Positions 1-63,932 are shown, numbered from the whole stretch's first letter. The stretch: 63,932 nucleotides of DNA, filler included, from Corallochytrium limacisporum Hawaii (GCA_002811645.1; 5 parts of 5 records of this genome joined end to end with filler, not necessarily neighbours in it), one strand, 5' to 3'. Notes: generated from the letters alone by a model not told the origin. A program made the numbers and translations.

Positions 1-14
1 CCTAACCCTAACCC
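1..14 (+). repeat. Telomeric repeat (CCCTAA)n at contig start
   Basis: cctaaccctaaccc at the very start of the window; TTAGGG-type telomere unit, only about 2.3 copies retained. Confidence 0.8.
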
Positions 15-215
15 TTTTCCGTGCTCCGTGTACTAACGCAGCTGTCCTTGAAACAAATTGCAGGGCTGAAGGCTTTATTTCGTTCGGAGTAGAGCAATTT
101 ATTTGCTTAGGCCATTCATGGAAACTCTATCTAGATAGTGTCGTATGCACAAGCCTGCCGTGAAGGCCCGGAATGTGAGCACACCTGCCGGTCACAACCA
201 TGTGCAAAATGTGAT

Positions 216-653
216 CTAAACGTTTCTGCAATAGATAGGAGAAAAATCGTTTAGATTGTCAGAAAATCGGGCATAGACTTGGTTGCCGTCAGGGCCGTTA
301 GCTACGCAGGCGTAGTAGGTTTTTCCAGCGTCCACGTCACGATGAGCCGGGGTCAGGTCACTGGATCGGTGATCAGTCGAACACCATGCGACGTTTAGTT
401 TAGACTTGCTGTTGGCATATTTGTGGGTATACTCGTGCCCCGAGTCCAAACTACCTTCTACGTGACACATTTCAGAGTACGTATGCCCATTGCACCATTT
501 CTTTGCGGCAACCCCACCACATCCCACGGCACGGAAAATAAGAGAAATTTTAAGATTCGGATCAGCACTGATATTTTTTACCTTTACATCCTTCGATGCC
601 ATGACGCTCAGGATGGCGAACATAGCAATGAAAATAGCCTGGAAAATCTTCAT
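216..653 (-). CDS. Small secreted cysteine-rich protein (145 aa), unknown function
   Basis: ATG in caccATG context, hydrophobic signal peptide MKIFQAIFIAMFAILSVMA, 6 Cys, TATA-like GTATTTAAGG at 801-810. Confidence 0.75.
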   Translation of the reverse strand: MKIFQAIFIAMFAILSVMASKDVKVKNISADPNLKISLIFRAVGCGGVAAKKWCNGHTYSEMCHVEGSLDSGHEYTHKYANSKSKLNVAWCSTDHRSSDLTPAHRDVDAGKTYYACVANGPDGNQVYARFSDNLNDFSPIYCRNV

Positions 654-1252
654 GGTGGTCTAAATGTCGGGGATTCGGGGTTGATCAGAAAACTGAATAT
701 GTGAATATGACGAGACGGTCGAGGATGCTTTTTGCGGTGTGGCGTACTGGGAGTAGATTGTTCCTGCGCGTTTAAAATCTCTAGATACCATTGAATGGAG
801 CCTTAAATACCTCCCGTTCAATATTCCTGTCGTTGGGATCGGTCGATCCCATGCATGTGGATTTTCGCTGGGAATCTTGACTGCTCCATTCACAACTACA
901 TCAATCATTCGGTGTTGAAAGCGTGGCCCCTCTATTTCCATTCCTTTGCCGTTGTCATTAGTAGATACCTGAGCAACTTGTTAGATTTAACTGAGATAAA
1001 GACGTCTGATCATGCTATGTTATTGTGGCATGTTAGTCGTTCAAATCAGATGCTCTTTCTGGTGAACAGGATGTACAGTTTTGTGACCTCCAACAATTCT
1101 ACGGAGTCACCACCCTTGGCTACTGGATAGTGTAGCAAGACGACTGATCAATAGCGGGTTAACTCTAGTTGTATTCGGGTAAGTTTGGCAATTGAACCCC
1201 TGACAAGGATGAGACCAACAACGTCGGCTACACCAACGCCTTTCGTTTAGGT

Positions 1253-1744
1253 ATGGTGGCACAATCCCGTTATGGCAAATCCCTTCAACCACTTGGACAT
1301 ACAATGAGAAATTCAGTCTGCAAGAAAAGTTTTAAAGAAATTTTCTTGCAATCCACTTCCTACTATAAGTCCTACCACAGAGTATGTCATCCATCTCGTA
1401 CGGACTATTATGCTTTACCAATAGAATATTTATTTAATCCATACCATATGTTCGATTCATTTGTCAGTGGCGGAAAGGTCATATGTTTATACATCTGTAA
1501 AGAATCAGATTTCAAAATATTTGTAGATTGTCTATCCCAGCGGATAAATGAACATGTATATTTGAATATTGTAAATCATGAGTTCTACTGGATTAGACAA
1601 ACCGGAGGGTGGTACCATCCATACCTAGATGGACACCTAAATTATATCCTATTGCGCAGATGGATTGGTCGGAATGGTTTGACGTGCGCATTGCGCGGGC
1701 GACCGACATTTCGGACTTCGGGGGAACACTACTCTTCACACTAG
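1253..1744 (+). CDS. Hypothetical Tyr/Ile/Phe-rich ORF in an AT-rich island
   Basis: 163-codon open frame across a visibly AT-rich stretch (about 1320-1650); no recognisable motif. Confidence 0.3.
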   Translation: MVAQSRYGKSLQPLGHTMRNSVCKKSFKEIFLQSTSYYKSYHRVCHPSRTDYYALPIEYLFNPYHMFDSFVSGGKVICLYICKESDFKIFVDCLSQRINEHVYLNIVNHEFYWIRQTGGWYHPYLDGHLNYILLRRWIGRNGLTCALRGRPTFRTSGEHYSSH

Positions 1745-3370
1745 GTCGGAAGAGACGCGTATTGTTTGACATGGTCATCCTCACTTCCGCATTACTCAAT
1801 ATCATCTGGTGCATCATGAACATACAATGTTATTTACCTTTAGATTGCCAGCTAAGTGCCGCCCACTTGGCTGTATTTTGTTCCCGACGTCACTACTTCG
1901 TTTGGGGCACAAATTGTCCGATTATGGACAACCCCGATCTGAAACGGGACAAGTAATCCTGTGAAAGTTCACTGCCGGCTCGGTGCATAGATACGAGAAA
2001 GGAAGGGGAAACAGGGAAAAGGGGGTTACGGAGGGGGAGGAAGGCCTCCAGGGCCCAATGGCATGACTGAGACCGTCCCCGCTGCTCACGCCAAACACGC
2101 ACTCACTCACCCATCCAGCCTCTCACTCACTAACAAAACCACACGAGGAGGGCGGTGAACGGATTGAGTTTTATAGGTATACATGGAATGGTGAACAGTG
2201 CTGGTGGCAAGAAGTTCTGTGGCGTGGTAACCGCATTCTGCTGAGCTTACGAAACGATTAATGACACGATGATTACGGCAACTGCAGAATGCCGGTAGGA
2301 TGCCAAAGGGTCATATAGCAAGGTGTTCGAATGTCAGAGATAACCAAGAATGGCTGAGTGTATACGTGTCGGGAACCGTGAAGGTCGCACTATTGATTCC
2401 CCTCATTCTGTGTTGAGTACGCTGTACACTTTTTGGGTGGGTCCATCGAGGGTGTTGTGGATGTATTGGTGTCATCATCTTAGCACACGCAGCGGCAATA
2501 CTTTCGCAGGTACTAATAGCTATCTGGTCTGCCCTTGTCTTACTACAAATGCCGCTTCCATCACCGAACAATCTAGTATCCTGTTCGTGCGCGGTGCCAT
2601 CTTAAGACAAGCGTAGCTGGAATCTGGTCGTGGCAGGGTCGAACTGTCCATGGATCCTTGTGTCACTTCGCTCTCTCGTGTCACGGTTTACGGGAATAGA
2701 CAAGCAACAGGATACAACTGCTATTGATAACTTTTGCGAGAACCAAAAACAGTGGGTTCCATCTGCGTGTTGCAGTTTATCTTGAGTCGATAGTGTCTGA
2801 TCGTTGCGTGGTTGAAGCACGATCCCATCTTCCAAGAGTTCGCTTGGGAACTATGTCATGTACTCTTTCCCACCAACAACGGTTGTAGGAAATATCGGGT
2901 AACCAACTAGAATCTCTAGCGTCCTAAACCACGGTGGACCTTCAAAGGACACGAAGACCCGTCGTGGGACCTTCCCGCCGATCTTGGTGCGCTATGAACA
3001 GCCCAAAAGCAGTAAAATCTCTATGAGCCGCATGATAATGTCTGCCAATCCATTGTTGCAAATTGTTCTGGACATCGTACAAAAAAGTAATAGCGAGTAG
3101 CCTGACAGTGCAGAGGAGGGTCGAAATGGGAGTGAAAACTCCTTCGCTGTGGCGTGTACACATAGCGCTATGGGAACAGATTGACACAATGACTGAAGTT
3201 GACCGTTAATGGAAATTGATGCGCTCTAGTATTAGGTTGAGTTTGGTTTTTACCGTCGATACACTCAATGCCTCAGAAAGCGAATCTATTTAAGGGATTC
3301 CTCCAGATCATCAGACGCAAAGGTCCCAACGTATGCAATACCACTTAGAGTTCTGCTCAAGAAAGAAGTC

Positions 3371-4705
3371 ATGTACTGTCATTTCCTGAATATTCCCCTT
3401 GCCGCCACTATGTTGGTTCATATGGCCCATGCTGTACCGACGAGCTTCGCAAAAGAACAGATGGAGCTTCCAGCATCTGTAAATGAAGATCTTGGTTTCG
3501 GATCTTGCTATCCTGCCAGTGATTCCTGTACTAACGAACTCTTGAAGAAAGGTTACTACTACGACCCTGCTGGCATCTATGCTTTGCAAACTGGTACATG
3601 CAACACTACTCCTATCGCTATAAAACTGGTTGAGGAGAAAAACAACCTTGAAACTTATATTCTGAAGTACATTGGTAACTTCATCTGGCAGGGCCACGGT
3701 ATGACTGCCAACGACAAGTCCTGGTGGTCCGCCATGTTCAAGTTCACCAGTATCTTCGGTCCGCTCCTGCAGGCTCCATTTTTCGACAAGTCTATCTCTG
3801 TCTCTGATCTCTCCGACTACCGTGAAGAGCTTGCCAACGTGCTAACCGGAATGTCCCCCGATGAATGGCCCTGCGCCACCAATGCGACTGGCCAGGTTGA
3901 TAAGGTGCCATATTACATTTCCCTTGGACTGCACAACGGCGCCTTCCTGCCGAGTCCTGAGCCAACTCAGGTGCAGACCAATTGGTGGACCCTTGACTAC
4001 ACGTACCAGCCGGTTGATTTGCAGTACGCACCTAACGGCAACAATTCGCCCGAATGTGATTCTAAGAAAATCGCTTACTCCCAGAGTGTGACCAATACGA
4101 CGTCAATTTCGACCACTGATACGATCTCCAATGGCTACGAGTATTCGGAAGAGTTTAAGGTCTCTGCATCAGTCGAAGGATCCTTGTACGGAATGGACGT
4201 TGGCCTTGAGGCTTCCCTCACATCTAGCTTCACCGAAAGTGTGCAAACCACGTACAGTACCACCACCAACCAGGAGCTCAGTACCACCACCCAGGTGACC
4301 CACGATGTTTGTGCCCACCTGCCACCGGAGTCGTTCACCAATGTCACTCAGTTCGTACAGCAGATCCACGCCACTGTAGGTTACACCAATGATGTCCAAT
4401 ATGAGCAAGAGATCGAAGTTGTACCGTACGTATCCACAGTCGGTGTCAATAATCACCACACTACTCTACGAGAAGTTATTGCTCTAGTCAACAAGGCGGC
4501 GGGTTTGCTCGGTGTTGACCTCTCTGACATGTTCCAGAACGTCATCACCACTGCAAGCGTCACAGGCAAATACAAGGGCAAGCAGGGTCTCCAGGTCTCC
4601 GTTGACATTAACAGTTGCAGTGCCGCTGATGTCAACAGGTCCTGCACCCCTGAGGAGGCGCTTTTGTACCCACCTTCGTACCGTGCACAATGTGGAAGCT
4701 GTTAG
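3371..4705 (+). CDS. Secreted ETX/MTX2-type (aerolysin-fold) beta-pore-forming toxin-like protein
   Basis: Signal-peptide-like N-terminus; Ser/Thr-rich tracts (SQSVTNTTSISTTDTIS; TTYSTTTNQELSTTTQ) flanking an alternating amphipathic hairpin (EEFKVSASVEGSLYGMDVGLEASLTSSF), then LPPESFTNVTQ and a distal TGKYKG strand, the typical ETX/MTX2 layout. Confidence 0.75.
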   Translation: MYCHFLNIPLAATMLVHMAHAVPTSFAKEQMELPASVNEDLGFGSCYPASDSCTNELLKKGYYYDPAGIYALQTGTCNTTPIAIKLVEEKNNLETYILKYIGNFIWQGHGMTANDKSWWSAMFKFTSIFGPLLQAPFFDKSISVSDLSDYREELANVLTGMSPDEWPCATNATGQVDKVPYYISLGLHNGAFLPSPEPTQVQTNWWTLDYTYQPVDLQYAPNGNNSPECDSKKIAYSQSVTNTTSISTTDTISNGYEYSEEFKVSASVEGSLYGMDVGLEASLTSSFTESVQTTYSTTTNQELSTTTQVTHDVCAHLPPESFTNVTQFVQQIHATVGYTNDVQYEQEIEVVPYVSTVGVNNHHTTLREVIALVNKAAGLLGVDLSDMFQNVITTASVTGKYKGKQGLQVSVDINSCSAADVNRSCTPEEALLYPPSYRAQCGSC

Positions 4706-5454
4706 AGGATGAGACTGCCTATGGTTTTCTTTTGCACGCAACGGCCTCCGAACCATATTCGTTGTCGACTAAGTTTTCCTGAATGAGTTCGAACGGGTTT
4801 GGGGTAACTAGAGATTCAATATTTGGTGCCTAGTCTTAAGAGCTCAAGTGCTCGAGTTTCTGTTAGGAGCGTATCCTCAGCAATTCAATTTTGGAGCGCC
4901 ATCTCAAGAGGAGAAATGTGGACGTTCACTTCACATCATGAGCGCAATTTACCATGATATACGCATCTGGTCCAGTTAAACTCCACTTTTTCTCAACCTG
5001 TAGTGAATAAACGCACCTAAGCTCAGCAGATGATGTGTTCTGGTGCCGGCCGAAAATATCGGACAGTGAGAATCTGTCAGCCACAACCTTTTTGGTAACT
5101 CTAGCTGGAGGCGAGAATTAACAAGGACTATACCGAGGTACCAACATAAATAGTCATTTGCAAATGGCCTTAGATACTTCCGTTCCGTGACTTCAACACT
5201 ACAGTCAAGTACACGATTGCACGAGCACACTTCTTGGGCATCAATCACAGACAACAAGTCCTGTATTCACGGGACGGAAAACGTCGCGGTTTCTCAAACA
5301 AAGGGAGCTCATGGCTCTAAACCTCCCTCAAAACCTCGCTTGAATCTCTCCTTTGGAACCGATCCTGGGAGTGTTGCTCCTCAATGCGACTCTCTAGTGG
5401 GAATCCTATGGTTCCAAAAATTGTTGGAAGATTTATTTGTACGCGACTGTCGCA

Positions 5455-8400
5455 TCACAGGGAATCGCATTCGGTTGACTCTGAAACTGGCATGACGCGA
5501 TTTGTGCGGTATCGTTGGTTCACGTCAAATGCAGCATAAATGATCAGAAGTGTAGGTAAGGCCACAAGGTATATGGCATCGTATGGAAGATCCACGGTGC
5601 CGTAACCTAGAGGGCTATAAGTGAAGATTCCGGTTGTCAGCCAACAGTGGAATGCACCCATGACCCGCTCGTCGCAACCTATGGAGGAAGGATAGAGAAT
5701 CATCTGGGCGGTCATGCGCATACCCATAGCGTACGGGTTCAGCCGGAGGATGACTACTGAGAATATGGGGCCGAAGGCAGCCACGGGTATAAGACCACCC
5801 GAACATGCAAAGCACAAGATGAGGACAACGGTCACTGCCGCGAGCCAATTATACGGTCTCGCCCGGCCGCCAATAATTGCGATCATGGTGGAAAATGTAA
5901 ACATTCCACACAACCAGATGGCGGCCATAATCGACAGAGTGGGTACCGCTTCATAGTGCGGCAACGAGCTTGTCGCCAAGAAGAACGGAATGGCTCCGGC
6001 ATATACGGACAAAGCGATGGCTACACTTTCACGATGGATCAGGCCGGCAATAAATCGCATGAGGGTCATGTCCCCTTTGATACTCTCAGCTGCGTACTTG
6101 GGGAGGTGAAGTCGGAACATATTCGTAAATTGGCGGATTATCAGGCTGCAGGCAGCAGCAGTGGTGACCATCAAGATTAGTGAAGGCATAAATGCCATAG
6201 CCTTCTCCAAGGAGGTCAGTGTCCCGCCCAAGAAAATGAGCCCAAGACCTATTCCAGTGATAAGAGAAACGAAAAGTGGCAGAAACATGAATGCAAGACT
6301 CTCCACTCTGATCATCTCGTACTGCTCCAGAGAGTAGCGACACAACCATGAAATCGCTCCTGTTTCAGATGACACACTTCGTGTTTGCTTTGTACTGCTG
6401 CCCTTTTGGCCAGACCCAGTCACTTTCGAACCATCGCTGTTCCTTTCCAAGTCAATAAGTACAACTGTGCCATGTCTTCCGGTTGTGTCATGCTCTGAAC
6501 CCCTCCCAGACGTTTCGAGAGTCTGTTGTGTCCACGACAATGATGTCTTTTGTCCCATTATAGACCCTGGTACTGACAAGGAGGGTGAAGTTCTTCCCTC
6601 TACCAATGAGTTCTGCAAGCAAGCTCCGCTGTTCATCTCCTCGGCTGCGTCCAGGGCATCAACATTCAGAATGTCATGGCAAGTTGAATTGAACCTGAGT
6701 AGGGGTACGGTTTGTGAATTTTGCAAACAATCAAGGATAGCATCCGCTGGAGCGCGTTTGAACCGGTTGATCATGAGCTCCAAGGAAGAAGATTGTGACG
6801 GTGAAGCTGAGACTAAAGTCCCACTCAAGGCGCTTGCACTGCCGGAATCGTCGGTGTCTACAGAGTTCGCGGCCTGCAGGGCCACATTCTCGTAGTACAG
6901 AGTAGTATGCTTACGGCAGCCTGTAAAGTCAATATATCCATCTCGCATAATCATGAGGCGGTCAAATAGTTGATATATCTCATCTCGGGGCTGATGTACT
7001 ACAACAAGAACAATGCAGTTGCGCGTTCGAGCAATGTGGCGCAGGCGCAGAGCTAGTGAAAGCGCACTACTCGCATCCAGTGCCGAAGTTGGTTCATCAA
7101 GAACGAGTACTTTTGGCTGCTTGAGCAGCTCTTTGGCCACTGCAAGCCGCTTGGCTTCACCACCGGAAAGGCGCTCCACTGGTGTATCCAAAACGTCAAT
7201 GAGGCCCATTTCCGCAGCTAACCTATGAAGGTGGTTGACAGCTAGCGGCCCCTCACAGGACTGCCCAATGTTGGGATAACAGCGCAGGTGAGCATGCACG
7301 AGGGTCTCCCGGACTGTCAGCGTCGGGATCAGGTACTCCTGCTGGCGCACGTACCCAGTCATGGCTTGTAAATCCGGCTGCGATATGGAGTGAAAGCTTT
7401 GACAGCCGTACCATATGGCACCAGACTGCTGCAGTCTACGTGATGTCAGATGACCGATTAAAGTTTTGAGCAAGGTGGTCTTTCCGCAGCCTGACGGTCC
7501 AAGTATGGCGGTCATCTGTCCTGGCTCGACAGAGCCGCTAATGCCGTTCAGAATAGTCTTATGAGGCCGCTTGCCTCTTTCAGCTTCGTTCACAGTAGAT
7601 GTCACGTGCTGCATGACAGACACCTTAGGGTCTTTGAATGTAACTGTCATTGCGTCATGGGTAAACACCGCAGGAGGACAATCAAATTTGGATTCAATTT
7701 GCACGGGAACCATCCGATTCTGGTCAATTTTCCGTCGTAAGAACGGGCCTACCAGCAATGAGTGCAAAATTCTGTGGTACCACGCAGTGTTAACATATCG
7801 CACATTTTCAGCAGCTAGGTTTATCTTTCTGTCGTTGTTGGCCAAGACGGTGGGCGGTGCGAGTAAAAGCTCTTGCCATAAATGGGTGACACCTCTTACC
7901 ATGGTATAGCCGAAGAGCACTAGCAAAGCTAAAGTCATGGTCATGAGGCTTACGATACTGAGAAAGATGTAGGCGAAGAGTGTGAAGCCTAAGCTGTTGT
8001 TGTCGACATTCCAGGCGGGTCCAGTGATATCGGCTAGGTAGTATGGGCATGTTGGATTACATTCCATCATATGACAGGTGTCTTGAACCGACTGGATGTC
8101 CTGTGCGTAGCTTAGGTCGGAGTTCATGACTGCCAAAGACCATGCTCCAACGGAACTGAGCCATTTGCTGAAGAAATTTCGTGCTGTTATCTCCTCAACA
8201 ACCTGACCGTCAGTGTCACGATACTGCACTGCGAAATCCGAGGGAAGGCCGAGTCTGATCGTTTTCTCCCGCTCCGCGACAATGTCAGCGTCGTAGAAGA
8301 GGTTGAGAATAATTTCCTGACTATTAGCAGACATCGGGCTTAGCACATGACTTGCGCATGACGCCTGAAAAACGTAGTAGGGCGCAGGTAGTTCGGATGA

Positions 8401-8466
8401 AACTTCGTTCTCGATATGAGCAAGATGTAAACTACGTTCGATTTTGCGCAAGATAATGTCACGCAC
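5455..8466 (-). CDS. ABCG-family half transporter with an extra N-terminal TM helix; 3' part of an esterase-ABCG fusion
   Basis: Walker A GPSGCGKT, Q-loop GYVRQ, signature LSGGE, Walker B VLVLDEPT, H-loop VVHQP, C-terminal ~6-TM domain; the frame opens with GTG directly after TAA 8467-8469 and its first ~140 aa are the C-terminus of a pectin-acetylesterase/Notum domain (FQASCASH, CNPTCP). Confidence 0.9.
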   Translation of the reverse strand: MRDIILRKIERSLHLAHIENEVSSELPAPYYVFQASCASHVLSPMSANSQEIILNLFYDADIVAEREKTIRLGLPSDFAVQYRDTDGQVVEEITARNFFSKWLSSVGAWSLAVMNSDLSYAQDIQSVQDTCHMMECNPTCPYYLADITGPAWNVDNNSLGFTLFAYIFLSIVSLMTMTLALLVLFGYTMVRGVTHLWQELLLAPPTVLANNDRKINLAAENVRYVNTAWYHRILHSLLVGPFLRRKIDQNRMVPVQIESKFDCPPAVFTHDAMTVTFKDPKVSVMQHVTSTVNEAERGKRPHKTILNGISGSVEPGQMTAILGPSGCGKTTLLKTLIGHLTSRRLQQSGAIWYGCQSFHSISQPDLQAMTGYVRQQEYLIPTLTVRETLVHAHLRCYPNIGQSCEGPLAVNHLHRLAAEMGLIDVLDTPVERLSGGEAKRLAVAKELLKQPKVLVLDEPTSALDASSALSLALRLRHIARTRNCIVLVVVHQPRDEIYQLFDRLMIMRDGYIDFTGCRKHTTLYYENVALQAANSVDTDDSGSASALSGTLVSASPSQSSSLELMINRFKRAPADAILDCLQNSQTVPLLRFNSTCHDILNVDALDAAEEMNSGACLQNSLVEGRTSPSLSVPGSIMGQKTSLSWTQQTLETSGRGSEHDTTGRHGTVVLIDLERNSDGSKVTGSGQKGSSTKQTRSVSSETGAISWLCRYSLEQYEMIRVESLAFMFLPLFVSLITGIGLGLIFLGGTLTSLEKAMAFMPSLILMVTTAAACSLIIRQFTNMFRLHLPKYAAESIKGDMTLMRFIAGLIHRESVAIALSVYAGAIPFFLATSSLPHYEAVPTLSIMAAIWLCGMFTFSTMIAIIGGRARPYNWLAAVTVVLILCFACSGGLIPVAAFGPIFSVVILRLNPYAMGMRMTAQMILYPSSIGCDERVMGAFHCWLTTGIFTYSPLGYGTVDLPYDAIYLVALPTLLIIYAAFDVNQRYRTNRVMPVSESTECDSL

Positions 8467-9498
8467 TTATCCATCCTGGGTGTTGAAAAGCTGTAAGGCC
8501 TGTGCAGCCGTTCCATCAGTGCCAATGCTGGCACTGTGAAAGTCATTGCGATTGCTCCCCTCAGGATTGCGCCCAAGTTTCTCCTTTGCATACATTTCCA
8601 GGTATACAAAGTTCTGGAATGTGTCAAAGCGGCTCTGAAGCACAAATATCGGATGTGACTGTTCAAGGAGCGAAATCATGTACTCTTGTTCGATACATTC
8701 GCTACCATAACTATCTTCGGACGCAGTCTGTTGGCACGACATTTTGAATCCAACCATGTTTAGAAAGGGATCTATAAGTTCCGTCATGCCACGGTAGCCT
8801 GGGGCAAGGTCATTTTGATCCAGCGAGGGAAGTTTGGAGTCGAGAAAGTCGCCGGAATCGAGATACAAGGCCACTTTGTGGCCTTGCAGCACAGGATTTT
8901 TGGCATGGTTCATGGCTCCGATTGCACCAGCAGACGATCCAGCCAGTAGAATCCTGGTGTCGCTGTCATCGATGTTGCTGGCGCCCACTGCGTCGTATGC
9001 CAGCCGAAGGGCCGTCGTCACAAGGTTTTGCCCACCAAAGTACCGTGTCTGACCATTGTCGCCCTCGTACGTTGTGTTACCTAAGAAAAAGTCCTGCGTA
9101 CAGTAGGGAACCGAAATATGCAAGCAGCAGAACAGGTCTGGGTTTTCATCCACATTGCCACTTAGCAACCATGACACGTTATGGACGGACTCAAACTCCG
9201 CACTGGATGTCAAGTCACGGTAATTGGGGTCGGCGAGAGTCGACTCGCATTCCTCCTTGTCGTAGCAGGCACCGCCTGAATTCAGATACACAACAGCACA
9301 GTTTGGCACTGTTCCAGCTTTCTCAAATACTGCCAAATCATGGAAAAGGGCAGCTTGCGAACCGTCCAAGCAGTGTGACTCCGAGGCAAACTCCCTCGTG
9401 AGCTGCCAGACACTACCTACATTCGATGACAAAAGTGGGTTTGTGGATGTACATACCGTGTTGAGCATGGTTTTCAGCCCACATCCATTCTTAGTCAC
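8467..9498 (-). CDS. Pectin acetylesterase/Notum-family alpha/beta hydrolase domain, cut by an in-frame TAA before the catalytic His; possible pseudogene
   Basis: YLNSGGAC (oxyanion loop), VPYCTQDFFLG, LLAGSSAGAIG (nucleophile), SRFDTFQ (catalytic Asp); first in-frame ATG at 9468 and no intact signal peptide. Confidence 0.8.
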   Translation of the reverse strand: MTKNGCGLKTMLNTVCTSTNPLLSSNVGSVWQLTREFASESHCLDGSQAALFHDLAVFEKAGTVPNCAVVYLNSGGACYDKEECESTLADPNYRDLTSSAEFESVHNVSWLLSGNVDENPDLFCCLHISVPYCTQDFFLGNTTYEGDNGQTRYFGGQNLVTTALRLAYDAVGASNIDDSDTRILLAGSSAGAIGAMNHAKNPVLQGHKVALYLDSGDFLDSKLPSLDQNDLAPGYRGMTELIDPFLNMVGFKMSCQQTASEDSYGSECIEQEYMISLLEQSHPIFVLQSRFDTFQNFVYLEMYAKEKLGRNPEGSNRNDFHSASIGTDGTAAQALQLFNTQDG

Positions 9499-11918
9499 AT
9501 GAACTTAGCTTTGTTGACGAATTTGTGTGTTTCAGGGGCTGGGCATGATGTCTTGTCCATGGATCGCTGTCTAGTTTTGCATTGGGAACGACCACTATCA
9601 ATGTTTCATAGATCTTAAGTAGCTCCCTCCGATGTGCGGATATAAGTCACTCATCTAGAAGTGTCAGATGCTCTATCAGACCTGTCTAGACATGTCTGTA
9701 ATCACGACTTGAGTCAATCCCGAGCATCGTCGGTCTTGATGCCCACAAGCCATATCTACCGATGTGGTTTCAATCCTTTCCCCTCCGCTCTCTCTTTCCC
9801 CGCCCCGGGGGGGAGACCCGGAAGGCAGGGAGGGTTGCGGTGCGGGGCAAACCCCGGCGACTTCTCAATTGTTTGACCAAGGAAAAAGGCCGCCCGTCTG
9901 TGTCATAGGGTCTCCCGCTGGTGATTGTCGGTGATGGGATCATCTCGGCTTATTCCACTCCGCCGTCTTACCATTGCTGGCGAGAGATTAGTACACGGTT
10001 GAGGAGAGAATTCACCAAATCGGCACTCACTCTTGCTCAGTGGCTAGATCGTTTGATCTTTTCGTACTCGTGTGGCGGACTGACCACCGTACTGAAAATG
10101 ACGGGGGCCCAGCCCGGACATCGTCTTGAGAATATTTACTCTCGACTGAGCCGATATATATCGTTCAAGGAAATTGGATACTCTCTGTACGATCTAGTAC
10201 TGCTCATTTATACTAATGTTTGTTGTTTATATGTATGGTACGGTGGTACTAAGCACCGCGCCCACTGGTTCTACAAAGCGCGAAAAAAACATTACGTGTC
10301 GTGCCTCTCTCAACAAGCTTCACCTAATGAACCTGAACAGTGCTGGCTCATGTTTGGCAAGTGGCGATTTTGCAATGATGTTTGTACCGTTTACTGAGCT
10401 GCCTACTTATCTTGTGCTTCCTCCTCCTCAACGGCTTTGAGGGTCCCAATCTTGGTTTTCTTCACTGTGACGCCATACTATGAGCGGGTAGTTCCACTAC
10501 CGGAATATACCAGGTTCTTGGTGGGATTGTTGTGACATACAACTGGCGCAATAAGGCACATGCGGTTTTAAGACCAGAGTGAGGTCGAGCTTTTCGTCGG
10601 ACAAAATGTGTTTGGCCGGGGAAGGTACACTCAGTGGGTGGTGGGCAATTGTGCAAAAACCTCAACGGGAGAGTGCAAGGGTACATTTTCCTAATTTGAA
10701 TCTGACGGAAGCAGTCGACGGAGATGAACATCATCAATTGAAGAAGTCTTCATCTGCAAGAATGATCTGGGGAGAGTTGCAAATAATGGCTGAACCCTCC
10801 CGAATTCATCACTTCGTCGTAGAGGTACTGGTGAACACTCCGAATTTGTTGGCTACAGTACTGAACAAATCTTTTTAGAACTTACGCAATGGTACGAGGA
10901 GTCCACCCGAAATCTCTCGCCAAGAGCAGCTCGCGGATCCTAAGATGAGGCGTAGGAGACCAAAAAAGAAAACACCCTCCCACCAGATATCAATTGTTCT
11001 TATGTGTCCAGGAAATTGTAGTGGGCTCTAGTGGGCTGTAGGTATCACAGAAGCACTTGATGGTACTATGAGCCCCTGTTTTCCGCTAAACACTTGCTCC
11101 GTACCTGGTCGTGTACCTGTGGGTCAACCCCCGCCCAAACACTTTGACTCGTTGCCGAATCTACCAACACAGAAAAGATTTACATTTGGCTGTATGCTAT
11201 GATAGCTTGCGCTACTACGCAGAGCTTGTGCGAATATGCATTGAGTTTGTCGATTTCCTTGTTTGCTTCCTCATGTTGTGCGGGTCGCAGAAGCGCATCA
11301 GAAAGTGCCACCTCTCCTTCCCATGCGTTGAGCTTTTTTGACTATGTTACTGTACCACATCGGAATTAGCGGTGATAACGGATCCTTCCCATACCCAACT
11401 CCTCGGACTTGTGAGAGTACCGGATCAGCCCCTCGCACACAATTGCCATCTACTTTTGCAAATCTATTTATCTCTTTGAGCCGACGGGCAGTGATTGCCA
11501 CTGAAGCCATAGGAACTGAAAATCTGCGGTGCTATGACACGTACAGGGCCCTGTATTTGACCATTTTCAATCACGCAGCGTTCACACTCGTGCGCATTCT
11601 TGGGTCACACACCAGCCCCGGATAAGTCTGCTCACCGCTAGTTACCAAATGAGAGATTGTGGCTTCTCAGGGATGGCGAAAAATCGACGCCGTTTATTTC
11701 AAAATCTTCCGACGCGAAAAGCATCTGCAGCATTTCGTTTGCTTGCTCAGGTCCTGATTTCGCACCGTTCATATAGGTTGCTACAAGGGGCCTGATGTAT
11801 GCTCATGTTATCGCCAGATCGCCCCAGTAAAATACTCAACTATGCGCCTGTTCAGCAGCACGATTACTCAGTGCGCATAAAATTAGAGTCGATCATGCTC
11901 GTGCCTCCAACATCCGGT

Positions 11919-12884
11919 TCAATAACTCCCATTGATGTCTAAGTCATTGCCCTTGAGCACACGATCTTCGTTGTAGCAAAGCGCACCGCTTTGAAGCCGC
12001 TGGACCCCTTTGGTTTGATTCAACTGCCAGACTGTGCGAGTAAAGTACCAGACTGTGATATTTTCTGAGAACATGGTTCGCGAACTCCTGGAAAACTGAG
12101 AAACCCCACTACAGTCTCCAAAGTCCAGGTCACAGACTCCACCACTCTTGACGGTAATGGTATTGTCGTGATAGTTTTGGCACCAAACACCGCCCTCGAA
12201 GGTTTCTGTCCCCTCAGCATCCTCGAGGTGATTGTTGATTCCAAAAGGTGGAGTTGTGTTGATTGGCTCAAACCAGTCAGGGTCAGCACAGAACCAGTGG
12301 ATGTCATAAGAAACCTCGAGAGGCTCGTCGTCGGTGTTGAAGATCCTGCAAGTCACATCACGACCGGCTACAGGAGTACAGACCATTGGAAGCTTCCGGC
12401 GATGGTGTTTGTCTTCATTCTTACCATGTTTAACTCGAACCACTCCTTCCGCAATTTCGCTAGCCATGTGACCTGGGTACTCACAATCACCGGTGGGAAC
12501 AATGATGGTGTGAAAGGAATTGGCTGCGATGGTGACATCTTCACTTGTCTCCATTACGGACACTTCTGGACGGCCATATTTGTGTCGATCTTCAAACACA
12601 TCATTGTCCACACAAATGAACCTCATGTCAATATCAAGAGGGCGTTCAAGCGGCTCACTGATGTCGATTACAACGCCGCCGGTGCGACTGCTCTCGTCGC
12701 GGTCCACGTATGCTCCTGAGATCATAGGTCCAAGATACTCAGCATCGTTGACACCAGCAGAGGCCGTCCACAATGAGGTTTTCCAAGGACATTTGGACTC
12801 AAAAACTCTCTGACCGACAGTACCAGCAGAGAGCGTGACGCTGCCCATATGGTAAGACAAATCAACTTGAGGAACGGGAATCAT
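11919..12884 (-). CDS. Protein with three ~100-aa beta-rich repeats; probably a 5'-eroded gene or pseudogene
   Basis: Repeats begin GSVTLSAG / EDVTIAAN / NTITVKSG and end LDIDMRFIC / YDIHWFC / LDINGSY*TGC; a decayed further repeat lies upstream (about 12945-13065). Confidence 0.6.
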   Translation of the reverse strand: MIPVPQVDLSYHMGSVTLSAGTVGQRVFESKCPWKTSLWTASAGVNDAEYLGPMISGAYVDRDESSRTGGVVIDISEPLERPLDIDMRFICVDNDVFEDRHKYGRPEVSVMETSEDVTIAANSFHTIIVPTGDCEYPGHMASEIAEGVVRVKHGKNEDKHHRRKLPMVCTPVAGRDVTCRIFNTDDEPLEVSYDIHWFCADPDWFEPINTTPPFGINNHLEDAEGTETFEGGVWCQNYHDNTITVKSGGVCDLDFGDCSGVSQFSRSSRTMFSENITVWYFTRTVWQLNQTKGVQRLQSGALCYNEDRVLKGNDLDINGSY

Positions 12885-15059
12885 GATGAGGTAAAATTAT
12901 ACGGGAACGGGGTCATACGTCTTGGGTTGTGGGTGAGGACAGATCACGGAACAGATTCCCTATGAGTGCTAACATTAAATAGTTTGAAGGCACATATGCA
13001 ATCCCATAGGAGCAGAAACTTGATACGCTCATCGCCGTTGCGGCCAAAGGAAGTCCTTACTGAAGTCTTCCATGAGGCACACGTCTTGCCGACCACGAAC
13101 GGCAAGATTATCGCAACCAATCAAAGTTCCACACCATGTGTATTAGTCAAACATGGGACTTGAGTGCCTAGAGATTGTGACCAGTACTAGCATGAAGGAT
13201 ACTCAATCATGCGGACCATTCTGAGCCAGTTTCACCAGGGTTCAAAACACCGAAGTACTTCTGGCTTCCCACCATCCGCACCCTCTGTCTCCTCTTCTCC
13301 GCGCCGACCACCCGGTGGGGAGTGGTTGCGGTTCGCCTGACGTGCAGTAGCCCTAAGATTGCGGACCAGATGGAGCCCGCATACAATGATGCAAATGACT
13401 GATCTTAGGCACAACCACCTTCCCTGTTCATAGGATGGAAAAATGAGAAGAGAGCCTGCAGTACTTTCGGTACTGGTACTGTAGGTTCCGTATCACCTTC
13501 GGCTGGGATTCTTCATTTTTTATGAATGGGCTGCAAATCACAGAAGCGAATGATATGGACAACAACAGTGACGAAAACTAAAGTCCGCGTGTATCGCAGG
13601 GAGGTCAGCACAGTACTCTATCCCATGTCCTCGCAGTTTGTACCCCACCCGTTATGGAGGATTTCTTCCGGTATTTTCAATTGTGTGTCGGCGGACAAAC
13701 TATGGCCTCGCAATACATGCTATTCCCATATTTGTTTTCACATTATTCATGGTGGGCCAGGATGGTCATCCTTTGGACGACCATTATCGGCTTTCAGCAG
13801 ATTCTGCTTGCTGACTACCAAGAATGTGCTGGTTATAGGCAGCCGTCTACGAATTCGTCATTAGCCCATAACCGAAAGATAGTTCCAAACACGCATTGTG
13901 TGATGGACACGTGTGGGGAACTGTGAAAACAGAGGTGCTTCGCAATGTCCAACTTCAGCAGTCGAACTCCCTTGTCCTACTGGGAGATACCAGTTGTACT
14001 GAAAACCCACGCGCACGGGCGCGGGCGTGCAGACTCATCGAACCCTCAGTCAGTATCAAAGCAATGTGCACCGGGAAAAGTGTCCTACCGTGGACAGAGG
14101 GAGCTAGAGGGAAGAACGCACGTTTCCGTCATGCGGAGAGAGACACATACAGAGATGGACTTAGAGTTCGCTAGGATGCACCAAAGTCCGTCTCTCGTAA
14201 TGCCCCCGGTCCACCTCTCGGTACAACACTATCATGAAACGCTGCTCTGAGAGGAGTCACAACGATATCACGGTCATTGCCCTTAATGGCTCGTCATAGA
14301 TAGCCGTATCAGAACGGCAATGGCAGCAACGGTGGACACAAACGTGAGGGGAATTCACTGACAGAGAGACTTCCACGCTGCCCACTTGGTCAGTCCAGTA
14401 CAGAGATCTTTTCCCGATTTCCAGAGGCATCACCGGGAAATGTGAGCTCGCAGAAACACGGGTGCATTGAGAGCTGTCCTCCAAATGGGTCTCGGTGTAT
14501 ACTCTTGTTGTACGGAGTGAAGCATTGCAGATCAAGGCTTGACAACGCTTTGGTGCTCTCCTGGACGACTTCAACTTCCGACAAGGAGATAAATCTTCGT
14601 CGGTCGTGCGATGGCCACCGTTCTGATTGTACTGCCCATCAAGGCTACCATCGATGACGCTCTGATTGCTTTGCAACCTGGCCATATTGGAGTGCAATGG
14701 AGTGTAATTGATGTTGCCGTAATGAGCACAGCTCAAGGTGCACACATCACTGGCACGTATGACGTCTGTGGTCATCAGAAAGGGATAACCTTCTTCTTTA
14801 ACTACAACAAACACACACACACACACAAAGTGAGAGAGAGAGAGAGATGCAATCTGTCCTGGCCTGGGTCTATTGCGTGGACATGCGGCGCCCCAGAGCG
14901 ACGCGATGGTAGCATGGTGAGTCGTCCTATTGTATGGTGATTCGGAAACTTCTATAAAGATAGTATCTGGAAAGAGCTGAGGCTTTTCATGCATTGTGGC
15001 CGACCAGGGGAAAAAAGGGTGAGTACGGGAAGTCTAATTGTATACTACTGGCTTTGAAG

Positions 15060-15135
15060 GAATAGTTTGCCAGTCTCTGGCTATGAAAGAATAGTCTGCC
15101 AGTCTCTGGCTATGGAAGAATAGTCTGCCAGTCTC
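15060..15135. repeat. 29-bp tandem repeat, about 2.6 copies
   Basis: gaatagt(t/c)tgccagtctctggctatg(a/g)aa repeated, just 3' of the PhyH-family stop codon. Confidence 0.9.
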
Positions 15136-15160
15136 GTGTCAGCGTCAACAACTCCTTCTT

Positions 15161-16153
15161 TTAGATCTTGGACTGACGCACAGAGTAGGTAGCGCCTTGC
15201 GACTGCTTGAGGTATTCGCCAGCACCGTGCTTCTTCAGGGAGTTCAACGGATGATACCCAGCGACGTGTCCCATGAATGGAGGAATGACGCTGTATCCAA
15301 GAAGTCCCTTCACGCGCGGGCTCATGCCCAAGACATGTTCAGGGTCATTTGACAGAACAAATTGTTCTTGCTGGCGAAGGTAAGGTTGACAATACTGGTT
15401 GGACAAACCCAGGCGGGGAGCATCACTGTTATTGGCACCACCAGCGTGCCAGAGGGTGCCAACAAAGAGTACCACGCTACCGGGCTTCATGACAGCTTTG
15501 ACAATACGAGCATCGTGTACAGTGTTGTCCATGTTCTTGCCCTCGTTTTCGGGATTTTCACTGCCATGTCGGAAGTCAACAGCGTTCACGGCGACGCCAG
15601 GGGGCATTTGGCTGCCCCATCGGTGGCTGCCGGGGTAGACGACAGTGGCACCGTTGTTCTCAGTAAACTCATCAATGGCCCATACAGTAGCAATGGACAT
15701 AGGCGGGCGAGGACGGTTCAGGGGGTAGAAACCGTCGTCAAAGTGTAAGGGTTGCTGCTTCTCTCCTGGCATGATTTGAATGGCCAGACTGGCACTCAGA
15801 AGGTAGCCGGGGTCCATGAAGCCATCGAAGACACCCAGGACCTTGGGATGCTCGGCAATATCTTCCAAAATCTTGCCCTGACCGACGCAGTTGTAGATGC
15901 GCTTGGTCGCATGTCCCTCAAAAGTGTTGCGACCCCCCTCCAGAGCGTTCAGGCGGGGATCGACTGCGCTGCGTACTGCGTGAATCTGATCAGGAGTCAA
16001 GGCATCCTCAATGATAACATAACCATCCTCGAAGAGTTTCTTGGCATTGCGAGTATTTTCCTCGCCCTTAATACGGTCCCATGCCACGTAATCCAGGTGG
16101 CTCACACTGACCGTGGCATGTTCCTTCTTGCCTTTTTCGTAAAGAGACGACAT
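15161..16153 (-). CDS. Phytanoyl-CoA dioxygenase (PhyH) family Fe(II)/2-oxoglutarate dioxygenase
   Basis: HxD motif QPLHFDD, ENNGATVVYPGSHRW, LWHAGGAN with distal His, SDAPR Arg; C-terminal SKI. Confidence 0.92.
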   Translation of the reverse strand: MSSLYEKGKKEHATVSVSHLDYVAWDRIKGEENTRNAKKLFEDGYVIIEDALTPDQIHAVRSAVDPRLNALEGGRNTFEGHATKRIYNCVGQGKILEDIAEHPKVLGVFDGFMDPGYLLSASLAIQIMPGEKQQPLHFDDGFYPLNRPRPPMSIATVWAIDEFTENNGATVVYPGSHRWGSQMPPGVAVNAVDFRHGSENPENEGKNMDNTVHDARIVKAVMKPGSVVLFVGTLWHAGGANNSDAPRLGLSNQYCQPYLRQQEQFVLSNDPEHVLGMSPRVKGLLGYSVIPPFMGHVAGYHPLNSLKKHGAGEYLKQSQGATYSVRQSKI

Positions 16154-18131
16154 CTTGTTGCAGTATGAATTCTAACTCTCGTCCCAGAAACGCTCGGGTT
16201 CTTCTGCAGATCAGCTAGGAAATATTTGCCGGGCCTCATATGTAATGTTTCTCATTATGACCTTAAATACGTGGTCCAACGAGAACAGAAGGAGGGGCAT
16301 GAATTAGGTTGTTTGGACGGACAATATTTGTGCGATCACGGGAGTACAGTTGGCCCTTGCTCCCAATCGCCATTTCTAGACAGACTCGCTCGTGTACAAC
16401 AGGAATAAGAGGGTTTGGTGCACAAGTCCGATTCATCTCTAAGAAGTCGGAAGGTATGGTTAAATGAGAATAAAATGTTTGGGTGCCACCCCATTGTCTT
16501 GGTGCGGTGGTACGTATTCGTGTGGACAAAACAAAGCCCCTTCTCCGGGGTGGGGATTTAGAGAGATCTTACAGGACTCCACCACACTAGGTTCACTCCT
16601 TACTTTCCAGTCTAACCTAAGACGATCAAGTGCGGGTCTGGGTGAGGTGGCTAGGCATCAGTCCAAGATATTGCAACAAGATTGGCTCACTGATGCTGTG
16701 AATTTTGTGACGCGGCGACTGGGGACCGCGCCCTCCCCGGTCTTCCTTCCTTCGCTGGCCATAGTAAATGTATTGCCTGCGGGGGCGAGGCTACGGAAGT
16801 GATCGTGCTGGCAAGAATTTAGCAATCTGTGGAATGAGAGAGATCCCAGGGTGAAAACTTCAAAAATAACATCCAGTGAGTTGTCGCAGTTCTATGTTGG
16901 GATACAGGCGGCTTGTCGCACGCCAATTTCCATGCGAAAATAAATGAAGGACACACCGGAAATGGAATCATACATGCGCAAGATTTGAGCGACTCTTTTG
17001 GCTCTAGTTGCTGAGGATCGCAGGGATGTATCAGCGCGCTCCGTCCGTCGTTTAGGCGCCCTGCGCATGCAAGAACAGTTGATCTCATGGAAGAACCAAG
17101 TAGATAATGTTCCGCATATTTTGTGACCTCCAACATATTTGTATCTATTTTGGTAGGCTGTCCGCCTCTTCCTCACAATATTTTGGTCCTGCGGTCTGGA
17201 TCAGGGCTCTCATAGTGAATCTACCGGGCGTTCAGTGCCCTACTAAAAATAGTACGACGCAGCATATCAACATCCCGCAGCCCTCGCCTTCCTTCCTAGG
17301 TCCCCTGCAAAGTTGCAAAACAGACACGGTGGTGAACCCATGGGCTAACTACCGACCCACGGTGGAATATCTTTGGAATTCTAACTATTTTTAGGGTCCA
17401 CTGCAAGTTGAGATTTTCAGAGCAACCGATCTTCGCTCTTTAAATGTGCCGGCGACCTTCAAATGCGCAGGACCGCTTGGACTGGGGTTCGTGTTGCTAC
17501 TGTGGGTCATCGTAGCATTCTCCTTCGATCTGCTGCTGTCTCGGAGACATCTCCTCCCAATTCTCGCGCTTGCCATCACGCGTCCTCCTCCTAAACCCTT
17601 ACATTCTTTCAGGTTTCTGTTGCCTTGGCTTAAAGATGACCGAGGGAACATTTGCTGGGCAGCATGCTCCACCGCTAGTTCGGCCCTCGATTTGTATCCC
17701 CGAAGTGGATCTTGTCATCTCGCGCCAGTTCCCATCCGCCGACGATCCCGCCCATACCGGAAGGACACAACCGTGCAGAGAGCGCCAAAATGTCCAAGAT
17801 GTTAGAGTAGAAGCATAGTCATACTAATGGGACCAGGACAGGAGAAGTACGCAAACTGTGAAACAGCTGTCCTGCGCCATGGGGCAAAGAGGCGGGTTTC
17901 TTGATTTCTCCTTCCCTTTTGGTTTCTGACCGGGAAATAGCCGCATCCTGGGTGTGCCGAAGCGAGAGCCCAACCAATTTAACGATTGTGCTCATGATCC
18001 ATCGGGGGTGTCAAGAGCTAGTTGAGAAATATATTAGGGTTTCATTCATATATGAAATTTGGATTGGGAGGGGGGGGGGAAGGCCAAGCACAACACCGGA
18101 CAGTAGCTGTGGATACACTATGCATAGCCGG

Positions 18132-19619
18132 TCAATTCGATTCCACCGTCCATTTCTTGGCGCTCGTGGATGCAGCTCCCTTTACACCAGCCTTGAGGAC
18201 CTTGCCCGGTCGTAGTACGCGGCAATTGTTGAAGGTGCGAATGGCATTGATGCCGACCTCAAGGCCATCGGCGGTGGCCTTGCCCGCGTCCTCACCATAC
18301 GCGTGTGTGACATAGTCGGATGTGTGGTCCCGGGCCTGGTTTGCCAAACCGTAAAATCCTTCCACCAGCGCATCGTAGACGGTGAGGGCCGTCTCTGCCA
18401 GGGTCTTGGCGCCCTGCTTCATGGAGTCCTTGCGCTCTTGACTTATTGACCCAGAGATCGAATCGTAGTGCTTCTTGGAAGTGGAATTGTTCTGGATTTT
18501 GCTGTGGACCCATTTGCCGGCCGCCATGGTCGCGTTCACCGCACCACGGATAAACTGATCCGCGACATGGCCCGTCACTGTGGCCGCAGTCGCAGAGTAG
18601 AATACACCCTTGGTCAGCCAGGACTGCACGTACCCGGGAACCTCGACCGCCTCCCTCTGCTTTGGTGTCGACCCGTCGCTCGCCTCCACATCAACACCAC
18701 TGTCATTCGTGGCAACTGATCCACGCGGAACCGCAGCTGCCTTCTTGTCTTTTTCGTATTCTACGCGCTTGGCCATGGCCCTTTCTGCCTTGGTGGTGCC
18801 TTTCTCGATGTATTTCACAGCCAGCTGGCCACCGACTGTGACGTGAGCTCCCGCCACCGTCAGATAGCGCACCGCCCAATCATCGCTGTCCTCGCTTTGA
18901 CTCTGGTTCGCTGTTGTTTTATCCGTGGGTTCTGCATACTGCGATCCGAGGCGATGCTCTGAGGGCCGGGGAAAGTTACAGCGATTGGCGTGTTCGACCA
19001 TCATGAGTTCAAACATGGCAACAGACTCTTTCCACACTGGATGGTCCTCCGGCACGGGTGGGGGAATGAAATCCAATTCGAAGAAGTACTTGGCATTTCG
19101 AGAGATTTGGAACGCAAAGGTCGTGTCGCTCATTTTGAGACAGTTGCAGATCTCCAGGGGCAGTTCCAAGTCCGAACTGCGGAGTACGAATCCTTCAACC
19201 TCAACGATTTTGTCGCTGTCGGTGCTGATCTCTGACCCGTTCTGTACTTTGGGAAGGTCTTTGTAGGCCATGTAAATTTCTGCTACTCCCCTACCCACGG
19301 GGTCCACACACTTTCCCTTCGGTCCCGCATGCACTCGTGAAGCCTCGACTTCACCTTTAACACGGTGCACAAGTTTAAACTTGATGCCATTCTCCTCTAC
19401 GGCTTGGTGCAACTTCTGGCGATTCTCTTTGGACATGGGATCCAGAGAAGGATCGTAGACATCGGCTTTCTTTGTATCTTCATCCTTGACCTTTGACTCC
19501 GTAATGTGATCCGGGTTAGGATCGATTTGCTTCCCTTCCTTCCTATCAGATCCAGAGCCCTGGAACCTTTTAACTGTGTCATTGGTAACCTTCTTCAGGC
19601 TGTCCATCATATTCGACAT
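18132..19619 (-). CDS. Spartin/senescence-associated domain protein
   Basis: C-terminal senescence domain pattern TVYDALVEG...TSDYVTHAYGEDAGKAT; ATG at 19619 (caaccATG) preferred over the TTG at 19634. Confidence 0.8.
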   Translation of the reverse strand: MSNMMDSLKKVTNDTVKRFQGSGSDRKEGKQIDPNPDHITESKVKDEDTKKADVYDPSLDPMSKENRQKLHQAVEENGIKFKLVHRVKGEVEASRVHAGPKGKCVDPVGRGVAEIYMAYKDLPKVQNGSEISTDSDKIVEVEGFVLRSSDLELPLEICNCLKMSDTTFAFQISRNAKYFFELDFIPPPVPEDHPVWKESVAMFELMMVEHANRCNFPRPSEHRLGSQYAEPTDKTTANQSQSEDSDDWAVRYLTVAGAHVTVGGQLAVKYIEKGTTKAERAMAKRVEYEKDKKAAAVPRGSVATNDSGVDVEASDGSTPKQREAVEVPGYVQSWLTKGVFYSATAATVTGHVADQFIRGAVNATMAAGKWVHSKIQNNSTSKKHYDSISGSISQERKDSMKQGAKTLAETALTVYDALVEGFYGLANQARDHTSDYVTHAYGEDAGKATADGLEVGINAIRTFNNCRVLRPGKVLKAGVKGAASTSAKKWTVESN

Positions 19620-21398
19620 GGTTGCCGTTTTCAATGTATCCGCTATTCTCTTCTAATATCCTGTACCACACTACACCATATGGACCTCGTGTCAAGTACA
19701 AGAGCAGAAGATCCAGTGCTCAGTGTCAAGTACCTTGCTTCCAAGACCTCAAACGAGCTCCATGAGCAGCCGGTTCATCGTGTGAATGCAACGCTTTGCT
19801 TCTGCGTTGGTTTCTTCACTCTTGCAGGAACCAACCGTGCAGATGTGCACATTCGGTGTCTCACACATATTTTTCACTCTGGTGTCTTTCATAGAGACTC
19901 GGAGTCCGTCACCCGACCCGAGTCCACAGTGTTGTGTGGGTGTACCCAGTCACTCGGCGGCGGGCGGGTGATGGCTACATTGATGGTAGCCAGTAAAATT
20001 TGACGGTAGCTTAGGGAACACGGGTCCATTCTTCACTCTTTTGACTCGGCAGCATCGTCATCCCGGTCGATGGAATGTCGATCCGGTATAGTTGAACACG
20101 CCCGGGACGTGTGCACAGAGAACTGTCGCCTAACCATGGGAATCCAATTTCTCATTTTCTTTAGGCTGCCCAAACGCAGCTGCTGATACGCTTGGCTGCC
20201 CCTGCCCCAAATGGCCAGTGGGCAAAGTGGCTGTCTTACTGTGAGAGAGCGAAGCGTCCGCCGGTGGTGTGTGCCGAATATTAGGGTCTGAAAACGGCCG
20301 CCTCTTCGAAAGACCACCTACCCTGCGGCGCCCGTTTGGTTTTCCAGCCTGAAAAAATATTCTTCGCTTCTTCTCCCTTCCTTTCATCGCTTTTTTTTTC
20401 TCTCGCATTCTGGAAAGTACTCCCAAAGGCCCCCGGGGTGCCCCGCAACCGAAGCCAATTCCCTTACTGAACGAACTGAAAAAAATATTTTGTTGTGGAC
20501 GAAAGGGTGGCTGCGTATTGCTCCTGCTCCCTCCCGGCCCCACCCCCCCCGGGGGGGGGGAGGGTATTTTTTGCCGGCTCGCAGAGAGACTCCCGTTGCG
20601 TACGCGCCGTGGAAGCAGAGCCCCTCGTCGCCGAAGGGGGGGGGGGGGCAGGCAGGCTTGAGAGGCCACTTGGGGGGGGATAGCCGAGGCGCAGAAGGGA
20701 TCGGGCAGGGGGGGGTCCGAACGGGCACCGCAAACTTTACTTACCCCACCCAACCCAACCCAGGATATTTGATATACCTTTATTAGCATCTTCAAAAACA
20801 GTGATTTCATCCGAATTCAAATATATTCTTTGATTCGAAGCAGCTAAATATAGGCAAACAAGAATGTAAACTATTGAAAACTTGAAATATTGTTGTTGCA
20901 GACGAGGGACACCCACAGGCTGTTTTGCTTGGCTTTGGGCCCAAAGGCTTTCAATTGGTTGGGGGGGAGGGAGGGGTTGGAGGGGAGAGCGGGCGGTGTT
21001 TTGGTTGTCCCCTTATACACCGCCAGTGAATCGGGGTCGGCCAAGGGTGAAAATTAGTTGGGAAGGAGGTACGGGGCTGGGGGGGGGACCGCTGGTCAAA
21101 GTGTGAGGTTTCCCATTGTTTTGCCTTTTGTTCGCTCTGTTACCTCTTGGGTGCCTTACTTTGCAACGGGGGTTGAGCAAAACGGAGGACCCGCGGGAGG
21201 GGGCAGGGGGGATGGGGGTGAGTGTGCGTAACAAAAGAAAAGGAAGTAGGGTTTAAACCAAGGGCTTCCCGCGGGTTGACTGCGTTAGGATAGGATACAC
21301 ACACGCACACACCAGGGTCGTGGAGAGGGGAGAGAATCCTGGGCGAAATAGATGTAGTGCAACTGGCTCGGGTCACAATAGGCAAAGCCTGGAGAAAA

Positions 21399-21446
21399 AG
21401 CCAATAACAATAGGCCACAGTAAATTCGTGGGTTTCAGCCAATGGC
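21399..21446 (+). promoter_or_regulatory. Paired CCAAT boxes in the divergent promoter between the spartin-like gene and ARPC4
   Basis: agccaataac and agccaatggc about 38 bp apart, matching the NF-Y consensus and typical spacing. Confidence 0.4.
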
Positions 21447-21881
21447 AGCTCCCACTCTCCGTACGCCTGACAAGTGAGGAAAGAGGGGGAGGGGGCCGGC
21501 CCCCCTCCCCGGGCCCTGGGACGCGGGATTCGTGTAAGAGAAAAACAAAAACACACAAATCGCAAACAATGTGGAGTCAATGACATCTGCTGCACAGATG
21601 ATGTCTGTTGCATCATGGTCCTCAGAAATGAGACTTGATGTTGTATTTATGATCGTTTCGTCGCGTAACAGACTAAGCGACCATGAGTCAATGAGTGGCA
21701 TTGGGAGTCCTACACCACCGGGGAGCAGATTATCGTGATCCTGGGCAAGACCTCATACTCCGGTTTTTGGCTTTAAGGATTGAATTCTGTAGGATAAACA
21801 GTCTTTCCATTGGGGAAGCAAGCAAAGTATTACTGCGGCAGGCCATAGTAATATAGATCAACTCCCAGTAGCAATAGAACC

Positions 21882-22394
21882 ATGTCGAACACATTGAAAC
21901 CATACCTCGCTGCTGTGCGCACCACTCTCGACGCAGCAATGTGCCTTCGAAACTTTGGATCACAGGTTGTCGAGCGATACAACCAACCTGAGGTTGAGGT
22001 AAAGCGCAGCCCAGAATTGTTGCTGCGTCCGGTGATTGTCAGCCGTAATGACAAGGAGCGGGTGCTGATTGAGGGGTCCATCAATTCTGTGCGGTTGAGC
22101 ATTGCCGTAAAGCAGGCAGACGACATTGAAAAGATTTTGTGCTCCAAGTTCATGCGCTTTCTGATGCAACGCGCCGAAGCCTTTAACATTCTTCGGCGGA
22201 AGGCTGTCGATGGGTACGACATCTCCTTCCTCATTACAAATGTACACACAGAGTCGATGTACAAGAACAAACTGGTCGATTTCATCATTTACTTTATGGA
22301 GGAAGTTGACCGGGAGATTAACGAAATGAAACTTACTCTGAATGCCCGTGCCCGCATCAGTGCTGAGGAGTTCCTGAAGGCATTCGGCAACTGA
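21882..22394 (+). CDS. ARPC4: Arp2/3 complex subunit 4 (p20-Arc)
   Basis: Colinear with animal ARPC4: [68 protein letters not shown]; intronless. Confidence 0.98.
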
Positions 22395-22813
22395 GTAACA
22401 GAACCCGTTTTTCGAGGGATCTCGACATAGCAAGAAGAGGAGCACGTCACTTCACCACGGCATCTGGACTGGAACACTACAAGGTCTTTCCAGAGACAAC
22501 ATTCGCAGTCCAGACGGTGGCCACCACGGTCACCCCCCCCCAAAAAAAAACAACAAAAAATGAAAAAGACATCCGCATGTTTAGGTTTACAGCAATGAAC
22601 TGGTAATCTGGTGAATGTGTACATTGGCCGTGCTCACCAGGTGCGGTCTATACAAGAAATGCTTTACGATAAAATGTTTATGCATGAGCCATTATGGAAG
22701 GATGATTTGAGTATGAAATTATGTTGATGATGTTGGAATGCACGCTGGTCATTCGCCTTCGATGTGGAAACTAGGGTATGTGTGGCCTTGTCTATAGGTA
22801 GTAGATACCTTGT

Positions 22814-25015
22814 CTATAGGTAGTAGATACGACTCTGAATCAAGAGCGCAGACGCGGCCACCATCATATTCGACGCCATGACCGAAAACAGGACGGTCCA
22901 GAGCCCGACGTTGACAAAGGTGGTGCGGAAGATAACCACCCACTCAGCATAGGTGCCCGGATAGAACCTCCTGATGTACAACAAACCCAGGTATCCGGTC
23001 ACGGTCATGAACGGAATCATAACCGCGGCAAAGATCAGAGAGTTCCTGACCTGCTCGTCAGTGTACACGTCAAAGTTGTCAACGTCTGTCTTAAGGTTGA
23101 CTTCGGCGAGGATTGCCGATTGTTCGTCAACATTGTCCTCCTGCACAAACGGAAACAGAATCTCATTGTCACCGTAGCGGAGAGACAGAGAAATGACAAT
23201 GTAAAACACAAAGGCTGAGATCTGACTGAGAATCTTGAGCATGTAGAAACGTGCCTGCCGCCGACGGTAGCCAGGGATCTGGTAGCTGTGGCCAGAGTCT
23301 GTGGGATCATTGTCCATGGTAACCACTTTGACGCTGGTGTCAAACATTTTCTCACCATGGCCCCACGCAATGCACAGACGCTTCAGCCAGACGCGGATGT
23401 GGAACCAGAACTCAGTAAGGAAGAACAGGTAGGCCATTTGCTCCAGGGCGCGCAGGGCGGCGAGCAGGAAGAACGTACCCGTAGGGTCTTCCACAACGGG
23501 AAAGACGAGAACCTGGAACACATCCTCAACGCTTTCGAGCCAGAAACCGGAGATAATCATTTGCACTTCAATGGGCAAGGGATCACCCAGGGCCAGCAAG
23601 ATGGCCTTGAAGATGAACAGCACAAAGACTAGGACAATAGACAGGAACCGCTGACCGGTGGCGTCCAGCTCCCGAAACACGAATATATACCCGTACATGA
23701 CAAAGACGAAGATCGTGACAGTCAAAATGTTGATGCAGAACCAAAGGTGCATTCGCTTGAAGTAGTTCTCGTTACAGACCCAGGTGAAGTGCCTGCAGAA
23801 GTAAAGGCAAAAGAGGGTAGTTGTCGGGATTAGGATCATTGACAGTCCACCCTGCAGTGTTATCGACTGGTTGCGGTTGGACATGATGGGCAGCAAAACC
23901 ACCACCTGCACTGCCGCGTTCACAAACAGAATCCAGACCCATTCCCGGAAAGGCCGCCACGGAGTGCGTGGATCAAGGGTGCCGATGAACACCACAATGA
24001 GTCCGTATGACAGTACAATGGAAATCAAGGGATTCAGGACCAGCAGGTAGATTAGGTGATCGTTCAGTGACTCACTTACCGGTTCGCCGATGTCAACACC
24101 GCCGTAAAACAAAGCAACTAAACCCCCGGGAATCAGGGACATAAACAAGACAAAGAACACCGGACCCAGCCGGTGGTGGCTCAGATGCACCAAGAAGCGC
24201 TCCATGGCCTGTACAATTACTGCGTGGCAGTGAGAGCGGGCGGGAGGCATCTCTTCCGTGTCTGTGACTTTGATCATCGGTGTGTCAGTTTCACGGCGGG
24301 TCGGTGAGTCCTGGCTCGGAGTACCCAATGTGTTCTGGCCGTCCTCAGCAATGGACAATTGGCTAAGCGGTGTGATGTTCTGGCTTGGTTCGCTACTGTT
24401 GCTTGCCCTGGGAGATCCATTCTTTAATGCCGTGCCTTCCTCGCTCTTAGGCTGTCCCGACACGCTCGACCTTTGACTCCTGTGAAAGACGGAGTGGGCC
24501 AACTGCGAGAGAGTCCGCGGTGTCCTACGTTTTGACATGAGCGTGTACTTGACCACCGCGGGACATACGTACGTGGGGTCGCCCAGGGCTGGGCATTCGG
24601 GACAGCAGGCGGACACAGCCCGCCCGCTGCAGACTGCGGACACGGCACCGCCACCGGTTAGCAGGATTGCCAACTGCTCCTTGCTATAGACAGAGAACAG
24701 ATCTCCCGGTTCCCCATTGGGTCCCGCAGGTACTGTTAGCACCATGTCTTTGTCCACATTGCCACACTGCAGGGTCTGGCCCGGGGTCTGGCTCGGAGTC
24801 TGGCCCGGAGTATGCTCGAGCGGTGCTCTCTCGTCATGTTCTGAAGTTGCTGCAGTTATTTCGATCACTGTCCCCGGGGACCGCTCGTTGAGGTCAGTCA
24901 TTTCAGCTTCGTCTATGTCGTCGGCGACAGCTAGATTAATGCTCGCCAGCGTAGTTGTCGGGGCCATGGGAGGATGGTCTCCTCTATGGGAGTCGTCCCA
25001 GTGCTCGTCAGACAT
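22814..25015 (-). CDS. Multi-pass membrane protein of unknown function (733 aa)
   Basis: Long ORF with ATG; ~280-aa disordered N-terminus containing a Cys cluster (CCPECP), then about 10-12 hydrophobic helices. Confidence 0.85.
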   Translation of the reverse strand: MSDEHWDDSHRGDHPPMAPTTTLASINLAVADDIDEAEMTDLNERSPGTVIEITAATSEHDERAPLEHTPGQTPSQTPGQTLQCGNVDKDMVLTVPAGPNGEPGDLFSVYSKEQLAILLTGGGAVSAVCSGRAVSACCPECPALGDPTYVCPAVVKYTLMSKRRTPRTLSQLAHSVFHRSQRSSVSGQPKSEEGTALKNGSPRASNSSEPSQNITPLSQLSIAEDGQNTLGTPSQDSPTRRETDTPMIKVTDTEEMPPARSHCHAVIVQAMERFLVHLSHHRLGPVFFVLFMSLIPGGLVALFYGGVDIGEPVSESLNDHLIYLLVLNPLISIVLSYGLIVVFIGTLDPRTPWRPFREWVWILFVNAAVQVVVLLPIMSNRNQSITLQGGLSMILIPTTTLFCLYFCRHFTWVCNENYFKRMHLWFCINILTVTIFVFVMYGYIFVFRELDATGQRFLSIVLVFVLFIFKAILLALGDPLPIEVQMIISGFWLESVEDVFQVLVFPVVEDPTGTFFLLAALRALEQMAYLFFLTEFWFHIRVWLKRLCIAWGHGEKMFDTSVKVVTMDNDPTDSGHSYQIPGYRRRQARFYMLKILSQISAFVFYIVISLSLRYGDNEILFPFVQEDNVDEQSAILAEVNLKTDVDNFDVYTDEQVRNSLIFAAVMIPFMTVTGYLGLLYIRRFYPGTYAEWVVIFRTTFVNVGLWTVLFSVMASNMMVAASALLIQSRIYYL

Positions 25016-25978
25016 CTTTGCCGTTGCTAACTTTTGCGTTCTAAGTGTAAGTACTCGAGAAAACTGGCGAAGTGGGAGGAATTAATATATGACAACCCTC
25101 TGCAGAATTCCTATCCGGTCTCGTTTCTAGTAGTTGAACAGAGCATGCCACAGCTCCTACTCTTTCCTTTCTCACATTGAAGATCTCAGTCGATCATCAT
25201 TACTTTTACGGATCCGGAGCCATCTGAAATAACTTGCGACGTATGCACTACTTGGGACCCATGCCAAATCTCTTGTGCCATGGGGACACCAAAAGGTAGG
25301 AGCCAACAGGGAGACCAAAACACAATTCTCTGATACGCACGGACCAATCCTTCTTAGTTTCTATTTTATTTTGGGACCATTACGTTTTCTTTTTTTGCCC
25401 AAAAGGACCTCGTATCCTTCACCAATGCCCCATGACGGCGCGCACACCCCCCGAGTGTGCCTGTGGCCCAAAGTCTCGTCCGACGGGTGCCATTTCCCCC
25501 CACCCCCCCCACCCAAAGTGCGACCAAAAGGCTGCGGTTCGATCCGCTTAGTTTGATGATACGCCCCACGCACGGAACCGAAGACACGAGACCCAAAAGA
25601 AAAAAGAACCGATGGCATCGGGGAAACACTCGCAGAGATCGGGGTCGCACCCCTTCACTATAGAAAACATAAGGGAAACCTCTCGAGGAAAATCCACAAG
25701 CGCCTTTGCCATTATTTTTTTTCCATCTCCCCCTCTCTCGCTCTTCTCGCTCTTCTCTCTCCTTCCCATCTTTTCCTTGTTTCCTTTCTTCCTCCTTCCA
25801 CCAGACGAAAGCACACACACAAAGCGCAGCAGGAGAAAACCTCTTTGTCTTCTTTCTCTTTTTTCCTTTTGGCGATTTTCTTATCCTTTGTTCAGGTTTT
25901 CGCCTGTTCTATTTTTTTTACTCCCCCCGGGGGGGGGGTGGGGGCACCCAAAGAAAATCGATCGATTGCATTTTAGCC

Positions 25979-26078
25979 NNNNNNNNNNNNNNNNNNNNNN
26001 NNNNNNNNNNNNNNNNNNNNNNTTAATTAATTAANNNNNNNNNNNNNNNNNNNNNNNNNNNNNNNNNNNNNNNNNNNN
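25979..26078. other. Artificial contig linker
   Basis: N44-TTAATTAATTAA-N44 six-frame stop spacer. Confidence 0.97.
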
Positions 26079-29000
26079 ATGAACAGACTGGCTTCTACTC
26101 TGGTGCCACGGACTGCTTTGGAGAGGACAATGTAAACATTGGCTGTACCAGTAACGAATGCTGTGACTTCCGTGCAACATGTGCTGCCGTTGGGCTTGGA
26201 GACGACGCTTTGTGTAATGCCGCAGCGCAAGAAGGCTTTTCAGGTGTGTACTCTGGGGCGACCGTCTGTGAGGGCGACTGCCTTCCAGAGTTTTGCTGCA
26301 CGTTCGCGGCCATACCAATTACCTGCACTGATCTGGGCCTGGTAACCACCGCTGCTTGCGCTGCGGAGGCGCCTCCGGGCTTTACTGCGTCTGCCTCCAA
26401 CGGCCCAGATGCTGCCTGCGAAAATCCGACTACCTGCATTGTAGAAGACTGCTGTGTCTTTGTCGAGAACGCGGCGGCAACATGCACTGACTTGGGATTG
26501 ACAAACGATGCCACATGCGGTGCAGTTGATGGCTTTGACCGCTGGTCTGGTGTTCTAGCCTGCGGTGACGATGTCGACTGCGCCGTAGCGGACTGCTGCG
26601 AGGCCGCCGTGTCCTGCGCCGACATTGGTGCTGGCACGAACGCAGAATGTGCGGACATTGCTGGCTTTGACTTTGCTCTCGGTAACGTTAATTGTGGCAA
26701 TGATGCGGCTGTCGTGGATTGCACCGCGCCTGAGCAGTGTTGCGGTGCCTTGATCACGTGCGCAGACCTAGCGTTAACTTCCGACGGTGCGTGTGCGGCT
26801 GCGACTGACGGCACTCTTAGTGTCTGGCTCGGACTGGATGGGGACGATAATTGCGGGGATGGTGTCGATTGCACTGTAGCCGACTGCTGTCGCGCTGCCT
26901 TCAACTGTGGTGCGGCTGGGTTTGGCACCAACCTCGCCTGTGTAGGTGCTGGTGCTGGTGACTATTCGCTCGGCACAGAGCAAACTTGCGCCAACGGTGA
27001 CTGCACCGCCGCAGAGTGCTGTGCAACCTTTGAGGACTGCGCAACAGCAGGCTTTGGCACGGATACCGATTGTGGTTTAGGGCGTTTCAGCACCGGTCTC
27101 GGACAGTGCACCAATGCAGACGGTAACGTGCAAGTGGATTGTACCGAAGCACAATGCTGCGCTCCTTACGAGACCTGTGCGACCCTTGGTCTCGACACCG
27201 ACGCTGGCTGTGTTGATGCAGGATTTGGCGCCACCATTGCCACGCAAGCAACATGCGGCATCAACGCAGACGACTGTGGGCCCGCCGTCTGCTGCCGCCC
27301 TGCAGCCCAGACCTGCAGGGCAGCGGGACTGAGCACCGACGCAGAGTGCCAGACTGCTGGAGCGTTTGCTGGTACGAACAATTTTGCAGGAGCCTGTGAA
27401 GGTAACAATGGCGTCACCTGTGCGCCTGAAGAATGCTGTACTGTCGCGCAGACTTGTACGACCCTCGGTCTTACTACCGCCGAGGCCTGTATTGCGGTCG
27501 ATGGCGCTGGTTACACAGGCCTTACACCGACAGATCCCACCTGCGGTACAGCCGCCGGGAACTTTGCACCCTGTACAGCTGCCGACTGTTGTATTGCTGC
27601 GCCGACTTGCGTCTCCCTCGGACTGACTACAGACGAGGAATGCCGGGAAGCCACCACCCCGGAGCTGCCGTTCACCCGTGCTGTGGTCGCAGCAGCTGCA
27701 GTGGACTGTCCCGCCGACGGCGGCTGCACCCCTAGCGACTGTTGTGCCGGCGGCAGCGCGTGTGAATTAAGTGGTTTCCTTAGCACTGTAGAGTGTGTCG
27801 CTGAGGGCTTTGACTTCCGTCGCGTTGAGATCGAAACGATTACGTGCGATGGAGGAAATGTGTGCACCAGTGCCGAGTGCTGTGGTAGTTATGATGCCGA
27901 ATGTGCGGCCGCGGGCTTTAGCACGTACGCCGACTGTCAGCTTGCGGCCGATCAGGAGGATGGCAATGACTCGTTCTACCTCACTGCCATCATGCCGGTC
28001 TGCGGTGCCGCGTCACCGTCGGGTGAACCGTGCTCGCTGAGTACTTGTTGTGCTGAAGCAATTCCAACAGAAGGGGACTCAGACGGCGATCGCATCCTTG
28101 ACGCTGAGGACAACTGCCCGACGGTGTTCAATCCTGACCAGGAGCAAGTCTCCTGCGGGGCCGTATCGCCTCCCGACGAGAGCACAGACGAGACGGTAGA
28201 GACTTCATCAACTTGTGTGAATAGTGCCTGCGACCAGACGCAGGCGCAAGGGGACGTCCAGAGCGCAATGGAGGTTGTGGTGCCGCTCATTCTAGTCATA
28301 AGCGCTGGCACTGTGGTAATAACGGAGGTCACCCTCAAGAATGCAAAGGAAGTCGCTGAGATGGGCCAAGAAGCTGAGATCTCCAAGCATGGACGTTACA
28401 ACTTGCTCGTAGGTGAGGGCATGCTCACTTTCACGTTCTTTTTCATGAATCAGAACATGGAGGCTTACACTTGGATCCCCAATTGTGCCATAGTCGGTGC
28501 CGTCTTTCATTTTGGTGCCTATTTGATGGCAGCGTGTACGCTGTATATGATGGCGCGTATGCGAGACTGTCTGAATTGGGAGAATGGCAATAGCCTGAGC
28601 GACCGCTCGGTCAAGCCTTGGATCGATCCCACTGGTGCAGGCATGGTCAATGCAACGGACTCGGATGTGCCCGCTCCCACTCCACTAGCACCGGTTGCAG
28701 AAGAAGGAGCAGGTGCTGAAGCAGGGCCTGATGGTGAGATAGTTGAGGCTGGTGGCAACACCACCAGTGCGGCCAATGAAGGTGCCTTGGACATTGACAA
28801 TGACATGGGCCTGCGCTGGCTCTACGAGCGCCGACTTGGACGTCGTCAGATGTGGAACACGTCACGCCGCAAGGTCATTCGTCGCATGGGCGTGTTGTGG
28901 GTGCTCATTGTTATTGTCGTGCTCGGCTCTGTGCTCACAATTCCTGCGGAACAACCAGACGATAGTAGTCCAATTTGTGTTTATCCCGAGGAATGGTGGC

Positions 29001-29602
29001 TGTGGAGCCTGTTGGTTGCTCCACTGGCCGTCACGGTACTGATTGCCGCAGTTATGGTGCCTTACAATGGTTACAAGCTTGCTTACCTCACACGTCATGC
29101 CGACGCCGAACAGCGCACCAATGCTTTGCGCCGTGGCTACGTTTTGGAATGGTGCAATGAGCTCATCGGCGCACTCATTACCGGCTTCTGGCTGTTTACC
29201 ATTGTCAACTGGGAGACACCAGTCGCGGGACTAGTGGGAACCCTTGCCATTATTACCTTAGTTCTGCTCGTTCTCAACTTCATCCGCATGGCTATTGATT
29301 GGGAAGGCACTATCTTTGGAATGTTCGGTTTCGGTGGCATGATTGCCGACGAACTGAAACGCAACAGTGTTACGATGAGGAAGGGTAAACTGCTGAAAAC
29401 AGTAACCGAGGAAGTGCGGAAGTCACGTCTGAGCGTAAGCGGATCTTCCATGCCTTCCGATGCCGAACTCGAAACTGGCACGGTCGACGTCACAGAGCAG
29501 AACGGCCAGAATGGTAGTCCTGGTGGAAACTCACCAACGATGCAGTGGAATTTTGACCCCCCGCAGCTCAACGACCAGTACCGCACCGAGTCTATGGGAT
29601 AG
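26079..29602 (+). CDS. 5'-partial 7TM receptor (adhesion/secretin-GPCR-like) with Cys-rich repeat ectodomain and thrombospondin type-3 motif
   Basis: Frame is open from the contig edge (26081: EQTGFYSGATDC...); more than 12 repeats of ~45-50 aa (TC..LG..T...C ... C....CC); DSDGDRILDAEDNCPTVFNPDQ; seven hydrophobic helices including TM3-like CAIVGAVFHFGAYL and ICVYPEEWWLWSLLVAP. Confidence 0.8.
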
Positions 29603-29896
29603 TGGGATCAAACTCAAAGCTCGCATTTGAAATGTTATCCTACACTGGCAGCCGGAAGTCCATCATCTAATGGGAGCTGGGCTCTACTACACGATGATGT
29701 TTCCAACTGTTTGTGCTACTTGCAATTTTAACTTTACTTTGTGATTTGGATACCCTTGACACTCCTTTACTATACCATACATTGTAACGTTAATGAAATC
29801 ATATTAGTATGACTTACATGCCAAGTTCAGATATATCGCTACCGTACATAGTGTGGTGACCATTACGAAGAACCTCAAAAACTTCCTAGTGTTTCT

Positions 29897-31000
29897 TCAC
29901 GGCATTAATACCGCGGGCGGGAGACGGTCCTTGTAGTTCTTCTCACCCGAGAGGTTGACCTTGGCCGTCTGCGTGTGCCAGACGTAGATATCATCGCACG
30001 CGCCCGGGATGACTTCAAGTTCGTCCCGGCTCTCTACCACTGTGGACAGCAAGTCCGTCTCCAAATTTCCCTGTTTCGCCTCTGCATCGAACCGGAAACG
30101 AGCAAAGTCCGTAATCGCCTGCGTATTGATCGCGAATGCAGCCATATCCAATGGAAACTTGCGACTTGGCTGCCACCCGACGCGGAAGTTTTGGAAGACG
30201 CCATTTTGACACCAGGCGCCTTCGTACTCCAGACCACCGACTAAGCCCACGGCCCACACTCCTACTCGCTGTATGCCTCCGGTGCTCTCTGAGCCTATCC
30301 TTCCTCCAGCGAGATTTGATTCTCTTCCTTTCCTTGCATTCCCACCCGTCCTCATGAATCTGAATAGATCTACGTCGTAGCTATTGTCATCGTCTGCGAA
30401 ATAGACTATACCGTGTCCGAAATGCAGATTCCTAACATATCTCTCCAATTCCTCCACACCTAGATTACGTTGAAGGATCCCACGGTGGTGGATCTTAGTC
30501 GTCGTGCCCCAAGCCTCCTCGGTGGTTTTCACAAAAAGGTGTGAAACTGCCCTGACGCCCGCCTTGGCCAATGTCGCAGCTATTCGGGGATCCCTCTCAG
30601 GAGCGTCCTCAACAACGATCCAAATCAGATTCGGCACGTGACCTAGCGTCTGACCCAGTCGCGTCAGATCCGCCCGCTGAGTTGACTTCTTCGCTGAGGC
30701 GGTGACCACATAGATTGGGGGTTCTGTTGGGAAGTCAGGGTCGAATCGGATCCCTTGTTTGCGATCTTCCCTCGCTGCGCACGGATCCTCATAGCCGTGT
30801 CTGACGGTACCACAGGAAAGCGATGATCCGCCAAAATATTGGGAGGGAAAGCCGACCAGCAAATAGCAACCAACAAAAAAGCAGCCGATGCTAAGAAGCA
30901 GCAAGTGGCGACTGCTCAGATTGAAGCGAGTTGTGTGGCGACGAAAGGTTGATCCCCCCGCTGGGTAGCTCTTTCGGTTGTTATGGAATGGCAAGGACAT
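29897..31000 (-). CDS. GT43 beta-1,3-glucuronyltransferase (B3GAT/GlcAT-I-like), type II membrane protein
   Basis: IYVVT, QRADLTRLGQTL, WIVVED, RGILQRN, VYFADDDNSYD, RKFPLDMAAFA, NLETDLL, VWHTQT; N-terminal anchor. Confidence 0.95.
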   Translation of the reverse strand: MSLPFHNNRKSYPAGGSTFRRHTTRFNLSSRHLLLLSIGCFFVGCYLLVGFPSQYFGGSSLSCGTVRHGYEDPCAAREDRKQGIRFDPDFPTEPPIYVVTASAKKSTQRADLTRLGQTLGHVPNLIWIVVEDAPERDPRIAATLAKAGVRAVSHLFVKTTEEAWGTTTKIHHRGILQRNLGVEELERYVRNLHFGHGIVYFADDDNSYDVDLFRFMRTGGNARKGRESNLAGGRIGSESTGGIQRVGVWAVGLVGGLEYEGAWCQNGVFQNFRVGWQPSRKFPLDMAAFAINTQAITDFARFRFDAEAKQGNLETDLLSTVVESRDELEVIPGACDDIYVWHTQTAKVNLSGEKNYKDRLPPAVLMP

Positions 31001-31633
31001 GACCGTGTTCCCTATGCCTTACTGAAAATAAATTCTAACCCTTACTGCTTTACCGCTAGCCTAGGTACCACCAATGCTCCCATGTGATTGTGTTCTCGTC
31101 ATCCCGTCGTTTCGTTTTGGTCTTCAGTAGAACCGAGATCTACGTAACGCACACGAGTTTTGTCTACCTTTTCTCTTCCTTTTCTTGCTTGTCTTCAACT
31201 CTCTTTGACACACTTTTTGATCATGTAGTTCATGCCTCGGTAAATGTAGAAATGCGTGTTGTCTTCTCTTTCATCTTCCATGACTCTGTCAACATGTGCA
31301 CTGGTAAGTAGGTTTGCAACAAGCTCTCATCTGCAGCAAAATTTCCTCATCTTATATGGAGCGTTCGAGTGTACAGCGGCCAAGTTTCTGTTTATGTGCC
31401 TTTAACAATGTGAGCAACGTACGCACCACAAAGAGTGTCAACGGCAAAGACCAGGACCTGACTCCACAACGGGATTGGTACCACCAAGGACAAAAGCGCG
31501 GCCAATGTTGCGACCGCCGATGAATTAGAAAAACCAATTAGGGGGACTCCCGTCGGTAAGCGCGCTGAAAGTCTAAAGAAAAAGAAGGGGAACTGGTTCC
31601 CGGCCTATCCTCACAATCCGGCGCCCGCCCCAA

Positions 31634-31726
31634 CCCCCCTTTTGGGGGGGGGGGGGCCCTTTTTCGCCAACCGGGCCCCCCCCCCTTGGGGGGGGGGGGG
31701 GGCCCTTTTTCGCCAACCGGGCCCCC
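31634..31726. repeat. Duplicated GC-rich hairpin unit between poly-G/poly-C tracts
   Basis: gggggccctttttcgccaaccgggccccc occurs twice (about 31652-31680 and 31698-31726). Confidence 0.8.
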
Positions 31727-31941
31727 TGTGCTGGGTCCATACCCAAATGCTGCGAGAGCCTCTGGGAGTAGCGCGCCCTACTGGGAGAGCAGCGGATTGT
31801 AGAAGGCCCGCTGCCAGTGGTCCTCCAACGACCGTGCGATGGGGAAGTGCGCTGGTGGTGACAGAGATGTGATGATGAGGATGGATGGATGGATGGATGG
31901 ATGGCGATATTTGGCTATATTGAATGAATGGTGAGCACTCT

Positions 31942-34900
31942 TTACAAAGCACCCGGAACGTGCATATATTGACGAACGGGCACACCCTCATGATGTCGGA
32001 AGTGGTGCTCAATCTCTTTCTCCACCGGTTTGGGACCGTGGCCAGCGCCACCGCTCTCCTCATCACCGGACTTTGCTCCCTCCGGACGGTACTGTTTGTT
32101 CCGAACAATGTCCGTAGGGTACGGGCTTAGAATGTTCCACAGTGTCCTGCCGATGAGATGCGGCGTCAGCGTGAAGACAGGCACGACCAGGTATATCATC
32201 CAAAACTTGGCGGTGCTCGCGACCTCCGCCAGAACACCGAAATTCGAATCCGAGGGAGTCGTGTAGACAACAGCACCAATGATCCAGTAGATCGCAACAG
32301 ACAAGATCATACTGCACGCATGTGGCCACGTCCAGGTCATGGTCATGATGGCCAGATCTAGGTTGACCGTGAGTACCAAACATGCGCCCCACACGAAGCC
32401 CAGCGAGTACAGATCTGCACCTTCGTAGTCGTCACGATATGCAAGGTACGGGATCCAGTACACACAGCTTGCTGTCCAGGCGGCGCGCAGCAGGGACACC
32501 AGGAACCATGACCAATTGTAGAACTTGTCAAGTGGGCCGGCCTGGTAGAGCACGGGGTAACGTTCCAGGTCCCTGCGACTAACGTGCATCTCAAACATGC
32601 CGATGGAAATGACTGGGAAGAATGTGAGCAGGGCATTATACATTACAATCACAACCTCCGCAACATTGTACTGTCCAGAAAATCCGTTGAAAAACTGGAA
32701 GAAGAAGATAGTGCCGACAATGCACAGGTTCTTGAAGAAGAAGAAGCGCAGCATGCGACTCAAGCGACTGTAAGACCACGCACCATGCACAAGCATCAGC
32801 GGGGCCAGGAAGCGGAACTTAGCGATGGCAAAATCGGACGCCATCACAGCCTGCATGCCCTCTTTACCGCTAATGCCAACACCAATATGAGCGGACATGA
32901 TCATGGACACGTCATTGGCACCGTCGCCGATGGCGAGGGTCATGCGACCAAAGTGATTCTTCACCACAGTGACGACCTCACTCTTCTGGAGTGGCGTGAC
33001 ACGGCAGCAGCACACAGCTCGGAGGTAGCGCACGAGCTGCAGAAAAGCAGGCAGATTGCGCTCTTTCAGGCATTCCGCGAGCATTTGGCCCTCAATTACC
33101 AGACCAATGCCGTCCGTGCCCGTGCCCGTACTCTCAAACACGTCTTCGAAGGATGAGTCGTTGGCATCGGAGCAGTCCGTACTGGACGTTGTCCCACTGC
33201 TGTCTTTGTTGTTCTGTAGTGTACTGCTACCTGAAGGATTGTGGCTCTTCGCATTAATCTCCTTCGTTGGACTGTTTGCATTGCTGTCGGTCTGATTGCT
33301 ATCAACGTCCGCGTGCTTCCCAACACCATACTTGGACAGGGCCTGCTGTGCATCCGATTCATGCGTGTGTTCGCCTACGGGATCTTCCGGAGCCTCCGGG
33401 TGCGGGTTGTCAGCGTTACCGGCCATAGCTGCGGCCGTTTCAAAGGTCGGACGGTGCGATAGGTCAGCATTATAGAGTTCGTCACTATCCACATCATTTG
33501 CACCGCAGCAGCACCAATCACCACTGCAGCACCAGCAGCAAACACCACGGGCCTTGCGTTGCTTTCGCTGTAGATCCTTGTCTTCCTCGTAGAGCACGCG
33601 CTCATGAATCTCTGGGTGACGTTCGGCAATCACTTTGAGCAGATCGTCCAGCATGTCGCGAGCAGACTGGCCCGGACGACGTCGAGAGTAGTCCAAGACG
33701 TACTGTGCCATGTTAGGAAGCAAAAGGTTTGCACTACGCGCAATGTTGTGCCCTGTTTCGAGCTTGTCTCCAGTCAGCATCCACACGCAGATGCCAGCTT
33801 CATGCATCTTCAGCACCGTCTCCGGGACATCGTCCTGCAGACGGTCTTCGACAGCAGTGATGCCAAGCATGCGCAGCGACTGTTCCATTTTTGCTGATGC
33901 AATGCTCAGTGCCTGTGCCTTACGCTTTGGATCAGACTCTAGGCCTGCCTGGAGCCATTCCTGCGAAAACTCCGAGTAGCGGTCTGCGGGTACGTCACGC
34001 ATAGCCATTACCAGCGTGCGGAAGCCTTCGCGACTGAACTTGCTGAGATTCTGGTTGGCCGTGGGCGCCAGTTCCTTTTGTTCCTCTACATCGTCCAGAA
34101 GGGCAAGCATGATCGAATCCGCTCCCTTACAAAGATGCTTGATCTCACCACCAGGACAACGCACAAACATACTCATGCGCTTCCGGTCGGAATCGAATTC
34201 GATGAGGTCGAGAAGATCATACTCGAAGTACTCGCCGTGGATTTCCAACACGGCCGTCTCGCTGCTGCGCTCGACGAGCTTGTAGCCGTACGCGTAGCAC
34301 CGCTCGGCGAGCGCGACCTCATCAGGCGACTCGCCCTCGTACATGTACTTCTTGACCAGGGACTTCTTGCCTTTCTTTCCCTTAATTGATTTGGGTTTCT
34401 CCGACACTTTGACGATTGCTGGCTCTTCAACAATGTCCCCATTCGTATCGCCATCCTCGTCTGCCTCCTCATCATCGGTGCTTGCGGGATAGACGGTGCT
34501 GCAGAGCATGATGCACAGGAACATATAATGTGCAATGGAGGCCGGATCGTTGTAGTCAAGACCTTTCTTTTCCAGGATCCCGATGCTGCCGACCTTGGGG
34601 TATTTGACTGCATCGTCTAGGTCATCACCTTTTTCACTAGAATCCTTTTTCTCGGCCTTGGACGCCAGAGTCTTACCGGCGTTCCTCTTTGCCGCCAAGG
34701 GATCCGCACCACCGTCCGCATACAGTGGATCGACGTTGAAGACATCATGACCGATCTGTAGCTTGCGCAGAATCATTTCATTCTCGGTCAGAGTACCGGT
34801 CTTGTCACTGAATATGTACTCAATCTGACCGAGGTCCTCGTTCAGATTGAACGCACGGGGTTGGCACCATCGGTCAGACACAGGATCGTACATTTTCTGA

Positions 34901-36543
34901 TCGTAGACCATAAAGTACAGCTGCGCAATCTTGATCAATTCCATTGATATGTACAGAGATATCGGTACCATGCCGTGGAACAGGATTACAAAGGTGAAGA
35001 ACGAGATCAACGCACTGACGTCGTCGGAAGTGACGCCATCTTCGAAGGAAAAATACGGGAGTTCTTCCACCGGTTCGCGCTCTTCAAGGAAAATCTTGTG
35101 CCCAATCGCACACACAGTGCAGAACACGACCAACAACGTCAACATGAGTAGAACATGTGGATTCATGGTCTTTTCCAGCTTGCTACGCTTCGGCCGAGGC
35201 GGCGTAGTATTGAGTACGACCTTAGTGTGCATGCCTGTGTAGCACACAACGCCGATGCAATGATCGACATTACGCAAAACACAGCCGCGTAGAAGCAGGT
35301 TCGAGCCATCCACGACAGTGACATCGCCGCGATAGTCAACAGAACCATTGAACTGGTAGACTTTGACGTTCGGTGGCTCGCAGTATATCATCATGTTGTC
35401 AAGTTCGGACTTGAAGAAGGCTGTCTCGTCCGTCGCGAGTGCATCGTTGACCAAGGGTACCGGATGGCGTTGCTTCAAGTTCGTTTCACCATCAATGTTA
35501 GCCGTCTCGAGGAAGGCGACACCATTCGGCCCAGTAGATCCCAAGAGCAGCATATCAGCTGGCACAATGTCTCCATTATGTAGCTTAACAACGTCACCAA
35601 CGTGCAACGAACGCCACTCCATACTCACCCACTCTCCGGTGCGTAGGACCTTGGTTTTGCGCCCGTTGACCTCCTTGTCACTACGGTGCCTCTTGATGTC
35701 CTCACTGGCGTCCTTGATGGCGGTGGCAGAAAGTACCAGAATTAAGGGCATGGCCGCTGTAGCCGAACTGAACGCGCTGACCTGTGGAATGTAGTTTAGC
35801 ACCACAAGCAACAGAAAGTAAATGTTGGCAACCCGGTGAAACTGGATCCACAAGTTCTTCGGAATGAAATTGATGACGGTGTACTTGGTGCTGCTGATCT
35901 TGTTCGTCGGGAAGTGGTGCTTGCCGTGGAAGGTCTCATGCGGTTCCAGTTCTGGTGTCTCGCCCGTTGCATGCGTGCGCTCGAGGTGTGCCTTCTGCCC
36001 ACCCTGCCTCTTCCGAAGCCATTTTCTGAAGTATTCTGTTAACCCACAGGTGATGATGCCAAGACCAACCAAAAATTTGTTCCAGCATCCGATAGCTTCA
36101 GAGTCTAGCATAAGCTCGTGATCACCTTCCTCGTCCGAAGGCTTGATGGCGCGAAATTTATTCGCCTCGTCGTACGCGCTGGCGCCAGATCCGAGCGAAA
36201 CATGGCTATTAAAGCGCTGGATTGACGATTCGTGGATAGACCTGCGAGCACTCAATTGTCGACTTGTCTCGCGCATTGTTCCCACTGAAATCGACGAGTA
36301 GCGACGCTGCAGCGATCCTGGAGCGGGCGCGCCGTGTGACTGAGAAGACTGCGTGCCGGGCATCTCGTCCATTTTATCGAGTGATAGGGCAACGAAATTG
36401 GCGCCATTATCTTCGTCGTTATGCCTTTCATCACTACTGCCTTGTCTGCCCTGACCCGTTTGCATCAGCGGGACTGTGCTGTTCCGGGTCTCTGTGACGC
36501 TGCCGTCCAGTTCGGACGACCGTGCAGAGTCCTGATTGCTCAT
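31942..36543 (-). CDS. P4-ATPase phospholipid flippase, ATP10/class-5-like
   Basis: DGETNLK, PISLY, EDLGQIEYIFSDKTGTLT, ESPDE, WMLTGDK, LAIGDGAND, AVMASDF; intronless; first ATG at 36543 (ORF track starts at GTG 36585). Confidence 0.97.
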   Translation of the reverse strand: MSNQDSARSSELDGSVTETRNSTVPLMQTGQGRQGSSDERHNDEDNGANFVALSLDKMDEMPGTQSSQSHGAPAPGSLQRRYSSISVGTMRETSRQLSARRSIHESSIQRFNSHVSLGSGASAYDEANKFRAIKPSDEEGDHELMLDSEAIGCWNKFLVGLGIITCGLTEYFRKWLRKRQGGQKAHLERTHATGETPELEPHETFHGKHHFPTNKISSTKYTVINFIPKNLWIQFHRVANIYFLLLVVLNYIPQVSAFSSATAAMPLILVLSATAIKDASEDIKRHRSDKEVNGRKTKVLRTGEWVSMEWRSLHVGDVVKLHNGDIVPADMLLLGSTGPNGVAFLETANIDGETNLKQRHPVPLVNDALATDETAFFKSELDNMMIYCEPPNVKVYQFNGSVDYRGDVTVVDGSNLLLRGCVLRNVDHCIGVVCYTGMHTKVVLNTTPPRPKRSKLEKTMNPHVLLMLTLLVVFCTVCAIGHKIFLEEREPVEELPYFSFEDGVTSDDVSALISFFTFVILFHGMVPISLYISMELIKIAQLYFMVYDQKMYDPVSDRWCQPRAFNLNEDLGQIEYIFSDKTGTLTENEMILRKLQIGHDVFNVDPLYADGGADPLAAKRNAGKTLASKAEKKDSSEKGDDLDDAVKYPKVGSIGILEKKGLDYNDPASIAHYMFLCIMLCSTVYPASTDDEEADEDGDTNGDIVEEPAIVKVSEKPKSIKGKKGKKSLVKKYMYEGESPDEVALAERCYAYGYKLVERSSETAVLEIHGEYFEYDLLDLIEFDSDRKRMSMFVRCPGGEIKHLCKGADSIMLALLDDVEEQKELAPTANQNLSKFSREGFRTLVMAMRDVPADRYSEFSQEWLQAGLESDPKRKAQALSIASAKMEQSLRMLGITAVEDRLQDDVPETVLKMHEAGICVWMLTGDKLETGHNIARSANLLLPNMAQYVLDYSRRRPGQSARDMLDDLLKVIAERHPEIHERVLYEEDKDLQRKQRKARGVCCWCCSGDWCCCGANDVDSDELYNADLSHRPTFETAAAMAGNADNPHPEAPEDPVGEHTHESDAQQALSKYGVGKHADVDSNQTDSNANSPTKEINAKSHNPSGSSTLQNNKDSSGTTSSTDCSDANDSSFEDVFESTGTGTDGIGLVIEGQMLAECLKERNLPAFLQLVRYLRAVCCCRVTPLQKSEVVTVVKNHFGRMTLAIGDGANDVSMIMSAHIGVGISGKEGMQAVMASDFAIAKFRFLAPLMLVHGAWSYSRLSRMLRFFFFKNLCIVGTIFFFQFFNGFSGQYNVAEVVIVMYNALLTFFPVISIGMFEMHVSRRDLERYPVLYQAGPLDKFYNWSWFLVSLLRAAWTASCVYWIPYLAYRDDYEGADLYSLGFVWGACLVLTVNLDLAIMTMTWTWPHACSMILSVAIYWIIGAVVYTTPSDSNFGVLAEVASTAKFWMIYLVVPVFTLTPHLIGRTLWNILSPYPTDIVRNKQYRPEGAKSGDEESGGAGHGPKPVEKEIEHHFRHHEGVPVRQYMHVPGAL

Positions 36544-39500
36544 GTCTTCGGTCGTATGCTGTTCCCTAGCTTCCCCGTTGTGCACCTGATTGTGTGAGTT
36601 GCGTCTAATTACAGGACCTGCGTTTTCGTGAGCTTCCTGTCAGTCTAATTGTGGGGATACACACCCAATTTCAGTGGCTGTCAAACATCTATCTACTCGC
36701 AAATCACTACTGGTTGACTGTCTGTATGTTGTTCACTCTCCTATATCTATATCAAAGGCCAGAACAAGATCGAATCCTAAAGGCCTCTTCCGACTTGTAC
36801 AATTGATGGCGATGCAATCTTCTTTGTGATGCCAAACTTACAAGTCTGCAACCCTCTTTCATATAACTTCCGTACCTAATTATCTGCGGAATCAAGTCCC
36901 TTTTCTCTTCTCCTAATTCCTACTATTCTTCCCTTCCAGGGCCTTACAGCTATGTCTGGAATTTCGTACCGTTCGCCTAGAGATTACGTCCATGCTGAAG
37001 TACGTGACCCAATTGTGATGCCGAATTGACTCTATGTTCTTCCACCTTCCAGTTGATCATCTTGAGGGATATTCTCTTGTGAACAACGTCATCGGAATGC
37101 GGCTTCTGAGAAAGTCGCAAGTTCAAACACGCCATGCTCACTTGCCATCGAAAAGTCCTTGAGAAAGGAGCCGCACCGAATGGTTCGTTCACGGACTCAA
37201 ACATCACTTGCTCACTCGCACTCTCACCGTTCCGGAATCGATTAGCCACCTTCTGGCCTCCCAACCGCCTTGGGAGAGGCAGGTCTATGGTTCTGCCGGC
37301 AGAGGTCGGGAAACGACGGCGCGTTCTCTCTCTCTCTGTCCCCCTTCCCGGGCCTCTTCCTACTGCTCTTTCTCTTACGCCTGGGGCGGGCCCATTTTCT
37401 TCTGCGCTCTTCCTTTCTTTTTCATTTTTTTCCTGTGTGCTTTTCTAATTCGCTCGCATTTCTCTCTTCCCTCTCTCCTTCTTTCTCTCTCGCTCTCTCT
37501 TCCCCGAAGCGGCGGGCGCTTAGGGAGGCGGGGGAGGGGAGAGTGGGGTCGTGAATTCCTTGACGGAATTTTGCAGCGTATTTCATGTCCCTCTCAGTGA
37601 TCGCAGAGAACTACGCTTCAGGGAACACTCCCCCCGCCCCGGGAGGTGGGGGGGGCCGAGGAGCGAAGGCGAACGGGGGAAAAGGGGGTGGGAGTAGAGA
37701 GAGACGGAGCGGAGATGGAGATTGGGGGGGAAAAAAACGAAGTAAAAAGCAGGAGAGTGCTTAGCCACAGGAGGCTTCGGTCGCTTGGACACCCCATGCT
37801 AGGTACCGGCAAGTAACAAAAAATGAAAATGAAAAACCTGGTGTCTGGTCCAACCCCGGGAGCGGGAAGGGGGGGGGGGGCTGCGTGAGTTAGTACCTTT
37901 GAGGGGATTTTTGGGGGGGAGTGGTGACAAGGAATTTTGCCCTGAAAATTTCTTTCCGAATATTTTACCCACCACCCCCAACCAACCAACCAAAGGCACC
38001 GAACGTTCGCCAAAGCGGTGCCCAGCTGGCCCGCTGTCTGGCATCGCCCGTGTGAGGAGCTGAAGAAAAATCACAGCAAACTTGAAAATTTTCCGCGGAA
38101 GTGGTAGTTTTGTCCCATAGAGCTGATATTGAATGCTGCGTAAAGCCCGCTTGAGAGACTTGTGGGTTTGTTCCGAGTGCGTTCGGATGCTATCTGATCG
38201 AAACCGTGTGGTGATACGGGCTACCGCCTACCAGCGTCACCAAATTTTCTAAGTCCAACATTACAACATGGTAAGAGACGTATTCATACAATATGTATGA
38301 TATGGGGCAGATGTAAACACCTAAGTACCTATACACTTGCCCAGATCTACCAGAGGTTTCTCCGGAGGGGAGAGATGACTAAATCCCGCTCCTCCTCCCC
38401 CCCCCCCGAGAGAGAGAGAGAGAGAGAGAGTCAGGAGAGACCCCCCCCCGGGGGCTCTTCTCTTCCTCGGCTAACCGACCAAGAACGGGGGCGCGAGTGC
38501 GTAGTGTGGAAATGTTAGCAACCCCGGGACCCCGCACCGAAAAGGAACACGCAGAAAATTGAAAATATTTCGAAAAAAAAAAAAGAGAAAAAAGAAGGAG
38601 AGAAGGACCAAGAGCCAAAAGAGGGCCAACGTCACCGGCAGTGCCGTGAATGCCTCAGAGGTTCGCAAGCAAAACGAGGGCTTTGTTTCCTCAGGCCGTC
38701 TGCTCGTATCGCATTGCCACCGTGTCTTTTCGCCTTGTTCGCCCTCGCAGGCAGTTTACGGTCTAGCATCGCGGCACTGACGACCGCTGCGCCGCAGTGG
38801 GTGACTTGCATCAGACCTCTGAAGTTTGGTGAGCTCACCACAGACCGAGAGAGCGCCAGAGAGTGTGAGTGCGGGAGTGAGATGTTGGGGCCACCCATAA
38901 TTCCAGTGTCTTGCTGTGTGTGTTTCGGGTTCTCATGGGAATGTGTGTGTTGTGGTCACTGGCGCCTTGGAATGCGCGGCCCGTGCCATGACTTGGGCAG
39001 CGATTCGGGGTCTCATCTGTCAATGTCGCCCCGGTCCGGGGTCTGCCTGGTGTGCGCGGCTCAGGGCGGTCCTACTTTGGGACAGATCCGCCTGAACCAG
39101 GCCGTCAGTGTGGTGATCTAACCATAAGGGACCCTGTTGTATCGGTATGTTTCGAATATGGCAACTTCACCCGACAAGGTCAGAGCAGCGCACTCTATCA
39201 CCTCGCCGGGAAGGTAGCTGTTGTGATCGGTCCTACCCGGCAACTGCTGCGGACGTTGTACAGCCTGATCATTGCTGCAATGAGCCGTACGGTCATGGTA
39301 ATGTTGATGCGCATGATGTTGTTGGCGAGGTTGGGCAATAAGGGGGAGGGCGGCGATGGATGCCAACAGCCATCCATTGGCTGACCGCCCCGATTCAAAA
39401 CGACAGATACGGCCGTACGAGATTCTGTTCCGGTATGTGAAATCAGTGGATAGTGGCATAAAGAGAAAAGCACCGACTTGCTCCCTACCTCTGATTTTGT

Positions 39501-40176
39501 TCGAGGGCCATGCAATGACACACGTCGGTCCGGTACTAGAAGTACGCAAACTGGCCTTTTGCAGGGTTGTGCCCGGGTCGTAGAGAATGTATGGAGTCAT
39601 AATCGATCGAAAAAGGAAATTTTTCCAAGGCGCTGACGGTAGCTGGGCAATGGCTGGACAAGTACTGGGCAGTATGACCGGGAGAGTGGGACGAAAGAAG
39701 GAAGGAGAAGGACGGAGGGGGGGGGGCATGGTATTTTCTCTCAGTATCCAGAGTACCGAATTTGTCCCAAAAGTGTTGAACACTTTAAGTACTGGAACCT
39801 TGATTAAATGGACTCCCATTTATACACAGCTTTGGGGAGGGGGTTTCTTGAGATCGCGTGGCTTGGAACTGTTCCAGGGTGGGCTCCACAGGGAGGTGGT
39901 GTGTCTCGGCTGCCAAAGGATCAGAAGATATTTAGCAGAGACATTCTTTGAACAGTCTCGGCCCATGTTCATTGCTATCGATTACAAGTAACCATAGGGT
40001 GCTGCTCCGTTTCTTTAGTCTGCTGTCGTTTGTCAACGCTGGCGGTTTGCATGTGATTTGATTCACCCGCCGGGTCGTAGCAAAAGGTCAAATCAAAACA
40101 CAACAATGTCCTGAACCACTCTTTGTAAGGAAACAGGTCTTAATTCTAGCCACTATTCTTACCCCAGGAAAGATTA

Positions 40177-42753
40177 ATGGCAGCACAGTGGAGGGATCCA
40201 TTTCCGGAGGACCATGATCCTCAAACCTGGGGAAGGACGTCGCTCTCGGAAACAGATGTCGAAATCGCAGAGGGTCGTGGGTGGCTGATCAATGACCACA
40301 TTTTGAAATACCGGGAAGACATCACCAGTTCGGACCAACAAATAGAGATCAGCAGTACTGGAGGCTGGGGTCTTAGAGCGAGGAATGGGATCGACGAGGT
40401 TGGGGTGCTGCTGTTGCAGGACGTTGCGTTTGGAGCGGAAAGTGGGACAAGACCATCGGACAGCAGCCATTGGCCGAGTCATGAGGTTCTGTACAACCGT
40501 GACGCCGCAACGCAAGGGTACCGATTCTGTGGCAAGGATTCTGTGGAGCGAGAGCCCGTGCAGTACAACGACGACCTCCTGCTTACCGCGGAGGTGCGGA
40601 TCCGTCGTTTCCTGGTCGATCTCACTCACGGACCGAGAGAGGCGGTCGGCGAAAGATATCGATCTCTTCTCGACCCGGACACTTTGTGCTCGGATGAGGT
40701 GATTCTCGGCCGATCGCGGAGTGAGCCGAACAATGATCCGCTGGCGAATCATTTTGTGAAAACTGTCACGCTCTTTGCCGGGGTTCTGGGGTGCCACCTA
40801 GCAGCTTCGCAGCACCTGTTCACAGCCATCGAAGAGTTCTTCGGCGACTCTCCGGCCTTTGCTGCACAAATCGCTGCAAAGATTGCCTCCATTGATGAAT
40901 CCTTTGCCAGAGATCCACGTTTGTGTGACCTCTACAACCGACTCCACGTCGCTTACTGCCCCGAATCGTCGACGAGAGTTCCCATCATCTCTGCGACGGC
41001 TTTCCGCCGGGCCCTGCGGTTCCTCCTGGCCGGACACTTGAACGAATTCGAAGGATCACACCTCTTTCCCTCGGCAGCCGCCAAATTGAACCACAGTTGC
41101 CGTCCCAACTGCGCCTACCGCATCGTTGAGCGCAAAATGTTCACACCTGGCGGCCAAACGGTGATCGCCGTCTTCGAACTGCGCAATCTGCGACCACTAG
41201 CTCGGGGAGAGGAATTGACTATCAATTATCTAGGCGCAAGCGCCCTGATGCCGCGTGTTGCCCGACGCTGGGTCCAAGCACGGTTCAAGCTCTTTGATTG
41301 TCAGTGCCGGCGGTGCGTGGTTGGTGATGACGACGCGAACAGAAGCAATGGTGTCGGCCGGCGCAGGATTGATGGTGCAGCGCGCCTACCCTGCACCGAC
41401 ACGGCTGGGTGCCGACAATGGCACATGGACCGCGCCGAAGCACTCGAGCGGAGCGGCCCCATGAACCGTTCGTTTGCGTACGTTGATGATGTCAGGGACC
41501 TACAGGGTCAGGGACAGCGGGCCCCTATCTGTGTTACTTGCGCAACACCGCTCTCTGCCAAGCACCAAAAGCAGGCGGCCGTACTGCAAGCGTCTGTTTC
41601 CAGAGCCTTCTTGCTCCCAGACATTGCCACAGGCAACCTACCGGACGTCGCTTCGCTCCCGGTGCAGTCCGGGGCACGCGAACAGGCCGTGCGGGCCTTG
41701 AATCTAGCTCGGAGCCTGCATGGACCTGAGGCGTGGGTCACTCGCGAAATGGGTGAGCTGCTCAGTCGGGCGATGGGGCGGGTCATGCCGACCTACGCTC
41801 AGAAAGTCGCACGGATGCCACATCGACGGCTAGTGGAGCTGCGTGGCGCGAAGGCAGACTCTGATGCTTCGGCAGACGAAGCCAAGGTCTTCCGCGCTGT
41901 CCAGGATGGTCTGAGCGTGGACAGCGAGGTATTTGATGCACTGACACTACTGCGTTTAAACCTGGCTGCGTGGAGCGGGGTCATGCTCAATCAGGTGAAG
42001 ACTGCGTCCGAGCCGACGACGGATGACGAGGATCCAGGTCTTACCACAGGTCTAACGTACGGCCTCCTGTGGTGGGCATCCGAGCACGCACCTGACCTCT
42101 TCTGCGCTGCCGTCCAGCTTGCCCCTTCTCCTACCGAATCCTGGTCGGTACCGCTGTTGCGATCTACCGTTCTTGCGTTGTATGCTGTTCGAAGGATCGT
42201 GTACGGGCCCTTCACGCCGACAGACGATGACGAAGACGACGACGAAGACGTGGCCGCCAATGACACGGGTCTAGAACTTTTAAGAACGGTCCTTGATCCG
42301 TCACGGAACCGCAGGATCATGTCGGAATCATGCAGGGACATGGTAGATCGCCTTTTTGGCCAAGATCTTGGCAAGAACGATCACGATGATAACGATGATG
42401 ACCGGCACGAAGTCACAGAGAGGAACGATCGGAAGCCCACCCGTTTGCCCCGGGAGCTGTCCATGTGCTGCCATTGCGGACTCTTTGTGCACGCCCGTTC
42501 CACAGACCTCACTCCGTGTCCCAAGTGCCGGGCGGTGGTCTACTGCCGTTCCGGCAAGTGTCGTCAGCGAGATTGGCAGTTGCGGCATCGATTGCAGTGT
42601 ACGCAGCGTTACGACCATCTCATCGTGGCAGCGGAGGCCGTGATCTCCGTGACCGATCGGCAGTCATTCTGTGTCGAGGAGATCGCACGGTTGCGGACCG
42701 CGGCAGAGTGTTTGTTGTTACCGGGTGGAACGGACATCATTAAGACACACTGA
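40177..42753 (+). CDS. SET-domain lysine methyltransferase (SMYD-like) with C-terminal zf-MYND
   Basis: LNHSCRPNC, GEELTINY, post-SET FDCQCRRC; C-terminal CCHC...CPKCRAVVYCRSGKCRQRDWQLRHRLQC. Confidence 0.88.
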   Translation: MAAQWRDPFPEDHDPQTWGRTSLSETDVEIAEGRGWLINDHILKYREDITSSDQQIEISSTGGWGLRARNGIDEVGVLLLQDVAFGAESGTRPSDSSHWPSHEVLYNRDAATQGYRFCGKDSVEREPVQYNDDLLLTAEVRIRRFLVDLTHGPREAVGERYRSLLDPDTLCSDEVILGRSRSEPNNDPLANHFVKTVTLFAGVLGCHLAASQHLFTAIEEFFGDSPAFAAQIAAKIASIDESFARDPRLCDLYNRLHVAYCPESSTRVPIISATAFRRALRFLLAGHLNEFEGSHLFPSAAAKLNHSCRPNCAYRIVERKMFTPGGQTVIAVFELRNLRPLARGEELTINYLGASALMPRVARRWVQARFKLFDCQCRRCVVGDDDANRSNGVGRRRIDGAARLPCTDTAGCRQWHMDRAEALERSGPMNRSFAYVDDVRDLQGQGQRAPICVTCATPLSAKHQKQAAVLQASVSRAFLLPDIATGNLPDVASLPVQSGAREQAVRALNLARSLHGPEAWVTREMGELLSRAMGRVMPTYAQKVARMPHRRLVELRGAKADSDASADEAKVFRAVQDGLSVDSEVFDALTLLRLNLAAWSGVMLNQVKTASEPTTDDEDPGLTTGLTYGLLWWASEHAPDLFCAAVQLAPSPTESWSVPLLRSTVLALYAVRRIVYGPFTPTDDDEDDDEDVAANDTGLELLRTVLDPSRNRRIMSESCRDMVDRLFGQDLGKNDHDDNDDDRHEVTERNDRKPTRLPRELSMCCHCGLFVHARSTDLTPCPKCRAVVYCRSGKCRQRDWQLRHRLQCTQRYDHLIVAAEAVISVTDRQSFCVEEIARLRTAAECLLLPGGTDIIKTH

Positions 42754-44764
42754 CGTCCTCTGGATCGATCAGAAGGGAGACCCGGACGAGACGAGACGGG
42801 GAAAAGTTGATCCTCGCCCGCGATGTAAATTAGGCCCCGTAAAATCCGCTGAGAGCGCGCAAGAGCCCCCGGGCCCGCCCAACGCAGCAGACCCGAACCT
42901 CAGAGAACGCACCGCCGCTCCCAATGGACGCGAATTTGGGCGCCCCGTACTATAATATACTGCTGTCTTCAACTTTAACCATTCACTAATAGCACAGTGT
43001 ATTACTATTTACCTTTTTTATATCCGGACTTTGTGTAAATCCCCATCGTCAACCACTTCCGTTCTTAGTATTCCAACCCGGCACGGAGCCCCACAAAAAA
43101 AAAAAAAAAAGAAAAAGGGAAACCGCTGCGCCGTACTTGGCCATTCTTTCCTAACCGCCGCCGGGCGCAGAAAAAACGTCAGTGCGTTTTGGTATCGGAG
43201 AGGAAAAGAAAAAAGGGGCGTGCGGGGCGCGCAGAAAGAAGAAAATGAAGCCGCGAACGACGAAAAAGGGTTAGCCAGCCAGTGAAATTCGCCCGTGAAT
43301 GAAGGGAAGAAAAGAAAAAAAAAAGATTAGAAGGGCGGTAGTTACCGAAGGGGGGTCAAAGTGTCCTTCGCCTGAACCACCACCCCCCCTCCTTCCCCCA
43401 CGAAGGACAAACGGCAACGGTCTAACAATAACTAAAAAAAAAAAAGAAAAAAATAGGAGATAAAAACACCTCTATACATTTATACTCCGAATCTGCGTGA
43501 CTAGGAAGGCAGGTGATTATTATCAGAGCCGGAAAATGACGTGCTGCCTTGCTGACGCGCGGTGGTTGGGCGCACGGAGGGGAGAGAGAGCGAGTGGTCA
43601 CGGCCGACAGAGCACGGAAGGGGCGGCAGTTTGGGGGGCTCGTGACGCTGACGCCTCGTGGTGGTAAACCACTCCCCCACCCCTCGCGATATTACGAAAA
43701 TACAATTTCAATACTTAATATATGAACATTATGAGCAGATATGAAGTAATACCCGCGGTTTTCCAGCGCACTGCTCCTTTGCCCGCCGCTCCTCGATGCC
43801 AGAGTGAGTGCGCCCCTCCCGGGGTTTGACATGTGACCATACGATTGTCAAATTTGTAGATTGTGATTATGATTTTATATATGTTTTATTTAAAACTATA
43901 ATCAAAGAGTAGAATTATCTACATTTTATATGATTTGTCCTTTCCCAATCAGTTGCGCTCCGGTTCCGGGTGCAAAGAGCGGACACGGGGCAAAATGTTT
44001 TTTTACGCGTTCAAAAGAGACAGAGAGCGGAGGGACCAAGACACCCCCCCCCCTCCGGGAGAGCCGTCGGGCGACTCACACTCATCCTTCCACACTCACA
44101 CACTCACACACACACAGCGCCTTCCCTTCATCTCTGCCACTTTTCTCTCGAGAAAGGGGGGGGGGAAGGGGGGGAGGGACGGGCCAGCGGGCGGTTGTGT
44201 TCTTCCGCGTTCCCTCTTCCTGCTGTGCCCAAGAAAAAGGCAGAGCTTTTTGGGAGGCATATGCAATTAATTTAACATTTTATATAGTATATTAGATACT
44301 TAATTTTGCAGGAGTCGTGAATGATAGAGGTATCTATGGCTGTGCGCAACCGGGTGCTTTGTGGCCCCGACCCGACCCGATCGATCGGTGTTTGCTCCCG
44401 CCGACTTCCCCACCGTTCTTGCTGCCGAGAAGGGGGTCGGAGTGGTGTCCTCGTCGATTCTTGCAATTTGCCAAACCCAAAAAAAAAAAAAGAGAGAAAA
44501 GAAAAGAAAAGAAATTCAGTGTGTACCACCCTCTGTCTGGTATGTCAGGGTCAAAACTCCGAAAAACTTGACTCCCGAGGATCTTTTTCAATCTTGATTG
44601 TATAATAATTTATATTGATTGTATTCTATTTCATTATATTTTGCTCTTTTTAACAATCATGCACAAATATTTCAATAGCTGATTCAAACGAAGAGTCCCT
44701 GCTACTCTCAAAAAAGGACTATTTTGACTTTGGCTTGACATTGAACACATCGTAGTCGTACAAA

Positions 44765-44864
44765 NNNNNNNNNNNNNNNNNNNNNNNNNNNNNNNNNNNN
44801 NNNNNNNNTTAATTAATTAANNNNNNNNNNNNNNNNNNNNNNNNNNNNNNNNNNNNNNNNNNNN
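44765..44864. other. Artificial contig linker
   Basis: N44-TTAATTAATTAA-N44. Confidence 0.97.
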
Positions 44865-45720
44865 GGGGGGAGGCCGGACGTGTGTGGTACGTGGACAACT
44901 GACAACCACCGTCCAGGTTGGAAGCGTTTTTGGCTCTCCCCGCGGGTCGGTCCCTGGCCGGGCGGTCGCTCCGGTTTGGCAACTTTTGTCCGTGGCTAAG
45001 AGAACCGGGCAATTTCCCCCGGGTCGTGTTTGGTGGTTAGTTTTTGGTGTTCTTGCTTGGCGTTTGGTGTGAAGAACTCCGCCCTTTTTGCTTAACGAAC
45101 GGTTTCGCTTTTGTCCATCTCTCTCCGGCGAACAGATGATGCGCATGTGCATGATACGCTGTAACCCCAAAGATGTGTTGCATCTCCTGATCCAAGATAG
45201 TCTTTCGCACCAGGGCGGCGAGGCACAAGGACAAATTAAAACAATGGGCAGAGAGAGTTCGCAAAGTTTTAACGAAACAGAAAGATTTTTTTGGTCAGAG
45301 TGGGAGTACATTTAATACTGGAAACCTGCAATGAAGTTCATCTGTGCCACCCCCTCCAACCCTAGCATCAATGTCCGTCCTACGCAGTGGGATCCTGGCT
45401 GTCACGGTTGGCGGTGTTGTCAGTCGCTGCCACCATTTCTAATACCCGGGGCGAACGCCAGTGGCGGACCAGCCCCTTCCGGTTCACGGAAACATTTGCA
45501 GATGTGTCCTTTGACCGAAGTAAATCGGGTCGGGTTTTCCTGCGTGTGTTTGTGATTCAGTGCCAGCGCACAGGTGTGTGGTGAACAATCTAGGACGCAT
45601 AATATCAACATAGGCTAACAGCAAGTCGCATATATTAAGAGATTGAGAACCGTTTCCAATGGCACACGTTGGCTAACATCAGTGTGCACATTCTTTTTTT
45701 TTTTACCTTCATTGTTGTGT

Positions 45721-47169
45721 TTAGTGCTCGAAGTGAACAGGAGCTAATGGCACAGCGCGGATCTTCCCCGGGAAACGAGTCGAGGCATCGTGTTTGTTTC
45801 GACCGGCAATACGGGGCCAGTAAGATGCCAATAAGCAGCAAAGGGCACTGCCCAGCATACAAGCACCGGACATCATGAACGCTCCCATTGGTGATGTCTG
45901 AATGACAGCGCCAACCGCCACTGGGCCAATGAGTTCGCCGATTCCGCGGCCGGATCCCCCGAGGCCCACAATGTCAGCATTGTCTCTGTTACTGTACCAA
46001 TCGCTGATGATGCAGGCCTGCATTGCGAACTGGCCACCGGTGGCCCATCCGGATACAATAGCGAACAGATAGATGGACCATGTTGTAGTAGACAGCGGCC
46101 AGAGAAAGAGCATAACCCCGGCCAATGTGAGGGATGCGGACAACACGGGTTCACGTCCGGCCTTGTCTCCAGCATACCCCTGCATGGGTTTGGAAATTGC
46201 ATTAGCACCGGATAGCAGACCGGCTCCCAAGGCAGCCATGGAGTGGGACAGGCCATGGTGCTCTGCCCAGGTCACAAGATAGAAGAATGGCGCGCCATAG
46301 CCGAAACCGAAAAGAACATTACCAATCCATGTGAGGGTGAAACGGCCATCGCGGAACATGTGCCAGGGAATCTTAGTTTTCTTTTTTTGCCTCTTCGGTG
46401 GCACCCGATCCTCTGCCAGCAGAGCTGCGATCGCAGTGAAAACGAGTACAATGAGGGCATCCACACGGAACGTGTCGCGCCAGCCAATGGTTTGGATCAG
46501 ATGCGATTGGATGGGGGCGAAGATCAGGCCCGCCACACCCAAACCGCTAGCACCAATACCCATCATCACTGCCTTCCTTTCTCTGAACCACTGGTTGATG
46601 ATGCCGATCGAGGGAAACAATGTAAAGCTCATGCCGATCCCCACCAACACGCCGAAGGTCACATACATCTGGAAGATGTCCGTCGTGAAGCTAGTGGACA
46701 GACACCCGACGGCAATGATGAGGCCGCCGAACAGGATCACCCGCTGAGAGCCAAAGCGGATGGACCAGGCACCCGCCAGCGGTGCGGTGGCCGCCCGCAG
46801 GGTCAACGTCAACGCGCCGGGCCAGGACGCCAGCGCGAGGGATACGTCGAATTCCTCAGCCAAGCGGGGCAGGAATACTCCCCAATTCAAAGCCAGTAGG
46901 CCAGAAAATGTGCTGGCCATGAACAGGACAACCACCTGGCGATAGGCATACGTGGAATCAATCAAGTGTGCCTTGTGATTCAGTCTCTTTGCCTTCTTTT
47001 CACTGTGTGTGGAAGACAGCTCTCTTCCTCTCCTGACCAGGGCGTCGCTGTTCTCCCAGCTCGGAGTCTCGGTCAGCTCCACCGTCGGAGTGTGACTGAG
47101 AGAGGTGGGTTTGGTCACCGTGTCGGGACCAACCATCTCTAGCGCTACGATTTCGTGATCTATTGCCAT
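45721..47169 (-). CDS. MFS monocarboxylate-transporter-like permease (MCT/SLC16)
   Basis: About 12 TM helices; APLAGAWSIRFGSQRV, YVTFGVLVGIG, INQWFRERKAVMMG, IGWRDTF, GYAGDKAGR. Confidence 0.9.
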   Translation of the reverse strand: MAIDHEIVALEMVGPDTVTKPTSLSHTPTVELTETPSWENSDALVRRGRELSSTHSEKKAKRLNHKAHLIDSTYAYRQVVVLFMASTFSGLLALNWGVFLPRLAEEFDVSLALASWPGALTLTLRAATAPLAGAWSIRFGSQRVILFGGLIIAVGCLSTSFTTDIFQMYVTFGVLVGIGMSFTLFPSIGIINQWFRERKAVMMGIGASGLGVAGLIFAPIQSHLIQTIGWRDTFRVDALIVLVFTAIAALLAEDRVPPKRQKKKTKIPWHMFRDGRFTLTWIGNVLFGFGYGAPFFYLVTWAEHHGLSHSMAALGAGLLSGANAISKPMQGYAGDKAGREPVLSASLTLAGVMLFLWPLSTTTWSIYLFAIVSGWATGGQFAMQACIISDWYSNRDNADIVGLGGSGRGIGELIGPVAVGAVIQTSPMGAFMMSGACMLGSALCCLLASYWPRIAGRNKHDASTRFPGKIRAVPLAPVHFEH

Positions 47170-48045
47170 GATTCAATGCGATGTTATCATTCTAGGGTCT
47201 GTGATAGTGTGTAGTGTATGTATTCAGCAAAGTCAATCAGTTTGCGGGTGACCACAGTACATCTGATATCCAAATGACGGAGATTGACGCCTTTATATAC
47301 CCTGCCCTGGACCTACACTGGTCCAAAACGGGTGCAGGAAGAACCCCATAATGCGCGGATGCGGCTGATCATCATGGCTCTCCAGCCAGTGCGCAGAGGG
47401 CCCACGATTGGAATGTGTCATCAGCGTCCACTCGGCGGCTCACTCTACTACCACTTCCCCTTTGATACACACGGACTGCATCACACACTCGACCCGCAGG
47501 CCCCGAATTCGCTGGGGGACGATTTTCCCGCTGGGACCGTTGGCGAGGAGAGCGAGTGAGTGACCCAAAAAAAAAAAAGAAGTTTCGAATAAAAAAAATA
47601 CAAAATACAAAGCAAAGGCCAAGTAGAAAACCCACCGTGCGAGCGGGCGGTGAGTAGACACTAACACACAGCACCATACCCCCCCCCCCGGTCTGCCCTC
47701 TCTCCCCCGTGACCCCGCGGGGAAGAAGGGGGGAGGGGGTTGTTGTGTCATGGCAGGCTTGGTATTATAGAGCCATAATACCTCTCCCCCCCCAGGCACG
47801 ATCGCCAAGGAGGGGGGGAGAGGGAGTGAGGAACGAGAACGTCGCTTGTCTTCACTTTCTTGGGTAAAAAAAAGGAAAAAAAGGACAAAGCAAAAAGTAC
47901 CGGGAAAGGTACCATCGTGAGCGAGAGCTCGGCAAGAGAGGAGGGTCAGGGGTTCAGGCGCAGAGTCCGTCTTTTGTTTCCCTTGCTCTGCCCGGCCTCC
48001 TCTTCCTCTTCTCTTCCCCTTTTCCGTGAACTCACGGTTCAGTAC

Positions 48046-48689
48046 GTACTGAGGGTACGGACGGTGAAGAAAATTGAAGAGCTGGTGGCAGTGCCGTCTG
48101 GGAAGAAAACCCCACCGGAAAACAATAGAAAAACTACCGGAAAAAAAAAGAAGAAAAAAGGAAAAGGAAAGAGAGAAACCCCGGGAGCCTACCGTGAGGC
48201 CCAGCGGGTGGGAAGGAAACGAAAGGGACGGAGGAGCACCTGATCTTTGCCCGGGGTAAGCGCGCATCAGTACCCTCAGCATGCCCGGGAACCTACTCGG
48301 GTGGTTCTGAGCCATCAGTACCCTCAGCATGCCTCCGGGGAAACGCCGCGCTTGGTGAACTCTCGCACCTGCTCCGTCGGGGTTCCCAGCGGTACGCTCC
48401 GTATGCGACCGGGCCGGCGCGGTTTCTGCCCGGTGCTGGTGCCCATCGGTACCCTCAGCATTCGAACCCGCGATGTTTCAGGAATTCCGTCAGTACCCTC
48501 AGTATTGACCGCGGGAAAGGGTTTTTTCCCTTATTTTTTTTCTTCCATTGTACTTTTTTTCTTTAGAAGTTAATCGGGAACGAACGAACGCCATACCCCC
48601 CCCTTCTGCCCTTCTTGCCCCCCTTGAGCAATTTGTTTTCTTTTTTCCCAACCATCTCGACTTGATCGATCTGTCAGTACCCTCAGTAC
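48046..48689. repeat. Cluster of an 18-21 bp motif, consensus YRTCRGTACCCTCAGYA
   Basis: Copies at 48265, 48313, 48444, 48488, 48672 (+), a degenerate one at 48387 and an inverted one at 48046-48063. Confidence 0.85.
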
Positions 48690-50678
48690 CGGCCGAATCG
48701 CTACCGCAAAATACCAAAAGAAAAAAAATGTCCCAAAGAGAGCAGAAAGGGGGGAGGGAGGGTTGGGGTAGAGGAACACCAAAAAAAAAAGAAAAGAAGG
48801 CGAGAGAAACGGGCAAAATCTGCCCCAAGAGAGAGAAAAAAATATGGCCGCCTACACCAACTAATTGCCAAAGAAAAATTAACAAAAAGAGAGAGGGATA
48901 GAAAGTTAATCAAACCCCTCCATCTCCTTTTTTTTTCTTTTTCTCCTTTCTTTTCCCTTTCGCTCTCTTTCCCCGGGACCGAATTAAAGAAAAAAAAAAG
49001 AAAGAAAGGAGCAGTTCAGTTCATTGGCTACCGTTGTGAGGATTAGTGAACATATCCCGGCGGTTGTTGGGGGTTGTGTATCGACCCCGGTGCTCGTTGA
49101 CTTTGGCCTGAAGAAACTTTGGGTAAGTAAACACAGTGGCAGTGAGGAAACATCGCCCGTCAGCCCATACCCAACACAGCACAACCAGAATACCTTAACC
49201 ACCCGTACGGACGGAAGACAGTGGCAAAATATTGGCATTGTAAACAGTACGGAAACATGAACCATGGGCGCTTCCCAGACGCACGCACAGGTGCGGACTG
49301 CCGCCATGACAATGGGCCCGACCGAGGGACCCGGCTAACGAGCACTGGGGACCAAGGACCAGGACAGGCCCCGTTGGAGGGATCTAAGGCTGCACCTGCG
49401 CCGTAAGATTATTTGCATAGTACAGGTGTCTGGCTGCCTCTCACTGCCATGCACCCTAACTCCCCGTAACCATCATTCCTCACCTTCTCTCCTTGGCATC
49501 GTGCGGAATGACGACGACAGCACAACTCGTGTCTAGCCCGCTAGTGCAGTAGTTTTCACTCACAATGTTCGTGCGTTCCCGGACAACACCAGCACATTCT
49601 GTTCCTCTGGCCATACGTTGGTTTTGGTGTTCTCGTGAAGTACAGGTGGATTTATCGCCTACGCTGCAACTTTGGGACCCAACGCAAGACCACCACCGAG
49701 AGGAAACCAGGAAAATACCGCCGGTATTCCTTCCCTAGGGTCGGCCTTATGTTTGTTTTCCGGCTAAACACAACCACATTCTCGCTCTCTCACACCCTCC
49801 CTGCAATTCCTGTGCACCAACTTGACGGACGCACACTGTCTCCGCGCTGTCGCCAGTTTATCTCCAGTGTACGAGGAGGACTGCTCCCCAGGGCTAGGCG
49901 CGATGTCTCGGCCCGGAATTGGTGCGCTAAACACAAATACACATACATACAAATATATATGCGCACAACATCTGTTCCTTCCTCGTCCGCTGCGGTTCAA
50001 GCAGCTGACTTTGCTGGGTGCTTTACTCGGAATTTCCTGGGGGAGGGAGGGAGGGAGGGAGGGCTGGAACGCAGGTGACCCGCTGGCCGTGTATGCAGCC
50101 GACGGGATCCTTTGGGACTTGCCCTCGCTTGTCGTCGGTCTGTCGATCTACAACGCCCTCCCCTGGCTAGACGGGATCACAAACAAGGCAAATCAAACTG
50201 CCTTAAGCCACTGTTCCCCGCTCCCTTACCTCCTGGTCTTGCCCATCCCACCCTTCGTTCTGGCCCGGAACGAACAAAATACAGGGAAGCAGGGAACCAC
50301 GGAGCACACACTAAGATTTCAACATTCTACATACGGCATTTTGTAAGATATACTCTGATCGCGCACGCCGGGAGCGCGGCCAAGGGCGGCAATGCCGGAT
50401 CGTTCCTCGCATTGGAGCCTGGGTGCACAGTAAGATGCCCTCCGCATCGCTCCCCAATTGTTTAGGCACAGGCACGCAGAACCATGTGGGCCCATTGAAT
50501 ACTGTTGTGTAATTGTGTATTATGGTACCGCAGAGCACATGGTGACTACAATGCATCCATTTCGTTGCACATTGTAGAAGACGAGATTCCTGCATCCAGC
50601 GTCCTCGATCCCCCGAGGTTAGGTTACATTCACAATTTTGATCCGATTATAAACAAACTGGGAGGCGAGCGATCAAAC

Positions 50679-51236
50679 ATGGTTAGAAAGCAGCGCTGGG
50701 TCCCACTCCAGCCCCTGAACGTTGTGGTACAGTACGGCAACAAGGGCAACGCCGATCTCGAGAACGTTGCCCTCAGGTGTCGCTGGCCCAGTGAACTTGG
50801 AGCATCAGGCCAATACTGGGCCTACCCCTTCGAGCGCGTCGCTTCCGGTGGGAACAGTAGGTTGGAACACCTGGACCCTGGCATGTTCGGCAGGAATGTA
50901 TCCGAAAGCGCCCTCGACAGCATCATCCCTGGCCAGAACTACAACTTCTGTTTCCAAATCAAAGTGCCGAGTACGCTTGATGCTGCTGCCCCCGGGGGAG
51001 GCTCGAATGGTGAGGTTGAACACTTGAGACGAAACGCCGTCAGCGCCGAAGGGAGCATCAGCGACGAGGAACCATGGGCAGTACCCGAGGAACCCGTGGT
51101 GGCCCCAACGTTTGATTTGAATTGCGCCATCCTCAACGCTAAGTCCAAGGGAACGAGGGGCGTTGTGCTCGATAGTGCGAGTGTCAGGGTCGAACTGGAT
51201 GGGGCGACTGACCTGGTCGCCTGGGCGGAGCTCTAA
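50679..51236 (+). CDS. Hypothetical protein, possible Ig-like (DUF11-like) beta-sandwich
   Basis: VVVQYGNKGNADLENVALRCRWP and IIPGQNYNFCFQIKV; ATG at 50679 (caaacATG); frame is open further upstream so the start is uncertain. Confidence 0.6.
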   Translation: MVRKQRWVPLQPLNVVVQYGNKGNADLENVALRCRWPSELGASGQYWAYPFERVASGGNSRLEHLDPGMFGRNVSESALDSIIPGQNYNFCFQIKVPSTLDAAAPGGGSNGEVEHLRRNAVSAEGSISDEEPWAVPEEPVVAPTFDLNCAILNAKSKGTRGVVLDSASVRVELDGATDLVAWAEL

Positions 51237-51291
51237 TGATTAAGAAGCGTCCCCGACAACCTAAATCCCTCGCCAAGAAAAGCCAGCCGTG

Positions 51292-51396
51292 CTTGTCCAG
51301 ATGCACGGTCAAGGTGATCTTGTTAATAATAGACATATCAAACTTGTCCAGATGCACGGTCAAGGTGATCTTGTTAATAATAGACATATCAAACTT
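51292..51396. repeat. Perfect 51-bp tandem duplication
   Basis: cttgtccagatgcacggtcaaggtgatcttgttaataatagacatatcaaa x2 between convergent genes. Confidence 0.95.
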
Positions 51397-51462
51397 TTCA
51401 ATTGATTCTATATTACATGTACAAGGAAAACCAAAAAGAGACGCAATGGACTAAGCTTTCCA

Positions 51463-52485
51463 TCAACCCTCCACAAATTTGTACTCGTCCCAAAGGTCCC
51501 AGAGCTGTTCCGCAGTGACACCATTCTTGAGACGCAGGACGATCATCCAGACGTCACCACTTTCCCCTTCGGCCATGTGTTCCTGACCACAGCAACCCTC
51601 GACTCGTTCCGAAACCTGCAGAACAGGGCCATACTGGATTTGCCGCTTCTTAAAGTCGTGCAGGAGCACCACGAAATCGTCTGGGCTCTTACCGTGGTGC
51701 GTCGCATGCCAAAAGGCTGCAAACACGCATGCCACCCGGAACCTCCCATCCACCAGGTACACATCAAATGCCTCGTTCTCAGCCTCCAGCGGTCCAATGG
51801 AATAGAACGGCCATTTTGCCCGTGTCTCCTGGTCCGTGGGATGGCTGTAGGATCCGACAGGTCCAATATCTTGAAGATCGAAGCGGAAGTGGGCCGGTGA
51901 CTGCTTCCGAATTTTCTCTAACCACTTCACGTCTCCCTCCACACCTGTGTACCGCGGCAGGGCGTAGTGGATGGCAAATGTGGTCGATTCACCGACGCCC
52001 CATTCCATGACACTGTCAGCACTACTATAGTACTTGCTGAGCAGGCCCCGGTCCCTGTTTCTGAGATCTGATTTTTGTTCTTCTTTGAGTTGCCCGAATG
52101 TTGGATCGTAGGCTGGTCGTGGGTTGGCCTCGTCGATGACGTGAGGAACAGCGTACCCGGAGAAACGGTCTTGAGGAGCGTTCTGGTTCTTACCATCACT
52201 TTCTGCGCCGGCCGGAATGGTGCTTGAAGAGGTGTCTGGGTCTGCTCCCGTTGAGATGTCGAATATTCCCATACACTGGCTACAATCACTGCCCTGGCTG
52301 TTCTGCCAGTTTACATTACTCAGCAACATAACCATGAAGAGCACCACGAAGGCGACGCAGACCTTATAATATTTCTCATATCGAACCACCCAGGAAGACG
52401 ACTTACGGGGACTCTTCGGCGGACTCGGCTGCAACGGGATTTGCATGGCTGACAGGGGCAGCCGTGTGTGCTTCGTGTCCGACAT
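51463..52485 (-). CDS. Type II membrane SAM-dependent methyltransferase-like protein (possible glycan O-methyltransferase)
   Basis: N-terminal TM anchor and stem; motif-I-like VMEWGVGEST, YTGVEGD, FDVYLVDGRFRVAC, VLLHDF. Confidence 0.75.
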   Translation of the reverse strand: MSDTKHTRLPLSAMQIPLQPSPPKSPRKSSSWVVRYEKYYKVCVAFVVLFMVMLLSNVNWQNSQGSDCSQCMGIFDISTGADPDTSSSTIPAGAESDGKNQNAPQDRFSGYAVPHVIDEANPRPAYDPTFGQLKEEQKSDLRNRDRGLLSKYYSSADSVMEWGVGESTTFAIHYALPRYTGVEGDVKWLEKIRKQSPAHFRFDLQDIGPVGSYSHPTDQETRAKWPFYSIGPLEAENEAFDVYLVDGRFRVACVFAAFWHATHHGKSPDDFVVLLHDFKKRQIQYGPVLQVSERVEGCCGQEHMAEGESGDVWMIVLRLKNGVTAEQLWDLWDEYKFVEG

Positions 52486-53697
52486 TTGTGACTATTCCTA
52501 CGGTTACTAAGGCATTTACATGGCAGGCGCACTTGGTTCACTCGATACAGTAGATGCGTTTCGGGTCCTAGTCACAGCTGTAAATGTGACTCTAATTTGC
52601 CTATTCTTCGCCTTCTCAGATATCCCAACGACCCCCGGATCCCATTTATGTACCACAACAGAACCCAATTACATTTACCGTTCCAACCACACAAACAACA
52701 CAGCACTCGTCCTATTTCCCAATCATCACTTGCCTCACTTTTGCTGTCATGGGTCCCGTGCGCCCTTGTGTGTCCCCCCCCCCCTCCGGGGGTGTTTTTT
52801 GTGGGTTTTGCGGCGGTTGGGTACCGGTTTGGTGGTGGGTGGGTGGGTATTGTACAGGCGACAAAAAAGAAGTGGGGCAGTTTTCCTCTTTCTCCCGAAA
52901 ACCCAAAAAAAAAAGAAAAAAAGAAAGAGGGGAGGGAGAGAGAGAGAGAGAAAAAAGGGGGGGAGACGGGCCCGCCAATGGCCAGCCCGCCTCACCAGTG
53001 CTCCGGCCCCCCCCCCTCCCTCCCTCTCCCAAACTCCCGCTCTCCCTCCCTTTAATTTTTGGGGATGCCTTGAACGGGCACCGGGGCCAAAGCTTTTTAT
53101 TAAAAAGGGGGCGGGGAAGAAGGAAGGAAAGGGTCCATTTTTTTTTTGTGGGTGTTCCGTCCGTGTTTTTCTCGGCTGCATTTTTGGCTGAGAGAGACTG
53201 AGAGAGAGGGGGGAGCTCGCCGAGTGGCTGCCTGTCCCAGAACTGAAATTTTCTATTTTTTTCTTCTTTCTTTCTTTCTTCGTAGGTGTCCCGGCGCCGA
53301 ACCCGAACCCTCCCTTCCACTCACTCGGGCTGCGCCGCAGTGTGGATGTGCCGGTCTTTAAAAAAAACACCAAAGAAAACCCATCAAAAAGAAGATCAAA
53401 AAGAAAAAGTGGGAGTCCATCAACCGCCCTAAAAAAATGAAAGGGACAAGGAAGAGAAAAGTAGAAAAATTAACGAGGGCCGGCCCAAGCAGCGGTAGCG
53501 CAAGCGGTCTCTATAGAAATCACACGGCACGTAGGGACGTGAGACCCCCGGCCCTCTCGGGCCTTGGCCACAGCCCGCCTAACCGAAACTCTTCAATTTG
53601 GCACACATTAGTGAGTCGTCACATAAAAATCACCTACATTTAATATTGATATTGGAAATTGTAAAATTATGACATCATTCCATTTCTTGACATAACC

Positions 53698-53772
53698 GAT
53701 CGGGAGCTCGGAGATGGCCGTCGGGTCGTGTGGATCGGTGTTCGAGACTCGCAGGCCACTCTGGATTTTTTT
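53698..53772 (+). ncRNA. Candidate small Pol III-type structured RNA
   Basis: B-box GTTCGAGAC 53740-53748, long hairpin 53708-53764, T7 run 53766-53772, AT-rich upstream flank. Confidence 0.25.
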
Positions 53773-55600
53773 GAAGGTCTTTTAGTACCACGTACCAACG
53801 TTCTCCCGCCCGGAGACCTCCACTGCCAAAAAGAAAAGAGGAAAAATTTTTCCCCTTCGTAGTTTCACTGCCTTCTACTCTCGCCTTCCCCGCTCCCTCC
53901 CTCTCTCTCTCTCTCTGTCTAGAGCGCCTTCTGTATGTATACAGTACGGAGTTTTTCCCCTATTGACCAAGAAAAAAGAAGAGGAGGAGAAGGAGGAAAA
54001 CTGAAAGGAAGTCTGGAATGTGCCCCGTTTCCCCGGGGGAGGGGTTCCCCTGCCCTGCCCTGCCCAAGGCAAAAGGGAAAAAAGGCCCCGGGAGACCGTA
54101 GATTTTCTTGGTTCCTGGGCGGACGAGGAGCATTTTGTTTTGGATTTTTTATTTTTCTGGGAGGGGAGGTTCTTGAAAACCTTTAGCAAAGGAAACAGAA
54201 CACACGGCCAAGAGGAAAAAGGGGGGAAGAGGGGGGACGGCCTTAACCAAAGAGAAAGAAATAAAAAAAGCGAGAGAACACGGGAGAATAGAATCATTCG
54301 TTCGTTCGTTTTTGATACTTTTCGTTGCTCCCTCCCGACCATTTCAGGTCATTCGGGCCCATGGACAGAAAGAGAATAAAAAACAACAAAACCAGCAGAA
54401 AATATAAAGGAAGAACAAAAAGCAAGACTCAAAACGGCAAGATTTTTCCCCCTTTTCTTTCCTTTTTGTTTGGGCGAGAAAATGCGGGTCCCTTGAGCCC
54501 GACAGGCCCCCTCTCGCACTCTCTCTCTCTCCAAAGGCCAGCCGGCCAAGCCAAAATTAAAGAAAGAAAGAAAGAAAGAAACTCCTCCCCCCCCCACACA
54601 CACAGCCCTGGTGCCCGGGGTTAGTCTCGTCCATTCCGAAAAGGCCGGGCCATTCACCGGTGTCGTAGCGGTAACGTAATCGTTGGGTGTTTGTGCGCAA
54701 ACAAGGGAAGTTCCATGGGTTTACGGCTATCAACTGAAGCAAGGCGAGACCACGGTAAGAGCGAAGCCCGTGCAGTTTCATCATCATCATCGGCTCGCTC
54801 CATCTCTTTCTATTATTTTTTTACCCATTTTTTTTGCTCTTTTGCTTCGTCACTCGTCGGGTTCCTTCGTAAATTGCGGACACACGCACCGGACACCCAG
54901 CGCCTGGAGGGGCCGGGGCCAGGGCAGGCCCCGGTGGGGAGGGGGGGGGGCTATGATGTGTATTTTCTTATGGTTTTCTTGGTTCTGTGTTGTTTGGGTT
55001 ATGGTGGATGTACGTCACACTGGCACAAGGCGGGTCCCGGGTCCACCACCAGCACCAGCAGGAAAGGGTTGCCCGTAGTAGCACGGGGCTCCCAAGCCTC
55101 CCTCCCTCCCTCTCCCTCTCCCTCTCCCCCTCTAAACTGCAAAGAAAAGGAGGGGAGGGGAAAAATTCAAAATAGGCCCCCGATTCTTCTCGAACCGGGT
55201 GTTTTTTTTGGTTGCTTTTTTGCGCTCTCTCTCGTCCGAAGGAAGACGAAGCAAAAATTGCTCTTGGTTGGGGTTGGGGGGGGGGGAGAAGACCTGTAAT
55301 TCAGACGGGTAGGTTTGTTGGGTGCGAGTCCGGGACTCTGGGAGAGCGCGGCCCCGGAGGAAATATAAAGGGAAGAGGGGGGGACGGATTGTGAGGGTCT
55401 TTTTATAACAAAGGTGGGGTGGCGGTTGGTCCTGGAAGGGGGCCTATTTATTTCTCCAAAATGTCTAGCTATATCGTGAGAGGCGGGAGGGGGTGTTGAA
55501 ATCGCGGTGTGTAGTGGCGCTGGCGCTGTGGGACGTGGCCGTAGAAATATTGATCTGCTGGGCCGTGCCCTCCGTGCACAGAGAACGAGGCAGGGACTGT

Positions 55601-56110
55601 TCACTTCTCGGGAAGGCCGCAACCCGCGTCGTAGTCCTCCGGCTTGCAGAAGGCGATGTTGACGTGACCGACGTCATTCACCGTAGAGGGGATGAACTTA
55701 CTATATCTGTAGGCCATTTCATAGGCGACATGCTTGGATTGGACAATCATCGTGCAGGTCTCGGCACCTTCTTCTTGCACGAACTGTACTCCAAAGAAGG
55801 AAGAAAATTCTTCATCGTTAGGGTTGTGGGCAATGATCAGGATCTCCTCCTCCGTATGGCATTCTTCGACGCGACAGAGTTTGACGGAGCTGTCACTCTC
55901 GACGATTACTTTCTTCTCGTCGTCAAAGGTGCCGTCCTCAAAGTATCCCCTTACTTTCTCTGAGTACAGAGTGAAGGTCATCGGCTTACCGAAGATGTTG
56001 CCGAGCTGAATGTAGCCAGTGTTGCAGTCACTTGAACTCTGCGCTGGAATAGCACTGGCAGTGGTGGCGACCAGGGCAACAGTAACAATGTTGGCAATGT
56101 TGAACGTCAT
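55601..56110 (-). CDS. Secreted beta-rich protein (169 aa), paralogue of 60061-60609
   Basis: Signal peptide MTFNIANIVTVALVATTASA, 6 Cys, upstream TATA-like element at 56224-56233. Confidence 0.8.
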   Translation of the reverse strand: MTFNIANIVTVALVATTASAIPAQSSSDCNTGYIQLGNIFGKPMTFTLYSEKVRGYFEDGTFDDEKKVIVESDSSVKLCRVEECHTEEEILIIAHNPNDEEFSSFFGVQFVQEEGAETCTMIVQSKHVAYEMAYRYSKFIPSTVNDVGHVNIAFCKPEDYDAGCGLPEK

Positions 56111-57535
56111 GCTTGCAAATACGCTTGGCGGAATGTGTAGAACGGGGAATCCTTTTTAGAGTGGATGTTTCCTTCTGTACTGCCCGCAGATCAAGATCAT
56201 AACTGATGTATCAGACCTGGAGTGCTTAAATACCTGACAATGTGTCACCGTATCAGTCTCCACGTGCCGATTGGTTACGATGCACCCATCAATTGTGACC
56301 TCTACCCCCCCCCGCGGGGGCCTCCTCTCCCGAAACCACCCGCCATGTGGACGTGCTCATCATCGCGCCTCTTAGGTATTCCATTCTCAAACGACAAGGG
56401 AGACACTTCGACCACAGCGGGCCGAACGCACTGTTTTGCAAGCCCATGGTTTTAGGCTTGTACATCAGCAACCATGGATCACAGTACTTGTGGATATATC
56501 TGGCTTACTTCCCGCGGCGCAACATGGTGCCAAGAATGTCATACTGTGCCGATGTACTATGAACACAACATTCTATAGAGCATGATATTCCCGCATACTG
56601 GATCCCTCTCACTGTGGTTGATGTTTAGTTCTGTAGGTTCGCGTGCCTATCGACGATCGGCTGGCCTCCAGCACGTATATCTCTCCCAGCCCCGAGAATG
56701 AAAGACCACATCGGGTCCCGCACCACATCTCCGCGTTTTCGATCTTCTACACTATTGGCTCTGGTAATATTTCTCCCTCCGCAGTGAGGATCGACCGGAA
56801 GTTTTAGCCTTCAGCGGTGAGATAGATGAGGCATTTTGTGCTTGAAGTAGAATAGACCAGTCCAGACTATTGTCCTATTGGAGTAAAATGGTCCTAGCCC
56901 ATCGGCATCTCCCTTCCTGCGTCTCGATCTCATTCTAAGATTGTCCAGGAGGAGAGTGCCATTTGAAACATTCCCAAACATGGGAATTTGGATGACGTCT
57001 TGTTTCATAATCTCTGGACATTGCGGACCCGTTGTCATTGTACTTTACCCTCTCAATGCTCGAAACCAATATCAAGTCCGAATGCTGACGGCGAATAACA
57101 AGAAGCATGGCAGATCGGGGTATCAGATAGGGGATCCCTCCAGGTAGGATTGGTTTCGAGATCTATTACGTTGTATACGAGACAAGTATTTGGTACCAAT
57201 TGGTAGCTGTGATCTCTTACGGGATTACGTGTCATTGGGAATGTCTAGTCGGCCCCAGGTAGTAACAAACCCACTGCAGAGTTCCAATGCGTGACCGATA
57301 AAGCACGCGTGTCCTTCCACACGGCTGTGTCGTGCGTGCCGGACTGCCAGAATGGTACCCTACTCCAATCCGCCATCCAATGTAGTGCAGCTTGGCAGCG
57401 TTCCCGATACTATCTCATTCTTGCCATCGTGTTGCGATGCGTGCGACTGAAAGCAAACACCTCACGGGCACACCACAGTTCCTGCTACGTATCAAAAAGG
57501 GGGCACCCCCGGATTTGCACCGTGCCCAGGCCAGA

Positions 57536-57724
57536 GAGCACACCATCACAACAAAACCCATTAAGCGATATTGCAGCTTGCCCACAGACCGGGGAGCACA
57601 CCATCACAAACAAAACCCATTAGGCAATACCACTGCAGCTCCTTTGCCCCAGACCAGAAAAGCAAAAGAAAAACAAAAAAAACACCATCACAAACAAAAC
57701 CCATTAGGCAATACCACTGCAGCT
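57536..57724. repeat. Three copies of a ~43-bp direct repeat with unique spacers
   Basis: acaccatcacaaacaaaacccattaggcaataccactgcagct identical at about 57598 and 57682; diverged copy at about 57540. Confidence 0.9.
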
Positions 57725-58092
57725 GTCCCCCCCCTCCCAGATTCAAACTTCACCGCAAACACGTAATACAAGAGACACCCGTCCCCCCTCCCCCCCGTCC
57801 CGTCCGGTCCGGTACGCAAAAAGCAAAAAGCAAAAAAAAAAAAAAAAAGGGGGGAACGGGCGGGTTTTTCAGCGAGTGGAACCACCCAAGCAAAAATTGT
57901 CGCCCGAGATTGTTGTCAAAATAGAAACCCGAGTTATTCGGCCGATGCTGGCACCTGCATCGCCCTGCCCCCGCACACCGTCCCGCACCAAAAAAAGAAA
58001 TAGAGCCGCGAACCAAACAAACAAAAAAGAAAAAAAAAAAAAGAAAGGAAATGAAATGAAAAAGAAAAGTGACAAAAAAAGAGGAAAGAGAA

Positions 58093-58211
58093 AACCACCA
58101 ACATCAGGAATTCCCATCTGGTCTCCCACGATGGTACTAACCTGACCCGACGTTGCTTATCTTCAGGGATCGGACGGGACCTGGAGCGTTCAACGTGGTT
58201 TGATCGGTGAT
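58093..58211 (-). rRNA. 5S ribosomal RNA, single dispersed copy
   Basis: Minus strand reads ATCACCGATCAAACCACGTTGAACGCTCCAGGTCCCGTCCGATCCCTGAAGATAAGCAACGTCGGGTCAGGTTAGTACCATCGTGGGAGACCAGATGGGAATTCCTGATGTTGGTGGT followed by T-run; conserved CCGATC, AAG.TAAGC, GTTAGTAC, TGGGAGACC and paired ends. Confidence 0.93.
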
Positions 58212-58527
58212 GGGGAGGTGGGTGAAAAAATAGTTTGATATAGTATATTATCAAAGTGTATTTTTTGTCGAAACCCCGCGGGTGGCCCCGTGGGGGGGGG
58301 GCCACGCGCCGGGGTTGGTCTGGTTCTGACGTGCCAAAAAAAAAAAAACAAAAACACAACACCCCCAAAAGAAAAAGAGGAAAAAAAATTGGGGAGGGCC
58401 GCGCATCCAGTTTGAGACCGAACGATGGGGGGCCCGCGGACTACAGCGCGGGGGACCGACAGCGGAGGGTTTGGGGCGGGTCAGGACCAAGGAGAGGGCA
58501 AAGTCATGTCATGCCCAGAAGCACCCT

Positions 58528-58974
58528 TCACTGCACAATGGCGACATCGGGGCCGGCAGGGCCGGCAACTCCGGCACCGACGCCTCCGCGGCCACCAACG
58601 CCATCAGGTCCAGGGGCAACAGGGGCGCCAAGGCCGCCACCGACGCCTCCGCGGACACCAACGCCATCATCCTTCACGCTGGCCTGGCTGACCGTGCGGC
58701 GTAGACGCCCGCCAGGGGCGAGGACACCAGCGCCGCCATCGGTGACTCCGGGAACTCCGGCACCACCTTCCGCGCCAACAGGCTGGTCAACACTAGGTCC
58801 AGGGGCAACAGGGGCGCCATAGCCGCCACCGACGCCGCCGCGGACACCAACGCCATCATCCTTTACGCCAAGACCGGTATCTAGAGCAGGAGGAGCTTCG
58901 GGGCCAACGGGTGCTGCGAAGACAGAGGTGCCGAGAAGGCCAACTGTGGCAATGGTAGCGATACTGAGTTTCAT
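58528..58974 (-). CDS. Secreted Gly/Pro/Val-rich repeat protein (148 aa)
   Basis: Signal peptide MKLSIATIATVGLLGTSVFA; VKDDGVGVRGGVGGG(Y/L)GAPVAPGP x2 plus a partial third copy; RLRR site; TATA-like element at 59096-59105. Confidence 0.85.
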   Translation of the reverse strand: MKLSIATIATVGLLGTSVFAAPVGPEAPPALDTGLGVKDDGVGVRGGVGGGYGAPVAPGPSVDQPVGAEGGAGVPGVTDGGAGVLAPGGRLRRTVSQASVKDDGVGVRGGVGGGLGAPVAPGPDGVGGRGGVGAGVAGPAGPDVAIVQ

Positions 58975-59693
58975 GGTGGTAAGCTTTGAATTGGTTCTAT
59001 ATAGTAGTCTGGCAAGAATGTGTTTGTCAAGACTACAGTGCTATGTTCACTGCTGATCAAGGATCTGGACCGCTTTTTCGATGAGATCCTGAATGCTTTA
59101 AGTACCCTTCCCGCACAGTAGTCAGTTTCGTGGTCTGTTGTTTCGACCATTCATTACTGGTCTCCCCATGCGAATCTCTACATTCCCAAAAGGATATATT
59201 TCCCACAAGACCCACACCGGGCATTTCAAGTTCAATGCTATCAAGACATGAAAATGTAACCTATGAGCTAAACATATCTTGGTCGATACAGATGGTGATG
59301 CAGATTGACTGTTCGGGTCTCATATCTCCCCGCATTTGCGCAAGATCTTTCTGCCTAACCAACTTCTCCAGCAAGTTGTCTACATGTCCCGTGGCCTTGC
59401 GGTCGCTTCTCCGAAATGCATTAAAGGCGGCACCTAGGAGGCAAGCAGTCCTGCCCGACGACAGAGTACGGTCGTACATTGTGTAACCGCGCAGTAGTCC
59501 CCAGCAGTGTACCATCGTTTGTGCTGTCCCACCCGTCCGTTTCTTTCAGGCTGTGTTACATCAACAGCGACCGCATCGAGCTGGCTTCTGCGTTCGGCGC
59601 CAGCTGATCCCGGTGGGTGTCTGTATATCTGGGGTAGATCGCGTCCGTACATTTCCTATTGGTGATGAGTTCTTGGGTAATCGAAAAGGATCG

Positions 59694-59793
59694 NNNNNNN
59701 NNNNNNNNNNNNNNNNNNNNNNNNNNNNNNNNNNNNNTTAATTAATTAANNNNNNNNNNNNNNNNNNNNNNNNNNNNNNNNNNNNNNNNNNNN
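59694..59793. other. Artificial contig linker
   Basis: N44-TTAATTAATTAA-N44. Confidence 0.97.
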
Positions 59794-59808
59794 TAACCCT
59801 AACCCTAA
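59794..59808 (+). repeat. Telomeric repeat (CCCTAA)n at contig start
   Basis: taaccctaaccctaa immediately after the linker. Confidence 0.8.
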
Positions 59809-60060
59809 GGTCGCATTAATTGGAAAACTGCTGAATCCATTCGATTTTTCTGGACGCCAGTGATTTCTTACATGTTCCTCTTTCTATCCCTGTCCCTACA
59901 TCACGCATCCACACTCGTGTTGCCGTAAGAGTCTTTGTTATCTTCTTTATTTCATTATCTGGGTTTGTACCTCTTGAAAATACGGTCGGTCAGGGTTGGT
60001 TTCCTATACGACGCATCGCGACGTTGGACCTGGGTAGATGGCAAAACAGGTAGTCCGTAT

Positions 60061-60609
60061 TTAGAGCGTCCACTGAGGGTAGGAATACCAGATTATGTTT
60101 TCGGCCTTAGTATCCGGGCAGCTGGCGCCAAATTTGGTGGTGGTGACCCTGTCCTTAAATTGCTCAGGGGGGCAGACGGAGAGGATGACGCTGTAGCTGT
60201 TGTCGTGTTCGTCATCGAGCATCAACCTGGTCATGGCGGTCGCATAGTTGGCTGGCTGATAAGAGCTCTTGTCAGTGCCTTGGAAGGACGGCATGCAGAT
60301 CCCGTATTTAGTAGACCATTCGAAGTTGACATTAAAGTCGACACCAGAAATATCGATCACATTGACGGCGTTAATGGTCACAGGAAGAGAGGCGATTTTA
60401 TCGCACTCGTCCTCGGTAGCGGCGAGGTAAAGGAATCCACACTTCCCGTCTTCGACAGTGACTTGGTTTCCGTTGTTGAAAACGCCAGATTGGAAGTATT
60501 TGACCGTGTCCTCGGGGACACTGACATGCCAGTCTTCCTTACCAGTCCAGTTGCAGACGCGAACGAAGCTGGTGTTCGGAGTGGAGGAGATAGCGGCGAT
60601 GGGAGACAT
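60061..60609 (-). CDS. Beta-rich protein (182 aa), paralogue of 55601-56110, telomere-proximal
   Basis: Aligns by eye with the 55601 protein; ATG in catcATG; TATA-like GTATTTAAAG at 60704-60713; no clear signal peptide. Confidence 0.75.
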   Translation of the reverse strand: MSPIAAISSTPNTSFVRVCNWTGKEDWHVSVPEDTVKYFQSGVFNNGNQVTVEDGKCGFLYLAATEDECDKIASLPVTINAVNVIDISGVDFNVNFEWSTKYGICMPSFQGTDKSSYQPANYATAMTRLMLDDEHDNSYSVILSVCPPEQFKDRVTTTKFGASCPDTKAENIIWYSYPQWTL

Positions 60610-62391
60610 GATGAATGAATTTTAGGTTCAAAGGCTTTTTTGGTTTGCAAGATTACTTGATTGTTTCGGTAAAGTTACGTTCAGCTCAAGGAAGATCAGG
60701 ATTCTTTAAATACCCGGGAAATTTCGGTTGATCTCCGTGACTCTCATAATTGCGGCAATATACACATGGTACCCGTTGGAAACTGAAAGCGTTTTCCAGG
60801 TTTCTGAGAATTTGGACCTAAGAAGTTGTGTGAATGTGCGGTTGCATCTTTAGTGTAAAATTTCCAATGACTCCAAATAGTGGTGCTAAGTTGAGCTGTG
60901 GAGCCCTTGAATGTGATCCCAGGTGTCCCAGGTGTCTCCAATATCAAGAAACGATGGGACCACTGTATCCGCAAGACCACAGACTTAGAATGCAAAGCCA
61001 TTGAATGCGACTTGTTGCCACAGAGCCTAATGTTTGACGCGGTCGGAGAGGACTCGTCTTGTCCCACCCATGCCCACCCACTCAGTCACCCCAGGGTCTT
61101 GGGTACGGGTGTGCTTCAAACGCTCGCAGGCGATCAAAAATGAAAATGTCTAGACACCGTGTACGCTTTTTTTTGACGTTCCCCACCCTTGCGCAGGAGT
61201 GTCCCACCACCCCTAAGCTGCGCACGCACGAGAACCCTAAATTGATGTCGCTCTCATCCACCTCCCCCCGGGGGGGCCGTGGCGGAGAGCAGTTGAACCC
61301 GTTCCCTGATTTCCTTATATCCACTATTGAGACACGACGTGGCACCACACTTGGGTCTGAACAGATCTCAGCGGTTTCTCAACCACAGTAACACCGTGGT
61401 ACCTCCCTGTGGCGATCGTGAGGGGTTCCAGTTCGTGCGGATTGATGTGGATTCTGTTTTTTTGCAAATAGCAAATGTTTCGTGCCCTACTTTACACATT
61501 TAATACCTTACGCAATTTCGCAAAGGAGCACCGCTGAGGTTACCCGCTTCCGTCTTATCGCTCATCGTTTGCAAAATGTCAAAACCCTTTGGGCAGAGGG
61601 CGCTACCAAGATTATTCTGGAACTCAGTGACGGTTAACATTTACAGATCCCCAGGTGCCGCAAAACCCGCAGGGGTTATGTACCGTAGCGAAAAAAAATA
61701 CTGCAGACTCTGAGAGGTGAGGGTTTTAGACATGTTTGTGGCAAATGAGTGCGGGGTTCGTGTGAGGGTCGATCTGTTCTGGGAATCGCCTCCGGAAATG
61801 TGAGGGTTTATAACTATGACTTGGCGCTTTAAATCTACTATCCCACCTGTGTACACCTTGCAGTCTTAAGATATACGAACAGGTGGGAGGAGACGAGCGG
61901 CCCAAGATATGTCAGTTGGCAAAACATAAAAGGACAAAAGAGATTAAAAAGGGCATCGTCCAGTGGGCAGACAATGCGCACTGGTTTTTCGTACCTTCTT
62001 TGTACCAAGTTGTATCACATTCTTTTTCCATCTACTGCGTTTGGTAACAAGTTGTTGGTAGCCCTCCTGGTATTCGTCTGGGCGTGGTCTGAAACATTGT
62101 TGTTCGCCATCAAAAAGCCATCACTCTGTGAAGACATGGTTCAGATCAGCGAGAGTGTTTTCTCACTCAGTTCAGAACACCCCCCCCAATCCCAATAGCA
62201 CTGACTCTGGGGTGTCGAGGGGTATCGACTGCCAGACTTTCAGTACCATTCGGTTTAAGGAATGGGTTGGCTCAAGTATAGAATAGGGTGAAACCCCATG
62301 CCAACTACACCTAGTGATTCGAAAAGATACACCTCTTTGTAGGGTACCAGGGGTATCAGAATATTCATATTCACTTTGTCCATATCCCTGA

Positions 62392-62491
62392 NNNNNNNNN
62401 NNNNNNNNNNNNNNNNNNNNNNNNNNNNNNNNNNNTTAATTAATTAANNNNNNNNNNNNNNNNNNNNNNNNNNNNNNNNNNNNNNNNNNNN
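62392..62491. other. Artificial contig linker
   Basis: N44-TTAATTAATTAA-N44. Confidence 0.97.
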
Positions 62492-63932
62492 GAGAGAGAG
62501 AGAGAGAGAGAGAAGGACAGAGGGGGGGGGGGGGGAAGAGACACAGAGGGAGAGAAAGACTGGTGTCAAAATCGGTAGCACTACGACTGCCTCCCGCCCG
62601 AGGTCAGAGATTGTGAATTGAGCCCTGTGAGGAAAGCAACGGTTCGTTTGTAATGTTGTGCGCGTGTGCGTGTTCTCAGACAAGGAAAAAAATCAGATAC
62701 AGAAGCTTGAGAACAGCGATCGATCTCTCGTTACCTGTGTAGTGGTGCTGTTCCCTTACTGCTCAATTGAAGCTCCGAGAATGCATTTCGATCTACCGAA
62801 ACCCTCGTTCCCAAGTATAAGAGGACTCGATTGCGTAAAAACTGGGAGCGTGTGCGGACAGTCACCTCGTCGTGTTTCGTGTTTCCTACGGTGACGGTGT
62901 TTGTTGACAACACCAGCGATGCTGACATGGTTGGTGGACATATTGTTGAGCAAAAGATACATTGATAGACTCTTCTTTGTGGGACGGGCTTGTGAGGCCC
63001 CATTGTGTGCCAACCAGGAAAAGGTCGGTGCAGCCTCCGACCCCAGGCACGATGCATCGTAAGCCCCGCCTCTTTCAAGAGTCGGTCGACCGCCGCTCAT
63101 ACCATTGTAAAAGTATCCTCACCTTATCGAATACACGTGCGTGCCTTTGTCACCGAGAACAAAGGAGAACGATCGATTTGAGCATAGCACTATGCGCCGA
63201 CACTGTACATGGTCTGACTCATGTAATCCAAACCAATCATTAGAACAGATGACGCGGTCCAGGCTCTCCTAGACCCACCGCAATACGACTTGAGGAGTAC
63301 GCTGTCTTGGCGCGTAGTCCTACACACCGTGTGTATCGTAGGGTGTTTTGTTGGCAGATTTCGAGACACAGACAGAAGGAGACTGAGGGAGCGCGGGAGA
63401 GAGAAGGCACACTCTGTACCTCCCCGTAGGCCACAAAGCCCACATTTACATGGCATCTTGGCCTGAACATTGATGAATCTTAACTGACGACTTTCTATGC
63501 CGTCACACCGTGGAGCCAGGGAATTGAAGATGCCGGTCATCCAGTCCAGTGCGATCCTTGTCCAACTCAAAATTGTTCTCGCTATCTTTGAACAATGGGC
63601 AACCTTACTTCCTTATGCCATCTACATTTCTTGTCAGGAAACATCTCAGCCATAGTATCTACCATATGAAGATATGCTTCCCTTCCCTGAAGATTCGAAG
63701 AAGATACCTCTATTTGGAAGCGGTAGGGTTTTCCAATCTGCGCCGGTGAACGTGAAAAGCGAGTTAATCCTGGTTCTAGTGCTTATGTACCTGGAGTGGT
63801 GTTGTAGAGGACACTTAAGTATGTTGCTGTCTTGTCGTTGAAAACCGTTTTACAATGAGAGGTTCAGTTTCTAGTACAGAGGTGAACCAGATATGAATAC
63901 GCATTCAGCCTTGAAATTGTGTGTGCATTACT

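Follow-up and report, generated by a model that had tools for sequence, protein, structure and literature searches.

A probable recently disabled fusion of a Notum-type esterase and an ABCG transporter in Corallochytrium limacisporum

Corallochytrium limacisporum carries a single copy of a gene that, at a probability we would put near 60%, belongs to a conserved family in which an ecto-esterase is fused to an ABCG transporter and has recently been inactivated, as a null allele or a young pseudogene. It is annotated as two genes. The gene lies on the minus strand of the window, by which we mean the whole stretch of DNA analysed, 63,932 nucleotides including filler, from the Hawaii assembly (GCA_002811645.1); all gene features below are on that strand. 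A frame of 343 codons (ORF1, 9498-8470) is followed in the same reading frame by one of 1003 codons (ORF2, 8466-5458), and the TAA between them at 8469-8467 is the sole break in 1346 codons (...CAG GAT GGA TAA GTG CGT GAC...). The initial annotation had the two frames abutting, and nothing but this stop separates them. Public annotation starts the ORF1 protein at Met11 (9466-9468) and the ORF2 protein at Met45 (8332-8334), giving models of 333 and 959 amino acids. If our reading is right, these are the halves of one disabled gene and the annotation needs correcting.

An intact member of the family would have a signal peptide, a Notum/pectin acetylesterase (PAE) serine esterase with a Ser-Asp-His triad, one transmembrane (TM) helix, a cytosolic nucleotide-binding domain (NBD) and a six-helix ABCG transmembrane domain (TMD). 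An ancestral gene of this kind, coding for about 1350 amino acids of ecto-deacylase and transporter, had been proposed from the sequence at the outset. Full-length homologues, one of them colinear with the Corallochytrium locus, now bear the proposal out.

The esterase half

The esterase has in common with Notum and the plant pectin acetylesterases (PF03283) an α/β-hydrolase fold, a Ser-Asp-His triad, a wealth of cysteines and a secreted or extracellular setting. Those enzymes are soluble, secreted proteins; the domain here is anchored to an ABC transporter through a TM helix. ORF1 matches PF03283 with 93.6 bits (cut-off 26.6; E 1.7e-26; model positions 19-261 of 355), a genome-wide profile search returned the same match as the only PAE locus in the genome, and Notum structures were matched at E 1e-8. 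These matches and a profile of the fused family define the N-terminal two thirds of the domain (8596-9387), within which lie the motifs CLDGS (9358-9372) and VPYCTQD (9091-9111). The nucleophile Ser189 sits in GSSAG (ORF1 residues 187-191; 8926-8940) and the acid Asp292 in SRFDTF (residues 289-294; 8617-8634), and in the alignment each shares a column with its counterpart in the fused proteins. A variable loop and the first half of a conserved esterase helix block, coding-like in the gene's frame, take the domain up to the stop (8470-8595). There the TAA, followed by a G, interrupts it (8467-8469).

What remains of the esterase, its C-terminal third (8047-8466), lies in ORF2, where the family profile, BLASTP and tblastn all pick it up. 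It comprises the rest of the helix block, FQASCASH (ORF2 residues 33-40; 8347-8370) and CNPTC (residues 136-140; 8047-8061), with which the domain ends. FQASCASH, which ends in the catalytic His40 of ORF2, aligns with the SCxxH of the fused family. As this His is encoded 40 codons past the TAA and not on the same polypeptide as the Ser and Asp, the encoded 343-residue product lacks it. Mapping the motifs thus confirmed the original placing of Ser and Asp before the stop and of His and CNPTC after it.

This third of the domain is too divergent for the Pfam PAE model, which stops short of the TAA; Pfam had no match on the ORF2 N-terminus and a PDB sequence search of the same region had none either. 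The early expectation that a PAE profile would extend past the stop therefore failed for Pfam's model and held for the profile built from fused homologues, which scores 15.6-19.4 bits beyond the TAA against at most 8.0 in 1000 shuffles. ORF2 residues 1-150 gave 15.6 bits where 1000 shuffles reached no more than 5.1. Along the family profile, ORF1 occupies positions 63-309 (124.9 bits) and the ORF2 N-terminus positions 365-503 (17.6 bits). Translated through the stop, with an X in its place, the two become one domain over positions 63-502 (139.9 bits). When the profile was run over all six frames of the whole window, nothing scored except chunks of the gene's own frame. BLASTP to a Chara protein begins at ORF2 residue 94, takes in CNPTC and reaches the NBD. 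The match of the two frames to the fused family is far beyond chance.

The transporter half

After CNPTC come one TM helix, an ABCG NBD and a TM domain, as had been read from the sequence at the start. Hydropathy places the single helix at about ORF2 residues 161-187 (7906-7986), with a peak of 2.55 over residues 157-190 and in alignment with the TM segments of homologues; lying between esterase and NBD, it leaves the esterase facing the outside or a lumen. Pfam ABC_tran covers residues 306-461 (7084-7551; E 1.4e-30), and motif searches located Walker A (7474-7500), the signature (7147-7170), Walker B (7084-7110) and the H-loop (6988-7005). The NBD is N-terminal to the TMD. A long Ser-rich linker (6361-6990) leads to the TMD, an ABCG-type domain of six hydrophobic segments (residues 718-983; 5503-6360), and the gene's own stop is at 5455-5457.

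It had been suggested that the read-through translation be matched to two Pfam transporter domains. ABC_tran was there. ABC2_membrane (PF01061) gave no match at E values up to 10, TMD included, and is likewise missing from the Lithocolla protein and one Seminavis protein described below. A TMD profile of the family scored 3.9 bits on the window's TMD, which is not significant beside a shuffle maximum of 4.7. In the AlphaFold model of the C-terminal 713 residues (mean pLDDT 64.9; about 90 in the NBD, 55-85 in the TMD), the ABCG, or type V exporter, fold is confirmed at the level of prediction: the best 50 Foldseek matches in the PDB are all ABCG25, G2, G5/G8, G1 or G16, with E values down to 3.5e-19, some 700 columns aligned and TM-scores by target of 0.60-0.73, a result to be read with the caveat that the alignment given to AlphaFold included ABCG relatives. 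The solved half-transporters (AtABCG25, ABCG2, ABCG5/G8 and ABCG1) share the NBD-then-TMD order and the predicted fold. They differ in having neither an ectodomain nor the extra N-terminal TM helix, and their identity to the Corallochytrium sequence is 15-21%.

A family of fused proteins

The initial annotation knew of no ABCG protein carrying a hydrolase. The databases hold several, deposited as uncharacterised proteins, and the architecture is thus not unique to this genome. We retrieved them by NBD search and by an exhaustive HMMER search. Intact proteins with signal peptide, PAE, TM helix and ABCG transporter occur in the nucleariid amoeba Lithocolla globosa (transcript EP00732_P000723, 1220 aa), the sponge Halichondria panicea (XP_064391159.1, 1505 aa), the diatom Seminavis robusta (CAB9500321.1 and CAB9525697.1, 1429 and 1087 aa), the stonewort Chara braunii (CBR_g50640 and CBR_g19325, 1262 and 1407 aa) and metagenomes, among them a 979-aa ENA protein with PAE and ABC_tran. 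CBR_g19325 has a piece of reverse transcriptase at its N-terminus. Word-index searches of proteins, queried with ORF1 or with residues 1-290 of ORF2, brought back nothing beyond the proteins of the window itself; the ESM Atlas gave no match, and neither did Rfam on the window.

Between the fused homologues and the window copy, domain order and topology agree, as do the triad residues (Ser in GxSxG, Asp, His in SCxxH), the ABCG NBD and TMD, and a C(N)P(T)C motif just ahead of the TM helix. Identity is only 26-34%, and the homologues' models are uninterrupted, whereas in the window copy a TAA falls between the codons for Asp and His. The tblastn search proposed initially for homologues of the same architecture found one that spans the stop: Lithocolla residues 26-721 align with 9417-6937 in a single alignment running through the TAA (E 3e-53), colinear over about 2.5 kb. 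An NBD is carried by 13 of the 149 nearest PAE cluster representatives. In the PAE tree the window's sequence falls in a nine-row group (support 99) with the fused Lithocolla and P0157 proteins. The PAE–TM–ABCG fusion is a real, conserved eukaryotic family, and the literature searched contains no description of it and no function for any fused protein.

The missing leader and the stop codon

The disabling, as we would reconstruct it, has two parts: a nonsense TAA, in a strong TAAG context, between the catalytic Asp and His, and the loss of the signal peptide. The 5' end of the open frame (9400-9498) lies upstream of the onset of homology and has noncoding-like codon usage (-6.9 over 33 codons); an in-frame stop stands upstream at 9507-9505. 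The signal peptide had been reported missing. Indeed, no stretch of ORF1 is hydrophobic, and the 2.5 kb upstream hold no convincing exon for a signal peptide. A signal peptide was present in each of the ten relatives whose N-terminus could be read, the hydrophobic leader lying 25-60 residues before CxDG or at the very N-terminus. Among the fused proteins named above, one Seminavis robusta model (CAB9525697.1/P0252) is without an obvious one, and loss of the leader alone is therefore no proof of gene death.

Around the TAA the DNA looks like coding sequence. The 162-nt segment 8432-8593 has a codon score of +12.8, where coding sequence averages 11.8 and intergenic sequence -7.6; only 0.5-1% of noncoding windows score as high. 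The column of the TAA is gap-free within a conserved block of 14 fused homologues, where it is filled by A, E, L, S, Q or W, and the Asp-to-His spacing of the read-through, 92 residues, compares with 58-107 in four homologues. The TAA and the lost leader apart, nothing has decayed: the sequence shows neither a frameshift nor a further stop, and every motif is intact. Because the other 1346 codons are open and all catalytic and ATPase motifs survive, the inactivation would be recent; a null allele might even have arisen in culture. The gene's codon score is below that of 56 of 57 long ORFs, which may reflect nothing more than low expression.

The initial annotation had allowed for a recent nonsense mutation, an error or a recoding site, a range that holds up as stated. 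We consider it unlikely that the TAA arose in sequencing or assembly, or is one of two alleles at a heterozygous site, and that the cell carries an intact fusion of some 1346 codons. The near-absence of decay is also what a functional gene with an assembly error would show: over 4 kb all but one codon is intact, triad, Walker motifs and TMD included, the sequence on either side of the stop is conserved and resembles coding DNA, and the TAA is read from the assembled sequence. Weighing against an error is the assembly, made from deep Illumina data (PRJNA360047) with SPAdes in careful mode (PMC5560861), in which few single-base errors are to be expected. The lack of a signal peptide is, moreover, a second and independent defect, and the public annotators also called two genes. 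A little less likely still is a fission in progress, in which the esterase is dead and an ABCG half-transporter continues to be made from Met45 (8332-8334) with a short stub and the extra TM helix. The 959-aa product is the annotated model and has every ATPase motif and a TMD of ABCG fold, and partial loss of nonsense-mediated decay in C. limacisporum (PMC5560861) means that messages with a premature stop may escape destruction. Neither promoter nor transcript evidence speaks for fission, however; two small runs under the same species label, whose RNA nature is a guess, yielded no contig on the locus, a result that also favours an inactive gene but comes from a tool that warns of false zeros. 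The esterase frame is also as intact as the one downstream, with a codon score per codon that is if anything higher (0.124 for ORF1 vs 0.053 for ORF2), a pattern that speaks for something recent and against selective upkeep of the transporter alone.

Recoding and splicing would each spare the full-length protein, and both seem to us very improbable, splicing marginally the more so. Programmed readthrough, editing or a reassigned TAA would be consistent with a frame that continues on either side of the stop and with intact motifs downstream. In eukaryotes generally, termination is most efficient at UAA with a purine after it. True stops in this genome are most often TAA (31 of 57 long ORFs) and TAAG is the second commonest genuine stop context (12 of 73), a normal terminator context that makes readthrough unlikely; the HSP70 and actin genes are free of in-frame stops, which indicates a standard code. 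No known readthrough motif was seen after the TAA, and recoding leaves the missing signal peptide unexplained. As for introns, assessed one exon at a time and against the genomic segment, two frame-preserving candidates would take out the TAA: 8593-8432 (GTATGC...GTAG, 162 nt) and 8534-8403 (GTGCCA...GAAG, 132 nt). The Pfam PAE match ends exactly at the donor of the longer one, and the residues between the two parts of the domain add nothing to the family-profile score given above (joined against apart). The genome, however, is virtually intronless, with 0.0 introns per kb of coding sequence and depleted splicing factors (PMC5560861). Six HSP70-family genes and about nine matched actin-family loci are each one open frame, both flanks of the TAA align gap-free with the 14 homologues, no branch-point-like motif was seen, and splicing would cut the Asp-to-His spacing to 38 or 48 residues, below the homologues' range. 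The 162-nt candidate is ruled out by its coding-like score in frame, by the alignment, by the Asp-His spacing and by the near-intronless genome, and the original statement that no convincing intron removes the stop is upheld. A GTATGT...AG stretch of 40-44 nt near 9456-9413 is out of frame, too short and a coincidence. A kinetoplastid origin, which runs of ORFs on the same strand might suggest, is rejected: no spliced-leader pattern was found, and the genome is that of C. limacisporum.

What the fused protein might do

The union of a catalytic Notum/PAE ectodomain with an ABCG transporter turns up repeatedly in distantly related eukaryotes, an animal among them. In intact members the topology sets the esterase on the membrane's outer or lumenal side, directly above an ABCG half-transporter that should dimerise. 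Its likeliest role would be to deacylate an exported substrate of lipid or glycan type as this leaves the transporter or, alternatively, to cleave an external ester beside the transporter. Gene fusions usually mark functional coupling, which makes the family a testable lead on the cargo of some orphan ABCG transporters and its processing outside. The Corallochytrium copy, if disabled as we think, offers a natural loss-of-function case in a transformable relative of animals. We would go further only tentatively, with an idea we think has the odds against it: that the fusion is an ancient export-and-deacylate machine, whose tethered esterase deacylates an ABCG-extruded lipid, sterol or glycan precursor, and that Corallochytrium has just lost it. 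If so, it would be a new mode of extracellular processing coupled to ABC transporters, common to sponges, nucleariids, diatoms and charophytes, and Corallochytrium would be its natural knockout.

Yeast Adp1 offers a parallel among ABCG half-transporters, with an ectodomain at its N-terminus and a TM helix beyond the usual set. Its general plan is alike: signal peptide, ectodomain, one TM helix, then an ABCG-type NBD and TMD. The ectodomain of Adp1, however, is EGF-like and non-catalytic, whereas that of the fused family is a hydrolase.

One gene in two frames

On the minus strand, two open frames of 343 codons (9498-8470) and 1003 codons (8466-5458) are directly consecutive in the same frame, and a TAA at 8469-8467 is the sole break between them. 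The first matches the Pfam pectin-acetylesterase/Notum esterase family (PAE, PF03283; 93.6 bits, E 1.7e-26, model positions 19-261 of 355) and carries the esterase motifs GSSAG (8926-8940) and SRFDTF (8617-8634). The second holds the His motif FQASCASH (8347-8370), CNPTC (8047-8061) and a single transmembrane (TM) helix (7906-7986), all on the minus strand like the first pair. Its match to Pfam ABC_tran (residues 306-461, E 1.4e-30) marks the nucleotide-binding domain (NBD), with Walker A, signature, Walker B and H-loop on that strand, then six hydrophobic helices. The initial annotation had named the four esterase motifs, the TM helix, the NBD and the transmembrane domain (TMD), and we recovered them where it put them. 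Public annotation splits the locus into a 333-aa protein, from Met11 to the TAA, and a 959-aa protein that begins at Met45 of the second frame, 3' of the His motif.

Whether the esterase model runs on past the TAA depends on the model. The Pfam one stops short, at position 261-262, and has no match in the second frame at a threshold as loose as E 10; a family profile that we built from five fused ectodomains continues across. Against this profile the first piece scores 124.9 bits (positions 63-309) and the beginning of the second 17.6 bits (positions 365-503), the latter match taking in the His motif, CNPTC and TM helix. The read-through translation, with X at the TAA, aligns to it as a single domain (63-502). 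Second-piece scores of 15.6 and 19.4 compare with at most 5.1 and 8.0 in 1000 shuffles, and a six-frame scan of the window with the profile scored in the locus frame only. Residues 26-721 of a Lithocolla protein align to 9417-6937 in one frame, as one tblastn alignment that spans the TAA (E 3e-53).

A family of fused proteins

The esterase–ABCG fusion is real. The transporter part retrieved two Chara braunii proteins that carry PAE, ABC_tran and ABC2_membrane domains. An exhaustive HMMER search with the esterase piece gave 748 PAE relatives, the top fused match being a complete 1220-aa ORF in a Lithocolla globosa transcript; the architecture is shared by two Seminavis robusta proteins and by metagenomic ones. 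An NBD is present in 13 of the 149 nearest cluster representatives, and one of these NBD-bearing clusters holds a sponge protein, from Halichondria panicea, of 1505 aa and with all three domains. Intact homologues of the architecture proposed in the initial annotation exist, and these uncharacterised proteins are among the closest known systems. In a FastTree phylogeny of the PAE domain, one group of 19 rows takes in 13 of 15 fused proteins, and the window sequence sits in a nine-row group (support 99) with the fused Lithocolla protein and the database protein P0157, although the method and the long branches make this tree indicative only. All 10 relatives whose N-termini we read have a signal peptide; an obvious one is absent from the Seminavis model P0252 (CAB9525697.1). 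The layout common to the family starts with a signal peptide, followed by the esterase, the C(N)P(T)C motif, a TM helix, the NBD and the TMD. Other PAE fusions turned up as well: P0150 joins the domain to fasciclin domains, and P0298, a 2169-aa ENA metagenome protein, combines AMP-binding, PP-binding, an FSH1 serine hydrolase and PAE in one chain.

The sequences show the architecture itself and that the catalytic residues are conserved. Because the NBD must be cytosolic, the single TM helix would place the esterase across the membrane from it, at the outer or lumenal face and beside the exit of an ABCG dimer. ABCG proteins export lipids, sterols and hydrophobic precursors; Notum/PAE enzymes strip acyl or acetyl groups off extracellular substrates. 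By analogy, the fusion most likely couples export to deacylation, either of the cargo or of an ester close by. Corallochytrium would no longer be able to make the whole esterase, and the downstream transporter might still come from Met45. Also among the closest known systems are soluble Notum/PAE enzymes, ABCG half-transporters and yeast Adp1, an ABCG protein whose EGF-like ectodomain is non-catalytic. Our full-text literature search turned up no account of a PAE–ABC fusion. The family that this locus reveals is worth an experiment.

What the stop codon is

The genome of C. limacisporum is reported to span 24.1 Mb and to have lost introns acutely, to 0.0 per kb of CDS at conserved sites, along with some of its NMD and SR-protein machinery (PMC5560861). 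An actin and a mitochondrial HSP70 encoded on other contigs here are identical to the EukProt entries Clim_evm70s207 and Clim_evm71s157, whose names follow the gene scheme of this species. In the 24,109,830 bases (286 contigs) that we searched, every HSP70-family gene (six) and actin-family locus (roughly nine) that matched is one open frame with zero internal stops, and ATG-started ORFs of at least 120 codons make up 57% of 245 kb of sampled DNA. Together with the intron loss, these figures tell us that the code is standard and introns are very rare.

Two in-frame GT...AG intron candidates, 8593-8432 and 8534-8403, span the stop and were judged on their separate exons and on the genomic stretch. 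The evidence argues against both. Under a codon log-odds model that sets 57 long ORFs against intergenic DNA of the same genome, the 162-nt segment 8593-8432 scores +12.8 in the gene's frame (coding mean 11.8 ± 8.7; intergenic -7.6 ± 6.7) and -7.6 and -16.2 in the other two; only 0.5% of noncoding windows reach +12.8, or 1.0% when only windows with one stop or none are counted. Alignment to 14 fused homologues puts the stop, with no gaps, inside a conserved block, directly after the family's [YF]-G-[GSA] turn, in a column that otherwise holds A, E, L, S, Q or W; codons for E, Q, S and L are a single substitution from TAA. The Asp-to-His distance is 92 residues in the read-through, inside the 58-107 of four homologues, and splicing would cut it to 38 or 48. 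With introns essentially missing from the genome as well, the initial view that no convincing intron removes the stop is borne out. Readthrough of the TAA is unlikely, as TAA is the genome's commonest true stop and TAAG its second commonest stop tetranucleotide. Taken together, intron evidence and stop usage make the TAA a nonsense codon within sequence that is still translated or was until very recently. Less probably, it is a miscalled base or one allele of a heterozygous site.

State of the gene

The signal peptide is missing, as first noted: the 42 residues before CLDGS lack a hydrophobic core, their codon usage is noncoding-like, and no convincing signal-peptide exon was found within 2.5 kb upstream. 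An in-frame stop lies upstream at 9507-9505. This is the genome's sole PAE locus, so there is no intact paralogue. Its codon score, 0.07 per codon, is below 56 of the 57 long ORFs. Otherwise the gene is intact in its triad residues, ATPase motifs and membrane domain; the TMD sequence is too divergent to match Pfam or the family profile, and the best 50 PDB matches of its AlphaFold model are all ABCG half-transporters. One stop in 1346 codons, with zero frameshifts, leaves very little neutral time since inactivation. Contigs of two runs under the same species label, their RNA nature only guessed, included none on the locus. We rate the locus itself as nothing out of the ordinary: a young pseudogene or null allele whose annotation is split.

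At 9456-9413 (minus strand), a perfect GTATGT follows the fourth codon past Met11, with GTAG or AG 40-44 nt downstream; being out of frame and very short, it is probably coincidence. Upstream of the esterase frame (~9800-9900) lies G/C-rich low-complexity sequence resembling the long ORFs 14257-14994 and 20130-20810 (both minus), whose translations are low-complexity, whose codon scores are -0.06 and -0.20 per codon and which are probably not genes.

Other features of the window and genome

Four more single-stop junctions, each with two to three same-frame open segments of at least 150 codons, occur at loci L016, L025, L026 and L029 (contigs C176 and C186); similar junctions at L002 and L004 lie on the opposite strand of HSP70 loci. 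Within the window, a 29-nt unit is repeated three times in tandem at 15048-15134 (86-100% identical), directly downstream of a PhyH-family dioxygenase ORF (15161-16153, minus). Two coding-like minus-strand ORFs have no Pfam family: a 733-aa multi-TM ORF (22814-25015; 0.16 per codon) and a 321-aa one (11919-12884; 0.10). On the plus strand, the 444-aa ORF at 3371-4705 has a hydrophobic N-terminal leader, coding-like codon usage (0.19 per codon) and a borderline match to Pfam ETX_MTX2, the aerolysin-type pore-formers (22.6 bits, cut-off 22, E 1.1e-4). Its product is possibly a β-pore-forming protein of this single-celled relative of animals.
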